From assembly GCA_965219455.1 (NCBI GenBank), contig OZ244744.1, forward strand, positions 640,001 to 704,000: a stretch of DNA of 64,000 nucleotides, in the 5' to 3' direction. Both the position numbers and the translations under genes were made by a program. Of the stretch, positions 1 to 64,000 are shown in pieces. Below the pieces are notes generated by a model. It worked only from the letters and a program-made list of their open reading frames with translations, did no database searches and was not told the origin of the DNA. Positions within the stretch are counted from its first letter, which is position 1; each line of letters starts with the position of its first letter. The DNA is from Candidatus Latescibacterota bacterium. GTDB taxonomy: Bacteria > Latescibacterota > UBA2968 > GCA-2709665.

Positions 1-482
1 TCGACGGTGCTCGTAACGATCTGCCGCATCCAGGGCGGATCGAAACTGCGCTGTGTGAGGAGGGCGACCACCTGTTCTCTCTGGCCGGATGCGTCCAGAG
101 CATTCGACAGTTCATCCTGGGAGAGCGCGTGTCCGATCCGTTCCGCGGTATCGTGGCGCGGAAACAGCTTGCGTTCGTCTTCAAAGGTATGGCCAAAGGG
201 AAAATGAGACACGTCGTGTACGAGGGCGGCCAGAACCACAGCGGTTTCCTGTTCGGGGCTCACGCTGGTTCCGGAGTCTCTGAGAACACCTACAATGTGC
301 CTCGCCATTGCGGCGGTACCCAGGGAGTGTTCGAACCGTGTATGCGTGCAGCCCGGGTACACGAGATAGGCCGTGCCGGTCTGCCGGATGCCTCGCAGGC
401 GCTGGAATTGCCGGGTGTCCATCACACGGCGCTCCACTTCGTCGAAGCGAAGGTCGCCGTGTACCGGATCTCGAATGATCAT
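1..482 (-). CDS. HD-domain phosphohydrolase (SAMHD1-like/dNTP triphosphohydrolase family), runs off the window edge
   Basis: Not in the ORF track. Hand translation from ATG at 482 gives MIIRDPVHGDL...FQRLRGIRQTGTAYLVYPGCTHTRFEHSLG...AALVHDVSHFPFGHTFE, which are classic HD-family motifs. Confidence 0.9.
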   Translation of the reverse strand, partial: MIIRDPVHGDLRFDEVERRVMDTRQFQRLRGIRQTGTAYLVYPGCTHTRFEHSLGTAAMARHIVGVLRDSGTSVSPEQETAVVLAALVHDVSHFPFGHTFEDERKLFPRHDTAERIGHALSQDELSNALDASGQREQVVALLTQRSFDPPWMRQIVTSTV

Positions 483-737
483 GTACCGAACTCTCAATTA
501 CGGAACGGGACCGTAGCCGCCCTCCTCCCCTACCCTGCCCCCGCGGCAATGCGCTTACCTGCCAGCCGTTCAAAGTTAACAAATCGGCCGGCACGTAGCA
601 ATGGAAACGCATCATGCCAAACGGGCTGCCTGAAGTGGAATCGGGCAGCCCGCCAGATATCAAAAACACTTATTGACACCGGACGACCCGTGCGGCGAAC
701 CGACCGATTCGCCGCGCCGGTCGTCCGATGACTTGGC

Positions 738-1292
738 TCAGAAGTAGAATTTAAGCCCGGCAAAGAGGCGATCGATATCGGTTGTGTTGCCGTCCGTAAA
801 GATGAAGTCCCGCTTGTAGTTCAGCCCAACGCGAATCCGATCGTTGAGAATGATGTCGATGCCCGCGCCGGGGGCCACGCCGAAGTTGCTTTCGCCCTCG
901 GCAGGCTTGTAGAGTCCTGCATGCGCGGAGAAATAATAGACAAAGGGATCGGCGTTGTAATCGAAGCGGGAGCCCAGGCTGTAAATGGACAGTTTTTTAT
1001 CCGAAAGATAGGTGTAACCACCCTCTATTGCAAGCCAGCCGTCCCGCTCGTAACCCAGGTTCAGGCTGTATAGCAGGCCGGTGCGGCTGTCGTCCACGTT
1101 TCTGTCGAAGATCCCGGAGCCGAACGCCGGGCTGATGTAAAATCGGCCTTTGGGGCCGCCGAACGGATAGCCGCCGCGGCCCACTTCACTGCCTTCGGGT
1201 CCATCGGTTCGGCCGGGCTCCCCTGCGTCCAACGGCATACAGAGCATTGCCGCGCAGATGGTGAAGATCAGGGTGAGGCTTGCGGTTTTCAT
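738..1292 (-). CDS. Outer membrane beta-barrel protein
   Basis: Signal peptide, alternating beta-strand pattern, C-terminal GLKFYF with terminal Phe. Confidence 0.8.
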   Translation of the reverse strand: MKTASLTLIFTICAAMLCMPLDAGEPGRTDGPEGSEVGRGGYPFGGPKGRFYISPAFGSGIFDRNVDDSRTGLLYSLNLGYERDGWLAIEGGYTYLSDKKLSIYSLGSRFDYNADPFVYYFSAHAGLYKPAEGESNFGVAPGAGIDIILNDRIRVGLNYKRDFIFTDGNTTDIDRLFAGLKFYF

Positions 1293-1343
1293 GGCGAGTT
1301 TCCTTTCTGATTAGAGTGGGGTTACCGGCCGTCTGGCTGTCGA

Positions 1344-1940
1344 TCAGAATCCGATGTGGCGTTTCTTGTAGGCCTTCCGGATCTCCTTCTCGTCGGTCCA
1401 AGCGATTTCGGAGGTCAGCAGATTGGTCAGTTGGAACGTGGCCTTATAATAGATCAGTTTGTCCTTGCCCACCTGCTGGACGTTGGCCGTAAGGGTTCCG
1501 GTCAGCAGATACTCCGCGCCGGTCTGGTTGCCAGGACCGCTGGCCTGGTCCGGATCCACGTAGCCGGACTGTTGATACTCGTACTCCTCGGCGATGTCCC
1601 GGCGGTTTACCACGTCGGCGAACCGAAATCTGCCGTTCTGGATGAGCTGTGTGCGGACCTTGTTGGATAGCATGGTCATATCTATATGTTCTGACGTACG
1701 GTTGCGCATTTTTCCAATCATGACAACCGGCGTGCCGTTTCTCCCGCTAATGTTGCTCCCGGCCATGGACTGGATCATTTTCTTCGCGATGAGTTGCATG
1801 TCGTTTTCGCTGAATCGGTCATCCAACAGCGCAACGGCGTTCGGATCCTCGTAGCTGCCCTTTGTGAATGCTCTGGGTCCCGCGCAGCTGACGGCGAACG
1901 CGAGAACGACGGCGAGGGTGATGCAGATCCCTGGTTTCAT
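1344..1940 (-). CDS. lpoB: Penicillin-binding protein activator LpoB-family lipoprotein
   Basis: Lipobox AVSC, motif NRTSEHID, neighbour of a COG3014 gene. Confidence 0.8.
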   Translation of the reverse strand: MKPGICITLAVVLAFAVSCAGPRAFTKGSYEDPNAVALLDDRFSENDMQLIAKKMIQSMAGSNISGRNGTPVVMIGKMRNRTSEHIDMTMLSNKVRTQLIQNGRFRFADVVNRRDIAEEYEYQQSGYVDPDQASGPGNQTGAEYLLTGTLTANVQQVGKDKLIYYKATFQLTNLLTSEIAWTDEKEIRKAYKKRHIGF

Positions 1941-2024
1941 GGCGGTTCTCCTTCTGGTGTGATGGATGGTGCGGTTCGGTGGCTATGCCGTTCCACGTGT
2001 TACTCGCGACCAGCGGTTGCGAGT

Positions 2025-2825
2025 TCAATTCCATTCGCATTGGAAGTGGGCGCCCGCCATGTGCCACTTGTACGGCAACAGGACGTCCTGGCGATAGCGC
2101 ACCTGGAGCCGGCAGTCCTGCAAGGGCGAACTCGCGGGATAGTCGAAGGAAAATTCCCGGATTCCGGCGCGGTCGGCGTCGGGAATATCGGACGAATGGA
2201 AGATATCCGGCCTGGTCGAGGTGAAGACCTGCATCGTTTTGGACCCGTACGTCTTCAGAGGCACCCGGTCCGCGAACGTGATGCGCCGAACCTGCTTGGG
2301 CAGGAGGGGATCGCTGAGATCCACCCGCTCGTCGCGGCGCCAGTTCCCCGCCAGTACGGCGCCCAGGTCCGCGGTGAAGATGCGTTCGGTGGGGCCGTCC
2401 GGTATAATGACGTAGAGATACCGCTTGCGGGCTTCCCGCGACCGGCCGGCGAATTCGAGCTGAATGGCAAGGCTCAGCGCGCGGTTGGGAGGCAGCGCAT
2501 GGAGCGAGATCGCCTGAATGACCTTCTTCGAAACGCCTGCCTTTTTGAGTTCGATCAGCGCGTTGGCCGAAGCGTTACCCGCAAACCGGCGCTCGCGAAC
2601 CATCCGGCTGATCGCTTCGTCACCAAAGTCGTTCCTGCTGAGATTGATGACGTCTTCCAGGGTGAGGGGAAGCTGGTCGGAGCGTTCGTAGATGGGCGGC
2701 AGGTTCCTGCCGTCCCACGTCACGATGTTGATAACGGCGCCCCGGGTGGGGACGTCGGCCGCCCACCCCCCCTGGCTCCACCCCGCGAGGGCCAGGGTCA
2801 AACAGATCCAGAACTGTCGCTTCAT
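2025..2825 (-). CDS. Hypothetical secreted protein
   Basis: AGGAGG RBS, N-terminal signal peptide, in operon orientation. Confidence 0.7.
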   Translation of the reverse strand: MKRQFWICLTLALAGWSQGGWAADVPTRGAVINIVTWDGRNLPPIYERSDQLPLTLEDVINLSRNDFGDEAISRMVRERRFAGNASANALIELKKAGVSKKVIQAISLHALPPNRALSLAIQLEFAGRSREARKRYLYVIIPDGPTERIFTADLGAVLAGNWRRDERVDLSDPLLPKQVRRITFADRVPLKTYGSKTMQVFTSTRPDIFHSSDIPDADRAGIREFSFDYPASSPLQDCRLQVRYRQDVLLPYKWHMAGAHFQCEWN

Positions 2826-2851
2826 GGTGTTCCTCCTTTCGGTTGTTGTGT

Positions 2852-4216
2852 CTATTTATACGTTCGGTAGTTCACGAAGGTCCGGGTTCCCGGCCGGATG
2901 TGTATATCCGAAATGGTTCCGGCTTCGATGACGCGCCCCCGGCTGTCGAGGGATTCCAGCGTAAGGGTGTGAGTACCGGCGGGTAGCGTGAGCCTGCCGA
3001 TCTGCACGTTGTGCGGCAGCGAGACCCAGCTTCGGGTATCGGCCGCCTCGGTTGCGGCGGAGAGCAAATTGACGAAGAAGCCGAGGACTTTGTTTTTCTC
3101 TTCTGCCTTGACTGAAGCGGCGTATTTGACCAGACCTCGCGCGACCGTACGCGCGAGCATCACGGGTTGTTTGTCCTGATACGTCTGCCACGCGATGGCC
3201 GAAAGGTCGTCCGCCAGGGTGGTCGTGGTCTGACGTCCGGCGGCGATGACCCTGATGGTCTGTGTACGTGGCGCGACGTCCTCGTACGCCGGCAGGGCCA
3301 CGCGCAGCCAGTATTTGACTTTTGATTTGCCCGCATAGTGGGGTTTGAAGTGGCGGTGCGCGATTTTTCGAGAGATACCTTCGAGCCGGCCCTTTTTTCT
3401 TGTTTTAACGTCGTCTGCGTAAATCGGCAGGTTGATGTCCTCCTGGACTTTGTGGGGCACGAAACCGATTTCCGAGAAGAGGATCAGTTCGCCGCCGGCG
3501 GGTGAGCGCCAGTCTGCGGAGGCGGCCCCTTCGCCGGGGTCCTCGGTATAGCCCAAAGCTTGCTCGACGCGCCTTAGGTCTTTCCGGAGGGCCGCGGGCG
3601 CCTTCAGGCCAAAGGCCTTTTTATACGTCTCATAGGCATCCAGTGCGTTCCGATAGGACACGTACGCATCGTTGAGTTCGCCGGTGGCTTCGTAAATGAG
3701 ACCGGTCATGTAGTGAATGAATGCATCGTTCCGGTACGTGGCGTCGTAGTCGGCCCGGGCGGCGTAGCGCTCCAGTTTCAGGTTGGCCTTGCGGCACTCC
3801 ACCAGAGCCTCTTCCGGCTCGCCGAGATACCAGTAGTTGAGTGCTCTGTAATAGTTGACGAATGCGAGTTCGAATTCCTCGCCGCGATAGGCGCGTACCA
3901 AGTCGTTGGTGACCAGCGAGGCCGCCTCTCGGGACAACGAACGCGTGAAGAGCCGAGCCGAGTGCCGTTCGGCGTTTTCAAAATAGCGGTTGGATGCGCG
4001 GTATTCGCCCCTGTAGTGCGCGATAAGGCCGTTCTCCATAAGATAGAGCAGGCGCGCGGGGCCGTTCCGGGCCCTCCCCAGGCTTTGCAGCGCGGTTTCG
4101 TAGTGTCCACCGGCCAGGCTGCTCCTGAAGGTGGCGGCATTGTGGGTGTACGTTGCGCAACCGGTGAGGAAAACGCAGAGAAGCAGGCCGGATCGCAATT
4201 TGAGCAGGTTATTCAT
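2852..4216 (-). CDS. COG3014-family lipoprotein (TPR-like)
   Basis: Lipobox LTGC, motifs YRGEEFE, EEALVECRKA and EAADTRSWVSLP; start moved to ATG at 4216. Confidence 0.8.
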   Translation of the reverse strand: MNNLLKLRSGLLLCVFLTGCATYTHNAATFRSSLAGGHYETALQSLGRARNGPARLLYLMENGLIAHYRGEYRASNRYFENAERHSARLFTRSLSREAASLVTNDLVRAYRGEEFELAFVNYYRALNYWYLGEPEEALVECRKANLKLERYAARADYDATYRNDAFIHYMTGLIYEATGELNDAYVSYRNALDAYETYKKAFGLKAPAALRKDLRRVEQALGYTEDPGEGAASADWRSPAGGELILFSEIGFVPHKVQEDINLPIYADDVKTRKKGRLEGISRKIAHRHFKPHYAGKSKVKYWLRVALPAYEDVAPRTQTIRVIAAGRQTTTTLADDLSAIAWQTYQDKQPVMLARTVARGLVKYAASVKAEEKNKVLGFFVNLLSAATEAADTRSWVSLPHNVQIGRLTLPAGTHTLTLESLDSRGRVIEAGTISDIHIRPGTRTFVNYRTYK

Positions 4217-4441
4217 GGAGGCTCCATAAACCCAGCTGGTTAAGAAGCTTCGCAAAAGAACATACTATCGCTTTGTGTGGTCACTGTTGCACCAGAGCAT
4301 ATATGCAATCTGCGTGCCAAATCCACAAGATGTTTATAAACAATTAGATATGTGTTTACGTCGGGGGGCCAACCTGTCGTGTTTCGTCCACACTTGTGAA
4401 TACGGACGACAATTGGGAGCCCCGAAAAACGAGTCACGACG

Positions 4442-4467
4442 AGGGCAACCACAAGGGTTGCCCCTAC
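4442..4467. repeat. GTAG-type REP palindrome
   Basis: AGGGCAACCACAAGGGTTGCCCCTAC, identical copy at 34472-34497 and a degenerate copy at 35347-35369. Confidence 0.75.
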
Positions 4468-4680
4468 AAACGCAACGACTGCACGTAATACGGCGATATC
4501 AGTATCACGGACGTCAGGGGTGTGGGAAATACGATCGCACGAGTGGCGAATCCGTAGGGAAGGATCCGTTCGGACCCGACTGCCGGATTGCCAGGGAGCG
4601 TGGAACGGATTGGAAGGAAAAGAAAAAGACGACCGATCCGGGTCGCCTTTTAACGTGGCAGCGCAGGGATGAAGAGGCGT

Positions 4681-5259
4681 TTATCGGCGCTGGCGATAGA
4701 GAGAAGCGTCTATGGCGGCGGCCATGGCCGATTCATCGAGGCAGTTGTTCAGAAACGCGTTGATACGGGCCGCCTCCCGGGCGTGATCCGCCAGGATCTG
4801 TCGGTATCCGGAATAGAGGGTCCGGATGAAGGGTCGTTCGGACAGCAAGGTTTCCGTCTGTTGAAGATGCTTGCGGAAAACCCGCGTTATTTCCTCGTCG
4901 TCCGACCGCCCGCCTGGCTGCACGCCCCTCCGGAGCAGCATCTGCCGCTGCGAGGCGAGGACTTCCTCCATTGCCCGCCGCATGAAGATGATCCGGTAGG
5001 TGTGTGTATCGGGAAGGTACTTCAACAGTTCGGAGATGATCTTGACGGCCTTGCCCCCGGCCTCCGGAAGCCAGCTCTGATCCGTCTTCAGCGCCTTGAC
5101 CTTCTCGTATTCGAAATAACCTTTGAGATTGTCTTCGTCGGCGGTTCTCAGGCCGTCTGTCAGGACGTTGATCCCGCCCGCTTCGAGCATCTGCATCATC
5201 ATCGAGGTGCCCGAGCGGGGCAGCCCGGAGACGACGACGATCGCGTCGGGATCGATCAT
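4681..5259 (-). CDS. Sulfotransferase family protein
   Basis: PAPS-binding loop VSGLPRSGTSMMM and IIFMRR...VLASQ. Confidence 0.85.
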   Translation of the reverse strand: MIDPDAIVVVSGLPRSGTSMMMQMLEAGGINVLTDGLRTADEDNLKGYFEYEKVKALKTDQSWLPEAGGKAVKIISELLKYLPDTHTYRIIFMRRAMEEVLASQRQMLLRRGVQPGGRSDDEEITRVFRKHLQQTETLLSERPFIRTLYSGYRQILADHAREAARINAFLNNCLDESAMAAAIDASLYRQRR

Positions 5260-5320
5260 GAGATTCGTTCGATCACGCCGGTCGGTGCCGGAATGCAGAG
5301 GTGGGATGGTGACAGAACCC

Positions 5321-5533
5321 TTAAAGATAGCCCAGAGACTTAAGGCGGTCTTCCATCAGCTTCTTTTCTTCCGGGGTATAGGCCGGGCCGGACTCCGTAT
5401 CCGTTTCCTGCGCGCGGAGGGATTCCAGCCGTTCGGATGCCTCGAGGAGCCGATTGTACTCTTCGATGTCCAGCATGACGGCGACGCGGTTACCGGCCTG
5501 GTCCACCACGACACGCGGCTTGTTTCCGCTCAT
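5321..5533 (-). CDS. Small protein with antitoxin-like N-terminus and EDRLKSLGYL tail
   Basis: 70 aa; ATGA overlap with the upstream gene suggests translational coupling. Confidence 0.7.
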   Translation of the reverse strand: MSGNKPRVVVDQAGNRVAVMLDIEEYNRLLEASERLESLRAQETDTESGPAYTPEEKKLMEDRLKSLGYL

Positions 5534-6627
5534 TGCAATTTGCCCCTGCCGAGAATGTCCCAGACGGCTTCCACCCGGTCGTTGCGAATGCCGTAGATCT
5601 GGTTGTGCAGAAAAACCGTCATGTCGCTATAGCCGGAAATAAGTTCGATCTTGTCGCCAATTCTCAATGGACGGTCGGTGTTCTTCAGCTCCAGATAGCC
5701 GTGTTCCGCCGAGAGGCCGACAACGTCGATGCCGTCCCGGCCTTTGACCCAGGGCAGGCCGAACTGGGAGGTGGTGGTTTTGCGACCGGCGTCGATATAG
5801 GCCCGGTCCGGGGCGGGGCGGCTGACCACGGTGGCAAGAATTGAAAGGGCGTGATCCAGTCCTCTGACGCCCAGCGCCGTGGCGTAGAACGTGTCCATCA
5901 TGATGCCGCCGCCGGCCTGGATTTCGGTGAGACCCGGGCAGTCCGGCGTGTAGGCCAGCGTTCCGGTCCCACCTGCGCTGACGATCGGGCATTCGATGCC
6001 CGACGCCTCAATGCGCTCCCTCGATACCGCAAGATGGGCGATGGCCTCGACGCAGGCGGCTTCCTTCTGCGTGTCGGGAAGATCCATCGCCTGGCCCTCG
6101 TAGCCCATCAGGCCCGAGAATACCACGCCGGGCGCAACCTGGGCCCGTTGCGCCAGTTCCAGGGCAGGCTTCCCCGGCCCCACCCCGCAACGCCCCATCC
6201 CTATGTCCAGTTCGACAAGGACCCGCACGCTGACACCCACGGCCTGCGCCGCTTCCGAGATCATATTGACGTGGACGGGGTGATCGACGGCCACCATGAC
6301 GTCCGCATGCCGCTGCAGATGGGTCAGGCGGGCCATTTTTCTTTCGCCCACGACCTGGTTGGCAACCAGGATGTCCTTGATACCCGAAGCGGCCATGACT
6401 TCGGCTTCACCGAGTTTGGCGCAGGTGATACCGATGGCTCCCGCGTCGAGCAGTTTGTGCGCAATGGCCGGGGTTTTGTTTCCCTTGGTATGCGGACGCC
6501 AGCGAACGCCGCAGACTTTGCACCGAGCGGCGATTCGGGCGATGTTGTTCTCCAGAAGGTCCAGGTCGAGCATCAGGGCAGGCGTATCCAGGTCCCACTT
6601 TTCAAACCCGACGGGAGAGTAGCTCAT
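5530..6627 (-). CDS. DSD1/D-threonine aldolase family PLP-dependent enzyme (fold type III)
   Basis: LDTPAL, RPHTK (PLP lysine), GRCGV, SAGGTGT, LSAEHG. Confidence 0.88.
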   Translation of the reverse strand: MSYSPVGFEKWDLDTPALMLDLDLLENNIARIAARCKVCGVRWRPHTKGNKTPAIAHKLLDAGAIGITCAKLGEAEVMAASGIKDILVANQVVGERKMARLTHLQRHADVMVAVDHPVHVNMISEAAQAVGVSVRVLVELDIGMGRCGVGPGKPALELAQRAQVAPGVVFSGLMGYEGQAMDLPDTQKEAACVEAIAHLAVSRERIEASGIECPIVSAGGTGTLAYTPDCPGLTEIQAGGGIMMDTFYATALGVRGLDHALSILATVVSRPAPDRAYIDAGRKTTTSQFGLPWVKGRDGIDVVGLSAEHGYLELKNTDRPLRIGDKIELISGYSDMTVFLHNQIYGIRNDRVEAVWDILGRGKLQ

Positions 6628-6650
6628 TCAGAGTTCCTTTAAGCGCACGT

Positions 6651-7433
6651 TTATCTTTTTTCCGCGATTTCGGCGAGCGTATCGCCGGTTATTCTGACGG
6701 TGTGGGTATCGACCCGCTCGACGTCGCGGCGGGAGGCCTTTGACGCGGCGCTGGATGCGGCCTGATACTCCGTGACAAAGGTATAGGGACCCGGAACGCT
6801 GTACGGGACGAACTCCCCGATGCGGTCCATCGTACGCTTTGCGCATTCTCGGATGAGGTCCCGGGCCTTTGCGGGAGAGAGCGTGAGCGCCGCGGTACGG
6901 CTGAGCCCCTCCTTGACGACGACGCCTTCGATATTCCCCACGTACTCTCTTGCTTCGTCTATCGCTGCCCGGTCTCCGCTGATAAACGCCGTGGGCACGC
7001 CGGCCTCCCCGGCTCGGGCGATGTTGAACCCGATTTCACCGATGAGCTCTCCGTTCAGCCAGCAGTTGGCAATATCGCGGGAACTCCAGCTGTGGCAAAG
7101 CACGCCCCTGGGCGTGTTTTCCATGGCATGGTGTCCATACAGAAACATGGCTTTGAAGTCGATGCCGAGGTCCCAGGCGGAGACCAGCGGACGGCCGAAC
7201 ATCACCCTGGCTTCGTAGTGGATCAATTCGATGTTGATACCGCCGCTGCCGTGTCCGTCCAGGACGATCACCTGGTCCGCCCCGCCCTCCAGGGCGCCGT
7301 CGACAAGCGCGTTAATTTCGAGAGTGGACAGGTTCTTCGCCTGGTCGTTGTAGCGCGTGTTGTCGTAGGTCTGCGTGTGGAAGTCCACAACGCCAGCGGC
7401 GCCTTCGAGGTCGCACAGGACCATAATATCCAT
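6651..7433 (-). CDS. M55 family D-aminopeptidase (DppA-like)
   Basis: DLEG, DGHG, GHHAM, HSWS, GEIG, ISGD; start moved to ATG at 7433. Confidence 0.88.
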   Translation of the reverse strand: MDIMVLCDLEGAAGVVDFHTQTYDNTRYNDQAKNLSTLEINALVDGALEGGADQVIVLDGHGSGGINIELIHYEARVMFGRPLVSAWDLGIDFKAMFLYGHHAMENTPRGVLCHSWSSRDIANCWLNGELIGEIGFNIARAGEAGVPTAFISGDRAAIDEAREYVGNIEGVVVKEGLSRTAALTLSPAKARDLIRECAKRTMDRIGEFVPYSVPGPYTFVTEYQAASSAASKASRRDVERVDTHTVRITGDTLAEIAEKR

Positions 7434-7450
7434 GGGGTTCCTCTCCGGGG

Positions 7451-8599
7451 TCAATCGTCGAAAGCCGACGGTGCGTACAGCCGGCCGCCGGCGATGGTGG
7501 AAACCGGTTGGAGTTTCTGTTCGGCGGAACGGGTCCGATCCCGTGCATCGGTGAAAACGAAGCTGCCCGAATTGAGTTCGAGGATGGCAAGGTCGGCCCT
7601 TGCGCCGGGGCACAAGGTGCCGATTTCGCCAAGCATGCCCATGGCGCGCGCCGGAGCCGCGGTTACTTTCTCGAGGGCCTGATCCAACGAGAGGCCCAAT
7701 ACGAGAAATTTGGAGACGGTGGTGACGAGGTCGTATACGGGCCCGTTCAGATTGTAGACGTGGAGGTCGCTGGAAATGGCGCCTGGGAGAAAGTCCTGGG
7801 ACATCGCCGCCTCGGCAACGTCGAACGCAAAGCTGCCCTGGCCGTGGCCCACGTCGAACAGGATCCCGTTTTGCGCGGCTCTGCGGGCGGCAGGACGGAC
7901 CGCGCCTGAATCGTCCAGAATGCCGGTGTCGCTCTTGTGAAAGCAGTGGGTGACGATATCTCCCGGGCGCAGTTCGTCCATCATGTCTTCGAAAGAGACA
8001 GGGCTGGCATTGGGATGGATCATCAGCGGGAGACCGGTGGCGTCGCAGACCTGGCGTGCCCGTTTCAGGCCTTCTTTACCGTTCTCGCCGACCAGGCTCC
8101 TCGTCATTCGGATCTTGACGCCGACAATGTCGTCTTTGTGTTCTTCACACATCCGTACGGCGCGGCTCACGTCGGCGAACCGGAGATCGGTGAGTTCGCC
8201 GATACCGGGCGACAACAAGCCCTGGGACGAGACGTGCAGGAAGGCCTTGACGCGGGTGGCGCTGGCGTCGATCACGTACTTCTTGAATCCGGGAAACGTG
8301 TCGGCCCCAGAGGAACCGGTGTCATAGACGGTGGTCACGCCCCTGGCCAGGCACGTGGGGTCCGGTTCCACGCCGTAGTGCGACACCCCCCACCAGACGT
8401 GGACGTGCAGATCGATCAGACCGGGCGTCACCAGGTAGCCCGCGGCGTCGATCACGGTCTGCGCCGTCTCCTCGTAGATCTCATCGTCTACTGCGGCAAC
8501 GCGCCCTCCCGCCAAGGCCACGTCCCGGACCGCGTGCAGATCCTGCGCCGGGTCGATCACGGTACCGCCTTTAATGAGCATATCGTACGGTGCGGGCAC
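7451..8599 (-). CDS. Amidohydrolase/deacetylase family metallohydrolase (dihydroorotase-like)
   Basis: PGLIDLHVH, THCF, FDVGHG, ISSDLH; GTG start at 8599 after a GAGG RBS. Confidence 0.85.
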   Translation of the reverse strand: MPAPYDMLIKGGTVIDPAQDLHAVRDVALAGGRVAAVDDEIYEETAQTVIDAAGYLVTPGLIDLHVHVWWGVSHYGVEPDPTCLARGVTTVYDTGSSGADTFPGFKKYVIDASATRVKAFLHVSSQGLLSPGIGELTDLRFADVSRAVRMCEEHKDDIVGVKIRMTRSLVGENGKEGLKRARQVCDATGLPLMIHPNASPVSFEDMMDELRPGDIVTHCFHKSDTGILDDSGAVRPAARRAAQNGILFDVGHGQGSFAFDVAEAAMSQDFLPGAISSDLHVYNLNGPVYDLVTTVSKFLVLGLSLDQALEKVTAAPARAMGMLGEIGTLCPGARADLAILELNSGSFVFTDARDRTRSAEQKLQPVSTIAGGRLYAPSAFDD

Positions 8600-8740
8600 G
8601 CGGGTTCCTCGACGATGGGCATGGGAAGAGGTCCGGGTTCGGACGGTTGGGGCCGGAAAATAACGAAAAAGCGGAACCACGGCAAATGGAAAGGGGCAAC
8701 CCGACGGGCGCCCCTTGGAGGTGCGATACCGTTTCCGAAT

Positions 8741-9751
8741 CTATGCCATGTGCGGGTTGCTGTCCGCCCACTCGGAGACGGGCGGCAGGATGCCCTCGCC
8801 GATGATCTCGTCCCGCAATCCGGCGAGATGCGCGTAGGAGTCTCTCAACGCCTGCAGGTCTTCCGCCTTGCCCTCCGGCATGCTGCTGGTTACGCCGTCG
8901 GGCGAAAGGGTGGCGGGCATGGCCATCATGATGTTTCTGAACTCGCCGTTGTTTACGTAGGCGCCACAGGGCCAGTCGTAGGGTTCGCCGAACAGTCCGC
9001 GCAACATGAAGACGCTCTGCTGTGCGGGAGACTGGAAGGAGGATCGCCCGCGCAACTGGATGATCCGGGCGCCGCCGCCGGTCACGTGGGACTGGATGCC
9101 GCTCCACGCTTCAGAGGTAAGGCCGATGCCGGCTACGGTTTCGCCCGCCAGGATATCCGCGAGTGGAATGCCGTCGACCGCGGTTCCACCCTTGAATACG
9201 GCCATCGACTCGCCATGACCGCCGTAGGTCTTGCAGCCCGTGACGCGGCCTTGCTGAATCCCGAAATGCTGGGCCAACGCCGTCTGAAGCCGGGTGCTGT
9301 CCAGGGCGGCCAGCGTGGAGACCCGGCCGGCGGGAAGTCCCGAGTGCACCAGGGTGGTGAGACCGGTGATATCCGCGGGGTTGAAGATGATGATAACGAA
9401 TTTGCAGTTCGGACAAGCCTGTTTGATGTCGAGACCGAGTTGTTTCGCAATCAGGCCGTTGTCGCGGGTGAGGTCTTCGCGCGTCATCCCTTCTTTTCTG
9501 GGCGCGCCGCCCGAACTGATCACATAGGCGGCGCCGGAAAGGGCTTCGGCGACGTCCGTCGTCCAGGTGACGTTCGCGCCCGGAAATCCACAGTGGTATA
9601 TTTCCTCGGCGGCCCCTTTCAGGCCCGGTTCGAACGGATCGTACATGGACACCCTGCCAGCGGTTCCCGAGGCCAGCAGGGTCTGTGCGAGATTTGAGCC
9701 GATGGCGCCCGCCGCGCCAAGTACCGCTACTTTTTCGTCCGTCAGATACAT
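8741..9751 (-). CDS. mdh: Malate dehydrogenase
   Basis: GAAGAIG, GAPRKEGMTREDL, FNPAD, LDSTRL, GGHGESM. Confidence 0.9.
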   Translation of the reverse strand: MYLTDEKVAVLGAAGAIGSNLAQTLLASGTAGRVSMYDPFEPGLKGAAEEIYHCGFPGANVTWTTDVAEALSGAAYVISSGGAPRKEGMTREDLTRDNGLIAKQLGLDIKQACPNCKFVIIIFNPADITGLTTLVHSGLPAGRVSTLAALDSTRLQTALAQHFGIQQGRVTGCKTYGGHGESMAVFKGGTAVDGIPLADILAGETVAGIGLTSEAWSGIQSHVTGGGARIIQLRGRSSFQSPAQQSVFMLRGLFGEPYDWPCGAYVNNGEFRNIMMAMPATLSPDGVTSSMPEGKAEDLQALRDSYAHLAGLRDEIIGEGILPPVSEWADSNPHMA

Positions 9752-9782
9752 CGGTTGTTGTCTCCCGGCGGCCGGCCCCTGC

Positions 9783-11021
9783 TCACTCGCCGGCCTGGTC
9801 TTGGAGGCTTACGCTCATATTGTACGCCTCTTCCGCTTTCTTTGCGCTCGTCGAGGCAGCATCGTCCATACCGCCCTCCGACTGCACATTAGAAAGCAGG
9901 GCCCACGATCGCGACAACGCCTGCCAGCCCTGCACGCTGGTGGCTTTCAGGCTGACGACCATATTGAGGGCTTCTATGGAATCCTTGTACTTGCCCTGCT
10001 TTTCGTAAATTCGACCCAGCCTGTACCATGCGTCGGAATCCTGAGGATTCGCCTGGACACTTTTGAGGAACAGGTCGACGGCTTCGTCGACCTTACCCAG
10101 GTTTCTGTAACATTCCGCGAGATTGAACAGCGTATCTATATCTTCGGGCCTTTGCGCGACGACCCTTTCCAGGAGTTCGGCCGCCTTTTCGTAATTTTCT
10201 CCCATCAGGGACATCTGCCCGGCCATTATCAACACGTCGAGATTTTCGGGGTCGACGGCCAGGGCTTTGTGAGCGGTTTCGAGAGCGGCCGCCGTGTCGC
10301 CCATATACTGCTGGGCGCGGGCGAGGTCGTTCATATAACCCGCATTGTCGGGCGCCAGATCGTGGGCTTTGGTGAAGCACTGTCTCGCGTCTTCGTAATT
10401 CTTGAGATTCATATATGCCCGGCCCAGATTGACAAACGAGGATGCATCGGTGCTGTCGAGCTCGATCGCTTTCAGATAGGCGTCGATTCCGGCCTGGGCC
10501 TGCCCCATATTCAGGTAGGTCACCCCCAGCGCCTGGTAAGACATAGCCTTCTCCGGCGCCAGTGCAATCGATTTCTGAAGGGATTCGATGGCCGCGCCGT
10601 AGTCTTCGGCGCCGATCGCCCGAACGGCGTTATTGTAGTTCCGGCTCCACCACATGTCCAGGAACGGCTGGATTTTCTTCCCGTACTTTTTCTTCCCTTT
10701 CTTGGTGGCAAGCACCCATTCGAACTCTTTTCTCATTTCGTCCTGCAGGTTCTTCTCGGAATATATCTCGCCCAGCATGTAGTGCGCCTGCGAGTCGTTG
10801 GGGTCGCCCTCGACGACGATCAGCAATTGGGCGAGGGCCTTGTCGAACAGGCGCTGGCTGATGTAAAGTTTGGCGGACCGCTTGGCTATTTTGGCGTCGC
10901 CCTTTGTGATCTTTCTCTTCGCGGCACACGCCTCGTCGGGTGCGGTACCGAGAATGGCCAATACTAGGAGCGCGAGCACAGGAATGCCCGGCCGGCGAAG
11001 GAATCGCATGATGACGTTCAA
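9783..11021 (-). CDS. Secreted tetratricopeptide repeat protein
   Basis: Signal peptide followed by multiple 34-aa TPR repeats. Confidence 0.85.
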   Translation of the reverse strand: MNVIMRFLRRPGIPVLALLVLAILGTAPDEACAAKRKITKGDAKIAKRSAKLYISQRLFDKALAQLLIVVEGDPNDSQAHYMLGEIYSEKNLQDEMRKEFEWVLATKKGKKKYGKKIQPFLDMWWSRNYNNAVRAIGAEDYGAAIESLQKSIALAPEKAMSYQALGVTYLNMGQAQAGIDAYLKAIELDSTDASSFVNLGRAYMNLKNYEDARQCFTKAHDLAPDNAGYMNDLARAQQYMGDTAAALETAHKALAVDPENLDVLIMAGQMSLMGENYEKAAELLERVVAQRPEDIDTLFNLAECYRNLGKVDEAVDLFLKSVQANPQDSDAWYRLGRIYEKQGKYKDSIEALNMVVSLKATSVQGWQALSRSWALLSNVQSEGGMDDAASTSAKKAEEAYNMSVSLQDQAGE

Positions 11022-11289
11022 AGCCTTACCCCTTTCTTTTTGGCGACGTGCCGTCGTTCAGCCAACGTCAGCACAAACCTTGATGGAACCTGGGTCAGAA
11101 ACGTCTTGCGGGTTGAGCCGATCAGCGATTGTATCGCTCTTTTTTGTAAGAGTTGCGAATCGGTGCAATATAGGCGGCGACCATACTTCTGTCAAGATCA
11201 AACGCGGAAAACTCCGGTGGCGGGCATTCCACGGACGAAGACCCCGGTATCGCGCCGGTAGGCTTGCGAATTGGCGGCGCACTCACGAT

Positions 11290-11481
11290 CTATGTGTCCC
11301 GGTCTGAAATCAGCACGCCGCCTACCGCCCAGTGGTCGCGGGTCACTTCCTCGATGACCACCATGGTGCCTTCCGGTTTAGCGCCGCAGATGTTCTGCAG
11401 GGCGTCGGTAATGGCCTTGACCAGTTCGCGTTTCTGATCCTTCGTGCGGCCGTCGAGCATTTTGACGTTGACAAAGGGCAT
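11290..11481 (-). CDS. 4-oxalocrotonate tautomerase family protein
   Basis: MPFVNVKMLDGRT...HWAVGG with catalytic Pro1; true start at 11481. Confidence 0.9.
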   Translation of the reverse strand: MPFVNVKMLDGRTKDQKRELVKAITDALQNICGAKPEGTMVVIEEVTRDHWAVGGVLISDRDT

Positions 11482-11680
11482 GCCGGCATCCTTTCCGGAA
11501 ACGAAAAACCATGGAATGCAGGGTCGGACCTTGGCGGCCGAAAACAACAGATAAAGTAAGGAATAGCGGCCAGAAATCAAGTTGGAATCGAACGCGCGAC
11601 GCCGGCGGCGGCCACGCTGTGGCCGATAAACCCGGCCCGGTTGTCCGGCCCGGCGAGCGCCCGCGGAAAGAGCGGTCTCA

Positions 11681-11738
11681 AGTGTCCCATCCCGGAAATA
11701 TGTCACCATTCGGCAAGCTATTTCCGGGACAGAACACT
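11681..11738. repeat. Palindromic MITE-like repeat family A, copy 1
   Basis: AGTGTCCCATCCCGGAAATA...TATTTCCGGGACAGAACACT; further copies at 15590-15647 and 63475-63504 (half). Confidence 0.75.
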
Positions 11739-11903
11739 AACAGTCCGTTGATAAAGTCGCTCTGCAGGCGAGGCCGAGTCATTGTGGCCGAAGACAAGGC
11801 GCGCAACCGAGTCGAATCGAGCGATTCGGCGAGGGAGCGCAACGCAGTATTTCGACCGCAAGGGCCGGCCGTAGCCCGGATGGACTTTTTCAACGGGCTG
11901 TTA
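11738..11903. mobile_element. MITE family B (non-autonomous, TA-flanked)
   Basis: Terminal inverted repeats TAACAGTCCGTTGATAAAGTC / GACTTTTTCAACGGGCTGTTA (19/21 match), no convincing coding content. Confidence 0.75.
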
Positions 11904-12944
11904 AGCCAGCGTTTCGTCGATTACGATGACGGTCTTTACGGAGTCTCCGGCTTCGGCCACGGTCTGAAATCCGACGGCGGTCTCTTCCAGGGGAAAACGG
12001 TGAGTGACGAGTTTTTTCGCGGTCACCACCCCGCGGCCAACGAGGCCCAGGGCTTCCACGGTGTCCGGGGGACCGCACGAATAGCTGGTGATAAGGGTGA
12101 TGTCTCTGGAATACAGATCGTAAGGTTCGATCGCCAGCGTCCGGCCGGGTTCGGAAGGGGTGAATAGAAGCACGGTACCGCCCACGCCCACCGAGGAGAA
12201 TCCCGCCTTCATCGCCGTCAGCGTGCCCGGACCGACCACAACCAGGTCGGCCATGTCCCCATCGGTGGCGGCGGCGACGGATTCGGTCAGATCGTCTCGA
12301 GTGACGTCGATGCCGACGTCGGCCCCGAGTTCAAGGGCTTTTCCCAGCCGGTAGGGCACCATGTCCGCCGCAATCACGGTGGACGCGCCGTAGTGCCTGG
12401 CGACCAGGGCAAGAAGCTGCCCCATTATGCCCATGCCGATGATCAGGACGCGGTCTCCCCGTTGCATTCGGGCGCGGCGTTGCAACGCCTGTACCGCGCA
12501 AGCGGTCGGTTCGACGAGAGCGCCGTCTTCGAGGGAAAGCGGGGCCGGAAGTTTCAGGGTATCGGTACTGAGGTTGATGCCGGGCACGCGGACGAATTCG
12601 GCGAGGCCCCCGGGGTCCAGCGCGGAGGCCTTCCAGGTAGGACACATTGAAAAATGCCCCCGGAGGCACAAACGGCAGTTCATGCAGGGGGCATGATGGT
12701 GAACAAAGACGCGCTCACCCGGTGAGAAACCGGTGGCTTCGGAGCCAATGTCGACTATAATCCCGGCGGGTTCGTGCCCGAGAACGATGGGCGCCTTGCG
12801 CCGAACGTACCACGGCAGGGTATCGCTGGTGCAAATGCCGCAAACCGCCATTTTGACCAGGGCGTCTTCAGGTCCGATTTCAGGGATCGGTTCTTTTTCG
12901 ATGCGGATGTCGCCGTAGTCGTACAGACGGGCTACACGCATCAT
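11901..12944 (-). CDS. Zinc-dependent medium-chain dehydrogenase
   Basis: CGICTSD, LGHEPAG, four-Cys zinc site, GxGxxG; start at 12944. Confidence 0.88.
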   Translation of the reverse strand: MMRVARLYDYGDIRIEKEPIPEIGPEDALVKMAVCGICTSDTLPWYVRRKAPIVLGHEPAGIIVDIGSEATGFSPGERVFVHHHAPCMNCRLCLRGHFSMCPTWKASALDPGGLAEFVRVPGINLSTDTLKLPAPLSLEDGALVEPTACAVQALQRRARMQRGDRVLIIGMGIMGQLLALVARHYGASTVIAADMVPYRLGKALELGADVGIDVTRDDLTESVAAATDGDMADLVVVGPGTLTAMKAGFSSVGVGGTVLLFTPSEPGRTLAIEPYDLYSRDITLITSYSCGPPDTVEALGLVGRGVVTAKKLVTHRFPLEETAVGFQTVAEAGDSVKTVIVIDETLA

Positions 12945-13999
12945 CCGGCTTTTTCCGGGCTGGGCTCGGAGGGCGGCACGACGGCGAATTTGACGTCGTT
13001 GCCCTTCTTCAGAAGAAGCTCGAAGACGTGTTTCAGGTCGGACAGGGAATAGGTGCCCGAAATCAGGCCGTTGAGGTGAATCTTTCTGTCGACCAGCATG
13101 CTGTAGGCCTTTTTCACAGCGCTTCGGCTGTAGTGGAACACGCCTTTGAGGGTAATCTGATCGTAGTGCAACCTTGCGGTGTCGAAGGTGGCGACGGTTC
13201 CCTTCGGAAGGCCGCCGAACAGGACGATCGTCCCACCCTTGGCGACCAGATCGGGCGTGCTTTCCCAGACGGCGAGTTGGCCGGTGCACTCAATCACCAG
13301 ATCCGCGCCGATGCCGGCGGTCAGTTCCTTGACACGGTCAATCGCGTTTTCCGCATCCACGTCGATAATCTCGTCCGCGCCGAGCGTAGTTGCGAGTCTG
13401 AGCCGGTATTCGCGTTTGCCGGCGACAATGACGCGCTTTGCGCCGAAAGCGCGCACGACAGCCGTATGCATCAATCCGATGGCGCCCGCGCCAATGATGA
13501 GCACCGTGGCATCCGGCCCCATAAGCACCTGGTCCATGCCGTAGACCACGCACGCGAGCGGCTCCAGCATCGCGGCCTCTTCGTAGGAGAGATCCGCGGG
13601 CTTTTTGAACATGTTGTTCCGAACGACGTGAGCCGGCACCCGGACGTATTCCGCGAAGGCGCCGAAAACCATCTCGTCGATGGCGTACCGGCAGAGGTTC
13701 TCCTGCGACTTCATGCAGTACACGCATTCGCCGCAAGGCGCGGTGGGCGCTGTCATCACCTGGTCGCCCGCCTTGAATTTGGTAACTCCCTCGCCGACTT
13801 CGAAGATATCGCCGGAGAACTCATGCCCCAGCGGCGTTGGCGTGGGAATTTTCGGGTGGCCGCGACGGAACGTCTTCAATTCGGTACCGCACGTCAGTGC
13901 CGAACGCACCCGGACGACCACTTCCCCGGGACCCGCGCCGGGGATGTCGACGTCCCGCAATTCAAGGCGACCTGGTTCAAGAAGAAGCGACGAAAGCAT
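12941..13999 (-). CDS. Zinc-dependent medium-chain dehydrogenase (sorbitol/threonine DH-like)
   Basis: LGHEFSG, CGECVYC...C, GAGAIG. Confidence 0.88.
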   Translation of the reverse strand: MLSSLLLEPGRLELRDVDIPGAGPGEVVVRVRSALTCGTELKTFRRGHPKIPTPTPLGHEFSGDIFEVGEGVTKFKAGDQVMTAPTAPCGECVYCMKSQENLCRYAIDEMVFGAFAEYVRVPAHVVRNNMFKKPADLSYEEAAMLEPLACVVYGMDQVLMGPDATVLIIGAGAIGLMHTAVVRAFGAKRVIVAGKREYRLRLATTLGADEIIDVDAENAIDRVKELTAGIGADLVIECTGQLAVWESTPDLVAKGGTIVLFGGLPKGTVATFDTARLHYDQITLKGVFHYSRSAVKKAYSMLVDRKIHLNGLISGTYSLSDLKHVFELLLKKGNDVKFAVVPPSEPSPEKAG

Positions 14000-14234
14000 G
14001 GTTCTCGCTCCTTTCCAATAGGTGACGCACCATTTACATTGATATTCTATAATAGAAACTTAAGGGAATTCCAGGCGGTATGCAAGGGTTTCATTTGGAA
14101 AATCGCCAGATATGCTGCCTGGATTCAACGCACGGGAACACAGGAACCAAACGCGTCGGGATGGAGTCGCAAGGATCGGCGTTCGGATACTGGCAACCGT
14201 CCGACGTCGGCCGTCGCGTCCCTTGACCGCAGAT

Positions 14235-15566
14235 TCAGAAGATGGTTATTTCGGGAACGGCTGTGCGGCCGAACGCCGCCTTGCCGCCGTAGGCCCTGAT
14301 CTCGAACGCCGACAGAAAGGTCACAGGAACCGCACCAAGTACCGCGTTGTTTTCCAGGTCCAGGATCGTGAGTCCAAGCACGCCCGTAAATGGATCGACG
14401 ACGGCGACGTATGCGGTCTTGTCGTCCCGCGAGACCCCGAAATTCACGGCTTCCCCTTCGACCCGGATTTCGCTCGTTTTTTTAAGAGTGGCTGAATCTA
14501 CGGTCCAAAAATAGCCCTCTATCACTACGCCGAACCGTTCCGTAGGCGCCAGAAACAACCGCCTAACGGTTGCATAGAGCTTCCGTCCGTCCCTGGAGGC
14601 TTTAAGGTCGTACACGATCGTCGTTGAATCCGGGGCAACCTCCAGCAAGTCGACAACCTCTTTAGTCACCGGGTCAATCGATACGATCTGAACCGACGGA
14701 TCTTCGCCCCCCTGGGTTGTGGAGGTATAGATCCTGTCGCCCTCCGGAGACGCGACGCACCGCCCGTTGCCCCGTCCGTCCAGCCGGATACTGTCCGCTA
14801 GCGCCTGTCCTGGACCGTCGATAACGGAGATCCACGGTCTGGACCGATGTCCTACGTAGATTGCGTCGCCGTCGGGAGAAATGGCGATGCCGCTGGGCTG
14901 CAATGAGAGGGGTATAAGTGCGACGGATTCGGCGTTTTTGATATCGATGACTTCGACCTGTCTGGCTATGTCTTCGGTAACGTAGGCAAGCCGATGGTCC
15001 GGCGAAAGCGCCATGCGGGAGCCGCCTCGCGAGTTCCCGCGGGAGCCCGGCGATTCAGGCGGGTCCCGGAGCGGCAACCGGTAATCGATCTCGCTGGACT
15101 CTGTGAGCGCGTAGAAAGAATCCTGGCCGGCAACGTAGATTCGCCGGTTAAGATATGAGTAAATAACGCCGCGAGGCTGGCTTAGGACGGCCGAGAGGGC
15201 AGGATCGTAAAAATTCGTTTCCGCATCCACCACGTAGACCCTATCTGCTCGAAAGTCCGCGATATAGATGCGCGGCGGGTCAAATGGTTCACGGTCCCCG
15301 TCATCTGCCGGTGGTCCTGAGCCGCCGAATTGCCGGGCGAAAAGGACGAAGTCCTGAAAGTCGACTTCACCGTTGTTGTTGAGGTCCAGCCTGGCGTCGA
15401 AGTCCGCGTCCTGATCCGTCTTCCCGAATCCCCGGGCGAAGGCGATGAAATCCGCGAAGTTGACTTCGCCGTCTCCATTGAAGTCGACCGGCGAGGATTC
15501 CTGTGCGGTGGCGCTACTGCTCAAGAGGAGACAGACACCAAATACGACGAACGCGGCCTTAATCAT
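14235..15566 (-). CDS. Secreted protein with dockerin-like double EF-hand and YVTN/YncE-like beta-propeller
   Basis: Signal peptide, DFNGDGEVNFADF...DLNNNGEVDFQDF, propeller blade repeats. Confidence 0.75.
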   Translation of the reverse strand: MIKAAFVVFGVCLLLSSSATAQESSPVDFNGDGEVNFADFIAFARGFGKTDQDADFDARLDLNNNGEVDFQDFVLFARQFGGSGPPADDGDREPFDPPRIYIADFRADRVYVVDAETNFYDPALSAVLSQPRGVIYSYLNRRIYVAGQDSFYALTESSEIDYRLPLRDPPESPGSRGNSRGGSRMALSPDHRLAYVTEDIARQVEVIDIKNAESVALIPLSLQPSGIAISPDGDAIYVGHRSRPWISVIDGPGQALADSIRLDGRGNGRCVASPEGDRIYTSTTQGGEDPSVQIVSIDPVTKEVVDLLEVAPDSTTIVYDLKASRDGRKLYATVRRLFLAPTERFGVVIEGYFWTVDSATLKKTSEIRVEGEAVNFGVSRDDKTAYVAVVDPFTGVLGLTILDLENNAVLGAVPVTFLSAFEIRAYGGKAAFGRTAVPEITIF

Positions 15567-15589
15567 TAAGTTTTCCTCCGCGGAGGGAA

Positions 15590-15662
15590 AGTATCCCGTC
15601 CAAGAAATATGTCACCGTTCGGCAATCTATTTCCGGGTCGGAACACTAAGTCGGAACACTAA
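15590..15662. repeat. Repeat family A, copy 2, with a 13-bp terminal tandem duplication
   Basis: Matches 11681-11738; GTCGGAACACTAA occurs twice and overlaps the nitrilase stop codon. Confidence 0.7.
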
Positions 15663-16456
15663 GCAGGATAGAGCTCGGAACGGTACCGCCGGGTGTAGAA
15701 CCGGGTGGCTTTTTCGATGTCCAGGTCTGCGATGAGAAGGTCTTCCTTGCCATAGGGCATGAACGAGATGAGATTGCCCTGGGGGTCGATGAGGCTGGTG
15801 GCGGAGTTCTGTCCCTTCATGGCCTGGTTGACGCTGGCGAAGTAGATGTTGTTCTCCCCCGCGCGGCACTGCATGGCCTTCTCGTAGAAGGAATCGCCCC
15901 ACTCCCTGCGCTTTTGTCCACCTTCGTCGCTGCCCGTGACCTGGGGCTGAAACACGATCCGCGCGCCACGAACCGTGGGCCACCTCACGGTTTCCGGATA
16001 TCGCCAGCCTTCGTGGCAGATGGTGATTCCAAACCTGACGCCCTTTACGGTGAACACCCGTCGCTGCCCGTCGGGCACGTAGTTCTCCGACTCACCGCCC
16101 GGTGTGATCTGGTTTTTGGTCTGGTAGCCGAGCACCCGGCCGGCCGGTGAGATAACAAAAGCCCGGTTTTCCAGACCGAGTTCGGATTGCCACTCCATTC
16201 CGGCGATGATGGCCACGCCCGTTGTGCGGCAGGCCGCTCGAAGGTCCTGCAGGGCCTGCTCCATGGCGGGTTGGTCCGGGTCGGGCAGATCGAAAGAAGC
16301 GCCCCTGAGACCCGGAAGATAGGCCTCCGGCGTACAGACGATATCGACCTCTTGTTTCTGACATTCGCGCAGAACGGCGATCAGTCTCTCGACGCCTTCG
16401 GGTACCGAGGGCCGCTGCTTGAGCGCGGCCAGGCAGATGCGAAGCGTTTTCGCCAT
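15659..16456 (-). CDS. Carbon-nitrogen hydrolase (nitrilase superfamily)
   Basis: E-K-C triad in TPEAY, QTKNQ and ICHEG. Confidence 0.88.
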   Translation of the reverse strand: MAKTLRICLAALKQRPSVPEGVERLIAVLRECQKQEVDIVCTPEAYLPGLRGASFDLPDPDQPAMEQALQDLRAACRTTGVAIIAGMEWQSELGLENRAFVISPAGRVLGYQTKNQITPGGESENYVPDGQRRVFTVKGVRFGITICHEGWRYPETVRWPTVRGARIVFQPQVTGSDEGGQKRREWGDSFYEKAMQCRAGENNIYFASVNQAMKGQNSATSLIDPQGNLISFMPYGKEDLLIADLDIEKATRFYTRRYRSELYPA

Positions 16457-16586
16457 CGGGCGAGACCTCGCCTTTTGTGGGATCGTTCGGAAAATCGGGG
16501 ATCGAAGCTTAATCAAAACGTACAGACCCGTTGCGCCAGAAAGATCTATAGATTCAGGGGAATTGTCAACCCAATAGGCGGGAGCT

Positions 16587-18629
16587 TTACGGGCAGGCTG
16601 TCAATAGAAGAGGCGCCGAATGGCCCTTCGCGTGCTCAAGGAGCCGTTCGAGGGAACCGGTCTGAACCGTACCCTCGGCAAGGCGGTAGAGACGGCAAGG
16701 GGCGACCGGCGAAATGGCCGGAAACGTAAGGCCGCCGAGATCCGAAAGTTCGCCGCTGCCGGAGGTAATCAGGGCATGAAAAGAGGCCGGGCCGGTCAGG
16801 GTCCGAATCCTGGTCCCTGGCAGATCGATTCCTCCAGCAACCGGGCGGTCGATCGGCTCGTTAAAAAGCACCGTATTGAGGCACCGGAGTACGTGAAAAG
16901 CGGGACGTGGGTTGCAGGACGTGTCCAGAAGCCCGTGGGCCACGTCCAGGGTACGGTCAAGATCGATGAGGGGTTCGAAGTAGACGCGAGCGCCCGGAAG
17001 CAGGGCGGCGCAAAAGAGGGATTCTGCCGCCCCATTGGCATTCAACACGTCATCGCGGGCGGCGAGGGCCACGGCAAGGTCCACGCCTTTGACGTGGCTG
17101 AGGGCGCCGATGCCCAGGAGATCCTGAGCGGTTTTCCACGGGTCGGTCCCGTCAACACGGCAAAGGACCCGGTCGATGCAGACGTCCCGTCCGGTCATGT
17201 GGAGGTTCAGTTCAGGCAGTTCGCCGGGCAGATATCCGATTCGGGTACGGGGGTGCTGTTTGCCGGGACGGACCTCTCCCGGGAGGATGGGTGAAAGCGT
17301 GAAATGCGTGGAGGCCTCTTTGCCGCAGGCCGCGAGCGCTCGGGTGAGGTCGTCGGACGGCAGCAGGGTTCCGGGTATCCGGACTTCCCATGCGTCCACG
17401 ATATCCGCGTGTCGCCGGACGAACAGCAGAAGTTCCGCCGCGGAGGACACGGGCAGCATCGCCGTGAGCCGCGGACCCTCGTCGCGAAGAACTTTGAGCC
17501 GTTCCCGCTGATTGGAATCTTCGAGATCGGAGGCAGGGAATCGAACGGCGGTGGCGCCGAGTTCCACGGCGGCGAGCAATGGATAGTCGTTTCTCACGCG
17601 CTGCCGGACGATGCTGGGAAATGCGATCGGGATTTCGGTTCGAGGCGCGAGGGGATGCAGAAGGGTAAGGCCGAGGGCGGCGCGGGGAATGCCCGCCGAA
17701 GTCCGGGTGAGCAACCGTTTCGGGGCGCCGGGCGTATCTTCTTCCACGGCAAGCGCACCCCCGGTCCGGATAAAGTGCACGTCGGTCCTGTCGCCAAAAA
17801 CGCGGAACAGATAGAAGCCCAGTTTGGGCGCGTCGTCCCTGCCCTGCTCGGGCGGCGGCGGACCGGTGAACAGGTGGCTGAAGCCGGGGCGCGCGAAGGA
17901 AGTCGACGGCACGTTGAAGATTCGAGTCGACCCGACCCGGTTCAGGAACGCGAAGTGGACGTGCGCGGCGCAGACCGCTTCCACCCTGTACCTGCGGATC
18001 AGGTCGAGAATCCAACCCCGGTCGGGCTGGCCGATGTTGTCGTAGTTGCCCAGGTGCGGTTCGTCCGGACGTTCCAGGAAGGGCGGCAGGTGGAGAAAAA
18101 GAAACAGCCGTTTCCCTCGATGGGATTCGAGGTCGCGCTCCAACCATGCGCCCTGGGATCCGGATTCGGGCAGGCTGGTGTTGAGAATCTGCGAGTTGAT
18201 CACGATAAAGTGCCAGCCGTGGCGGTCGAAGCTGTACCAGGAAGGCCCGAAACGGGCATGATACCGTATCAGGGACTCCGCCGTGACGGGCCGGGTGGGC
18301 ATGGTCGGATCTGGTTTGTCGCCGACGTCGTGGTTGCCGGCGACGTGGAAAACCTCCGCTTCCAGATGCGCCATTTGCTCCCGCGCCTTGTCTATCGCCT
18401 CCTTGTGGCGCCGGGTCTCGGGGTATTCCTGGACCAGGTCGCCCATGTGCACGATGAAGTCCGCGCCCAGAGACGCCGCGAGCTTGAGCGCCGCGTCCGC
18501 TCTGGCGGTCTGCTTGCGGCGGGATTCGAATTCCAGCGCGCGGCCGCCCGGATCGAGCATGTAGTGGGTGTCCGCCAGAACCACGAATTCGAATTCGGCG
18601 GGCGCCATCATGGAACGATCGAGCATCAT
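16587..18629 (-). CDS. Calcineurin-like metallophosphoesterase with long C-terminal domain
   Basis: DTH, GDLV, GNHD, HLP, AHVH motifs. Confidence 0.82.
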   Translation of the reverse strand: MMLDRSMMAPAEFEFVVLADTHYMLDPGGRALEFESRRKQTARADAALKLAASLGADFIVHMGDLVQEYPETRRHKEAIDKAREQMAHLEAEVFHVAGNHDVGDKPDPTMPTRPVTAESLIRYHARFGPSWYSFDRHGWHFIVINSQILNTSLPESGSQGAWLERDLESHRGKRLFLFLHLPPFLERPDEPHLGNYDNIGQPDRGWILDLIRRYRVEAVCAAHVHFAFLNRVGSTRIFNVPSTSFARPGFSHLFTGPPPPEQGRDDAPKLGFYLFRVFGDRTDVHFIRTGGALAVEEDTPGAPKRLLTRTSAGIPRAALGLTLLHPLAPRTEIPIAFPSIVRQRVRNDYPLLAAVELGATAVRFPASDLEDSNQRERLKVLRDEGPRLTAMLPVSSAAELLLFVRRHADIVDAWEVRIPGTLLPSDDLTRALAACGKEASTHFTLSPILPGEVRPGKQHPRTRIGYLPGELPELNLHMTGRDVCIDRVLCRVDGTDPWKTAQDLLGIGALSHVKGVDLAVALAARDDVLNANGAAESLFCAALLPGARVYFEPLIDLDRTLDVAHGLLDTSCNPRPAFHVLRCLNTVLFNEPIDRPVAGGIDLPGTRIRTLTGPASFHALITSGSGELSDLGGLTFPAISPVAPCRLYRLAEGTVQTGSLERLLEHAKGHSAPLLLTACP

Positions 18630-18804
18630 AGGGAGATCGGAAAAATGGTGCTATGAATCCTGGATAGACCGATTCGGTCTTGCCGTATTTCGTACGCCTC
18701 GCGTGGACGGCCCAAAGATGGAATCAAACGGAAAAAACACCGACACGTTGCAACGGCAAGACTGGCTGTTAAAGACGATGCCGACTCATCTTTCCTGTAC
18801 CGGT

Positions 18805-20715
18805 TCAGTCCGATATCCGTTTCTCGCCCTTCGCTTCCGTCGCGTCCAGCGTTTCCCATGCTGCAATGCATTCTTCGATCCGGGTCTGGATCCGCTGGCG
18901 TTCCTCCGAGACCGACTGGAGGTGCTGCCAATCCGCCGCCCGGTCGTCAAGCGCAAGTTGTCCGTCCAGGCGTTCGAGTTCCGCCTCGAGGTCCAGGATT
19001 TCTTTTTCGATGGCCTGCAGGCGCCGCTTGCGCCCCTCCTGCGCCCGGCGGTCGGCCCTGTTCCGCTCATACACGGCCTTTTGTGAGGCCTTCTCCGGAG
19101 AGCGTTCGACGGGTCGGTCTTCCACCTCGGCGCGCTGACGTTGCCAGGCGTCGTAATTGCCCTCGATCAGTTCCCATCCGCCATTCCCGAGTACGAGCAA
19201 ACGGTCGACCATCAGATTGAGAAAGTAGCGATCGTGCGAGACGGCGATCATCGTGCCGCCGTAGGTCTTCAGGGCGTCTTCCAGGACATCTCTGGACGGG
19301 ATATCCAGATGATTGGTGGGTTCGTCCAGAACCAGTAGATTGGTTTCGGATCTCATCAATTTGGCCAGCGCCACCCTGCTTTTTTCCCCACCGCTGAGGC
19401 TGCCTGTTTTGCGCTCGACGTCGTCGCCCGAAAAGAGGAAGGCGCCCAGGACGCTTCGGATTTCTCCCACGGAGGCGTCGGGGGTGACCGCCCAGATTTC
19501 GTCCTGCAGCGTTCGGCCGGGGGTGAGTTCGTCCCGGTGCTGGTCGTAATAGCCCACGTTGATGTTCGAGCCGGTCTTGACGATTCCGCCATCGGGCGGG
19601 ACACGTCCGGTGAGCAGTTTGAGCAAGGTGGACTTGCCTGAACCGTTGGGTCCTATAATGCCCAGGCGGTCGCCGCGACGGACGAGCAGGTTCAGATCCC
19701 TGAATAGGACGTTCTCGCCGTAGGCTTTTGAAGTTTTCTCGAGTTCTGCAACCCGGTTCCCTCCCCTCGCGCCGGCCGTAAATCGCAACCTGAATTCCCT
19801 GTCGCTGCCAGGGCGTTCGAGCCTATCCAGTTTTCTCAGGGCTTTTCTGCGGCTCTGGGCCTGTTTTGTTTTCTGCCCGGCGATGTTCCGCCGAATATAG
19901 TCTTCCGTCTGTCGGATATGTTCCTGTTGCCGCTCGAAGGCCTTGTGCCGTCTTGCCAGGCGCTGTTGTTTTTCAGTGGTATAGAAGCTGTAATTGCCAA
20001 CGAACGCGTCCAGCGCGCCGTGTTCCAGTTCAACGATCCGATCGATGGTGCGGTCCAAAAAATACCGGTCGTGGGAGACGACGACGAACGCGCCGTCGAA
20101 TGCGGGCAGGAAACCTTCCAGCCATTCGATGGCCTGGAGGTCCAGGTGGTTGGTGGGTTCATCGAGCAGAAGCAGGTCGGGTTCGCGCGCGAGAAGGCGG
20201 GCAAGGGCGACGCGGTTCTTCTGACCCCCGCTGAGCAGTGAAACGCGGGTTTCGAAATCTGCGCCGGTGAAACCCAGCCCGTACAGGATGGCCTTTGCGC
20301 GGGCTTCAATCTCGTAGCCGTCCCGGGCTTCGTAGGCATGCTGCAGACGTCCATATGCTTCCAGGAGGGCGGGCTGCTCGTGGCTTGCGGTCAATCGATC
20401 TTCTAGTTCGATCAGGCGGCGTTGAAGTTCGAGCACGTCCGAGAACGCTTCCAGCACGGTTTCGAGTACGGCGGATCCATCCTCCAATTCCGGGTCCTGC
20501 GCCAGGTACCCGACGTTCAGATTCCGCCGGGTATGTACCCCACCCCCGTCCGGCCGCAGACGTCCTGTGATCAGGTGAAAAAGCGTCGTCTTTCCACAAC
20601 CGTTTCGGCCAACCAGCCCGATACGGTCGCCCGCTTCAATCTTCCACGTGAGATCGGCCAGCACCGTCTGGGCCCCGTAGGCCTTGTGGACGCTTTCGAG
20701 TTGAACCAGCGGCAT
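18805..20715 (-). CDS. ABC-F family ATP-binding protein
   Basis: Two ABC domains (GRNGCGKT, GPNGSGKS, LDEPTNHLD twice), no TM segments, C-terminal coiled coil. Confidence 0.92.
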   Translation of the reverse strand: MPLVQLESVHKAYGAQTVLADLTWKIEAGDRIGLVGRNGCGKTTLFHLITGRLRPDGGGVHTRRNLNVGYLAQDPELEDGSAVLETVLEAFSDVLELQRRLIELEDRLTASHEQPALLEAYGRLQHAYEARDGYEIEARAKAILYGLGFTGADFETRVSLLSGGQKNRVALARLLAREPDLLLLDEPTNHLDLQAIEWLEGFLPAFDGAFVVVSHDRYFLDRTIDRIVELEHGALDAFVGNYSFYTTEKQQRLARRHKAFERQQEHIRQTEDYIRRNIAGQKTKQAQSRRKALRKLDRLERPGSDREFRLRFTAGARGGNRVAELEKTSKAYGENVLFRDLNLLVRRGDRLGIIGPNGSGKSTLLKLLTGRVPPDGGIVKTGSNINVGYYDQHRDELTPGRTLQDEIWAVTPDASVGEIRSVLGAFLFSGDDVERKTGSLSGGEKSRVALAKLMRSETNLLVLDEPTNHLDIPSRDVLEDALKTYGGTMIAVSHDRYFLNLMVDRLLVLGNGGWELIEGNYDAWQRQRAEVEDRPVERSPEKASQKAVYERNRADRRAQEGRKRRLQAIEKEILDLEAELERLDGQLALDDRAADWQHLQSVSEERQRIQTRIEECIAAWETLDATEAKGEKRISD

Positions 20716-20904
20716 CGTCGTTCAAACCGGTAAACAGGCTGATGGTTCTGATTGTGATGGATCGATTTACCGCATCCGTGGAAGTTCGGGATCGGTACCG
20801 CGATATAAAACGGATGCGGGCAATGCCAATGACGTGTCCCGGGGTGGAGATTCGGGAACGAGGCGGGCAGGAGACGGCGCGGAACGGGACACCAGGAGTG
20901 ACGT

Positions 20905-21720
20905 TCAGGCGACTTCAGGCCTCTGTTCGATGATCTCAACCTGGTCTTCGGGACTGTAGAAGTACGCGCCGGGGCGCCAGTCTCTGCCCAGATCCCCCAG
21001 CAGGCGGCGCTGTCTCGGTGTACATTTCGCCAGAACTTCCGTGCAGTGGCCGTTGAAGTCAAAGGTCCGGAAGCATTGCTGGCTATAACAGTAAATGAGT
21101 GTCTTCCGGGACCGTTTTGAGAGGTTGGGGGAAACGCCATGCCAGACGGCATGTGAAAAGACGGCCGCGTCTCCCGCTTCCGCGCAAAGCTGCACCGCGC
21201 CGGGCGTCTGGGCCGTTATGGCCAGGTCGCCCTCCGGGTAGGGTCGCAGATGGCTGCCGGGGAAGAGTGTGAAGTTGCCGCAGTCGGGTTTCTTGACGTC
21301 GGTGAGAAAGTACTGGATTTTGAGCTGAAGCGGCCAGCTTGTTTCGGTAACGCGAATATGGCGAAGTGCCTGGCCGCCGTCGGTGTGGATAAAACCTTTA
21401 TAGCCAGGATTCGGCGGACGCACAACGGCTTCGGCCATGCTGAGCTGGATATACGGGCCCATCAGTTCCAGAATAATGTCAAACGCGCCGGGATGGTCCA
21501 TAAGATGGATAAAAGCGTCGCCGTCCGGCAATACGTTTCTCCGGTCCAGGCCGGATTTCGGGTCGGCGTCGGCCTTGTTGAGGACAAAATTCCGATGCAG
21601 CCGGTCCACCTCCCGCCTCAGGTTTCCGGTTTCATCGGCTGAGAGGACACCCTTGAGCAGGATATACCCGTCTATCGCCCACTGCTGCTTCTGCTCCTCG
21701 GTCAATTTGCGCCGTTCCAT
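20905..21720 (-). CDS. Phytanoyl-CoA dioxygenase (PhyH) family protein
   Basis: HTD...PGSH...WHG Fe/2OG motifs. Confidence 0.85.
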   Translation of the reverse strand: MERRKLTEEQKQQWAIDGYILLKGVLSADETGNLRREVDRLHRNFVLNKADADPKSGLDRRNVLPDGDAFIHLMDHPGAFDIILELMGPYIQLSMAEAVVRPPNPGYKGFIHTDGGQALRHIRVTETSWPLQLKIQYFLTDVKKPDCGNFTLFPGSHLRPYPEGDLAITAQTPGAVQLCAEAGDAAVFSHAVWHGVSPNLSKRSRKTLIYCYSQQCFRTFDFNGHCTEVLAKCTPRQRRLLGDLGRDWRPGAYFYSPEDQVEIIEQRPEVA

Positions 21721-21801
21721 AAAGCGATCTCCAGTAATCGAACCGGACGCCGGAGCCGCCCCGTTCGGGGTTGGGCTTCAGGGCGACCAACCGACGCCGG
21801 A

Positions 21802-22620
21802 TCATGCGCTTGCCGAAAGCGACCGTTCCAGGTTGCAGCGAAGTTCGTTGGCGGCGTGCCGGGCAGCGTCCGCGAAGTCCCGCTCGGAAGAGGCGTAGAG
21901 CACGCTCCTGGACGCGTTGACAAGGAGCCCCCCGCCATTCCCGTCAACGCCGTACCGGATCACGGCGCCGGGGTCGCCCATCTGAGCGCCGACGCCGGGG
22001 ACCAGGATGGGAAGCCCTGGCGCGATGCTCCTGACCATGGCGAGTTCACGAACGTGAGTCGCGCCGACCACGAGGCCGCACGGGCCGGTGGCGGACCATT
22101 CAACCGCTTTTCTTGCAACGTGTTGATAGAAAGGTCCGTCCTGAGTGGAAAGCCGCTGGAAGTCTGCAGAGCCGGGGTTGGACGTCAAACACAGCAGAAA
22201 CGCGCAGCGGTCGCGGTAGTGGAGGAAGGGCGCCACGGCGTCTTTGCCCATCAGGGGGTTCACGGTGACCGCGTCGACGCCAAGCGTATCGTAAGCCATC
22301 TGTGCGTAACGGGCGGCGGAGTTGCCGATGTCCCCGGCTTTGAAATCGAGCAGAACGGGCGTCGCGTCGGGAATGGCGCGGATAACGTCCGCGAGGCTCT
22401 GCCATCCGGCCGCACCCAGCGCGCCGAAGAAGGCGAAGTTGGGTTTGTAGGCGCACACAAGGTCCTGCGTGGCGGAGACGATTTCCCTGAGAAAGGCCGA
22501 GACCGGGTTCGCGGTGCCCGTGAAATGCGCGGGCAGTCGTTTTGGATCGGGATCCAGGCCCACGCAGACCCGGCTGTTCCGGGTGTCGACGGCGTGGTGG
22601 AATTTCTCGAGAAAGCTCAC
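21802..22620 (-). CDS. pyrF: Orotidine-5'-phosphate decarboxylase
   Basis: CVGLDP, YKPN, DFKAGDIGNS, TSNPGS, VVGAT, PGVGAQ; GTG start at 22620. Confidence 0.95.
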   Translation of the reverse strand: MSFLEKFHHAVDTRNSRVCVGLDPDPKRLPAHFTGTANPVSAFLREIVSATQDLVCAYKPNFAFFGALGAAGWQSLADVIRAIPDATPVLLDFKAGDIGNSAARYAQMAYDTLGVDAVTVNPLMGKDAVAPFLHYRDRCAFLLCLTSNPGSADFQRLSTQDGPFYQHVARKAVEWSATGPCGLVVGATHVRELAMVRSIAPGLPILVPGVGAQMGDPGAVIRYGVDGNGGGLLVNASRSVLYASSERDFADAARHAANELRCNLERSLSASA

Positions 22621-22650
22621 CCCTCGCTCCTGGAAGGGATTGGTATTCAA

Positions 22651-23058
22651 GCAAGCGGGCCTGTAAGCCGAGTTCTGTCGTCCGGCGCAGTGCGCCCGAC
22701 GGATGGCCATTTATCTGGGACGCCGGTTGCCCGGCGCCTCTACGCAGCCTACCCGAGCGTAATATTGAGACGGGCCGCCTCTTCGCTCCTATTTGGCCTT
22801 GCTCCGGATGGGGTTTACCGTGCCGCTCCCGTCTCCGGGAGCGCGGTGGGCTCTTACCCCACCGTTTCACCCTTGCCCGCAACGAAACCGTAGTTTCGCC
22901 CGCTGGCGGTCTGTTCTCTGTGGCACTTTCCTTCGGGTTGCCCCGCCTGGGAGTTACCCAGCATCCTGCCCTGTGGAGCTCGGACTTTCCTCACCCATAA
23001 CAGCCCGGATGGACTCTTTCAACGGGCTGTTATGGGCGCGGCCATCCGGCCCGCTTAC
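22651..23058 (-). ncRNA. rnpB: RNase P RNA, type A
   Basis: GAGGAAAGTCCG, AGTGCCACAGA, GGGTGAAACGGTGGGGTAAGAGCCCACC, GGTAAACCCC, ACAGAACTCGGCTTAC; P1 pairing GUAAGCGGGCC/GGCCCGCUUGC. Confidence 0.97.
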
Positions 23059-23090
23059 CTGAATTGTGGAACCGTGAACCGCTCATCGGC

Positions 23091-23513
23091 TCACGATTTG
23101 GGTTTTAAAGCAGTTGATATTCCAAGATTGGCCAGGCGGTCGGCGTGTTGATTCTCCGTACGCAAGACGTGGCGGATCCGGAAGAGGTCAAACGACCCGG
23201 CAATTTCACGGGCGCTTTGATACAACGGCAACAGCTTCTCGTTCTTTACTTTGTATTGGCCGTTCATCTGCCGGACGATCAATTCGCTGTCTGAAATGGC
23301 GTTGACACGCGTCTTACCCAGTTTCCGGACGATCTCCAACCCCTTGATCAGGGCCTTGTATTCCGCAACGTTGTTGGTGGCATTGCCGAGAAAACCGGAA
23401 TATTCCTCAATTACCTCGCCTTCGCATTCAACCCGGACGCCGATGCCGGCAGGGCCGGGGTTTCCCTTTGCCGCACCGTCGACGTAGAGCGTGATGACGC
23501 CCGTGCCGGCCAC
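23091..23513 (-). CDS. rnhA: Ribonuclease HI
   Basis: DGAAKGNPGPAG, TNNVAEY, DSEL, NQHADRLAN. Confidence 0.92.
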   Translation of the reverse strand: MAGTGVITLYVDGAAKGNPGPAGIGVRVECEGEVIEEYSGFLGNATNNVAEYKALIKGLEIVRKLGKTRVNAISDSELIVRQMNGQYKVKNEKLLPLYQSAREIAGSFDLFRIRHVLRTENQHADRLANLGISTALKPKS

Positions 23514-23514
23514 G

Positions 23515-24228
23515 TCAGGCTTCTTCCCGCCACACCAGGATCCGGCCGCAGTTCTCGCAGCGAATGATCCGGTCCTGGCGCCTGACTTCCATGCGCCGCT
23601 GTGGCGGTAACTGCCTGAAACAACCGCCGCAGGAACCCTTTCCGATTGGCACCACGGCGACGCCGTCCCTTACCACGCGACGGATGCGGTTGTAGTTGGA
23701 CAGGGCCGGCCTTTCCACCAGTTCTTCCGCAACCGAACGCTGTTTCCGCCAGCCGCTGGCCTCGCCATCCACCAGATCCAGTCGGCTTTGCAGGTCCTGA
23801 ATCTGACCGAGATAATCGGCTTTCAGCGCCTTGTATGCGCTTTCTTCTTCTTCCAGCATTGTCTTCAGGTCATCGTGTTGCTCGATCCCCTCGAGGATGA
23901 TGGTCTCGTTCTCGTCGGCCCGGTTTCCGAGGACTTCGATTTCTATCTGGAGCGCATCGTATTCCCGATTGGTCTTGACTTCGTAGAGACGATCCTGGTG
24001 TTTTTTCAGATCCGCCTGAATGGTCTCCAGTTCACCCTCCAGGTGACGCCGTGTTTTATCCAGATCAATCGCCTGCTGCTTCTTGTCGTCCACCGCCTGT
24101 TTCGCCGTTTCCAGCTTTTTGCGAAGTTCCGCAATTGCTTCAGGGTAATCTGCCTGTACCCTATTGAGTTTATCCAATTCCGTATCGATGCGTTGCAGGT
24201 TCAAAAGCTTAAACAGGCTTTCTTTCAT
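23515..24228 (-). CDS. Coiled-coil C4 zinc-ribbon protein (COG1579)
   Basis: Long coiled coil followed by CGGC...CENCGRIL. Confidence 0.88.
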   Translation of the reverse strand: MKESLFKLLNLQRIDTELDKLNRVQADYPEAIAELRKKLETAKQAVDDKKQQAIDLDKTRRHLEGELETIQADLKKHQDRLYEVKTNREYDALQIEIEVLGNRADENETIILEGIEQHDDLKTMLEEEESAYKALKADYLGQIQDLQSRLDLVDGEASGWRKQRSVAEELVERPALSNYNRIRRVVRDGVAVVPIGKGSCGGCFRQLPPQRRMEVRRQDRIIRCENCGRILVWREEA

Positions 24229-24239
24229 ACACGATCTCC

Positions 24240-24277
24240 AAAAAAAGAAGGGCGCATCCGTTTAATGAATGCACCCC
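24240..24277 (-). terminator. Intrinsic terminator downstream of tRNA-Val
   Basis: GGGGTGCATTC...GGATGCGCCCT hairpin followed by TCTTTTTTT. Confidence 0.65.
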
Positions 24278-24340
24278 GACGATTGCCGGCCGTCCCGCTC
24301 CGCTCGCGAACAGGCCCAGGCCACCTTGCTTTTCGGATCA

Positions 24341-24417
24341 TGGTGGGCGATACTGGACTCGAACCAGTGACCTCTGGTATGTGAAACCAGCGCTCTAACC
24401 AGCTGAGCTAATCGCCC
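24341..24417 (-). tRNA. tRNA-Val(CAC)
   Basis: Cloverleaf GGGCGATTAGCTCAGCTGG...anticodon CAC...GTTCGAGTCC...CCA. Confidence 0.95.
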
Positions 24418-24603
24418 ACCTGAATTATTCAGACGGCTCACGTAACGCGTGTTCCTTAATTATTGCGCCAGTCGAAATCGTTGTTTAAACGACGGGACAA
24501 CAGTGGTTTTAAGCCTTCTGAATAAACAAAACTCAACTGGAAATGTCAAGCGTATTCCAGTTCGGAACACCACGCCCCTTTCCCCGCATTCGCAATGATT
24601 AAC

Positions 24604-24632
24604 TTGACAGCGAAATAGGATTTCTATAAATT
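24604..24632 (+). promoter_or_regulatory. Sigma70-type promoter of tRNA-Glu
   Basis: TTGACA-17 nt-TAAATT; a divergent TTGACA at 24544-24549 (minus) may serve tRNA-Val. Confidence 0.65.
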
Positions 24633-24650
24633 TCGGACCTTGATTCGGGT

Positions 24651-24725
24651 GACCCCGTCGTTCAGAGGTTAGGACACCGGGTTTTCATCCCGGCAACGGG
24701 GGTTCGATTCCCCTCGGGGTCACCA
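24651..24725 (+). tRNA. tRNA-Glu(TTC)
   Basis: GACCCCG acceptor stem, anticodon TTC, GGTTCGATTCC, CCA end. Confidence 0.95.
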
Positions 24726-25226
24726 GTTTTATAGAATATTCCAATTAAAAATAACATGTTGCATTCCGAATCAGCCCGCCCTTCCCTTCATCCCGCCTCT
24801 ATTCTCCAGAAACAACCGACACCTGTCTATAGGCGCTTCCGGGTTGTCATGGCGAATCCGCTCCGATACGGCTGCCGATGGCCATACCCAACTTCGTCCT
24901 GACTCACGTCGGGTACCAAAGTGATAAGCCGAATTCGGCTCGACAAATACCAAGAAACTGGCTCGCCCATTCAGGAACGCCTATCTTTCGCCACCTGAGA
25001 ACAATAGGGGCGATCATTGGCGTCGACCGTTGCGCCTTAATTGTGGTGATCTCGCCATTTTGGGCTTCTGAGTTCACGTGAACTCAATACTCCGCAGCCC
25101 CTTGAAGGCCCCTTCCACACATCCTGGATTGTCCAATACCAGTCCCGCGTAGGTTTCAAAGACGACATCTTTGTTGACGAATCAACCAAACCTCGGCTGG
25201 ATCCCGGTCACTGCTCGAGACTCGTA

Positions 25227-27098
25227 ATGATCAATTCAAACCGTGATCGCCATAGAACCACTTGCCTGGCACGGCTACGGACCCGGTTCAACGGCCTCGG
25301 CTACCTGATTGGAATTCTCAGGCGGAACGCGGCATTCGAATCCACGTTGCTCGTTCTGAGTAACGTTGTGTCCGGATTCGCCACACCAGTCATCGTGTGG
25401 GGGATGACGGGGCTTGTCGATGTCGTGAGCGACAGTCCGACTGACGGGTGGCCCGGCGTCCTTCCGTGGCTTGCAGCGTTCTCGGCTGCTCTGCTTATAC
25501 GGAGCGTCAACACGGAAAGCTCCAGGTATCTCGCCTCGGTAATATATCAACGGGTCGGTGGCAGAATCCAACGTGACGTAGCCAGTAAGTCGGTCAGCGT
25601 TCCGCTGAGTGCCTTCGAAAGCCGTGCGTACTATGACAAGCTGGAAACGGGTAAGCGGGCGATTGGCCCACATCTCGTTGACGTCTTGAATGAGCTCGGT
25701 TCTCTGGTATCGACTGCCGTCAGTGTGGCAGGCTTGCTGGTGCTTTTTGTTCACGCCCATTGGGCCCTGGCCGTTGTCCTTTTTGTGACGATGATCGTCA
25801 ATACGATCGTAGGCGCGAGGAACATGGGCCGGTTCGCTAGAGTCAACTACAAGAGTTCGCCGAAACGCCAGGAAATCAACTATTGGGCTGCGCTTCTGTG
25901 CAGCCGCCGCGCTGCCACCGAAGTTCGCGCGTATCAATTGGGCGAATATTTGTTGGGGTTCTGGCGACGCGCCTTTGGCCGTTACGTCGCTGACATCAGG
26001 AATGCTCGCTTTCGGCTGGCCGTTATTCAATTGTTGAGTGCCTGCGCATACGACCTCATCATTTGGACGAACAGTCTGGCGCTCGTGGTCGTGGCTTCGA
26101 GGGGAACCATAAGCGTAGGTACGTTAGTGGCTTTACTCTATGCCACCGGCCGCTTCAGCGAATTGGTGCGTTCGGCTTCGTATGGCATTTCTCAATTGGT
26201 AGAACACCTGATGCAACTGCGACACTTGCGCGAGTTTCTCGCGCTGCCAGACGAAGGTGCGGCGCCCGTTAACAAACTGCGGCCACCTCGCCCCTTGCAT
26301 CACGGAATCCGTTTTCACGGTGTGAGTTTTCGCTATCCGGGTTCGGTCCGCCCTGTCATCACCGATCTCAATATGACACTATCGCCAGGAGACCGGGTCG
26401 CCCTTGTAGGTGAGAATGGCGCGGGCAAGAGCACGATTGTGCGATTGCTGCTCGGATTGTACCAGCCGACGCAAGGCCGGATTACCGTTGACGGCGTCGA
26501 TCTCGCGGAGATGGACCTGGCGGCCTGGCGCCTGATAGCAACGGCTGTATTTCAGGATTTCATGCGTTATCCACTTACGGTTTGTGAAAATATCGGGGTC
26601 GGGCGAATTTCGTTGCTTGAAGATGGAGACCTGGGTGCCGCTGCATCTTCCGAAATCTTAGAAGCAGCACGGAGGAGTGGCGCTCATAGCTTTGTAAAAG
26701 AACTGCCTTTAAGGTTCCGGACCCTATTGAGCAAAGAATTCGACGACGGAGTCGAACTATCAACGGGCCAATGGCAACGATTAGCGATGGCTCGAGCATA
26801 CGTTCGCAAAAACCGCGAAATCGTCGTCCTGGACGAGCCGACGTCGGCATTGGACCCCAAGACAGAGGTGCAAATATATCAGCAGTTCGGATCTGTAGTC
26901 AAAGGACGATGTACCGTCTTTATCTCCCATCGATTGGGATCGGCTCGCCTCGCCAACCGAATCCTTGTCCTGAAGGAAGGTCGCCTTGTGGAGGAGGGAA
27001 CACACCAGGCATTGCTCAAGACCGACGGCGAATACGCCCGGATGTACTACCTTCAGGCGAAATGGTACACCGGGGAAGATGGAGGGAACGTGGGATGA
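25227..27098 (+). CDS. ABC exporter, fused permease/ATPase (NisT/SpaT-like)
   Basis: TM domain followed by GENGAGKS, LSTGQWQR, LDEPT, SHR. Confidence 0.88.
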   Translation: MINSNRDRHRTTCLARLRTRFNGLGYLIGILRRNAAFESTLLVLSNVVSGFATPVIVWGMTGLVDVVSDSPTDGWPGVLPWLAAFSAALLIRSVNTESSRYLASVIYQRVGGRIQRDVASKSVSVPLSAFESRAYYDKLETGKRAIGPHLVDVLNELGSLVSTAVSVAGLLVLFVHAHWALAVVLFVTMIVNTIVGARNMGRFARVNYKSSPKRQEINYWAALLCSRRAATEVRAYQLGEYLLGFWRRAFGRYVADIRNARFRLAVIQLLSACAYDLIIWTNSLALVVVASRGTISVGTLVALLYATGRFSELVRSASYGISQLVEHLMQLRHLREFLALPDEGAAPVNKLRPPRPLHHGIRFHGVSFRYPGSVRPVITDLNMTLSPGDRVALVGENGAGKSTIVRLLLGLYQPTQGRITVDGVDLAEMDLAAWRLIATAVFQDFMRYPLTVCENIGVGRISLLEDGDLGAAASSEILEAARRSGAHSFVKELPLRFRTLLSKEFDDGVELSTGQWQRLAMARAYVRKNREIVVLDEPTSALDPKTEVQIYQQFGSVVKGRCTVFISHRLGSARLANRILVLKEGRLVEEGTHQALLKTDGEYARMYYLQAKWYTGEDGGNVG

Positions 27099-28897
27099 AA
27101 GCGCGTGCAATCGGACCGGAAAGACAGAAACGACAGCGTCTACTTTACTTGCGTCGGCTGATTTGGACATTCTTCGTATTCGACAGCAAGGCCGCAATTA
27201 GCCTTTTGGTACTGAATGGTTCAAGGGGACTATTCGTCACTGCCCACGTATATCTTGTATATCGGTTCATTGAGGCCGCGGCGGGAGTTGTAAGAGGCGA
27301 AATCCAATTTACCAATGCCATCCTGTGGGCCGTAGCCCTTGTCGGGCTGAACCTGCTGCAACACGGCATTAATCTGATCTCCAATACCACAGCCGATCGC
27401 TTTCAGGAGCGTCTCCGTGGCCATATTGAGGAACGATGCTATCGGAAAGTTCAAACGGTTCCCCTGGCGCAACTGGAAACGGCGGCATTCCACGACCAGT
27501 TGCAGCGCGCGCGGCGCGGCATTGAGCGGCGGCTATTCAGCACAATGTCTTTCATGTGGCGAAGCGTTAGCGACGTCGTAGCGCTTGCGTCCCTCCTGTT
27601 TTACCTGGCGAGTTTTCACTGGGCGTTACCGCTGATCCTTGCCGTTGGAACGAGTCCGGGTGTTTTCCTTCGCGAACGCGTCAACAGAGCGCGCTATTTG
27701 ATGGTACGAGACCTAACGCCCGACGAGCGACGGTTTGACGTCTACCACGAAATATTGTCGGGGCGCAACGCAGCGGCCGAAATCCGTATGTTCGGCTTCG
27801 GTGCCTGGCTGGTCGATTGTGCCGATGCATTGTGGAGAAAGCTTTCCGGCAGGCGCCTGCGCCTTGCGAAGAAGGAGGCGGGGCTCGGACTCGTATCGGA
27901 TGGTCTGAACACTGTGACCTATATTGCAGCGGTGATCTTCAGCTTGGGACTCCTCTTCGCAGGTCGAGCCACCATCGGGGCCTATGCCGCCTTTTTCTAT
28001 GCTATCGAACAGCTACAGGCACACTACCGCAGCCTCGTCTGGGGCGCATCGATCATCTACAATGACCTGCGCTATGTACAGGACTATTTCGAGTTTGTCG
28101 ATCGTCCAACGGAAGAATCGCCTAAAAGGTGCCGTATCCCAAGCACGCTGCAGGCCGGGATCGTCCTGCAGGACGTCTCGTTCATTTACCCTGGGAGCGA
28201 TATTCCGGCGCTTTCCAACCTCAATCTCAGCATTCGACCGGGCGAACGCATTGCCGTCGTGGGCGAGAACGGTGCCGGCAAGAGCACCCTGGTCAAGCTG
28301 ATTCTGGGTCTTTTTGATCCGACAAACGGGCGGATTCTGGTAGATGGGATCGATCTCCGGGAAGTCGCTCCAAACGAATGGCTCCGGCGCACGGGTGTGG
28401 TGTTTCAGGATTACAACCGCTATGAACTCACAGTAAGGGAGAATATAGCCTGCGGCTGGATGGAAGGGGAATCAGCAGCGGTTGAAGAGGCGGCCGCGAA
28501 GAGTGGCGCCGACCAGGTGGCGGAAACCCTGACTCGCGGATTGGAAACCCCGCTGGGCAAGACGTATCGACAAGGCACGGAGCTTTCCGTTGGCCAATGG
28601 CAGAAGCTCGCAATCGCCCGGGCATATATGCGCCCGGCGGACATCCTGGTTCTCGACGAGCCAGCCTCCGCACTCGATGCCAGGGCGGAAGCGGATGTAT
28701 ACAGTCACTTCGCCCGGATCGCACAAGAGCGTACTGTACTCCTGATCTCCCATCGCCTCGGCTCCTGCAGGCTTGCAGATCGAATCCTGTTGTTGGGAGA
28801 TGGTCGGTTGGTCGAGGATGGGAGTCATCGGGAGCTTGTAGCCATGAACGGTCAGTACGCTGAACTGTACCGCAATCAGGCTCGATGGTATCGTTAG
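27095..28897 (+). CDS. ABC exporter, fused permease/ATPase (likely heterodimer partner)
   Basis: ATGA overlap with the previous gene; GENGAGKS, LSVGQWQK, LDEPA. Confidence 0.88.
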   Translation: MKARAIGPERQKRQRLLYLRRLIWTFFVFDSKAAISLLVLNGSRGLFVTAHVYLVYRFIEAAAGVVRGEIQFTNAILWAVALVGLNLLQHGINLISNTTADRFQERLRGHIEERCYRKVQTVPLAQLETAAFHDQLQRARRGIERRLFSTMSFMWRSVSDVVALASLLFYLASFHWALPLILAVGTSPGVFLRERVNRARYLMVRDLTPDERRFDVYHEILSGRNAAAEIRMFGFGAWLVDCADALWRKLSGRRLRLAKKEAGLGLVSDGLNTVTYIAAVIFSLGLLFAGRATIGAYAAFFYAIEQLQAHYRSLVWGASIIYNDLRYVQDYFEFVDRPTEESPKRCRIPSTLQAGIVLQDVSFIYPGSDIPALSNLNLSIRPGERIAVVGENGAGKSTLVKLILGLFDPTNGRILVDGIDLREVAPNEWLRRTGVVFQDYNRYELTVRENIACGWMEGESAAVEEAAAKSGADQVAETLTRGLETPLGKTYRQGTELSVGQWQKLAIARAYMRPADILVLDEPASALDARAEADVYSHFARIAQERTVLLISHRLGSCRLADRILLLGDGRLVEDGSHRELVAMNGQYAELYRNQARWYR

Positions 28898-29218
28898 TGG
28901 GACAATTACCTCGCACTGGTATGTTTCGCTGCTTGCCAGGGAAGCCCAACGCCTTGAAGGCCTCCTTCAGAAACGGAACGACCACGGACGCACGGTTGGA
29001 GGAACCAAACTACGAAGAATTGGTCGACGACCGAGGACGGGATGTCACAGACCTGGTCGATGTACGCTAAGGGCAAGAAGACGATGTCTCACACCATGAC
29101 CTACCGTCGCGTGCAATAGACGAACCGTATTGCGACGCATCGCGGTCGCCGTGTCGGATTGGAGCGCCGCGCCCGAAAGGTACGACTTCCGCCGACACGG
29201 CGAAATCCCGATACACCC

Positions 29219-30607
29219 TCAATCCACAATACCGCAGGCCGCGGCCGACAGTTCGTCGTAGTAGTGCACGTAGGTTACTCCGTCGACGACCAGGCGGGCG
29301 GCATGGGGCAGGTCCTCTTCCCAGGTCATCGCCTCGCCCCAATTGTGCGGAGGGGCATCGCGCTTGCCCCAGCGGTTGCCGTTGTAACGGCGGTACAGCA
29401 CCGTGCGTCCCGCCCGGGTGATATAGGCTTCGATTACTTGTCCGCGCTCGGTGGCCTCTTTCTGGTTTCCGATGATTTCGAAGACGCGCAAGCAGGTGAA
29501 ATGCCGCCGGCCGATCTGCACGTCGAACACCCCGGCCCCGGTGATTTGGGCGGCTCCTGCCTGTGTGGCGAAGGCGCCGTCGCCTAGGGGCCGAAGGCCG
29601 CCGCGGTCCTCGACCAGCCGCGGCGTGCTGTCCCAATCCACGTAAAACCCTTCGTCGAGAAACGTCTCCAGTTCCCGTGTTCCGTCGGGGCGCAGCGATT
29701 CCACGGCGATCCACTCCACCTCGTCGTCGGCCAGATGCCCCCAGACTCGGCTCTTCTGTGCGCGGGAAGGCTTTGCGCCAATCATCTCCTCCTCCACTTC
29801 CACCTCGACACAGGGCCGTCCATGGATCACCGCCGGACGGCGTGCGGTCATCCGGACGGTTTCGGAGAGCTTCCAAGGCGCGCCGCCTTCTGTCGGCGGC
29901 TCATACAAACCCCAGGCTGCACTGTCACCCACCTCGGGCTGGATGAACCACCAGGCCATTTCCTTGAAATCGATACGGAACGGCTTCTCGTTGCTCGCCC
30001 GAATGCGTAATTCGGGCATCTGCGTCGGAAAGGCTTGTTTTGGTGTATCCATTTCGGTTCTCCTTTTCGTCGGGGTGATTCCCAGTACGTTCCGGATTCG
30101 GTCGCGGCCGTAAGAGAGGCGGCGCTTGACCGTGCCGTCGGGACAGCGGTGTCGGGCAGCGATTTCGGCAATGCTCAAACCATCGAGGTAAAACGCCCGC
30201 AACGCGGCCCGTTCACGCTCGGGCACATCGTCCATGGCCTTTACGACGGCGTTTGCGGCTTCGCGACGTCGGAATTGCGCGATGCCAAGGCGGTTGACCA
30301 GGGGCGCCAGGGCTTCGCTCCCGACGTACAGCTCCCGGCGCTGGGGCGACCGGAAGTAATCGCGGCAGCGGTTACGTGCCACCTGCAGCAACCATGGACG
30401 CATGTCGCGGGGAGTATCGCGGCGCAGGCCGCGCCAGGCGTGGACCAGGGTTTCCTGCAACACGTCCTGCACCTGTTCGCCGGAACCGATCCGGGAGCGG
30501 ATCAGCCCCGCCATGACGCGCTCGTAGCGTCGGATAAGGGTAACAAATGCGGCCTCGTTGCCCTCCCGCACCAGCTTCGCCAATTGTTGGTCGCCTTGAT
30601 TGGTCAT
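29219..30607 (-). CDS. ECF sigma-70 factor with ~280-aa C-terminal extension
   Basis: Region 2 (QDVLQET...WLLQVARNRCRD) and region 4 (LSIAEIA...GTVKRRLSYGR). Confidence 0.88.
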   Translation of the reverse strand: MTNQGDQQLAKLVREGNEAAFVTLIRRYERVMAGLIRSRIGSGEQVQDVLQETLVHAWRGLRRDTPRDMRPWLLQVARNRCRDYFRSPQRRELYVGSEALAPLVNRLGIAQFRRREAANAVVKAMDDVPERERAALRAFYLDGLSIAEIAARHRCPDGTVKRRLSYGRDRIRNVLGITPTKRRTEMDTPKQAFPTQMPELRIRASNEKPFRIDFKEMAWWFIQPEVGDSAAWGLYEPPTEGGAPWKLSETVRMTARRPAVIHGRPCVEVEVEEEMIGAKPSRAQKSRVWGHLADDEVEWIAVESLRPDGTRELETFLDEGFYVDWDSTPRLVEDRGGLRPLGDGAFATQAGAAQITGAGVFDVQIGRRHFTCLRVFEIIGNQKEATERGQVIEAYITRAGRTVLYRRYNGNRWGKRDAPPHNWGEAMTWEEDLPHAARLVVDGVTYVHYYDELSAAACGIVD

Positions 30608-30648
30608 TCGAAAACCGCTGTATTATGTGCTGCACACTTCAAACGCAG

Positions 30649-31470
30649 TCACTCGCATGCCTCCGAGCGAGCAGGTTGGAGAGCAGATTCCGTGATTGTG
30701 TCATGAGCCCGCCCGGAGCAGTCATGATGCACGTACACCGTGTCGTTGATGACGATTCGGCGATTGTCCGGATACTTGACGACCAGGTCATCTTTGCGGA
30801 AAAACCTCCCATCGTATCGTCTAAAGAATACGGTCCGCCCTCCGCGTTCAATGAAGGCTTCTACAAGTTCGCCGCCATTAGGTTCAGAAAGGTCGGCGTC
30901 CAAAACGCGGAGACAACAGAAAGTATTACCGCCGATCATTACATCGTAGGTCCCCTCAACTATCCCTGTACCATTGGCAGTTTTATACGAGCCATCGGGT
31001 TGGCGTCGGTAGCGACCATCATCAACGATTCGACGGCTCATCTTTCCCCCCCAGTTCTCCTCAAACCATTTGTCACCCTCGGTTTCGAAAACCCGTCTTC
31101 CATCCAGTGTCTTGACGACGGAAAGCCACCTGGCCTGCTTTTCGTCCAGCAGTGCGTACATGAGCCCAGGGTTAAAATCCGTCGGCCAATCGTCCCGAGA
31201 CGACCATTCTCTCAATCGGAGTTCGACGCAGTCGACGTCCCGGATCTTTGCAGGCGCAGTGGACACGATCTCCTTTACCCCGGTTAACTCCAACGTGTCG
31301 GATTCATAGGATGCCCAAGAGCATCGTTCCCCCAGTCTCGGGATGGCGAACCACCACTGCAACTCCGGGCAATCGATCTCGTCTATCTTCTCAGAACTCT
31401 TGAGTATTGTAATATCGGGCCTTGTAAGGGGAAACGGATGATTTGCTATCGGATCGTTTTCGAGTATCAT
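30649..31470 (-). CDS. Hypothetical protein paralogous to the C-terminal extension of the adjacent sigma factor
   Basis: Collinear shared motifs WWF..P..G....W..YE, CLRV, EA.I.R.GRTV..RRY.G, YVH. Confidence 0.8.
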   Translation of the reverse strand: MILENDPIANHPFPLTRPDITILKSSEKIDEIDCPELQWWFAIPRLGERCSWASYESDTLELTGVKEIVSTAPAKIRDVDCVELRLREWSSRDDWPTDFNPGLMYALLDEKQARWLSVVKTLDGRRVFETEGDKWFEENWGGKMSRRIVDDGRYRRQPDGSYKTANGTGIVEGTYDVMIGGNTFCCLRVLDADLSEPNGGELVEAFIERGGRTVFFRRYDGRFFRKDDLVVKYPDNRRIVINDTVYVHHDCSGRAHDTITESALQPARSEACE

Positions 31471-31677
31471 TGAGTTCTCCCCCAGATAACTTGGCGAAAC
31501 ATCAAGTCACTTCACAAGTTGCGAGATTTGTATCTGTGGCATGGCACATAACGTCCATTCGATCGCCTTTCCTCTACCCTGCAAGGCGCACGCCGACGGA
31601 TAAAGGTTCACATTTAAGGACAGATTTCCGACATTACGCGTACTTTGGGAAAGTCGGTGTGTGCCTCGAAGCCGGTC

Positions 31678-31872
31678 ACCCCGTTCGACGATTTCGACAG
31701 GCTGTCCAATACGGCGGATTCCCGTATCACGGAACAACAAAAACGCAACCGTCAGCTACTGAAGACGTTGATGGAAGAGAACGGTTTTGTAAATTGCGAC
31801 AAGGAATGGTGGCACTACACGCTTTTAATTTAACCCAATCCGGATACGTGCTTCAATTTCCGGTTAAAGTGA
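31678..31872 (+). pseudogene. D-Ala-D-Ala dipeptidase (VanX/DdpX, M15) C-terminal relic
   Basis: TPFDDF...LLKTLMEENGFVNCDKEWWHYTL, an in-frame TAA, then PNPDTCFNF; N-terminal part is missing. Confidence 0.75.
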
Positions 31873-31983
31873 AAGAATGAGGGAATTCCGTTTACACTTC
31901 GAGCGGGTCGACAGGCGGGACTTGCGCTTCTTCGATGGAAGACCTCGCTGACGTTCGATCGGATTTAACGGAGGAACATCGTC

Positions 31984-32508
31984 ATGGAAAACGTTGCAGG
32001 AAACGCCGCTGGTGGTCAAACGGAAGCTCCGAACCGCCGCTCGTGGGACTACTGGAAGATGCCGGTATGGTTCGGCCTGGGACTATGCATTCTTCAGGTG
32101 CTGATCGCCGCAATTCGCTTCGGTACGATGGATGACGCGAACCCATATGGGTTGCTCGTTGCGATTCCGAGCATCCTTTCCGGACTGGTCCTGTTCTTCA
32201 TCGCCGGTACCCTGATCGGATTGCTGGCGCAACGCCTGTTGAGGGGCGTTGGCGGAACCCCGCGCATTTTGTTACTGGTTGGATTGGCGGTGGCGACCCC
32301 GCTTGCGGTACTGTTCAGTCTGGTAGGCGGATTGCTCGGGCCTCATATGGTGGTCATCTACGCCCTCGCTCCATTTCTGGTCCTGGTCGGAATTCCGATG
32401 CTGATCCGCGCGATCTGGCTCCGTTTACGCAGTGCCGAGACCCCCGGGGCGGATTCTGAGGCTGGACCGGATGAAGATGGCGCCGGCTACACCAGACGTC
32501 CCGATTGA
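31984..32508 (+). CDS. Hypothetical integral membrane protein
   Basis: GGAGG RBS, about four hydrophobic segments. Confidence 0.7.
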   Translation: MENVAGNAAGGQTEAPNRRSWDYWKMPVWFGLGLCILQVLIAAIRFGTMDDANPYGLLVAIPSILSGLVLFFIAGTLIGLLAQRLLRGVGGTPRILLLVGLAVATPLAVLFSLVGGLLGPHMVVIYALAPFLVLVGIPMLIRAIWLRLRSAETPGADSEAGPDEDGAGYTRRPD

Positions 32509-32811
32509 TCGACAAATCCGTATCGCCAAAACCCGCGGACCGGGGAATCCCTCGGTCCGCTTTCCATGTACGGCGCGACTGAAACCCAAAACGCGCCGTG
32601 AACCGGTATATCCGGCACGGCGCGCAGCGGAATCCCGGGGAGCCGGGTGGTGGCGCTTTCCACCGCCACCACGCCCGGGTATCAGCCCTCGGGATCGTCG
32701 TAGAAGCGCTTCAGGCGATGTCAAATGAAGATTGACCGTCGCGGCAGACAAATTTCCGGGCGCGATCCACAAGGGATTGGCCCGGTTTGTTTACTTCGAA
32801 GATTTTGACCG

Positions 32812-33207
32812 TCATTGCTCCCGTCTCGGCTTCTCGGCCATCAGGGCCATAAGATTCATCTCGGAGTCCCGGAAGAAGGCCATCCAGAGTTCATGGTCGG
32901 GCATATCGGCAATCTTGTGAGGTCCACTGTCGAACGTTACTCCCCGAGAACGCAGTACGTCGCACGTGCCTTCCAGGTCCTCCACCTTGTAATAGAGTAT
33001 GGAAGCGTTCACGTCCGACGATTCATCTTCCGAAAGACCGAGCAGGAGCCGGACGCACGAACAATTGAAAAAGGCCATCCTGGGAACGCGGAAGAGGAAT
33101 TGCATACCCAGTTGATCGCGATAGAACTCGACCGCACGGTCGAGATCCTGGACGGTCACCGAAATCTGACCGATGACCGACAGTCCCAAGCTGTTATCCT
33201 GCGACAT
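32812..33207 (-). CDS. VOC family (glyoxalase/bleomycin resistance) protein
   Basis: IGQISVTVQDLDRAVEFYRDQLG...WMAFFRDSEMN; AGGAGG RBS before ATG at 33207. Confidence 0.9.
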   Translation of the reverse strand: MSQDNSLGLSVIGQISVTVQDLDRAVEFYRDQLGMQFLFRVPRMAFFNCSCVRLLLGLSEDESSDVNASILYYKVEDLEGTCDVLRSRGVTFDSGPHKIADMPDHELWMAFFRDSEMNLMALMAEKPRREQ

Positions 33208-33280
33208 GGCGAATCCTCCTTTATTGGGTTGGATGTTTACCCAAATATAAGGACATCCGTCGTCGAACACTTCTTTGAAA

Positions 33281-34216
33281 TCACTTTTTTGTATTGCGAA
33301 ATCCCGTCGGGGAAACTCCGAAACGCCGGCGAAACAGCCAGGAGAACGAACCCGGACTCTCGAATCCGACGGCGAGGGCAACCTCCGTTACGGAGCGATC
33401 CGTATCGGTAAGGAGAATCGCGGCTCGCGCCAGGCGGGTCGATACCAGGAATTGGTGCGGCGTTTGCCCCAGAATCTGCTTGAAAGTCCGCAGAAAGTGA
33501 TTGACGGACAGGCACGCAACGCCAGCCATGTCGTCTAACGAAATGGACTCCGCGTAAGCGAAGCAGATAAAATCCCGAGCCCTATGGATTCGCTTGTAAA
33601 GCTCTGTTCGAGTTGAAGCCCGAATTGCCTCCACCGCCTGGACTTCCTGATCCACCCGACCCTGCACCCGCAGCAGTCTCTCCATGATTACGTGCATCTG
33701 CTCATCGAGCCACCCGGATTCCTGCCGACGCCGGGGATACGACGCTTCAAGACTGTTCAACGCGGGCGTGAGGATATCGTCATGAGGACGTGTCACCTGG
33801 AAAAATTCCACATGTGGCGGGACACCGTCCGGGTCATCAACAAGCGTACGTGCATCCACGTTTCGGGTGCGCAGGACTTCCTCAGCGAACCCATCGCGAA
33901 AGAAGATGCAAAATGCGTCTACCACGCGCGCGGAATCAATACCAATCGTATATTCCTGATCACGGTTCAACACGAGGTATGATCGTTCATCCACCTGAAT
34001 GTCGTGGCCGTCCACTCGGTAGTTCGCGGCCCCATTCCGGAACGACTTGAGGGAGAGCAACCCTCGGCCTTGCCAGTGATAATTCGCCGCGGAAGCCTGT
34101 AGCACATGATTGGAATCGGGTGACAAATCAGCCGTCTCCGGTCTGTGCAGAATACCCTGACATTCCAACGATATCGGACCGATAACCGAAAGGCCGAAGC
34201 TGGTGTCCTGCGTCAA
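33281..34216 (-). CDS. AraC family transcriptional regulator
   Basis: C-terminal double HTH (SLDDMAGVACLS...VGFESPGSFSWLFRRRFGVSP). Confidence 0.9.
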   Translation of the reverse strand: MTQDTSFGLSVIGPISLECQGILHRPETADLSPDSNHVLQASAANYHWQGRGLLSLKSFRNGAANYRVDGHDIQVDERSYLVLNRDQEYTIGIDSARVVDAFCIFFRDGFAEEVLRTRNVDARTLVDDPDGVPPHVEFFQVTRPHDDILTPALNSLEASYPRRRQESGWLDEQMHVIMERLLRVQGRVDQEVQAVEAIRASTRTELYKRIHRARDFICFAYAESISLDDMAGVACLSVNHFLRTFKQILGQTPHQFLVSTRLARAAILLTDTDRSVTEVALAVGFESPGSFSWLFRRRFGVSPTGFRNTKK

Positions 34217-34400
34217 GACGAAACCCCCTTTACGCTAAATATCGACCCAAATCTACAATTTTCGGTTATCGAAAAGGAACATGGAAAACGACCCGTCGGC
34301 CTTATCGATGTCGCATATTGCGACGCGTTCTACCCTGATTACCCCTACACCCGCTACAGAGCATATTCGACATCATTAGGGGCGTTCCGTCCATTTTGGT

Positions 34401-34527
34401 GTAGGGGCGACCGGCCGGTCGCCCCTACAGATCCGATGCAGTGTTGAGTTAGCGAAATCTGCGCCATCACCAGGGCAACCACAAGGGTTGCCCCTACGAA
34501 GCGGGTCGTGGAATGGGGCGCCCCTAT
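34401..34527. repeat. Cluster of GTAG-type REP palindromes
   Basis: GTAGGGGCGACCGGCCGGTCGCCCCTAC (34401-34428) and AGGGCAACCACAAGGGTTGCCCCTAC (34472-34497). Confidence 0.75.
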
Positions 34528-35258
34528 GCGCAACGCGATTTCCTTGCCGCCATTTCCCGGATGAATTCCTGCGAGTCAGGGTTCGTTCTCTCGATCTTTT
34601 CGGATTCGAGCTTTTCCCATACCCTGTCACCTTCGACAAATGCGGCGAACCTGACGCTGGCGGCGCGCAGGATCGGTGATCCGTGTCCGAAGCACATTTT
34701 ATCAAAAGCGTATCTTGCCAACTTCCAAAGGGAACTCCGTGCGCGCGTCAGATCGGCGACGAACTCCGGTGCGTTTATCCAGATTTCACCGTCCGGAACC
34801 CCTCGATCCATTCTTCCTCCACAGACCGCATCACCCACAATGATCGTATTTCCATCTCCCCGCACCAGAAACGCGACCTCCTCGGGATAGTGGGCATCGG
34901 GGATATGGATCACTTCGATCCGGTCCCACAGCAAGTCTCCGTCCTGAAAAGTCTCGTCAATCGGCGCTTCGGAATGTTCCAATCCGTCCGCATGGATACG
35001 AATATCGCAACCCCATCGCTCCCTGAATGCTTCGGATTCCCGCAGGTGGTATTCGCAGGTTAGAAGAATGTGCGCGGGCTCGCCCATGGCTACGACTTCC
35101 CTCTCGTCTTCGGCCGAAAGCGGAAGCGGATCGACGAGAATCAGGTCGCCCCGATGACTCGTCCGGATGACAAAGCTGTTCCACGGATAGGGTTCATTCC
35201 TGGCTGCTCCGTGAATCTCGGACCAGCAATAGACATGAGTGAAAATCTGCGAAAGCAT
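34524..35258 (-). CDS. Metallo-beta-lactamase-fold protein (degenerate motif)
   Basis: ILVDP, LLTCEYHLRES, IVGDAV, FGHG. Confidence 0.65.
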   Translation of the reverse strand: MLSQIFTHVYCWSEIHGAARNEPYPWNSFVIRTSHRGDLILVDPLPLSAEDEREVVAMGEPAHILLTCEYHLRESEAFRERWGCDIRIHADGLEHSEAPIDETFQDGDLLWDRIEVIHIPDAHYPEEVAFLVRGDGNTIIVGDAVCGGRMDRGVPDGEIWINAPEFVADLTRARSSLWKLARYAFDKMCFGHGSPILRAASVRFAAFVEGDRVWEKLESEKIERTNPDSQEFIREMAARKSRCA

Positions 35259-35346
35259 GATATTCGGCTCCAGGTCCGGCTATCAGCTAAGACCGGTTAG
35301 CGTAACGTCCCGGCGATGTCAACCATCGATATCTGTGGCGCGACGC

Positions 35347-35458
35347 GGACAACCACAAGGGTTGCCCCTTAAAATCCAATGACGGCGCTTCGAAGGCTGG
35401 AAGCCCGCGGTCCCGGGACCTCTCCCCCCGGCCCCCTCTCCTAAAGGAAAGGGGGAGA
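35347..35458. repeat. Cluster of degenerate REP-like hairpins
   Basis: GGACAACCACAAGGGTTGCCCCT, AGGCTGGAAGCCCGCGGTCC, CCCCCTCTCCTAAAGGAAAGGGGG. Confidence 0.55.
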
Positions 35459-35703
35459 CAAGCGTTGTCCTGTCACGATGTTGCCGTCCTCAAAATACAC
35501 CGTGCTCGGATACCCGCAGTCCAGATGGTCCGCCGTGTCGCTGAGGATATACTCTCGATTCGCGTCGAAACAAAATGGTTCACTTTAGCGTCGTACCGTA
35601 TGTATTCCGGGCGCCCGGTCCTAACGGCGCAGGACCCGCAGTGCGTAGTCCGATCCGCTCATAGATTGGAAACATCCATTCCCATTCTCAATGGAGGTCT
35701 CCC

Positions 35704-36567
35704 ATGACGGAAGAAAAAATCGCTCCGCAGTTCAGCGGCTGGTTAATGCTGTCCGTATCTCTACTGCTTCTGGCCTTGTCCGTGGCCGTGTTCATACACG
35801 GCGTTACCGGTGGCGGTGCCGTTCCCATTGTCTTGTCGATCCTGCTTCTCCTGATCGTGATCGTCTTCCTCACCGGGTTATTCGCAGTGGAACCGAATCA
35901 GTGCGTCGTTCTCCTGCTTTTCGGCGACTATAAGGGTACCGAGACCACCCAGGGATTTCGATGGACCAATCCGTTCAAGAGTCGGACGAAGGTCTCGCTG
36001 CGCGCCAGGAATTTCGACAGCGAACGGCTCAAGGTGAACGACAGCAGGGGCAACCCCATCGAAATCTCCGCCGTCATCGTCTGGAGAGTGCGGGTCGCCG
36101 TACAGGCTTTGTTCGACGTGGACGACTATGAACAATATATAAAGGTTCAGTCGGAATCGGCAATCAGACATCTCGCAACCAGCTACCCCTACGACCAGGC
36201 TGAGGGCGACGAGATCAGCCTCCGATCTTCGATCACGGAGGTATCGGAATCCCTCGGCGCGGAGATCCAGCAGCGCGTCCAGGACGCGGGCGTCCGGATC
36301 GAGGAAGCCAGGATCAACCACCTGGCCTATGCCCCGGAAATCGCCAGCGCCATGTTGCAGCGCCAGCAGGCCGAAGCGGTCATTTCGGCGCGAGCGAAAA
36401 TCGTCGACGGCGCCGTCGGGATGGTGGAAATGGCCGTCAAGCGACTCAGGGACGAGGACGTCATCAGGCTCACGGATGAACAGAGGGCGAAGATGGTCAG
36501 CAACCTGCTCGTGGTCCTCTGCTCGCACGAATCGACGCAGCCCGTGGTCAGCGCCGGATCGCAATAG
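35704..36567 (+). CDS. SPFH/band 7 domain membrane protein
   Basis: Two TM helices, KVNDSRGNPIEI, HLAYAPEIA.AMLQRQQA. Confidence 0.9.
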   Translation: MTEEKIAPQFSGWLMLSVSLLLLALSVAVFIHGVTGGGAVPIVLSILLLLIVIVFLTGLFAVEPNQCVVLLLFGDYKGTETTQGFRWTNPFKSRTKVSLRARNFDSERLKVNDSRGNPIEISAVIVWRVRVAVQALFDVDDYEQYIKVQSESAIRHLATSYPYDQAEGDEISLRSSITEVSESLGAEIQQRVQDAGVRIEEARINHLAYAPEIASAMLQRQQAEAVISARAKIVDGAVGMVEMAVKRLRDEDVIRLTDEQRAKMVSNLLVVLCSHESTQPVVSAGSQ

Positions 36568-36631
36568 CGTCAGCCGATGGTCACCAAGCGCACGAATAGG
36601 ATTCCGGCGCGGCCACTTTTGCGTTTCCTCT

Positions 36632-37378
36632 TCAGGAATCTCCCGGCGGCGTAAAAGCCAGCAGGATCGTGTCGGCGAATATCCGCCACACCACGGCAAC
36701 GTCGTCGAACCCCGCCCCCGTCATCGCGTGGATGAGGTCTTCCGCGCGGTGTTCGTACTCAACGTCCTTCCCGGCAGCCTTCATCCTTCGTTTGTACTCG
36801 CGCCTGGCGTCGATTTCCTCCCGGGTCACCGTCCCCGATTCAATCGCGTACCTAATGTGACGCTCGCGGTATCGCGACAATTGCAAGCGGACCTCCGCTC
36901 CCCAACCGGGGCCGATCGACATCGTGTCGTAGAGGATGAAACAACCGTTCGGCCGAAGCGCGCCCGCGATCCGCGCAAATAGCGCGGACAAATCGCCGGG
37001 ATGTACGTGGTGAACGGTTTTCCCCGAGAAAACCACGTCGCACGACGGCACCGCGCAACCGGTGATGTCCGCTTCCCTCACCTCGATCCTTCCCGAATAC
37101 GTCGCCAATTTTCGCTTCGCGAGCCGGAGCATCTCGGGTTCGCTGTCTATGCACGTGCCCGTGGCCCGGCGAAAACGTTCCAGCACACGCGCCGTCGGCT
37201 CCGCCGTGCCGCAGCCGAGATCCACAAACTCGAATGGTTCGCCCGGTTCGAAGGGAATCAGATCGACGATCGTCTCCAGGCCCCTCGCGTACGGAGGACT
37301 AAGGACCGGCTGGACCCGATCGTACGATTCCGCGACGTTCGCGAAATAACTGAAATATTCGGACGAAGAATCGCTCAT
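36632..37378 (-). CDS. Class I SAM-dependent methyltransferase
   Basis: VDLGCGTA motif I, LRPNG; start at 37378. Confidence 0.85.
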   Translation of the reverse strand: MSDSSSEYFSYFANVAESYDRVQPVLSPPYARGLETIVDLIPFEPGEPFEFVDLGCGTAEPTARVLERFRRATGTCIDSEPEMLRLAKRKLATYSGRIEVREADITGCAVPSCDVVFSGKTVHHVHPGDLSALFARIAGALRPNGCFILYDTMSIGPGWGAEVRLQLSRYRERHIRYAIESGTVTREEIDARREYKRRMKAAGKDVEYEHRAEDLIHAMTGAGFDDVAVVWRIFADTILLAFTPPGDS

Positions 37379-37498
37379 GTTCAATCCTCGACCTGATATC
37401 CTTCCAGGATGCCGTGATGCTCCGACAGCCCGTTCCTCGATTGACGCCACTCGTATACAAATTAGCCTGAGACGATTCGATCGCCGCGACCAGGTTGA

Positions 37499-37948
37499 CT
37501 AACCGCCAACAATCGACACGCCGTGTGCCTCCGCAATGCGGCTGATTTTTGAGACGAACTCGTGCTTTATCGTCTGATTTGCGCGATGACTCATTTCGCC
37601 GAATTTCACAGTCGCGCCCTTTCCTCTGCTAACCCGGATTTCCATCCTTGTCGACTCGAAGCGGATTTCGGAAATCGATGCCCAGGGTATTCTGCGGTTC
37701 CTGAAGAGACCTCTGCAGATTTCCAGGCGCCCCTCATGAATCACGATCATGTGTCTGTTGATTCGGCTGTAAAACAAACCCCATAACAGCCACATTGGAC
37801 CGAGGGCCAAATTCAGGAATCCGAAATAGTCATTTCCAGCGCTGAGAAAGAAAATACCGCCAATGATGTGTAAGACTCCAAGCGTAACCGGAAGGACTCT
37901 GAATTGACGGGGCGCCTGGACGGTAAGGTCGATTGTCCGCTTGTCCAT
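37499..37948 (-). CDS. Hypothetical membrane protein (two TM helices plus bPH-like domain)
   Basis: Hydrophobic N-terminus, IPWASISEI; GAGAGG RBS before ATG at 37948. Confidence 0.65.
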   Translation of the reverse strand: MDKRTIDLTVQAPRQFRVLPVTLGVLHIIGGIFFLSAGNDYFGFLNLALGPMWLLWGLFYSRINRHMIVIHEGRLEICRGLFRNRRIPWASISEIRFESTRMEIRVSRGKGATVKFGEMSHRANQTIKHEFVSKISRIAEAHGVSIVGG

Positions 37949-38046
37949 GGTTGCAGGTGTCCTCTCTTGACTGCGCACAGAATGATAGAGCGGGCTTTCA
38001 TCGGGCCGTATCCCGAGGCGATCATCCGGCGGGAGGCCCTGGACGG

Positions 38047-38484
38047 TCATTCCCAGCCGAAACTGTCGTAAAACTTACCATTCAGATAGTTTTCAAAGCC
38101 CCGCCGGACGTAAGGCACCATATTGGCCGGCAGATCGTGAATGGAATACCAGGACAGGTCGTCGCACCTGTGAGGCTCGGCGTTGACAGTGTCGCCGCTC
38201 CACCTGGAGGCGGCAAGGAAGAACGCCACCCGCTCGTCCTCGTCCTTACGGTGAATCACCCCGACCACTTCGATGTCAGAGCTCTCGATGTGGATTCCCG
38301 CCTCTTCCCGGGCTTCCCGTATGGCCGCCGCCCTGACCTCCTCGTTGCCGTCGATGTGCCCCGCGATCACGCTGTACTTCCCATCTTCATACCCCGTATT
38401 GAACCGTCGCAATAGCAGCACTTCGTCGTCGCCGTTCATCAGGAAGACATGCGCTTCCGGAATCAGTTTGAATTTCTTAGACAT
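38047..38484 (-). CDS. NUDIX hydrolase
   Basis: Nudix box GHIDGNEEVRAAAIREAREEAGI. Confidence 0.92.
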   Translation of the reverse strand: MSKKFKLIPEAHVFLMNGDDEVLLLRRFNTGYEDGKYSVIAGHIDGNEEVRAAAIREAREEAGIHIESSDIEVVGVIHRKDEDERVAFFLAASRWSGDTVNAEPHRCDDLSWYSIHDLPANMVPYVRRGFENYLNGKFYDSFGWE

Positions 38485-38573
38485 CTGTCACCTTGTTTTA
38501 GGAAGTTAGCGCGCGGAAAGTGAATTCGGACGCCGGCCGAGGATCGCCATAATGCGTCGGAATCCGACGGTCC

Positions 38574-40406
38574 TTACCTGTAGTGATCTGCCTGTGTGTT
38601 GAACATTTCAGCATACAATCCCCCCTTGGCCATCAGGTCCTCGTGGGAACCCTCTTCAACCAGTTGTCCGTCCCGGAGTATGAGGATGTGTCGGGCTATT
38701 CGGACTGTCGAGAACCGATGCGAGATGAAGATCGTCATCTTGTCGGTCGTCAGTTCGGCGAATTGCTTGTGCAGCTCGTATTCGGCGAAGGCATCAAGTG
38801 CCGCAGTCGGTTCGTCCAATATTACGACCTGCGCCTGCCGCATGAACGCACGGCTGAGCGCCATTTTCTGCCACTCGCCACCTGAAAGGTCCACTCCTTC
38901 GTCCAGCGTCTTACCCAGGATAGTGTCCATCCCACGCGGGAGCTTATTCACAATGTCGGTGGCGCCGCCCTTACGGGCCGCTTCTGCAATCTTCTCCGGA
39001 TCTTTCAACCGATCTACCTGGCCAAAGCCGATGTTTTCCCTGGCTGAAAGGTCGTAATGCACGAAGTCCTGGAAAATGACGCCGATATGCTGGTGGAGTT
39101 CTTTGGGGTCATGATCGCGAAGGTCCCGTCCGTCCAGCAGGATGACACCATCCGTAGGATCGTAGAACCGGGCAAGAAGCTTCACAAGTGTGGTCTTTCC
39201 CACGCCATTCTCGCCGACGATGGCAGCGGACTCGCCAGCCCCGAGAGAAAACGACAGGTTCTTCAGAATGAACCGGTCTGAACCCGGGTAACGGAACGAT
39301 ACATTGCGAAATTCGATTCCCTTGCTGATTTTTCTCGGGACCGGCGCCGGCGAATCCGGTAACGGGGCGAGGGCGCCGTCAAACGACGACGGTTCGAGAT
39401 CGAGAAACCTGAAAAGAGTACCTGCGAAAATCGTATGTTCATAGAAGAGACCCAGATTCGAGAACAGCGATACCAGGCCCGACCTGCTGCGTTCAGCCGC
39501 CTGGAAAGCGAGAGCGACGTCACCCACAGTGATTTGTCTACCGACTGCCCTGACCACTGCAAAGCCCCAAATCGCGGCCGTTCCAGCCATGGAGAGCATA
39601 CCGAAACATAATCCGAACTTCTCCTGGCTGAACCTCAACCGGATTGATTGCTTGACAAAGGTACTCCAGTATCCGGTGAAGCGTTTCAACAGTTCGTCGT
39701 GCAGGCCAAAGATCCGGATTTCCTTCACCGCTTCCCGAGAACCCAGAAGCCGTGAAAGGTAGTCCGCGATTCTCCGGTTTCTGGTGACTGCGCCCGTCAA
39801 CGCATACCTCCTGCCGGCAAAATGGCCACCCACAATCACCTGTGGCAGTGCGCTCAAGACGAGTATCATGACTGCGGCCCAATGCAACTGCAGCAGCAAG
39901 GCCAGCATAGCGATCGTTGACACAGACGACGATACGATGTCTAACGACAACACAGCAAGGTTGTTCGCGCGGTAACCTTCACCCCTCGCTTTCTCCATTT
40001 CGTCAAAGAAATCGGCGTTTTCGAAGAACGCCATATCCAATTCAGACGCCTTGCGAAAAATCAGAGCCTGGGTGTGGTTCCTCACCTGGTGGCCGACTTG
40101 CTCCGATAACATTAGCGAAACGGATTGGCAAATGCCCCCGATCATCCAGACGGCTAGAATGGCGCCGATTGGTGACAGCAACTCGAGCCAATCGATGGCA
40201 CGGATACCGGAATTGTCGCCCAGGGATTCCACGACAGTGTCGATCACGACCTTGGAAATCCATACCTGCGCAACCGGCACAATTGAGTTGAGGATGCTTA
40301 AGAGGAACGCGCAGATTGCATACCACCGGCTCGCCTGCCAGACGAGCTTTAGACACCTGGGATAGTACTTGACGATTTGGCGGATGGCATTCCAAGGATT
40401 GGACAT
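38574..40406 (-). CDS. ABC exporter, fused permease/ATPase (NisT/SpaT-like)
   Basis: GENGVGKT, LSGGEWQK, LDEPT, SHRFST. Confidence 0.88.
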   Translation of the reverse strand: MSNPWNAIRQIVKYYPRCLKLVWQASRWYAICAFLLSILNSIVPVAQVWISKVVIDTVVESLGDNSGIRAIDWLELLSPIGAILAVWMIGGICQSVSLMLSEQVGHQVRNHTQALIFRKASELDMAFFENADFFDEMEKARGEGYRANNLAVLSLDIVSSSVSTIAMLALLLQLHWAAVMILVLSALPQVIVGGHFAGRRYALTGAVTRNRRIADYLSRLLGSREAVKEIRIFGLHDELLKRFTGYWSTFVKQSIRLRFSQEKFGLCFGMLSMAGTAAIWGFAVVRAVGRQITVGDVALAFQAAERSRSGLVSLFSNLGLFYEHTIFAGTLFRFLDLEPSSFDGALAPLPDSPAPVPRKISKGIEFRNVSFRYPGSDRFILKNLSFSLGAGESAAIVGENGVGKTTLVKLLARFYDPTDGVILLDGRDLRDHDPKELHQHIGVIFQDFVHYDLSARENIGFGQVDRLKDPEKIAEAARKGGATDIVNKLPRGMDTILGKTLDEGVDLSGGEWQKMALSRAFMRQAQVVILDEPTAALDAFAEYELHKQFAELTTDKMTIFISHRFSTVRIARHILILRDGQLVEEGSHEDLMAKGGLYAEMFNTQADHYR

Positions 40407-40538
40407 CTAAACGGCTCCAGAAGCTATTTTCTGTCGCTTCCGCGTGTGCTTTGAGTTGATCTCGGGGCTGAGTCGAAACCGCAGGACAAGGCGGCCAAGT
40501 CGATTCGCGCTGCAAATGCCATAAGAAGTGGGCCCTAA

Positions 40539-40600
40539 GCCGTTCATCAGGAAGACATGTGCTTCCGGAATCAGTTTGAATTTCTCAGCCATTTGCCACC
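40539..40600 (-). pseudogene. Duplicated 5' stub of the NUDIX gene
   Basis: 57/62 nt identical to 38431-38492; encodes MAEKFKLIPEAHVFLMNG. Confidence 0.8.
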
Positions 40601-41497
40601 GAGTTGTATGAAGTCTGAGTGCGATATCAGATGGGTTGTCCCGACTTGACGCGATCTCCTCGCGCCTGCACGGGATGGACCCAGGACTAACCAAAGCAAT
40701 GTAACATGCCCGAATTATTCCCTAAAGCAAATTCCGGCAGGGCGGCTTTGCTACAGACATTCCGCGGGTTCCTAGTTGCACTCGCCGAATCATCCCCGTA
40801 ACGCTTCCGTTACTCGTGCGCTCTCGCCGTCTTGCTGACGAAGCCGAACGGGGAAAACAGATCGGTGAAAAATAAAGGGTCGAACCGCTTAATCGCAGCC
40901 TCGACCCACTAATTAGCTCTGCTGTTGCCTAGCGCGGCTGCGCTTTGCTCGGTCGCAACCAAATACGTGGACGTCAACGCGCAAGCCCGTTTGACAGTGC
41001 AATTACTCCCTCCGTGAGGGGAGTCGCAGAAGGCGAGCCGGCTCCCTGAACCGCCGCGGAGAGCCTGTCAAAGGGCCGGCGACGCCTGACTCGGAATCGG
41101 CGCCGATAGCGACGTGACACGCGAATCCCAGCGACACGAGGGCGACGACACTATCAGGATTCCATTTCTTGAAAACATTCGCGACGCTCCTTCATTCTAA
41201 AGTGGGTTGACGCCGGCACGGCCCCGTATAGAGACCGCGCGTGAACCTGATATTGAGGGATTTCCGTTGACGACCCGGGCCGGCGGGTCGCGCGAGGAGG
41301 GGACCGCCGAGGTGGGATGCGTTTATCCGGCATGCAAATTGGACATCTAATTCGCTGATTCAGTGCCGTACGGATTCAGCTTTCTTTCACGTCTGTGGTT
41401 TCCATATCGACCTCCCTGGCGTCGGGATCAATCCGCATCGGTTCGAAACCTCATCTCATGCTCTCCTCGGCGCACAACGTAAACGATTGCCCGGCCG

Positions 41498-42862
41498 TCA
41501 GCGTGTTGTCGTCGACCGAGGGCGATTCAACTCTCGCATCGGGTCGGCCGGACGGCGGAGAGTTTCTGTGCAATTCTCACCACGGGTGTCGTCAATGCCC
41601 TGAAGCCAGTTCTGAAAGGCCGCATCAAGCGGCGCACATAGGCCCGTGCGATGAAAATAAAACGTATGCAGTTTGGTCAGTCGCGCGAGCTCCTTCGGAA
41701 TCGCCCCCGTCAACTGGTTCGAGGAAAGGTTCAACACCGTGAGATTGGTCAGTTGTCCCTGTTCCTTCGGAATCGCCCCCGTTAGCTGGTTCGAGGAAAG
41801 GTTCAAATGGATGAGCCTGGTCAGTCGCGCCAGTTCCTTCGGGATCGTCCCCGCCAACTGGTTCGAGGAAAGGTACAACACTGCGAGCTTGGACAGCTGT
41901 CCCAGTTCCTTCGGAATCGCCCCCGTCAACTGGTTCGAGGAAAAGTTCAACCTCGTGAGATTGGTCAGCTGTCCCAGTTCCTGCGGAATCGCCCCCGTCA
42001 GCTGGTTCGAGGAAAGGTTCAAACTGAAGAGCCTGGTCAGTTGCGCCAGCTCCTTCGGAATCGTCCCCGTCAACTGGTTCGAGGAAAGGACCAACCACGT
42101 GAGATTGGTCAGCTGTCCCAGTTGCACCGGAATCGCCCCCGTCAACTGGTTCGAGAAGAGGTACAACACTGTGAGATTGGTCAGCTGTTCCAGTTGCACC
42201 GGAATCGCCCCCGTCAACGCGTTGTCGCTAAGGTCCAACCTTGTTAGATTGGACAGCCGCGCCAGTTCCGTTGGAATCGCCCCCACTAACTGGTTGCTGC
42301 CAAGATCCAACCACGTCAGATTGGTCAGCCGCGCCAGCTGCACCGGAATCGCCCCCGTCAACTGGTTGTTGCCAAGGTACAATTTGGTTACGCGCCCTTT
42401 GTAGTCAGTGGTGACGCCATACCATTCGTCCAGTGGCGCGGCGCTCAACCAGTTCTCTTTGTACGTCCAGTTCGTTCCATCCGTCGCCTTGTAAAGTGCA
42501 ACCAGCACGGACCTGTCGTCGGAAGGCGCCTCCTTACCGAAGTTCTCCGCAAGGATGAGCAAGTCCGAAAACCCGATCTCGCCGTCGCCGCTCAGATCAT
42601 ACGTAGCGTCGTATTTCTCGTCACCCTGGCGCGAACCGAACACACCAGCAAAGATCACGATATCGCCAAGACCGATCGTGCCGTCACCGTCAAAGTCCGG
42701 AATAGACGCAGTATCGGCGCCGTTGTCGCTGATGGAGTTCGTTGTGATCGCCTGGGTAGTCGTTCGCCCGTCCTCAGCATTGGAACCCGACGCGGCGGGG
42801 CACACGAATGCCAGCAGCGCAAGGGCGGCAAAACACATTGCGCCTTTTGAGGAAGCCATCAT
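41498..42862 (-). CDS. Secreted dockerin-like plus plant-type LRR protein, C-terminus frameshifted
   Basis: AAGGAGG RBS, signal peptide, DFDGDGTIG...DLSGDGEIGFSD, LRR N-cap, about ten 24-aa LRRs (LxxLxLxxNxLTGxIP). Confidence 0.85.
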   Translation of the reverse strand: MMASSKGAMCFAALALLAFVCPAASGSNAEDGRTTTQAITTNSISDNGADTASIPDFDGDGTIGLGDIVIFAGVFGSRQGDEKYDATYDLSGDGEIGFSDLLILAENFGKEAPSDDRSVLVALYKATDGTNWTYKENWLSAAPLDEWYGVTTDYKGRVTKLYLGNNQLTGAIPVQLARLTNLTWLDLGSNQLVGAIPTELARLSNLTRLDLSDNALTGAIPVQLEQLTNLTVLYLFSNQLTGAIPVQLGQLTNLTWLVLSSNQLTGTIPKELAQLTRLFSLNLSSNQLTGAIPQELGQLTNLTRLNFSSNQLTGAIPKELGQLSKLAVLYLSSNQLAGTIPKELARLTRLIHLNLSSNQLTGAIPKEQGQLTNLTVLNLSSNQLTGAIPKELARLTKLHTFYFHRTGLCAPLDAAFQNWLQGIDDTRGENCTETLRRPADPMRELNRPRSTTTR

Positions 42863-43266
42863 CCGCGCCCTCCTTCTTTGTCTCTGCGGTTCACTTCGGG
42901 CCGAATCAATGTCACTGACCAGGGAATTCATACGGCTGCCGCCAGTTTCGCGACAACCGGCGCCAGTCATTTAAAGGAGGCGGATAGAACTGTCGCGGTT
43001 TGCGACAGTTCGGCGCCTCAGAGGGTCGGATGGATATGTCACAAATTGCAAAACTGCTGTGGCATTTTGCGACGCTGTCACGCACGCGGCGACACCAATG
43101 CCGACGGGGGCCGCCGTCATTATCCGACAGATGGCGGCCTTAAATGGATCGGGCCGCGGGGCCGGGCGACGCCATCGTACCGGAGCGAGCAGTTTGCGCC
43201 GGTTCCGGCAAACCCGCGACCACAAGTGTCAGGTCCACCGTACAATGGTGACTATCGGTTTTGCAC

Positions 43267-43302
43267 CTGTTTCAACAGCAACATCCGCCTGGACGTCGAG
43301 AA
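43267..43302 (-). pseudogene. Relic of an FlgD/T9SS-CTD gene 3' end
   Basis: Encodes FSTSRRMLLLK, near-identical to the 3' end of the 63516 gene (FSASRRMLLLK). Confidence 0.7.
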
Positions 43303-43328
43303 GGGCAGATTTGCGGAATTATTCGCGC

Positions 43329-45464
43329 CTATTTTCCAAAGCGTTCCGCAAAGATCAAGAGATCGCTGAAACCGACCGCGCCATCTCCATCCAGGTCGAA
43401 CCGCGCGTCATACCCCGCGTCGCCCTGGCTTGTCCCAAACTGCGCCGCGAATTGCAGAAAATCCTGAAAACCTACCGTTCCGTCTCTGTCGAAGTCGGCA
43501 GCGGCGAACTGAGGCGTGATGTAAGGAGCAATATCCCACAGCGCAATCGTGCCATCTTGTGCTCCGGAGGCAAGGGTCCTACGATCGGACGAAAACGAGA
43601 CCGAATTGACCACGGCCGAATGAGGAAAGATGGCGAGATTTCGTCTTGTCGCCGCGTCCCACAGCTTGACCGTTTTATCGTAAGCTGCGGAAGCCATTAT
43701 ACGCCCACCTGGCGAGTAAACGACCGAATTGACGCCACCGTATTCCTCGATAACGTCAATACGTTCACTCGTGGCCACGTCCCAAAGTTCAACCGCGCGA
43801 ATCGTCCCGACCGCAAGGATTTCCCCATCGGGTGAGAACACCACGGACCAGACACCAAAGTCCTCGACCTCAAAGATGGCGATATTCCTTCTTGTCGCCA
43901 CGTCCCAAAGTCTGACCGTATTGTCGTGAGATCCGGAAGCAAGCAATGTTCCGTCAGGTGAGAATGACACCGGATCTGGCGGAATGGTGTGCCCCTTCAG
44001 GGTAGCGATACGTTTCTTGGTGGCCACATCCCACAGTTCAACACAATCTTGTATGCCGACAGCAAGGGTCGCCCCGTCGGGTGAAAACGCCATGGTGGAA
44101 GCACGCTCAAACGTGGCGACATTTCGTCCGGTCGCTACGTCCCTAAGCTTACCGCTGCCCCCAAAATTGATAGCCAGGATGGTGCCATCAGGTGAAAACG
44201 ACACCAATCCGACCCAGGAACGTTCTTCAAAGGTAGCGATTTGCGCCAGGGTCGAAGCGTCCCACAACTTAACCGTATCATCTTGAGATCCGGAAGCAAG
44301 CATTGTCCCGTCAGGTGAAAACGATACAGAACTCACCCATTCCGTATGCCCTTTCCATGTAGCGATGTTGGACGCGGAGATCTCGGCCAGGGTGTATTCC
44401 TCAAATTGCTCGTTGCCATGTAAATCAAGAGCCTCAACGAAGAATGTATGTGCAGGAAAGTCAGAAAGGCCCGCCGCGTCATTTGAAGGAATCGCGCCGT
44501 TGTACTCGAATTCGACGACCGCATCTTTTCTACCTCTGACGCTACGACACGCCACCACTTCAAGGTTTGCGAAGCCTCTAACAAACAGGGCGACCTGATG
44601 AACCCCGTCTGAATCGCTGACCTGGAGCCTGACCGGGACGCTTGTTGCGCCGGGCTGATATCTTTGGGGCGAAGTGAATGACAGGTTTGGCGGCTGGCCT
44701 TCTTCGGTTGGGACCGCGGGATTGAAGTACGCATGCACCGCCAGGAATTCGGCAGCGCACGCCGACAAGACCCGGATTTGACCGCCATAGGACATGATGT
44801 ACCGGTCGTCTCTGAAATCGTGGGACAGACCGAAGGTGTGTCCCAGTTCATGACTCACTATGTACAAACCGAATCTATCCGGAACCACTAGATTACCGCC
44901 GTTCTTCGTCCGCCGCCCCCCGACGCCTCCCGCAGGCTGACCGTTACCCTGGCGAAGCGCATCGGTACCGAGGACAATAAAATAGATGTTCGCATCCAGA
45001 TCAAACGTCTCTTCAAGCTCGGCAACGACAGCAGTACCCAGTGTATTATCATAGTGGCTGAATGGATGCTTACCATCCACGCGATGCACCATCGGCTCGC
45101 CCTGCGCATCGGTCTCAATGCGGAAGGTCCAGTTGCCGTAACCGTGCGCCTGCATCTGCTCGGCATAGAAGTTTTGCGCCTGCCGGATCACCGTCTTCAT
45201 CGAATCCACCACCTCGGCCCGATAAGGCCAGTCGTTGGGCAGAAAGTAGATCATCCGCACGGTGCGCGGTTCACCGAGGTTCAGATTTGCCGGACGCTTG
45301 GCCGCGGGTCCGGGATGGTCCCTCCGCCACTGCTCATACTCGTCGGAGGCGCAAAAATGGATGCTGTCGGGAGGTGAAGACGCCCCCACGCCCCGGTGTG
45401 GACCGAGCATCTGAGCGAGCAACACCAGGGCGGCCAGGGACACCGTTCGTTTTGTGGAAACCAT
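43329..45464 (-). CDS. Secreted metzincin protease with WD40 propeller and C-terminal dockerin-like domain
   Basis: HELGHTFGLSH...IMSY (Met-turn), GH...VSFSPDG..LASGS.D.TV.LWD repeats, DFDRDGTVGFQDF. Confidence 0.85.
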   Translation of the reverse strand: MVSTKRTVSLAALVLLAQMLGPHRGVGASSPPDSIHFCASDEYEQWRRDHPGPAAKRPANLNLGEPRTVRMIYFLPNDWPYRAEVVDSMKTVIRQAQNFYAEQMQAHGYGNWTFRIETDAQGEPMVHRVDGKHPFSHYDNTLGTAVVAELEETFDLDANIYFIVLGTDALRQGNGQPAGGVGGRRTKNGGNLVVPDRFGLYIVSHELGHTFGLSHDFRDDRYIMSYGGQIRVLSACAAEFLAVHAYFNPAVPTEEGQPPNLSFTSPQRYQPGATSVPVRLQVSDSDGVHQVALFVRGFANLEVVACRSVRGRKDAVVEFEYNGAIPSNDAAGLSDFPAHTFFVEALDLHGNEQFEEYTLAEISASNIATWKGHTEWVSSVSFSPDGTMLASGSQDDTVKLWDASTLAQIATFEERSWVGLVSFSPDGTILAINFGGSGKLRDVATGRNVATFERASTMAFSPDGATLAVGIQDCVELWDVATKKRIATLKGHTIPPDPVSFSPDGTLLASGSHDNTVRLWDVATRRNIAIFEVEDFGVWSVVFSPDGEILAVGTIRAVELWDVATSERIDVIEEYGGVNSVVYSPGGRIMASAAYDKTVKLWDAATRRNLAIFPHSAVVNSVSFSSDRRTLASGAQDGTIALWDIAPYITPQFAAADFDRDGTVGFQDFLQFAAQFGTSQGDAGYDARFDLDGDGAVGFSDLLIFAERFGK

Positions 45465-45819
45465 CTGTCGAATCCCTTCCTTAAATGTTACGCGCAACCC
45501 CGCTCACGTCTGCCTGATTCTTTGATCTGAACCAATAGCTTTTTGGCGGTGGATCCCCGAAATGCGACCGGATGGGTGCAGAACTGCAGGCAGATTGTGT
45601 CGTTATTTGCTACAGTTGTCTGCCCCGTCCTGATTTATCGTCGGAGTATGCGCGCTTTTAACGTTCTCGAAACGCATGATCATGTCTACGAAATGAGACG
45701 GAGTCGATTCCATTTGACCGATGGACTCAGGAAGTCAACGTACACGCAGGTTGGGGTCGAAACACCTGGCTGGGTCGTTCGGATAGAAACCTCGAGTGCG
45801 GTTGGTTGCAGGTCGAAGG

Positions 45820-45900
45820 TGGCGCCGCCGCCGAACGCATCGGCAAAGAGGAAAAAGTCAATGAAATCGGTCCGGCCGTCGCGTTTGAAATCCGTTGAGT
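45820..45900 (-). pseudogene. Isolated dockerin-like relic
   Basis: DFKRDGRTDFIDFFLFADAFGG, resembling the C-terminus of the 50033 gene. Confidence 0.6.
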
Positions 45901-46195
45901 TCCGCGCCGGACACGCCACTGCTGAATATTTCTAACGGAAGGTCTGCAGATTTCACGAGGGCGTAACCGGCATGGTCTGCGGGTTGCCACGGCAACGTGC
46001 CGATGTCTACGGTCCCCACAGGCCTTTCTTACAAACTTCTGCAAATCTCCATATTCCCGATAGCTTGAATTCAATCTCATAGTCACTCTTGTTTACAAAG
46101 AAATCGCATAGATCTCTCCTTTTGAAGTGTGTTACCTTGCATCCAGGACGCCTTGAAATTTTCTGGCCTGGACCAAGACGCGAAGGTTTCAAGGG

Positions 46196-49100
46196 TCAAT
46201 TCGCAACATGAATCGTCCAACTATTGCTGCCACTGTTCTTTGAAGCCCTGAAATTCCAACGTACGCCATTTATAAGTCCTCTTTGGTTGTGGCTGTTCCC
46301 CGCTGTCATGACCAATCCCCCGCTAACGATAATTCCAAGGCCGGAGGAATTGACATAGAAGGTACCGTTTTTGTAATTGCAGCTCTCGTCGGGGTTTACC
46401 ACCAACCCAGCAGTGCATGCTCTCCCATCGTCTCCGCCACCGCTGACGGTGACGCTTGCGCCGGATGAGCAGTTGTTGCCGGTATTGCTCTCGCCGCTGA
46501 CGTTATCAACGCACGCGCCGTAGTAGTAGGTTCCGGCATCCGACGGCGCATTCAGGCTGATCGACTCGGCACTCGTGCCCCCCGCCGACAGGCTGCTCAC
46601 CGCGTCCGTGCCCACTTCCGTGTCATCGGTCGAGATCGTCGCGTCAGCCGAACGGTAGTAGCGCAGCGTCGTGGACCCAGACGAAGCATTGCTCTGATTG
46701 CGAACCGTGGCGCGCAACGTAAACGACTGCCCGGTCGTGAGCGTGTTGTCGTTGACCGAGGGCGATTCAACGATCAAGTCGGGGCCGCCGGACGGCGGCG
46801 ACGTTCCTGAGCAATTCGGACCCGTGGCGTTTTTAATGCCCTGAAGCCAGGTCTGGAACGCCGCATTAAGCGGTGCACATAGCCCCCCGTTTCCTCGAAA
46901 GTGAAATGTCTCCAGCTTGGTCAGTCCGGTCATGTTCTGAGGAATCGCACCACTCAACTGATTCTCCTGAAGATCCAGAAGCGTGAGATTGGACAGGTTG
47001 CCCAATTGCACAGGTATCGTACCACTCAACTGATTCTGGTGAAGATTCAGATGCTTGAGATTGGACAGGTTGCCCAATTCCACAGGTATCGTACCACTCA
47101 ACTGGTTCTCCTGAAGATCCAGAAGCGTGAGATTGGACAGGTTGCCCAATTGCACAGGTATCGTACCACTCAACTGATTCTGGTGAAGATTCAGATGCTT
47201 GAGATTGGACAGGTTGCCCAATTCCACAGGTATCGTACCACTCAACTGGTTCTCCTGAAGATCCAGAAGCGTGAGATTGGACAGGTTGCCCAATTGCACA
47301 GGTATCGTACCACTCAACTGATTCTGGTGAAGATTCAGATACGTGAGATTGGACAGGTTGCCCAATTCCACAGGTATCGTACCACTCAACTGGTTCTCCT
47401 GAAGATCCAGATGCGTGAGATTGGACAGGTTGCCCAATTCCACGGGAATCGCACCACTCAACTCATTCCCGCGAAGAGACAGCCACTCAAGGTCTTCCAT
47501 GTTGCCCAATTCCACAGGAATCGCACCACTCAACTCATTCTCATGAAGATACAGAAGCGTGAGATTGGACAGGCTGCCCATTTCCACGGGAATCGCACCA
47601 CTCAACTGATTCCCGCCAAGAGACAGCACCTCAAGGTTTTCCAGGTTGCCCAATTCCACAGGAATCGCACCACTCAACTCATTCTCATGAAGAGACAGCA
47701 ACTCAAGGTTTTCCAGGTTGCCCAATTCCACAGGAATCGCACCACTCAACTCATTCCCGTAAAGATACAGATGCGTGAGATTGGATAGGTTGCCCAGTTC
47801 CACAGGAATCGCACCACTCAACTGATTCCCGCTAAGAGACAGCAACTCAAGGTTTTCCAGGTTGCCCAATTCCACAGGAATCGCACCACTCAACTCATTC
47901 TCATGAAGATACAGCAACTCAAGGTTTTCCAGGTTGCCCAATTCCACAGGAATCGCACCACTCAACTCATTCTCGTAAAGATACAGATGCGTGAGATTGG
48001 ACAGGTTGCCCAGTTCCACAGGAATCGCACCACTCAACTGATTCCCGCTAAGAGACAGCACCTCAAGGTTTTCCAGGTTGGCGAGGACAGATATATCCGA
48101 GATGCTATTGCCCCAAAGACTCACCCTTGTCAAGTTGGTCAAGTTGGTCAGCGCAGATATATCCGAGATGGTCTCGTTTCCGCCAAGATGCAGCTCCGTC
48201 AGGTTGGTCAATTTGGACAGCGCAGATATATCCGAGATGCGGTTAGTGGTAAGTGATAGGTATGTCAGGTTGGTCAAATTAGAGAGGGGCGAGAGGTTTG
48301 ATAAAACGTTGCTGTTGACCAACACACCATTCACGCGCACACGACCAAGACCCAGCCTTTGCAAATTAGTTGCGTGCTCAAGTCCTGCCAGACTGCGAAT
48401 GCCCTTATTGGGCGCGTCAATGCGTGTCAAAGTCGCCATCTCAGCCCGCGTAATCGGCGCACCGCTCGCCTTGGCCAGGGCGTCTGCGATCACCGCACGC
48501 AAATTGGCATCCGCGATGTTTACCGTCGCACCGGCGCCAGAGGGCGAAACCTGACTGCCAAAAGCGCCGGCAAAGATCAGAAAATCCGAGAAGCCCACGT
48601 CCCCATCGCCATTCAGATCGAACCGCGCGTCATATCCGGCATCACCCTGCTGTGTCCCGAAACCGCTTGCGAATGCCAGAAAGTCTGAAAAACCGACGGT
48701 CCCGTCGCCGTCGAAGTCGGGAGATGGCGTGGCATTGAAACTGATTTCACTTGTCGTGGTAAGTTCGTCTTGCGATGCGCTGCTTTCCGCAAGCGTGACC
48801 GACTCGATGCCGATGGCAAACTCCCGTCCCGTTACGTCGACAGCCGTTTCAAATTCGGCGCGCGCCAGGAACCCGGACACCACCAGAGTCGCGGGCGCTG
48901 TCGCCGCGAGGTTTGTGCCCACGGACGCGTCTGGAATCGCTAGCGGAAACGCGCTGTTTTCGGCTTTGACATAAGACAGGAGTGAAGCATCAAATTCAAA
49001 CTTCAGGATCACGCCCCTCAGAGACGTCGTGACGCCCGTTGCAAAAACCTCAATGGCAATGGTCGTACCCTGGCCGGACGCCGTGCCATTGGTAACGCCG

Positions 49101-49429
49101 TCGTCTCTCTGATTGCCTCTCCCGCCATTGGAGATCAGGTCTAGAGACAAAACCGCGTTGGCATTGGCGCCGGCGGCTATTTTTGCACTCGGTTCACCCA
49201 TGTCCCAAAACGCCGGATCCTCTGGCTCGCCTTCAAGTTGAAAGACTTCGCTCTTCTCGAGTGATTCGGCAGATATGGGAGGTTTAGACGCTCTATCCTT
49301 TGTCTGATTGTCCGCGCCACCCGTAGCATTGGGGGTGGCAAACACGTGTTTGCCCACAAAGATGAACAGGGCAAATCCGGCAATAACCAACACACCGCTT
49401 AGCAGCTTTGAAAACATCAGTTTACGCAT
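46196..49429 (-). CDS. Secreted modular protein: cohesin-like, dockerin-like, internalin-type LRR, plant-type LRR, CARDB-like and C-terminal domain
   Basis: GGAGG RBS before MRKLMF; sixteen 24-aa LRRs encoded by 72-bp repeats; PDLIVESPSV...YYGAC...NNC. Confidence 0.85.
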   Translation of the reverse strand: MRKLMFSKLLSGVLVIAGFALFIFVGKHVFATPNATGGADNQTKDRASKPPISAESLEKSEVFQLEGEPEDPAFWDMGEPSAKIAAGANANAVLSLDLISNGGRGNQRDDGVTNGTASGQGTTIAIEVFATGVTTSLRGVILKFEFDASLLSYVKAENSAFPLAIPDASVGTNLAATAPATLVVSGFLARAEFETAVDVTGREFAIGIESVTLAESSASQDELTTTSEISFNATPSPDFDGDGTVGFSDFLAFASGFGTQQGDAGYDARFDLNGDGDVGFSDFLIFAGAFGSQVSPSGAGATVNIADANLRAVIADALAKASGAPITRAEMATLTRIDAPNKGIRSLAGLEHATNLQRLGLGRVRVNGVLVNSNVLSNLSPLSNLTNLTYLSLTTNRISDISALSKLTNLTELHLGGNETISDISALTNLTNLTRVSLWGNSISDISVLANLENLEVLSLSGNQLSGAIPVELGNLSNLTHLYLYENELSGAIPVELGNLENLELLYLHENELSGAIPVELGNLENLELLSLSGNQLSGAIPVELGNLSNLTHLYLYGNELSGAIPVELGNLENLELLSLHENELSGAIPVELGNLENLEVLSLGGNQLSGAIPVEMGSLSNLTLLYLHENELSGAIPVELGNMEDLEWLSLRGNELSGAIPVELGNLSNLTHLDLQENQLSGTIPVELGNLSNLTYLNLHQNQLSGTIPVQLGNLSNLTLLDLQENQLSGTIPVELGNLSNLKHLNLHQNQLSGTIPVQLGNLSNLTLLDLQENQLSGTIPVELGNLSNLKHLNLHQNQLSGTIPVQLGNLSNLTLLDLQENQLSGAIPQNMTGLTKLETFHFRGNGGLCAPLNAAFQTWLQGIKNATGPNCSGTSPPSGGPDLIVESPSVNDNTLTTGQSFTLRATVRNQSNASSGSTTLRYYRSADATISTDDTEVGTDAVSSLSAGGTSAESISLNAPSDAGTYYYGACVDNVSGESNTGNNCSSGASVTVSGGGDDGRACTAGLVVNPDESCNYKNGTFYVNSSGLGIIVSGGLVMTAGNSHNQRGLINGVRWNFRASKNSGSNSWTIHVAN

Positions 49430-49639
49430 GTCTTCCTCCTGGAACGGTTTCGCGTTGCTGAGCTGCAACCCGAAAGTAGTGATGAACCGCAGACCCCGTT
49501 GGATTCTAGCTTTGATTTGTCAAGAACATGCGGTTGACAACTTGTACAAGTACGCATTTTCTCCGACCACGTCCGATGAATTCGAGATTCGTCGGTTTGC
49601 GAAATCAAATCGCCGTTGTTCTTCCGGCCGAACCCGAGC

Positions 49640-49960
49640 GAACGTCACAAGCCCCGCTTCGGGTAACTGGTATCCGATTGCCGTGGCGGGGTTGAATGGA
49701 TTGGGCGCGTTCCGGTTCAGCCCGTATTGATCCGGCAGCGGCCGCAGGTTCCCGATTTCAACGCGGGCTAGCAGATCCACGGCGCCGTCCACGTCCACCA
49801 GCACGCTCTCGGAGACCCGAAGATCCGGCGACGACGGCCTGGCGTTCGTCTTGAAGACAAGCTCCGCGAGCGCTCCTTCGCCGGCGGCGAGATCGTCAAC
49901 CCGCTCCAGCTTGAGCAGCGCAAGGGCGGCCAGGGACACCGTTCGTTTCGTGGAAGCCAT
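49640..49960 (-). pseudogene. Internally deleted relic: signal peptide of the 43329-type gene joined to cohesin/FlgD-CTD of the 63516-type gene
   Basis: MASTKRTVSLAALALL followed by ELVFKT...IGNLRPLPDQYGLNRNAPNPFNP..IGYQLPEAGLV, then similarity breaks. Confidence 0.8.
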
Positions 49961-50032
49961 TTGTCAAACTCCTCTCCTGTTGGCGCCGGATGCGCGAATC
50001 CGATCCTAATTGTGCGCCCGGTTTTCACCATC

Positions 50033-52216
50033 TTACGTACCGAAAGCATCGACAAACTTGACGAAATCTGCGTAATCCACCGTTCCGCTGCCGTTGAGGT
50101 CAAAGCGCGCGTCGGTACCGCCATACGCATCCACAAACAGAAAAAAATCGGCGTAATTGGTCCGCCCGTCGCCATTGAAATCGGTGGTCTTTTCGACGGG
50201 GGACGAGGTAGACGTCCACTCGGACACGTCCCAGAATTTGATCTGCTTACTATTCGACTTCGCATCATTGCCAATGAGCATTCTTCCGTCCGGAGAAAAC
50301 AACAGGCGCCGCACGCCGCCCGGTCCCCCTGAGATGGACGCCATAAGTTCGCTCGTCGAAATGTCCCATATTTCAATCAGACCAAAGGCCGTCACTGCGA
50401 GAATGGTACCATCGGGTGAAAACACCGGATAAGCACGATTGTAATCACGCATATCGTTCACGGCGCCGGTCTGTGCTCCTGTTGCCAGATCCCAAAGCTT
50501 AACTGTCCATGAAGTAGGTGATGCGAGAAGTGTCCCATCCCTGGAAACCGCTACCGCTCCTCTTGCTCCTGTCTCAATGGTCGAAATCTGGGATTTTGTA
50601 GTTACGTTCCATAGCCTGACAGTGCCGTCAAAAGACACGGAAGCAAGCTTCCCATCGCTCACAAAGGCGACCTTGCCTATTCTTTCAGCGTGTCCATCAA
50701 GGGTAGCGCTAGTTGCCCACGTCGCCACGTTCCAGATCTTTACCGTGCTGTCGATTGATCCGGAAGCGAGCATCGACCCGTCCGGCGAAAAGTCCAGAGA
50801 CGTGCCTTGATCAGTATGGCCTTCTAGCGTCGCGACTTCTGCTTCGCTGGTCACGTTCCACACTTTGATAGCGCCTTCCCGGGATCCTGCGGCGAGCAGC
50901 GTCCCGTCGGGAGAAAACGCTACAGTCGGAATCGTGTTGGACGAATAGTCTAAGGTGGTTCCTAAGGTGGTTATCGTCTCCCTTTTCGCAACGTCCAGCA
51001 ACTCCACAGTGGAAGCGCCGATTGCCAGAAATGCGCCGTCAGGAGATACCGCGAGGGCGCCGATGTCGTAAAAATGCGGCCTTTCGAGTGTGGCGATATG
51101 CTGCGGCGAGTGTCCCGCCTCAAGGGTAAAAAAAGCACTAGTACTCCGGGTGTGGGTACGATTTCCTGCCGTATCAACGGCCACGACATAGAACCGATGC
51201 TGAACCGTGTTGGAAAGCGTCGTATGCGCTTCGGCCACGGTGCCGACGTTGTCAGACGGAAGCCTGCCGTCAAAGTTGAATTCAACGACGGTATCCGTTT
51301 CGCCGGACAACCCATGGCACGCTTTCACTTCGGGTGTGCCGCCCAGAAATGGATTCTTGGGTTTGACGAACAGAATCACCTGGTGGAGTCCGTCATCATC
51401 GTGGACTCTCAGCTGGACGGGCGTACTCTGCGACCTGAACGGATATTCGGTTGATGAAACAAGCTCAAACGTAGGCGGCGATTCGTTTTCAAGTGGTACA
51501 TCGGGGTCGAAATAGGGATGCACGGCCAGGAACTCTGCGGCGCACGCGGACAATTCGGCGGACGACCTCTCCGCTCGTCCATACGACATGATGTACTTAT
51601 CGTCCCGGAAGTCATGGTGAAGGCCAAAGGCATGTCCCAGTTCATGCGCGGCGGCAAACCAATTCCAGTCGCCGTAAACCATCGCCCATCCGCTGTCTTT
51701 TCCCCCTGTTCCGCGGCCGTGGGCGGTTCTACTACTGACGTCCATGACAATCAGCATTATGTTTTTCGAGTTGTCGAATGCACGTTTAATCTCCCCTTCC
51801 GTATATCCCCGGCTGCTGTAGTGGCTGTCGGCGTAGTCCCCGTCTACGCGATGAACGACGGGATCGCCCTCGTCATCGGTTTCGATCCGGAAAGTCGTGT
51901 TTCCATATCCAAGCGCCTCCATCTGCTCGCCATAGAACGTCTGAAGATCGAGAATCCCCGATTTCATCGAATCGACCACCTCGGTGCGATACGGCCGGTC
52001 GTTTGGCAGAAAGTAGAAGAGCCGCAAGGTGCGGGGCTCGCCCACGTTCAGGTCCGCAGCCCACTTGCCCGCGGGACCGGGCTTATCGCTCTGCCAATGT
52101 TCGGGATCGACAGGCAGGCAGACATGCACGCTGTCGGCGGGCAGGGATGAAGCATTGGCGACCGCCAGGGGTGCGAGCAAGACGACCCAAATGACAAAGT
52201 GCATCATTGGCTTCAT
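50033..52216 (-). CDS. Secreted metzincin protease with WD40 propeller and C-terminal dockerin-like domain (paralog of the 43329 gene)
   Basis: HELGHAFGLHH...IMSY, WD40 repeats, DFNGDGRTNYADF...DLNGSGTVDYADF. Confidence 0.85.
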   Translation of the reverse strand: MKPMMHFVIWVVLLAPLAVANASSLPADSVHVCLPVDPEHWQSDKPGPAGKWAADLNVGEPRTLRLFYFLPNDRPYRTEVVDSMKSGILDLQTFYGEQMEALGYGNTTFRIETDDEGDPVVHRVDGDYADSHYSSRGYTEGEIKRAFDNSKNIMLIVMDVSSRTAHGRGTGGKDSGWAMVYGDWNWFAAAHELGHAFGLHHDFRDDKYIMSYGRAERSSAELSACAAEFLAVHPYFDPDVPLENESPPTFELVSSTEYPFRSQSTPVQLRVHDDDGLHQVILFVKPKNPFLGGTPEVKACHGLSGETDTVVEFNFDGRLPSDNVGTVAEAHTTLSNTVQHRFYVVAVDTAGNRTHTRSTSAFFTLEAGHSPQHIATLERPHFYDIGALAVSPDGAFLAIGASTVELLDVAKRETITTLGTTLDYSSNTIPTVAFSPDGTLLAAGSREGAIKVWNVTSEAEVATLEGHTDQGTSLDFSPDGSMLASGSIDSTVKIWNVATWATSATLDGHAERIGKVAFVSDGKLASVSFDGTVRLWNVTTKSQISTIETGARGAVAVSRDGTLLASPTSWTVKLWDLATGAQTGAVNDMRDYNRAYPVFSPDGTILAVTAFGLIEIWDISTSELMASISGGPGGVRRLLFSPDGRMLIGNDAKSNSKQIKFWDVSEWTSTSSPVEKTTDFNGDGRTNYADFFLFVDAYGGTDARFDLNGSGTVDYADFVKFVDAFGT

Positions 52217-52279
52217 CTCAACCTCCTTCCGTATTCCGTATCCTACCTTCGACGGGGCCGCGGCCGGGCACGGCGCCTG

Positions 52280-55200
52280 TTATTCGGATTCTGTATGTGG
52301 AACCTTCAAATGTGGCCGTACAGTCCGTAATTGATCCCGTAATTGCATCACCTGACGGCGGGGCGTACTATCCCCGCCACCGGTGCCGGTGTCCTGGCTG
52401 ATCACCCCCACCGCCAGTCCCGACGGATCGACAAGCCCGTCGGCGCTGGTGACCAGGTCTTCGACGCTGGAGCCATCCAGATTCGCTCGCTGGATCTTGT
52501 CCCCATCGACGTCCGTCCAGTACATCTTGCCGCCGGACACGTCCAGAGCCAGACCGGTGGGAGTGCTCAGGCCGCTGGCGACCAGGTCTTCCACGTTGGA
52601 GCCGTCCGGATTCGCACGCTGAACCTTGTGTGTGCCGCGATCCGTCCAGTATATCTTGCCGCCGGACAAATCCAGAGCCAGACCGGTGGGACTGTTCAGG
52701 CCGCTGGTGACCAGATCTTCCACGTTGGCGCCGTCCAGATTCGCGCGCTGGATCTTATCCGATCCCGGATTCGTCCAGTACATCTTGCCGGCAGACACGT
52801 CCAGGGCAAGTTCACCGGGAAACGCCAGGCCAGGCAGGGTGAGGAGGTCTTCGATATTTGTACCATCCAGATCGGCGCGTTGAATCTTGCTCGTCTGCCG
52901 ATTCGTCCAGTACATCTTGCCACCGGACGGGTCCAGAGCCAGACCGTACGGCACGCTCAGGCCGCTGGTAATCAGGTCTTCCACGTTGGCGCCGTCCAGG
53001 TCCGCGCGCTGGATCTTGTTCGACCCTACGTTCGTCCAATATATCTTGCCGCCGGACGGGTCCAGAGCCAGACCGTCGGGACCATCGAGTCCAGCGTCAC
53101 TGACCAGGTCTTCCACGTTGGAGCCGTCCAGGTCCGCACGTTGAATCTTATCGGTGCCCCAGTCCGTCCAGTACAGTTTGGAAGTACCCGTGGCGGGTGG
53201 GGGCGCCGTCGAGACCGTTATACTCACCGCTGCGGAGCAGTTGTTCCCGGTATCGGTTTCGTCGCTGACGCTCTCGACGCAGGCGCCGTAGTAGTAGGCG
53301 CCGGCGCTCGAGGGGGCGGTCAGCTCGATCGAATTACCGCTGGTTCCCGAGGCCGACAGGACCCCCACGGCGTCGGACCCCACCTCGGTATCGCTGGCAG
53401 AGATTGTCGCGTCGGTCGAGCGGTAGAAGCGCAGGGTGGTCACCACCGACTGACCCGTGCCCTGGTTGCGTACCGTGGCGTTCAGTGTGAAGGAAGCCCC
53501 AGCGGTCGGGTTGCTGTCACTGACCGTAGGCAAGTCAACGACGAGATCCGGGGCGACCACGGTTACGGTCACGGCTGCGGAGCAGTTGTTCCCGGTATTG
53601 CTTTCCCAACTGTCGCTCTCGACGCAGGCGCCGTAGTAGTAAGTCCCTGCGCTGGAGGGGGCGGTCAGGACGATTGAACGATTTCTGGTTCCGGAGACTG
53701 CCAGGCTGCCCACCCTGAGGGACCCCACCTCGGTATCGCTGTCAGAGATCGTCCCATCGGTCGAGCGGTAGAAGCGCAGGGTGGCCGCCGCCGACAGACC
53801 CGGACCCGTGCCCTGGTTTTCTACTGTGACCCTCAGATAGAAGGAGGCTCCAGCGGTCGGATTGCTGGGTATTGCTCGAGGCGTACCAACCACTAAGTCC
53901 GGGGCGCCCACGTCTACGTGTACGGCTGGGGAGCAGTTATTCTCGGTATTGCTTTCGCCGCTGACGCTCTCGACGCAGGCTCCGTAGTAGTAGTTGCCGG
54001 CGTTGGCGGGGAAGTAGACTATGATCCACTCGGCGCTGGTCCCGGAAGCGGACAGGCCCAACACCTCGTCGGTGCCGACCTGCGTGTCGCTGGTTGAAAT
54101 GGTTGCGTCGGTGGAAAGGAACCAGCGAAGGGTGGTCGCCGCGGACTGGCCGGTTCCCTGGTTGCGTACCGTGGCGCTCAGGACGAAGTCAGCCCCGGCG
54201 GTCGGGCTACCGACGATTACCGTAGGCGAGTCAACGACGAGATCCGGGGCAGGCGCCACGTTTACGGTTACGGCTGCGGAGCAGTTGTTTCCGGTATCGC
54301 TCTCGTCGCTGACGCTCTCGACGCAGGCGCCGTAGTAGTAGGTACCGGCGCTCGAGGGGGCGGTCAGCTCGATTGAATGCTCGCTCCTTCCGAAGGACGA
54401 CAGCCCCCCCACGTCTTGGGACCCCACCTCGGTATCGCTGGCAGAGATCGTTCCGTCGGTCGAGCGGTAGAAGCGCAGGGTGGTGGCCGTGGACTGGCCG
54501 GTTCCCTGGTTGCCCACGGTGGCGCTCAGGGTGAAGGAGGCCCCGGCGGTCGGGCTGCTGTTGCTGACCGTAGGCGCGTCTACTACGAGATCCGGGGCAG
54601 GTGCGGCGCTCACCGTTACGGTCACGGCTGCGGAGCAGTTGTTCCCGGTATCGCTTTCGCCGCTGACGCTCTCGACGCAGGCGCCGTAGTAGTAAGTCCC
54701 TGCGCTCGAGGGGGCGGTCAGGCTGATCGACTCTGCACTGGTACGGGATGCGGCAAGGACGCCCACCGCATGGCGCCCCACCTCGGTAACGTTGGCAGAA
54801 AGCGTCGCGTCGGTGGAAAGGAACCAGCGCAGGGTGGTCGCCGCGGACTGGCCGTTGCCCTGGTTGCGGACCGTAGCGCTCAACGTGAAGGAAGCCCCGG
54901 CGGTCGGGCTGCTGTTGCTGACCGTTGGGGTATCGACGACGAGATCCGGGGCAGGTGCGGCGCCCACGTTTACGGTTACTGCTGCGGAGCAGTTGTTCCC
55001 GGTGTTGCTTTCGCCGCTGACGCTCTCGACACAGGCGCCGTAGTAGTAAGTCCCTGCGCTGGAGGGGGCGGTCAGGCTGATCGACTCTGCACTGGTACGG
55101 GATGCGGCAAGGACGCCCACCGCATGGCGCCCCACCTCGGTAACGTTGGCAGAAAGCGTCGCGTCGGTGGAAAGGAACCAGCGCAGCGTGGTGGCCGCGG

Positions 55201-58200
55201 ACTGGCTGTTGCCCTGGTTGCGTACCGTGGCCCTCAGGGCGAAGGAAGCCCCAGCGGTCGGGGTGCTGTTGCTGACCGTAGGGGCATCGACGACGAGATC
55301 CGGGGCGCCCACGGTTACGGTCACGGCCAGGGAGCAGTTGTTTTCGGTATCGGATTCACCTGAAACGGCATCCACACAAGCGCCGTAGTAGTAGGCGCCG
55401 GCGCTCGAGGGGGCGGTCAGGGTGATCGACTCGAAACTGGTGCGAGAGGGGGCAAGGACGCCCACCGCGTCGGTGCCGACCTCCGTATCCAGGGTCGTAA
55501 TCGTCGCGTCGGTCGAGCGATAGTAGCGCAAGGTCGTGGCCGCTGCGGACTGGCGGTTGCCCTGGTTGCGGACGGTGGCCCTCAGGGCGAAGGAAGCCCC
55601 GGCGGTCGGGGTGCTGTTGCTGACCGTAGGCGCGTCAACGACGAGGTCGGTGGCCGGAGCGGCGCCCACGGTTACGGTCACGGCCAGGGAGCAGTTGTTC
55701 CCGGTATCGGATTCACCTGAAACGGCATCCACACAGGCGCCGTAGTAGAAGATCCCTGCATCCGACGGCGCATTCAGGCTGATCGACTCTGCACTGGTAC
55801 CGGGAGCGGCAAGGACGCCCACCGCGTCGGTGCCGACCTCCGTATCCAGGGTCGTAATCGTCGCGTCGGTCGAGCGATAATAGCGCAAGGTCGTGGCCGC
55901 TGCGGACGGGCGGTTGCCCTGGTTGCGTACCGTGGCCCTCAGGGTGAAGGAAGCCCCGGCGGTCGGCCTGCTGTTGCTGACCGTAGGGGCATCAACGACG
56001 AGATCAGGGGCGCCCACGGTTACGGTCACGGCTGCGGAGCAGTTGTTCCCGGTATCGCTCTCGTCGCTGACGCTCTCGACGCAGGCGCCGTAGTAGTAGG
56101 CGCCGGCGCTGGCGGGGGCGGTCAGGCTGATCGACTCTGCACTGGTACGGGATGCGGCAAGGACGCCCACCGCGTCGGTGCCGACTTCGGTATCGATGTC
56201 AGTGATCGTCGCGTCGGTCGAGCGATAGTAGCGCAGCGTGGTCGCCGTGGACTGGCCGGTACCCTGGTTGCGGACGGTCGCGCTCAACGTGAAGGAAGCC
56301 CCGGCAGTCGGGCTGCTGGTGCTTACCGAAGGCGAGTCAACGACAAGATCCGGGGCGCCCACGGTGACGGTCACGGCTGCGGAGCAGTTGTTCCCGGTGT
56401 CGCTTTCCCCGCTGACGCTCTCGACGCAGGCGCCATAGTAGTAGGTCCCGGCGCTCGAGGGGGCAGTCAGCTCGATTGAATGGTCGCTGGTTCCGGAGGC
56501 CGCCAGGCCGCCCACGGCGTCGGACCCCGCCTCGGTATCGCTGGCAGAGATCGTCCCGTCCGTCGAGCGGAAGAAGCGCAGGGTGGTGGCCGCGGACTGG
56601 CCGTTGCCCTGGTTGCGTACCGTGGCGCTCAACGTGAAGGAAGCCCCGGCAGTCGGGCTGCTGGTGCTGACCGTTGGGGTATCGACGACGAGATCCGGGG
56701 CGACCACGGTTACGGTCACGGCCAGGGAGCAGTTGTTTTCGGAATCGGATTCACCTGAAACGGCATCCACACAAGCGCCGTAGTAGAAGATCCCTGCATC
56801 CGACGGCGCGTTCAGGCTGATCGACTCGGCACTGGTACCGGGAGCGGCAAGGACGCCCACCGCGTCCGTGCCGACTTGCGTATCCTGCGTCGTAATCGTC
56901 GCGTCGGTCGAGCGGTAGTAGCGCAAGGTCGTGGTCGCCGCCGAAGCTCCCGAGCCCTGGTTGCGTACCGTGGCGCTCAGGGTGAACGAAGCCCCGGCGG
57001 TCGGCCTGCTGTTGCTGACCGTTGGGGCTTCGACGACGAGATCCGGGGCGACCACGGTTACGGTCACGGCTGCGGAGCAGTTGTTTTCGGAATCGGATTC
57101 ACCTGAAACGGCATCCACACAAGCACCGTAGTAGTAGGTCCCTGCATCCGACGGCGCATTCAGTCTGATCGACTCGGCACTGGTACCGGGAGCGGCAAGG
57201 ACGCCCACCGCGTCGGTGCCGACCTCCGTATCCCGGGTCGTAATCGTCGCGTCGGTGGAAAGGTACCAGCGCAGGGTGGTCGCCACGGACTGGCCGTTGG
57301 CCTGGTTGCGTACCGTGGCGCTCAGGGTGAAGGAAGCTCCGGCCGTCGGGCTGCTGGTGCTGACCGTTGGGGTATCGACGACCAGGTCGGGAGCAGGTGC
57401 GGCGCCCACGGTGACAGTCACAGCCGGGGAGCAGTTATTCCCTGCGTCGGATTCACCGCTGACGCTCTCGACGCAGGCGCCGTAGTAGTAGGTCCCTGCG
57501 CTCGAGGGGGCGGTCAGACTGATCGACTCGGAACTGATGCGAGAGGCGGCCAGGGTGCTCACAAGGGCGGTGCCGACCTCGGTGTCGCTGGTGGAAACCG
57601 TCGCGTCGGTGGAAAGGTACCAGCGCAGGGTGGCCGCCGCCGAAGCTCCCGAGCCCTGGTTGCGTACCGTGGCGCTCAGGGTGAAGGAGGCCCCCGCGGT
57701 CGGGCTGCTGGTGCTGACCGTAGGGACATCGACGACGAGATCCGGGGCGACCACGTTTACGGTAACGGCTGCGGAGCAGTTGTTTTCGGAATCGGATTCA
57801 CCTGAAACGGCATCCACACAAGCACCGTAGTAGAAGATCCCTGCATCCGACGGCGCATTCAGTCTGATCGACTCGGCACTGGTACCGGGAGCGACAAGGA
57901 CGCCCACCGCGTCGGTGCCGACCTCCGTATCCCGGGTCGTAATCGTCGCGTCGGTCGAGCGATAGTATCGCAGGGTGGTCGCCGCGGACTGGCCATTGCC
58001 CTGGTTGCGTACCGTGGCGCTCAGGGTGAAGGAAGCTCCGGCCGTCGGGCTGCTGGTGCTGACCGTTGGGGTATCGACGACCAGGTCGGGAGCAGGTGCG
58101 GCGCCCACGGTGACGGTCACAGCCGGGGAGCAGTTATTCCCGGCGTTGGATTCACCGCTGACGCTCTCGACGCAGGCGCCGTAGTAGTAGGTCCCTGCGC

Positions 58201-60577
58201 TGGAGGGGGCGGTCAGGCCGATCGACTCTGCACTGGTACGGGATGCGGCAAGGACGCCCACCGCGTCGGTGCCGACTTCGGTATCGATGTCAGTGATCGT
58301 CGCGTCGGTCGAGCGGTAGTAGCGCAGCGTGGTCGCCGTGGACTGGCCGGTACCCTGGTTGCGGACGGTCGCGTTCAGTGTGAACGAAGCCCCCGCGGTC
58401 GGGCTGCTGTTGCTGACCGTAGGCGCGTCAACGACGAGATCCGGGGCAGGTGCGGCGCCCACGGTGACGGTCACAGCCGGGGAGCAGTTATTCCCGGCGT
58501 TGGATTCACCGCTGACGCTCTCGACGCAGGCGCCGTAGTAGTAGGTCCCTGCGCTGGAGGGGGCGGTCAGGCCGATCGACTCTGCACTGGTACGGGATGC
58601 GCCTAGAACGCCCACCGCGTCGGTGCCGACTTGCGTATCCTGCGTCGTGATCGTCGTGTTGGTCGAGCGGTAGTAGCGCAAGGTCGTGGCCGCTGCGGAC
58701 TGGCCGGTACCCTGATTGCGGACCGTGGCGCTCAGGGTGAAGGAAGCCCCGGCAGTCGGGCTGCTGGTGCTGACCGTAGGGGCATCAACGACGAGATCCG
58801 GGGCGCCCACGGTTACGGCTACGGCTGCGGAGCAGTTGTTCCCGGTATCGCTTTCCCCGCTGACGCTCTCGACACAAGCACCGTAGTAGAAAATCCCGGC
58901 ATCCGACGGCGCATTCAGGCTGATCGACTCGGAACTGGCGCCGGGAGCGGCAAGGACGCCCACCGCGTCGGTGCCGACTTCGGTATCGATGTCAGTGATC
59001 GTCGCGTCGGTCGAGCGATAGTAGCGCAGCGTGGTCGCCGTGGACTGGCCGGTACCCTGGTTGCGGACGGTGGCGCTCAACGTGAAGGAAGCCCCGGCAG
59101 TCGGCCTGCTGTTGCTGACCGAAGGCGAGTCAACGACAAGATCGGGACGACCCCCGCCGCCACCCCCACCCCCGCCGCCGCCGGTTCCACTGCCTGGCGT
59201 CGCGCCCTCGGCAATCGGAGACCAGGGTCCCGGGGAGCCGGTATCGCACGAAGACGAGTTCCTGTACCGGTAACGAAATTCGTAGGTCGTATTCGGCTCC
59301 AGGGCAGGAGAGTAGATCCACGGAAGCGCGTAGGCGGTGATGGAATTGTCAGACCGGTTACTGTATGTCACACATACGTCGTTCCAACGACCTTGAGGCG
59401 TCTTTTCCCTCAATTGGAGATCATAGGCTCTGGTTTGTCCGGCGCGCCACGTGTCCCGAAAGGCAAAATAAAGCGTATCGGGTGCAGCACGCAAAAACAT
59501 GGGCGTCGCGAGATCGGAAAGGCTCCAATTCTCGGTTTCGCCGGTGGCGCCATTGTCACAGGCGAAACGCGCAGTGCCCGTGGTGGGTGAGGTGAAGGTC
59601 AGTCGGGTTGTACACCTGCCGCCGAACAGTTCCGGATTGTCGTAGGTTTGCGTGAATTGAGCTGTGTTTGCGCCGGTATTCGTGTATGCATAGCGTCCCT
59701 CGTGTCTCCTGAAGCCTTCGGTAAACCGGCCGGCAGAAACGATGTCCAGGAAAAACGTCTCCAACAGAATTCGCTTGCCAACGGCCAGGCGGTCGAAGGC
59801 ATCCTGATCGGCGGGGGCAAAGCCCGAAGGTGTCTCGACGACGGCGCCGAAGGCTTCGGCGAAGATGAGAAAATCGGAAAAGCCGACGGCTCCGTCGCTA
59901 TCCAGATCGATCCGCGCGTCATACTGCCCGTCGCCCTGTTGGGTCCCGAATTGTTCCGCAAATATCAGAAAGTCGGAAAAGCCGACGCGACCGTCGGCGT
60001 CGAAATCCGGAGAAGGCGCGACCGGCCCCGACGACACCTCGATGTTAAGGTTCAGGGGCAGGCGTTCGATGGGTCCGCCGCGGCCAAGTTCGGCGAGCGT
60101 AAGCCGGATTGTCGTACCCTCAAACGCCGCTGTCGTGCGAAAATGGATCGTGCCCACAAGACCCGTCGCGGCGGTGGCGCGACCCGCGAAAGATGCAAAA
60201 CTGACCTTCACGAAGGTCGGATTCGTCCCCGTTTCCACAAGTACCTGCGCATTGGGAAGAATGTCGCCGTTCTCAGACGCCTCGTATACGGCCTGACTCA
60301 CGTCGTATTCGAAACGAACGGAAACGCCTCGCGCGTCCTGGAGGTTTCTGCCGAACAGCTGGATGGAGACCCTCTGTTCCGGTGACGTGTTGAGCGCCGT
60401 CACACCCTGATCCCCAGCAGCGCCATTGGCGTCGGCAGAGAGCGAGAAACCGGTCTGGGAGTATACGTACCCCGGCCAGATCAACGTGGCGAACCACAGG
60501 ATCGCGAAAGTCGCGGCCACTATGGCGCGGCAACCCTGGAACTGACGACCTGTCGGATAGGGTCGACGAAAATCCAT
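52280..60577 (-). CDS. Giant secreted protein: cohesin-like, dockerin-like, unknown domain, FN3-like, 17 CARDB-like repeats and YWTD (LDL-receptor class B) propeller
   Basis: 2765 aa; 17 (P/T)DLVV...YYGAC...NNC units; YWTD/YWTN...KIQRADLDG repeats at the C-terminus. Confidence 0.85.
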   Translation of the reverse strand: MDFRRPYPTGRQFQGCRAIVAATFAILWFATLIWPGYVYSQTGFSLSADANGAAGDQGVTALNTSPEQRVSIQLFGRNLQDARGVSVRFEYDVSQAVYEASENGDILPNAQVLVETGTNPTFVKVSFASFAGRATAATGLVGTIHFRTTAAFEGTTIRLTLAELGRGGPIERLPLNLNIEVSSGPVAPSPDFDADGRVGFSDFLIFAEQFGTQQGDGQYDARIDLDSDGAVGFSDFLIFAEAFGAVVETPSGFAPADQDAFDRLAVGKRILLETFFLDIVSAGRFTEGFRRHEGRYAYTNTGANTAQFTQTYDNPELFGGRCTTRLTFTSPTTGTARFACDNGATGETENWSLSDLATPMFLRAAPDTLYFAFRDTWRAGQTRAYDLQLREKTPQGRWNDVCVTYSNRSDNSITAYALPWIYSPALEPNTTYEFRYRYRNSSSCDTGSPGPWSPIAEGATPGSGTGGGGGGGGGGGRPDLVVDSPSVSNSRPTAGASFTLSATVRNQGTGQSTATTLRYYRSTDATITDIDTEVGTDAVGVLAAPGASSESISLNAPSDAGIFYYGACVESVSGESDTGNNCSAAVAVTVGAPDLVVDAPTVSTSSPTAGASFTLSATVRNQGTGQSAAATTLRYYRSTNTTITTQDTQVGTDAVGVLGASRTSAESIGLTAPSSAGTYYYGACVESVSGESNAGNNCSPAVTVTVGAAPAPDLVVDAPTVSNSSPTAGASFTLNATVRNQGTGQSTATTLRYYRSTDATITDIDTEVGTDAVGVLAASRTSAESIGLTAPSSAGTYYYGACVESVSGESNAGNNCSPAVTVTVGAAPAPDLVVDTPTVSTSSPTAGASFTLSATVRNQGNGQSAATTLRYYRSTDATITTRDTEVGTDAVGVLVAPGTSAESIRLNAPSDAGIFYYGACVDAVSGESDSENNCSAAVTVNVVAPDLVVDVPTVSTSSPTAGASFTLSATVRNQGSGASAAATLRWYLSTDATVSTSDTEVGTALVSTLAASRISSESISLTAPSSAGTYYYGACVESVSGESDAGNNCSPAVTVTVGAAPAPDLVVDTPTVSTSSPTAGASFTLSATVRNQANGQSVATTLRWYLSTDATITTRDTEVGTDAVGVLAAPGTSAESIRLNAPSDAGTYYYGACVDAVSGESDSENNCSAAVTVTVVAPDLVVEAPTVSNSRPTAGASFTLSATVRNQGSGASAATTTLRYYRSTDATITTQDTQVGTDAVGVLAAPGTSAESISLNAPSDAGIFYYGACVDAVSGESDSENNCSLAVTVTVVAPDLVVDTPTVSTSSPTAGASFTLSATVRNQGNGQSAATTLRFFRSTDGTISASDTEAGSDAVGGLAASGTSDHSIELTAPSSAGTYYYGACVESVSGESDTGNNCSAAVTVTVGAPDLVVDSPSVSTSSPTAGASFTLSATVRNQGTGQSTATTLRYYRSTDATITDIDTEVGTDAVGVLAASRTSAESISLTAPASAGAYYYGACVESVSDESDTGNNCSAAVTVTVGAPDLVVDAPTVSNSRPTAGASFTLRATVRNQGNRPSAAATTLRYYRSTDATITTLDTEVGTDAVGVLAAPGTSAESISLNAPSDAGIFYYGACVDAVSGESDTGNNCSLAVTVTVGAAPATDLVVDAPTVSNSTPTAGASFALRATVRNQGNRQSAAATTLRYYRSTDATITTLDTEVGTDAVGVLAPSRTSFESITLTAPSSAGAYYYGACVDAVSGESDTENNCSLAVTVTVGAPDLVVDAPTVSNSTPTAGASFALRATVRNQGNSQSAATTLRWFLSTDATLSANVTEVGRHAVGVLAASRTSAESISLTAPSSAGTYYYGACVESVSGESNTGNNCSAAVTVNVGAAPAPDLVVDTPTVSNSSPTAGASFTLSATVRNQGNGQSAATTLRWFLSTDATLSANVTEVGRHAVGVLAASRTSAESISLTAPSSAGTYYYGACVESVSGESDTGNNCSAAVTVTVSAAPAPDLVVDAPTVSNSSPTAGASFTLSATVGNQGTGQSTATTLRFYRSTDGTISASDTEVGSQDVGGLSSFGRSEHSIELTAPSSAGTYYYGACVESVSDESDTGNNCSAAVTVNVAPAPDLVVDSPTVIVGSPTAGADFVLSATVRNQGTGQSAATTLRWFLSTDATISTSDTQVGTDEVLGLSASGTSAEWIIVYFPANAGNYYYGACVESVSGESNTENNCSPAVHVDVGAPDLVVGTPRAIPSNPTAGASFYLRVTVENQGTGPGLSAAATLRFYRSTDGTISDSDTEVGSLRVGSLAVSGTRNRSIVLTAPSSAGTYYYGACVESDSWESNTGNNCSAAVTVTVVAPDLVVDLPTVSDSNPTAGASFTLNATVRNQGTGQSVVTTLRFYRSTDATISASDTEVGSDAVGVLSASGTSGNSIELTAPSSAGAYYYGACVESVSDETDTGNNCSAAVSITVSTAPPPATGTSKLYWTDWGTDKIQRADLDGSNVEDLVSDAGLDGPDGLALDPSGGKIYWTNVGSNKIQRADLDGANVEDLITSGLSVPYGLALDPSGGKMYWTNRQTSKIQRADLDGTNIEDLLTLPGLAFPGELALDVSAGKMYWTNPGSDKIQRANLDGANVEDLVTSGLNSPTGLALDLSGGKIYWTDRGTHKVQRANPDGSNVEDLVASGLSTPTGLALDVSGGKMYWTDVDGDKIQRANLDGSSVEDLVTSADGLVDPSGLAVGVISQDTGTGGGDSTPRRQVMQLRDQLRTVRPHLKVPHTESE
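53215..59152 (-). repeat. Coding tandem array of 17 units of about 345-357 bp
   Basis: Counted from the translated repeats of the giant ORF. Confidence 0.85.
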
Positions 60578-60609
60578 CGTATCCTCCAGAGGCTAATTGG
60601 CCTCTTCAT

Positions 60610-60800
60610 GCCGGATGAGCAGTTGTTGCCGGTATTGCTCTCGGCGTTGGCGCCGCCGACCGCAAGTCCCCTCACCGCGTCCGTGCAGAGTTGTATATCC
60701 GTAGCATCAATGGTCGCGTGGACCGAGCGGTAGTAACGCAGCGTTGTGGCGACAGACCGACCCGTACCCTGATTGCGAGCCGTCCCCTGTAGCGTGAATT
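60610..60800 (-). pseudogene. CARDB-like repeat relic with internal deletion
   Basis: FTLQGTARNQGTGRSVATTLRYYRS...AESNTGNNCSSG. Confidence 0.7.
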
Positions 60801-60899
60801 GCCGCCGGAACGTCAAAGGCTATCGCACCTCTCGGATAGTCCAACAGAAAGTTGCCGAACCCGAACAGCGTTGAGAACTTTCTAAGGCACTGACAAGCG

Positions 60900-63422
60900 T
60901 TAATTCGCAGTATGAATCGTCCAACTATTGCTGCCACTATTTTTCGACGTGACAAAATTCCAACGCACGCCATTTACCGTCCCCGTGAGGCTTAGGCTAT
61001 TGTTACTGCTGAAAAACGAGATAGACCCCCTTCCAGAGTTGGAAACAGAGAAGGCAAAGCCTTTGTAAGTACAACTTTCGTTCGGATTCACAACTAACCC
61101 AGCCCTGCAAGCACCATGACTACCACCACCTCCGCCACCGGTTCCACTGCCTGGCGTCGTGCCCTCGGCAATGGGAGACCAGGGACCGGGAGAGCCGGTA
61201 TCGCAGGAAGATGAGTTTCTATACCGGTAACGCATCTCATAGGTGGTGTTCGGCAGAAATTGTGAAGAAATAAGAGCCACGGTGGAATACGTCCTAAGTG
61301 AATTGTCTGATGGATTTTCGTATGTCTTACACCCGAATAAAACCCAATCCTCCTGGGGCGTCGTTTTTTGCCGAACTGCAAAATCATAAGCTCGAGTTTG
61401 TTGAGCAGACCAGGTATCCAAAAAGGCAAAACCAAGTGTATCGGCAGTAGCTCTCACAAGGATAGGGGTCGTAAGATCGGATATCTGCCAACTCTCAACT
61501 TCACTCGTGGTTCCATTGTTGCCGCAGGTGTAGGTTAGAGTACCTGTTGTCGTTGACGTGAAGGTCAGCGAGGTGACACAGCGGCCACCGTACAATCCTT
61601 CGTCATAGGTTTGCGTAAATGTGCCGGCATTCGCACCAGTATGCGAATATGTATAGCTCCCCTCATCTCTATCAAAGCTTTCCTTGAAACGACCAGCAGA
61701 CTCAAAATCGATAAAATAAGATTCTGCGTCTATGCGATTGCCAACGACAAGTCTATTGAATGCCTGCTGGTCCGCCGGCGCGAAGCCGGAAGGAGTCGGC
61801 TGAGTGACGAATATCGTCACGTACCGTGAGCAGTTGTTACCGGTATTGCTTTCGCCGCTGACGGGATCAACACACGCGACAAGGTAATAGGTTCCCGCAT
61901 CCGATGGCGCATTCAGGCTGAAAGACTCGTCGCTCGTGCTCCCCGCCGCCAGGCTGCTCACTTCTTCCGTGCCCACTTCCACGTCATTCGACGAGACCGT
62001 CGCGTCAGACGAACGATAAATTCGCAAGGTTGTGGACGCTGACGAAGCATTGCCTTGATTGCGTACCGTGGCGGCGAAATCATACGATAGCCCGGTCGTC
62101 AAGGTACCCACCGGGACCAGGAGCGAAACGATCAAATCGGGGCTGTCGGCACTGCTGACGGCGACGCGTACGCCGAATGAGCAGTTGTTGCCGGTATTGC
62201 TTTCGCCGCTGACGTTATCAACGCAGGCGCCGTAGTAATACGTCCCGGCACTCGACGGCGCATTCAGGCTGATCGACTCGGCGCTCGTGCCCCCCGCCGA
62301 CAGGCTGTTCACGCCGTCCGTGCCCACTTCCACGTCATTCGACGAGACCGTCGCGTCAGACGAACGATAATACCGCAAGGTCGTGGACCCAGACGAAGCA
62401 TTGCCCCGATTGCGAACCGTGGCGCGCAACGTAAACGATTGCCCGGTCGTCAGCGTGTTGTCGTTGACCGAGGGCGATTCAACGATCAAATCGGGGCTGC
62501 CGGACGGTGGCGGCGTTGTCCCACCGCCTCCACCGTTACCAGAGGGCGGAACCTCACTGCCGAAGGCGCCTGCGAAGGTCAAGAAATCCGAAAAGCCCAC
62601 GGACCCATCACCATCCAGATCGAACCGCGCGTCATATCCGGCATCACCCTGCTGCGTCCCGAAACCGCTTGCGAATGCCAGAAAGTCTGAAAAACCGACG
62701 GTCCCGTCGCCGTCGAAGTCGGGAGACGGCGTGGCGTTGAAGCTTATTTCACTCGTCGTTGTAAGTTCGTCTTGCGATGCGCTGCTTTCCGCAAGCGTGA
62801 CCGACTCGATGCCGATGGCAAACTCCCGTCCCGTTACGTCGACAACCGTTTCAAATTCGGCGCGCGCCAGAAACCCGGACGCCGCCAGAGTCACGAGCGC
62901 CGTTGCCGCGAAGTTCGTACCCACGGACGCGTTCGGAATCGCTAGCGCAAACGCGCTGTTTTCGGCTTTGACGTAAGACAGGAGAGAAGCATCGAATTCA
63001 AACTTCAGGATCACGCCCCTCAACGACGTCCTCACGCCCGTTGCAAAAACCTCAACGGCAATCGTCGTTCCCTGTCCGGACACCGTGCCCGTGGTTACGC
63101 CGTCGTCTCTCTGATTGCCGGACCCGCCATCGGCGACCAGGTCCAGAGACAAAACCGCGTTGGCATTGGCGCCGGCGGCTATTTTCGCACCCGGTTCACC
63201 CATGTCCCAAAACGCCGCGTCCTCTGGCTCGCCTTCAAGCACAAGGACTGCACCATTCTCGAGAGATACGGCACGTTTAGACGCCCGATCCTTTGTCTGA
63301 TTGTCCGCGCCACCCGTAGCATTGGGAGTGGCAAACACGTGTTTGCCCACAAAGATGAACAGGGCAAATCCGGCAATAACCAAGACGCCGCTTAGCAGCT
63401 TTGAAAACATCAGTTTACGCAT
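60900..63422 (-). CDS. Secreted modular protein: cohesin-like, dockerin-like, two CARDB-like, unknown domain, FN3-like and C-terminal domain
   Basis: N-terminal ~300 aa nearly identical to the 46196 gene; middle module shared with the giant protein. Confidence 0.85.
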   Translation of the reverse strand: MRKLMFSKLLSGVLVIAGFALFIFVGKHVFATPNATGGADNQTKDRASKRAVSLENGAVLVLEGEPEDAAFWDMGEPGAKIAAGANANAVLSLDLVADGGSGNQRDDGVTTGTVSGQGTTIAVEVFATGVRTSLRGVILKFEFDASLLSYVKAENSAFALAIPNASVGTNFAATALVTLAASGFLARAEFETVVDVTGREFAIGIESVTLAESSASQDELTTTSEISFNATPSPDFDGDGTVGFSDFLAFASGFGTQQGDAGYDARFDLDGDGSVGFSDFLTFAGAFGSEVPPSGNGGGGGTTPPPSGSPDLIVESPSVNDNTLTTGQSFTLRATVRNRGNASSGSTTLRYYRSSDATVSSNDVEVGTDGVNSLSAGGTSAESISLNAPSSAGTYYYGACVDNVSGESNTGNNCSFGVRVAVSSADSPDLIVSLLVPVGTLTTGLSYDFAATVRNQGNASSASTTLRIYRSSDATVSSNDVEVGTEEVSSLAAGSTSDESFSLNAPSDAGTYYLVACVDPVSGESNTGNNCSRYVTIFVTQPTPSGFAPADQQAFNRLVVGNRIDAESYFIDFESAGRFKESFDRDEGSYTYSHTGANAGTFTQTYDEGLYGGRCVTSLTFTSTTTGTLTYTCGNNGTTSEVESWQISDLTTPILVRATADTLGFAFLDTWSAQQTRAYDFAVRQKTTPQEDWVLFGCKTYENPSDNSLRTYSTVALISSQFLPNTTYEMRYRYRNSSSCDTGSPGPWSPIAEGTTPGSGTGGGGGGSHGACRAGLVVNPNESCTYKGFAFSVSNSGRGSISFFSSNNSLSLTGTVNGVRWNFVTSKNSGSNSWTIHTAN

Positions 63423-63474
63423 GCCTTTCTCCTGGAACGGTTTCGCGTTGCTGAGCCGCAACCCGAAAGTGGAT

Positions 63475-63504
63475 GAATGGTGACATATTTCCGGGACGGG
63501 ACAC
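63475..63504. repeat. Repeat family A, half copy
   Basis: GAATGGTGACATATTTCCGGGACGGGACAC is the reverse complement of the left half of 11681-11738. Confidence 0.7.
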
Positions 63505-63515
63505 CAGCTTCAACC

Positions 63516-64000
63516 CTATTTCAACAGCAACATCCGCCTGGACGCCGAGAATTCTCCGGCATGTATGCGGTACAGATAGACGCCGCTGGCCACGCGGCGG
63601 CCCAACGCGTCGGCGCCGTCCCACGTGGCCGTGAACGATCCCGCCTCCTTCGTCTCGTTCACCAGAACGCGCACCTCCTGTCCCAGCAGATTGTATATGG
63701 CCAGCCGGACCAGCCCCGCCTCGGGAAGCTGGTATCCGATTAACGTGGAGGGGTTGAACGGATTGGGCGCGTTCCGGTTCAGGCCGTACTGATCCGGCAG
63801 CGGCCGCAGGTTCCCGATTTCAACGCGGGTCAGCATATCCACGGCGCCGTTTACGCCCACCAGCACGCTCTCGGAGACCTGAAAATCCGCCGCCGCCGGC
63901 GTGCCGCTCGTCTTGAAGACAAGCTCCACGAGCATGCCCTCGCCGGTGGCGCCCTGACCGTCGACTCTCACCGCGCCGACGTTCAGATTTCCCGGCGTAC
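63516..64000 (-). CDS. 3' end of a protein with a cohesin-like segment and FlgD-Ig/T9SS type A sorting-like domain (partial)
   Basis: NAPNPFNPST.IGYQLPE...IYNLLGQEVRVL...WDG.D..G..VASGVYLY...MLLLK; frame stays open to the window edge. Confidence 0.85.
   Translation of the reverse strand, partial: TPGNLNVGAVRVDGQGATGEGMLVELVFKTSGTPAAADFQVSESVLVGVNGAVDMLTRVEIGNLRPLPDQYGLNRNAPNPFNPSTLIGYQLPEAGLVRLAIYNLLGQEVRVLVNETKEAGSFTATWDGADALGRRVASGVYLYRIHAGEFSASRRMLLLK

Follow-up and report, generated by a model that had tools for sequence, protein, structure and literature searches.

How does a helix of RNase P RNA, an essential ribozyme, come to match the end of a transposon that is dispersed elsewhere in the same genome? 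The question is raised by a 64,000-nt stretch of a Candidatus Latescibacterota genome (contig OZ244744.1, positions 640,001 to 704,000; hereafter the window), for which an initial annotation, made from the letters alone, had proposed that helix P3 of rnpB was built from a collapsed non-autonomous transposon (MITE). Fifteen species of the genus, of which this genome is G000, were compared with 26 genomes from neighbouring genera. The features concerned are as follows.

22648..23057, minus strand: rnpB, bacterial class A RNase P RNA, 410 nt, aligned to Rfam RF00010 over model positions 1-367 of 367.
22992..23038, minus strand: helix P3 in its present form (RNA positions 20-66), from the Rfam alignment and RNAfold.
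23001..23029, plus strand: MITE-derived core of 29 nt, in which the terminus CAGCCCG abuts the right-end module GATGGACTCTTTCAA-CGGGCTG.
22997..23000, plus strand: left flank ATAA, a former copy of the target site (the family makes 4-bp NTAN duplications) that now pairs with the right flank.
23030..23033, plus strand: right flank TTAT, a target-site copy; the same TTAT stands next to GGGT in G013 and G003.
11741..11900, plus strand: reference full-length MITE, 160 nt, with 21-nt terminal inverted repeats that are 90% complementary.

The rnpB gene reaches 307.7 bits with the Rfam model RNaseP_bact_a (gathering score 100, E 8.6e-100) and is the single RF00010 match in a genome-wide search. Its P1/P2 pairing and the P4 strand GAGGAAAGUCCG are aligned with high posterior probability, and this P4-strand core, which follows P3, is unchanged in G000-G031 and G033-G040 and one base off in G032. 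The Rfam alignment places P3 at window 23038-22992, around the segment flagged by the initial annotation, with 9 model pairs and 23 loop-inserted nucleotides. On the RNA strand P3 reads CGCCC-AUAA-CAGCCCG-UUGAAAGAGUCCAUC-CGGGCUG-UUAU-GGGUG. The segment had been called self-complementary, and together with its flanks it is predicted by RNAfold to form one continuous 15-bp stem (15-16 bp in P3 as a whole) with a 15-nt loop and a minimum free energy of -29.0 kcal/mol. The genes 5' of rnpB on the same strand encode an RNase H-like protein and a CT398-like zinc-ribbon protein, and pyrF lies on the 3' side. The RNase H-like/CT398-like pair is kept upstream of rnpB across the genus at 79-84% nucleotide identity, and past it, about 1.3 kb upstream of rnpB, are two tRNA genes (24344-24417, minus strand; 24651-24722, plus strand).

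The match between 23002-23032 (genome 663002-663032) and the MITE end at 11873-11903, on which the proposal was founded, is confirmed by BLAST at 30/31 nt (96.8%; positions 136-166 of the MITE query). The window contains a 22-nt end motif three times, at both ends of the element at 11738-11903 and in P3, and a match was found in 0/100 shuffled sequences. The P3 core lies on the plus strand in the direction of the window's reference MITE, hence antisense to rnpB. Its flanks, ATAA and TTAT, are not identical; they are reverse complements of each other and lengthen the helix.

What kind of element is it? The 11738-11903 element was compared by BLAST with the whole genome (5,844,228 bases, 58.3% G+C) and gave 236 matches, 35 of them near-full-length (at least 163/166 nt at 86-100% identity, the query included). 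The MITE assumed by the initial annotation is thus a real dispersed family. Its best-conserved part is the 31-nt right end, which has 74 matches in the genome when as many as 6 mismatches are allowed; the terminal inverted repeats of the family, 18-21 nt long, are conserved across copies. Pairing of left and right ends gave 51 elements in the genome, which fall into the following classes when sized from TA to TA.

165-167 nt: 32 elements.
133 nt: 2 elements.
103-124 nt: 7 elements.
64 nt: 3 elements.
58-59 nt: 3 elements.
Larger: 4 elements.

The 4-bp flanks are identical in 35/56 pairs and differ by one mismatch in 15/56, compared with 1/56 in a shifted control. The TA borders described in the initial annotation are therefore present, but the duplication is a 4-bp NTAN, mostly YTAR, with CTAA, TTAG and TTAA the commonest. 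Because these direct repeats of four bases sit just outside it, the element proper runs CAG...CTG and measures 160 nt. Outside the duplications CC is found on the left in 18/56 copies and GG on the right in 14/56, against a background of about 8%. The reference MITE itself is flanked by CTAA (11737-11740) and TTAA (11901-11904), and its two neighbours, both named by Pfam, are genes for a tautomerase and an alcohol dehydrogenase. The stop codon of the alcohol dehydrogenase ORF (11901-13289, minus strand) falls within the right target-site copy TTAA. Since its target is YTAR, the family can land on TAA or TAG stops at gene ends.

The right end also holds an internal CAGCCCG about 30 nt from its tip. 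This heptamer repeats the left terminus CAGYCCG in direct orientation and is complementary to the right terminus CGGGCTG. A deletion between the two direct repeats would give precisely the 29-nt core found in P3. The CGGGCT microhomology that had been held responsible for the collapse is this same repeat read on the other strand, and is best written CAGYCCG, as a left terminus plus an internal copy.

The family thus shows inverted repeats, a target duplication, and small, non-coding copies dispersed over a 5.84 Mb genome. It is carried by 15/15 genomes of the genus and 0/26 genomes of other genera, and it is polymorphic for presence at the orthologous P3 site, where G001 and G011 have no insert and the 13 others have one. 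In a search of public records an exact 25-nt MITE end was found mostly in metagenome-assembled genomes titled Candidatus Latescibacterota (80 listed of at least 112 stretches); among the listed matches some are titled Gemmatimonadota, and one 868-kb contig is titled Thermoguttaceae. These titles could reflect inconsistent labels, mis-binning or transfer. No cultured carrier is evident among the listed record titles, so function would be testable only heterologously.

Is there an autonomous partner with the same ends? The initial annotation had expected a transposase, and none was found in this genome. End pairs 250-4000 nt apart, with at most 1 mismatch per 11-nt end motif, enclosed a group II intron reverse transcriptase, a PPK2-like gene or host genes, and no transposase. 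A looser search of the same genome (up to 4 mismatches, 600-4000 nt) was too noisy, and no partner was seen among the matches listed. Insertion sequences with DDE_Tnp_1 form at least 8 groups (39 matches) in the genome; seven of eight have ends other than those of the MITE, and the boundaries of one group could not be delimited. Several of these groups apparently duplicate CTAG, TTAG or CTAA targets. DDE_5 gave no match in this genome. A 4-bp YTAR duplication is a trait of IS5 and IS701-type elements, and the target preference of the MITE fits that type; a transposase or ends matching it were not found in this genome. Because no transposase-bearing partner was found in the genome, the name MITE rests on structure and copy behaviour. 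Two loci met in this search may be recorded. At L042 (genome 4658351-4660458) a MITE copy flanked by CTAA/CTAA is interrupted by about 1.9 kb encoding a 456-aa protein that resembles a group II intron reverse transcriptase (YADD motif, by eye). At L233 (genome 5618186-5620035) a 496-aa tandem PPK2-like gene, also named by eye, lies between a 160-nt and a 104-nt MITE; both outer flanks are ATAA, which gives the locus the appearance of a composite unit.

How far does the long P3 extend among relatives? One rnpB copy was found in each of 41/41 genomes searched. Outside the genus P3 is short in 24/26 genomes: GCCC-NNNN-GGGT in those of the same family (n=7), and mostly TCCC-TTTT-GGGA in those of the neighbouring family (n=17). 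The other 2/26, G037 and G038, have a longer P3 of unrelated sequence. These two genomes belong to the same order (loci L039 and L038), they lack the MITE, and their P3 is extended by GC-rich sequence with repeated CCCGAGG; elsewhere, then, P3 grew by other means. MITE-derived P3 inserts are confined to one genus, where they occupy the same loop site in the following forms.

G012: full 160-nt MITE.
G003: a variant of about 125 nt whose interior differs (about 72% internal match to G000 copies).
G013: a 59-nt form, its TTAT/TTAT duplication intact.
G000, G005, G009: 35-nt forms.
G002, G004, G006, G007, G008, G010, G014: a 10-nt core CAGTCCGCTG between the flanks, in an 11-bp helix with a UCCG cap.
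G001, G011: no insert; 5-nt loops ATTTA and TTTTC.

The short, full-length and collapsed alleles that the initial annotation expected among relatives are therefore all found, the collapsed ones with about 125, 59, 35 and 10 core nucleotides, and 0/26 MITE-free genomes share the long P3, so distant relatives do not undermine the proposal. All the insert alleles are predicted to form one continuous extension of the helix, with energies of -10.5 to -98.2 kcal/mol compared with -4.6 to -5.6 for the empty ones. The flanks ATAA/TTAT in G000 and GTAA/TTAT in G003 are complementary now and were originally direct repeats, while G013, probably younger, retains TTAT/TTAT with two mismatches. Metagenomes were also scanned with the 5' strand of P1/P2. 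This returned 95 loci, of which two continue into the P4 motif, one unrelated and one a remnant of the type of clade B (defined below); the remaining 93/95 lack the motif, are probably not rnpB, and were discarded.

The P3 segment derives from the MITE, its insertion site is the P3 loop, and the alleles form a series at that one site, each with a predicted helical fold. MITE family and P3 inserts share the same limit, a single genus, as an insertion of the one into the other would have it. The following scenario is, with high confidence, the best explanation overall. The ancestral P3 would have been a 4-bp helix with a tetraloop, GCCC-NTAN-GGGT, into whose loop a 160-nt MITE entered. Transcribed within rnpB, the near-palindromic element would pair its terminal inverted repeats together and stack coaxially on P3, directed away from the catalytic core, and the ribozyme would tolerate it because it acts as such an extension. 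The interior would then have been deleted between the left terminus CAGYCCG and the identical heptamer about 30 nt from the right end, leaving 29 nt, after which the two target-site copies would have drifted to the perfect complementarity of ATAA/TTAT. The hairpin would presumably stay in the mature RNA, where it may be neutral or mildly useful.

Does the element shrink where it sits, or did it arrive small? The MITE family does collapse in place, as is visible directly at two orthologous sites. One is P3 itself, where the full element of G012 and the 35-nt form of G009, two closely related species of one tight clade, have in common an irregular right junction, CTG-CTKAT-CGGGT, unlike the KTAT-GGGT found in others. 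The other is a control locus just downstream of rnpA, where an orthologous MITE in seven clade-B species measures 160, 160, 146, 100, 95, 84 and 68 nt (L234-L240, about 40-180 nt from rnpA) with its right-end 30 nt almost invariant; a pattern search gave no match there in G007, the eighth species of the clade. Because of this copy, both RNase P genes in clade B carry a MITE in or beside them, which is probably a coincidence. The shrinkage by deletion put forward in the initial annotation is thus real at these loci. For the lineage of G000 itself it is probable and no more, since stand-alone 35-nt copies with the same junction exist elsewhere and such a pre-collapsed unit could insert directly.

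The P3 insert may accordingly have come as a 29-nt hairpin plus its 4-bp duplication, a mobile mini-element or even the basic module of the family, with no 160-nt stage. The junction pattern TANCAGYCCGGATGGAC is found in 15/15 genomes of the genus with 1-15 matches each, compared with 1 match over all genomes for a reversed control. By our own reading, 35-nt hairpins standing alone at unrelated sites make up about 22 of the 30 junction loci examined, the others being 2 rnpB sites, 3 within longer copies, 2 unrelated and 1 ambiguous; some stand-alone copies are bordered by perfect 4-bp duplications (for example CTAA/CTAA at genome 3545874-3545908). Other deletion classes likewise recur with a single junction (three 64-nt copies; two 59-nt copies and a third), conservation within the family is highest in the right-end module, and an insert of 29 nt would cost the ribozyme less than one of 160 nt. 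However, a 7-nt direct repeat dictates the junction, so recurrent deletion yields the same product at each locus, and of the 18-21-nt terminal repeat no more than 7-10 nt remain in the left arm of the supposed mini-element. Large inserts are also tolerated, as full-length and 59-nt elements are present in P3 of other species, and collapse in place is seen at the two sites above. Arrival in collapsed form thus seems possible but rather doubtful, and collapse in place is somewhat the likelier history of the P3 copy in this lineage. As a separate observation, G007 (L081) and G003 (L098), which belong to two distant clades of the genus, share a free-standing 35-nt hairpin between genes at orthologous positions. 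The two hairpins are identical at 34/35 nt within a 3-kb locus of 89.5% identity, with about 280 nt around them nearly identical by eye. The 35-nt form is therefore old and stable here, and can persist or be conserved over the long term.

There is a further question, how many times did the element enter the P3 loop? An rpoB tree was built from 3,276 columns of 21 genomes, leaving out G018 (partial gene) and the secondary Rpb2-like sequences L075-L080. It gives three clades.

Clade A (support 100): G012, G001, G009.
Clade B (support 100): the seven remnant-bearing species and G005.
Clade C: ((G003, G011) 99, G000), G013.

A local tree, made without G017, G018 and G019, agrees on clades A and B and differs on placing G000, G003, G011 and G013; the rpoB tree was preferred, and the inner branches of clade C were taken as unsettled. 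No single simple history fits the distribution of alleles on the rpoB tree. The empty alleles are nested among filled ones, G011 being the sister of G003, and G005 with 35 nt falls among the 10-nt remnants. Moreover, the insert of G000 has the opposite orientation to those of G003, G005, G009, G012 and G013, the five others whose orientation is readable, which calls for a loop flip or an insertion of its own. With a single old insertion one has to assume losses, a loop flip, and allele exchange or re-invasion; many independent hits would need a target much hotter than the modest preference measured.

Could the inserts nevertheless be repeated, independent hits on a hot target, four or more of them, and not the outcome of decay, loss, flips and exchange after one or two old insertions? 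Two orientations, different interiors, the intact duplication of G013 and the empty alleles nested in the tree all speak for separate events, and the P3 loop resembles the preferred target in the CC on its left and the GG on its right that are enriched around copies. The preference is modest, however: CC and GG occur together in 3/56 copies, and 1001 free CCNTANGG (CC-NTAN-GG) sites are available in the genome. By a rough estimate, several hits at one site would be very unlikely without selection. The right flank KTAT-GGGT is common to all insert-bearing alleles but G005, G009 and G012, no empty allele has an NTAT loop, and a single remnant junction is common to seven clade-B species. Sequence divergence is compatible with an old event as well: the P3 copy of G012 is 90-94.5% identical to G000 copies, and orthologous MITE copies within clade B are themselves about 90% identical (174/194). 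The C in GGACTCTT, found in P3 of both G000 and G005, was tried as a mark of common descent and rejected, the variant being present in 13/15 genomes with 1-6 copies each. Four or more independent insertions therefore look unlikely to us, although far from negligible; the number of events at the P3 loop may lie anywhere between one and about five.

Then why is the insert retained in 13/15 species? One explanation is that a longer P3 would aid the ribozyme or its protein contact, so that the helix would have been retained, shortened and adjusted through compensatory changes, with the 125-160-nt inserts perhaps cut by RNase III. If true, this would explain the retention, the P3 of the bacterial family being unusually short (4 bp and a tetraloop), and in the species with 125-160 nt the RNase P RNA would work as two base-paired pieces. 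We regard such recruitment as improbable. As regards the predicted fold itself, 93.9% of cells are paired in the remnant helix of the seven clade-B species, compared with 29-46% when the partners are slid. One pair shows a double compensatory change (UG, CG, GC) and four are altered on one side only. The covariation runs in the right direction and is not significant, 70/500 shuffles giving values at least equal to those observed.

The last alternative, that the long P3 is an assembly artefact or rnpB a decaying pseudogene, concerns the data themselves. Two contigs from two runs of two studies bridge the P3 insert with 0 differences and at least 31 nt on each side.

X1 record 8: window 22967-23300, bridges the P3 insert.
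X5 record 30: window 22967-23123, bridges the P3 insert.

As X1 may be the source sample, it is X5 that provides the independent support, and the chimera named in the initial annotation as a possible undoing of its proposal is contradicted by this exact bridging. RNA-library contigs (X15 and X16, one study) are identical to the window at 22659-22815 and 22902-22994; none among those listed covers 22997-23033, and they stop at 22992-22996, the point of divergence from co-occurring relatives. Four contig joints that skip the insert, TATC, TGCC, TGT and TCTTGCGA, were considered as empty alleles of this species and none proved to be one. We read the first three as the RNA-strand loops GATA, GGCA and ACA of short P3 in other genera of the family (G016/G020, G017 and G015/G019 types, respectively), and the fourth is an 8-nt form from another relative. 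The protein gene rnpA is present in 15/15 genomes of the genus, and PF08745 (PIN_5), which we take for the HARP domain of the protein-only type of RNase P, was found in 0/15. With a single copy, rnpA present and PF08745 not found, rnpB is probably in use, as judged from gene content. Although the assembly is metagenome-derived, repeats can be misplaced and the listed RNA-library contigs do not cross the insert, an artefact or pseudogene is hardly conceivable given the bridging contigs, the insert at the same site in 13/15 species from independent assemblies, and a single-copy, full-length rnpB with a high Rfam score that is accompanied by rnpA without PIN_5 and matched exactly by RNA-library contigs.

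Are there precedents? No published description of a MITE in RNase P RNA or rnpB was found in literature searches, which were thin on subscription journals. STRR repeats, tandem heptamers in P12, were reportedly described in cyanobacterial rnpB by Vioque in 1997. As in our case, genome-wide repeats are tolerated there in a peripheral helix of a bacterial RNase P RNA; the difference lies between tandem heptamers in P12 and an inverted-repeat transposon with target duplications in P3. To our knowledge there is no allelic series of empty, full and collapsed forms for the STRR repeats of rnpB. Intervening sequences of 23S rRNA are cut out by RNase III to give fragmented rRNA. They too are extra hairpins at the helix tip of an essential RNA, patchy among close relatives, but they are excised, whereas the P3 insert is known here from the gene sequence. 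P3 also varies in length naturally, from the RF00010 consensus of 9 bp and a loop to the longer P3 of E. coli, and such a peripheral helix varies without loss of function; what differs in the present case is that the source can be named, a transposon, and that intermediate stages are preserved. Finally, one paper (PMC5896051) reports that some MITEs lie in structural RNA genes, citing Ogata et al. 2002 on Rickettsia palindromic elements. These resemble the P3 insert in being palindromic mobile elements inside a functional RNA gene that is not destroyed, and differ in element family, host and RNA. New with respect to these precedents are the type of element, the helix, and above all the full series from an empty site to a 10-nt scar.

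What does the locus mean for the evolution of RNase P RNA? The length of peripheral helices differs by lineage. The mutational source of such differences can almost never be seen, but at this locus it can. A palindromic transposon that lands in a hairpin loop gives an instant helix extension, which can be trimmed via its own short repeats while the target-site copies turn into base pairs. One genus keeps the stages of this process, empty, 160, about 125, 59, 35 and 10 nt, in an essential ribozyme. They provide a natural allelic series for the tolerance of extra P3 in RNase P, and a worked example of mobile DNA seeding expansion segments in catalytic RNAs.
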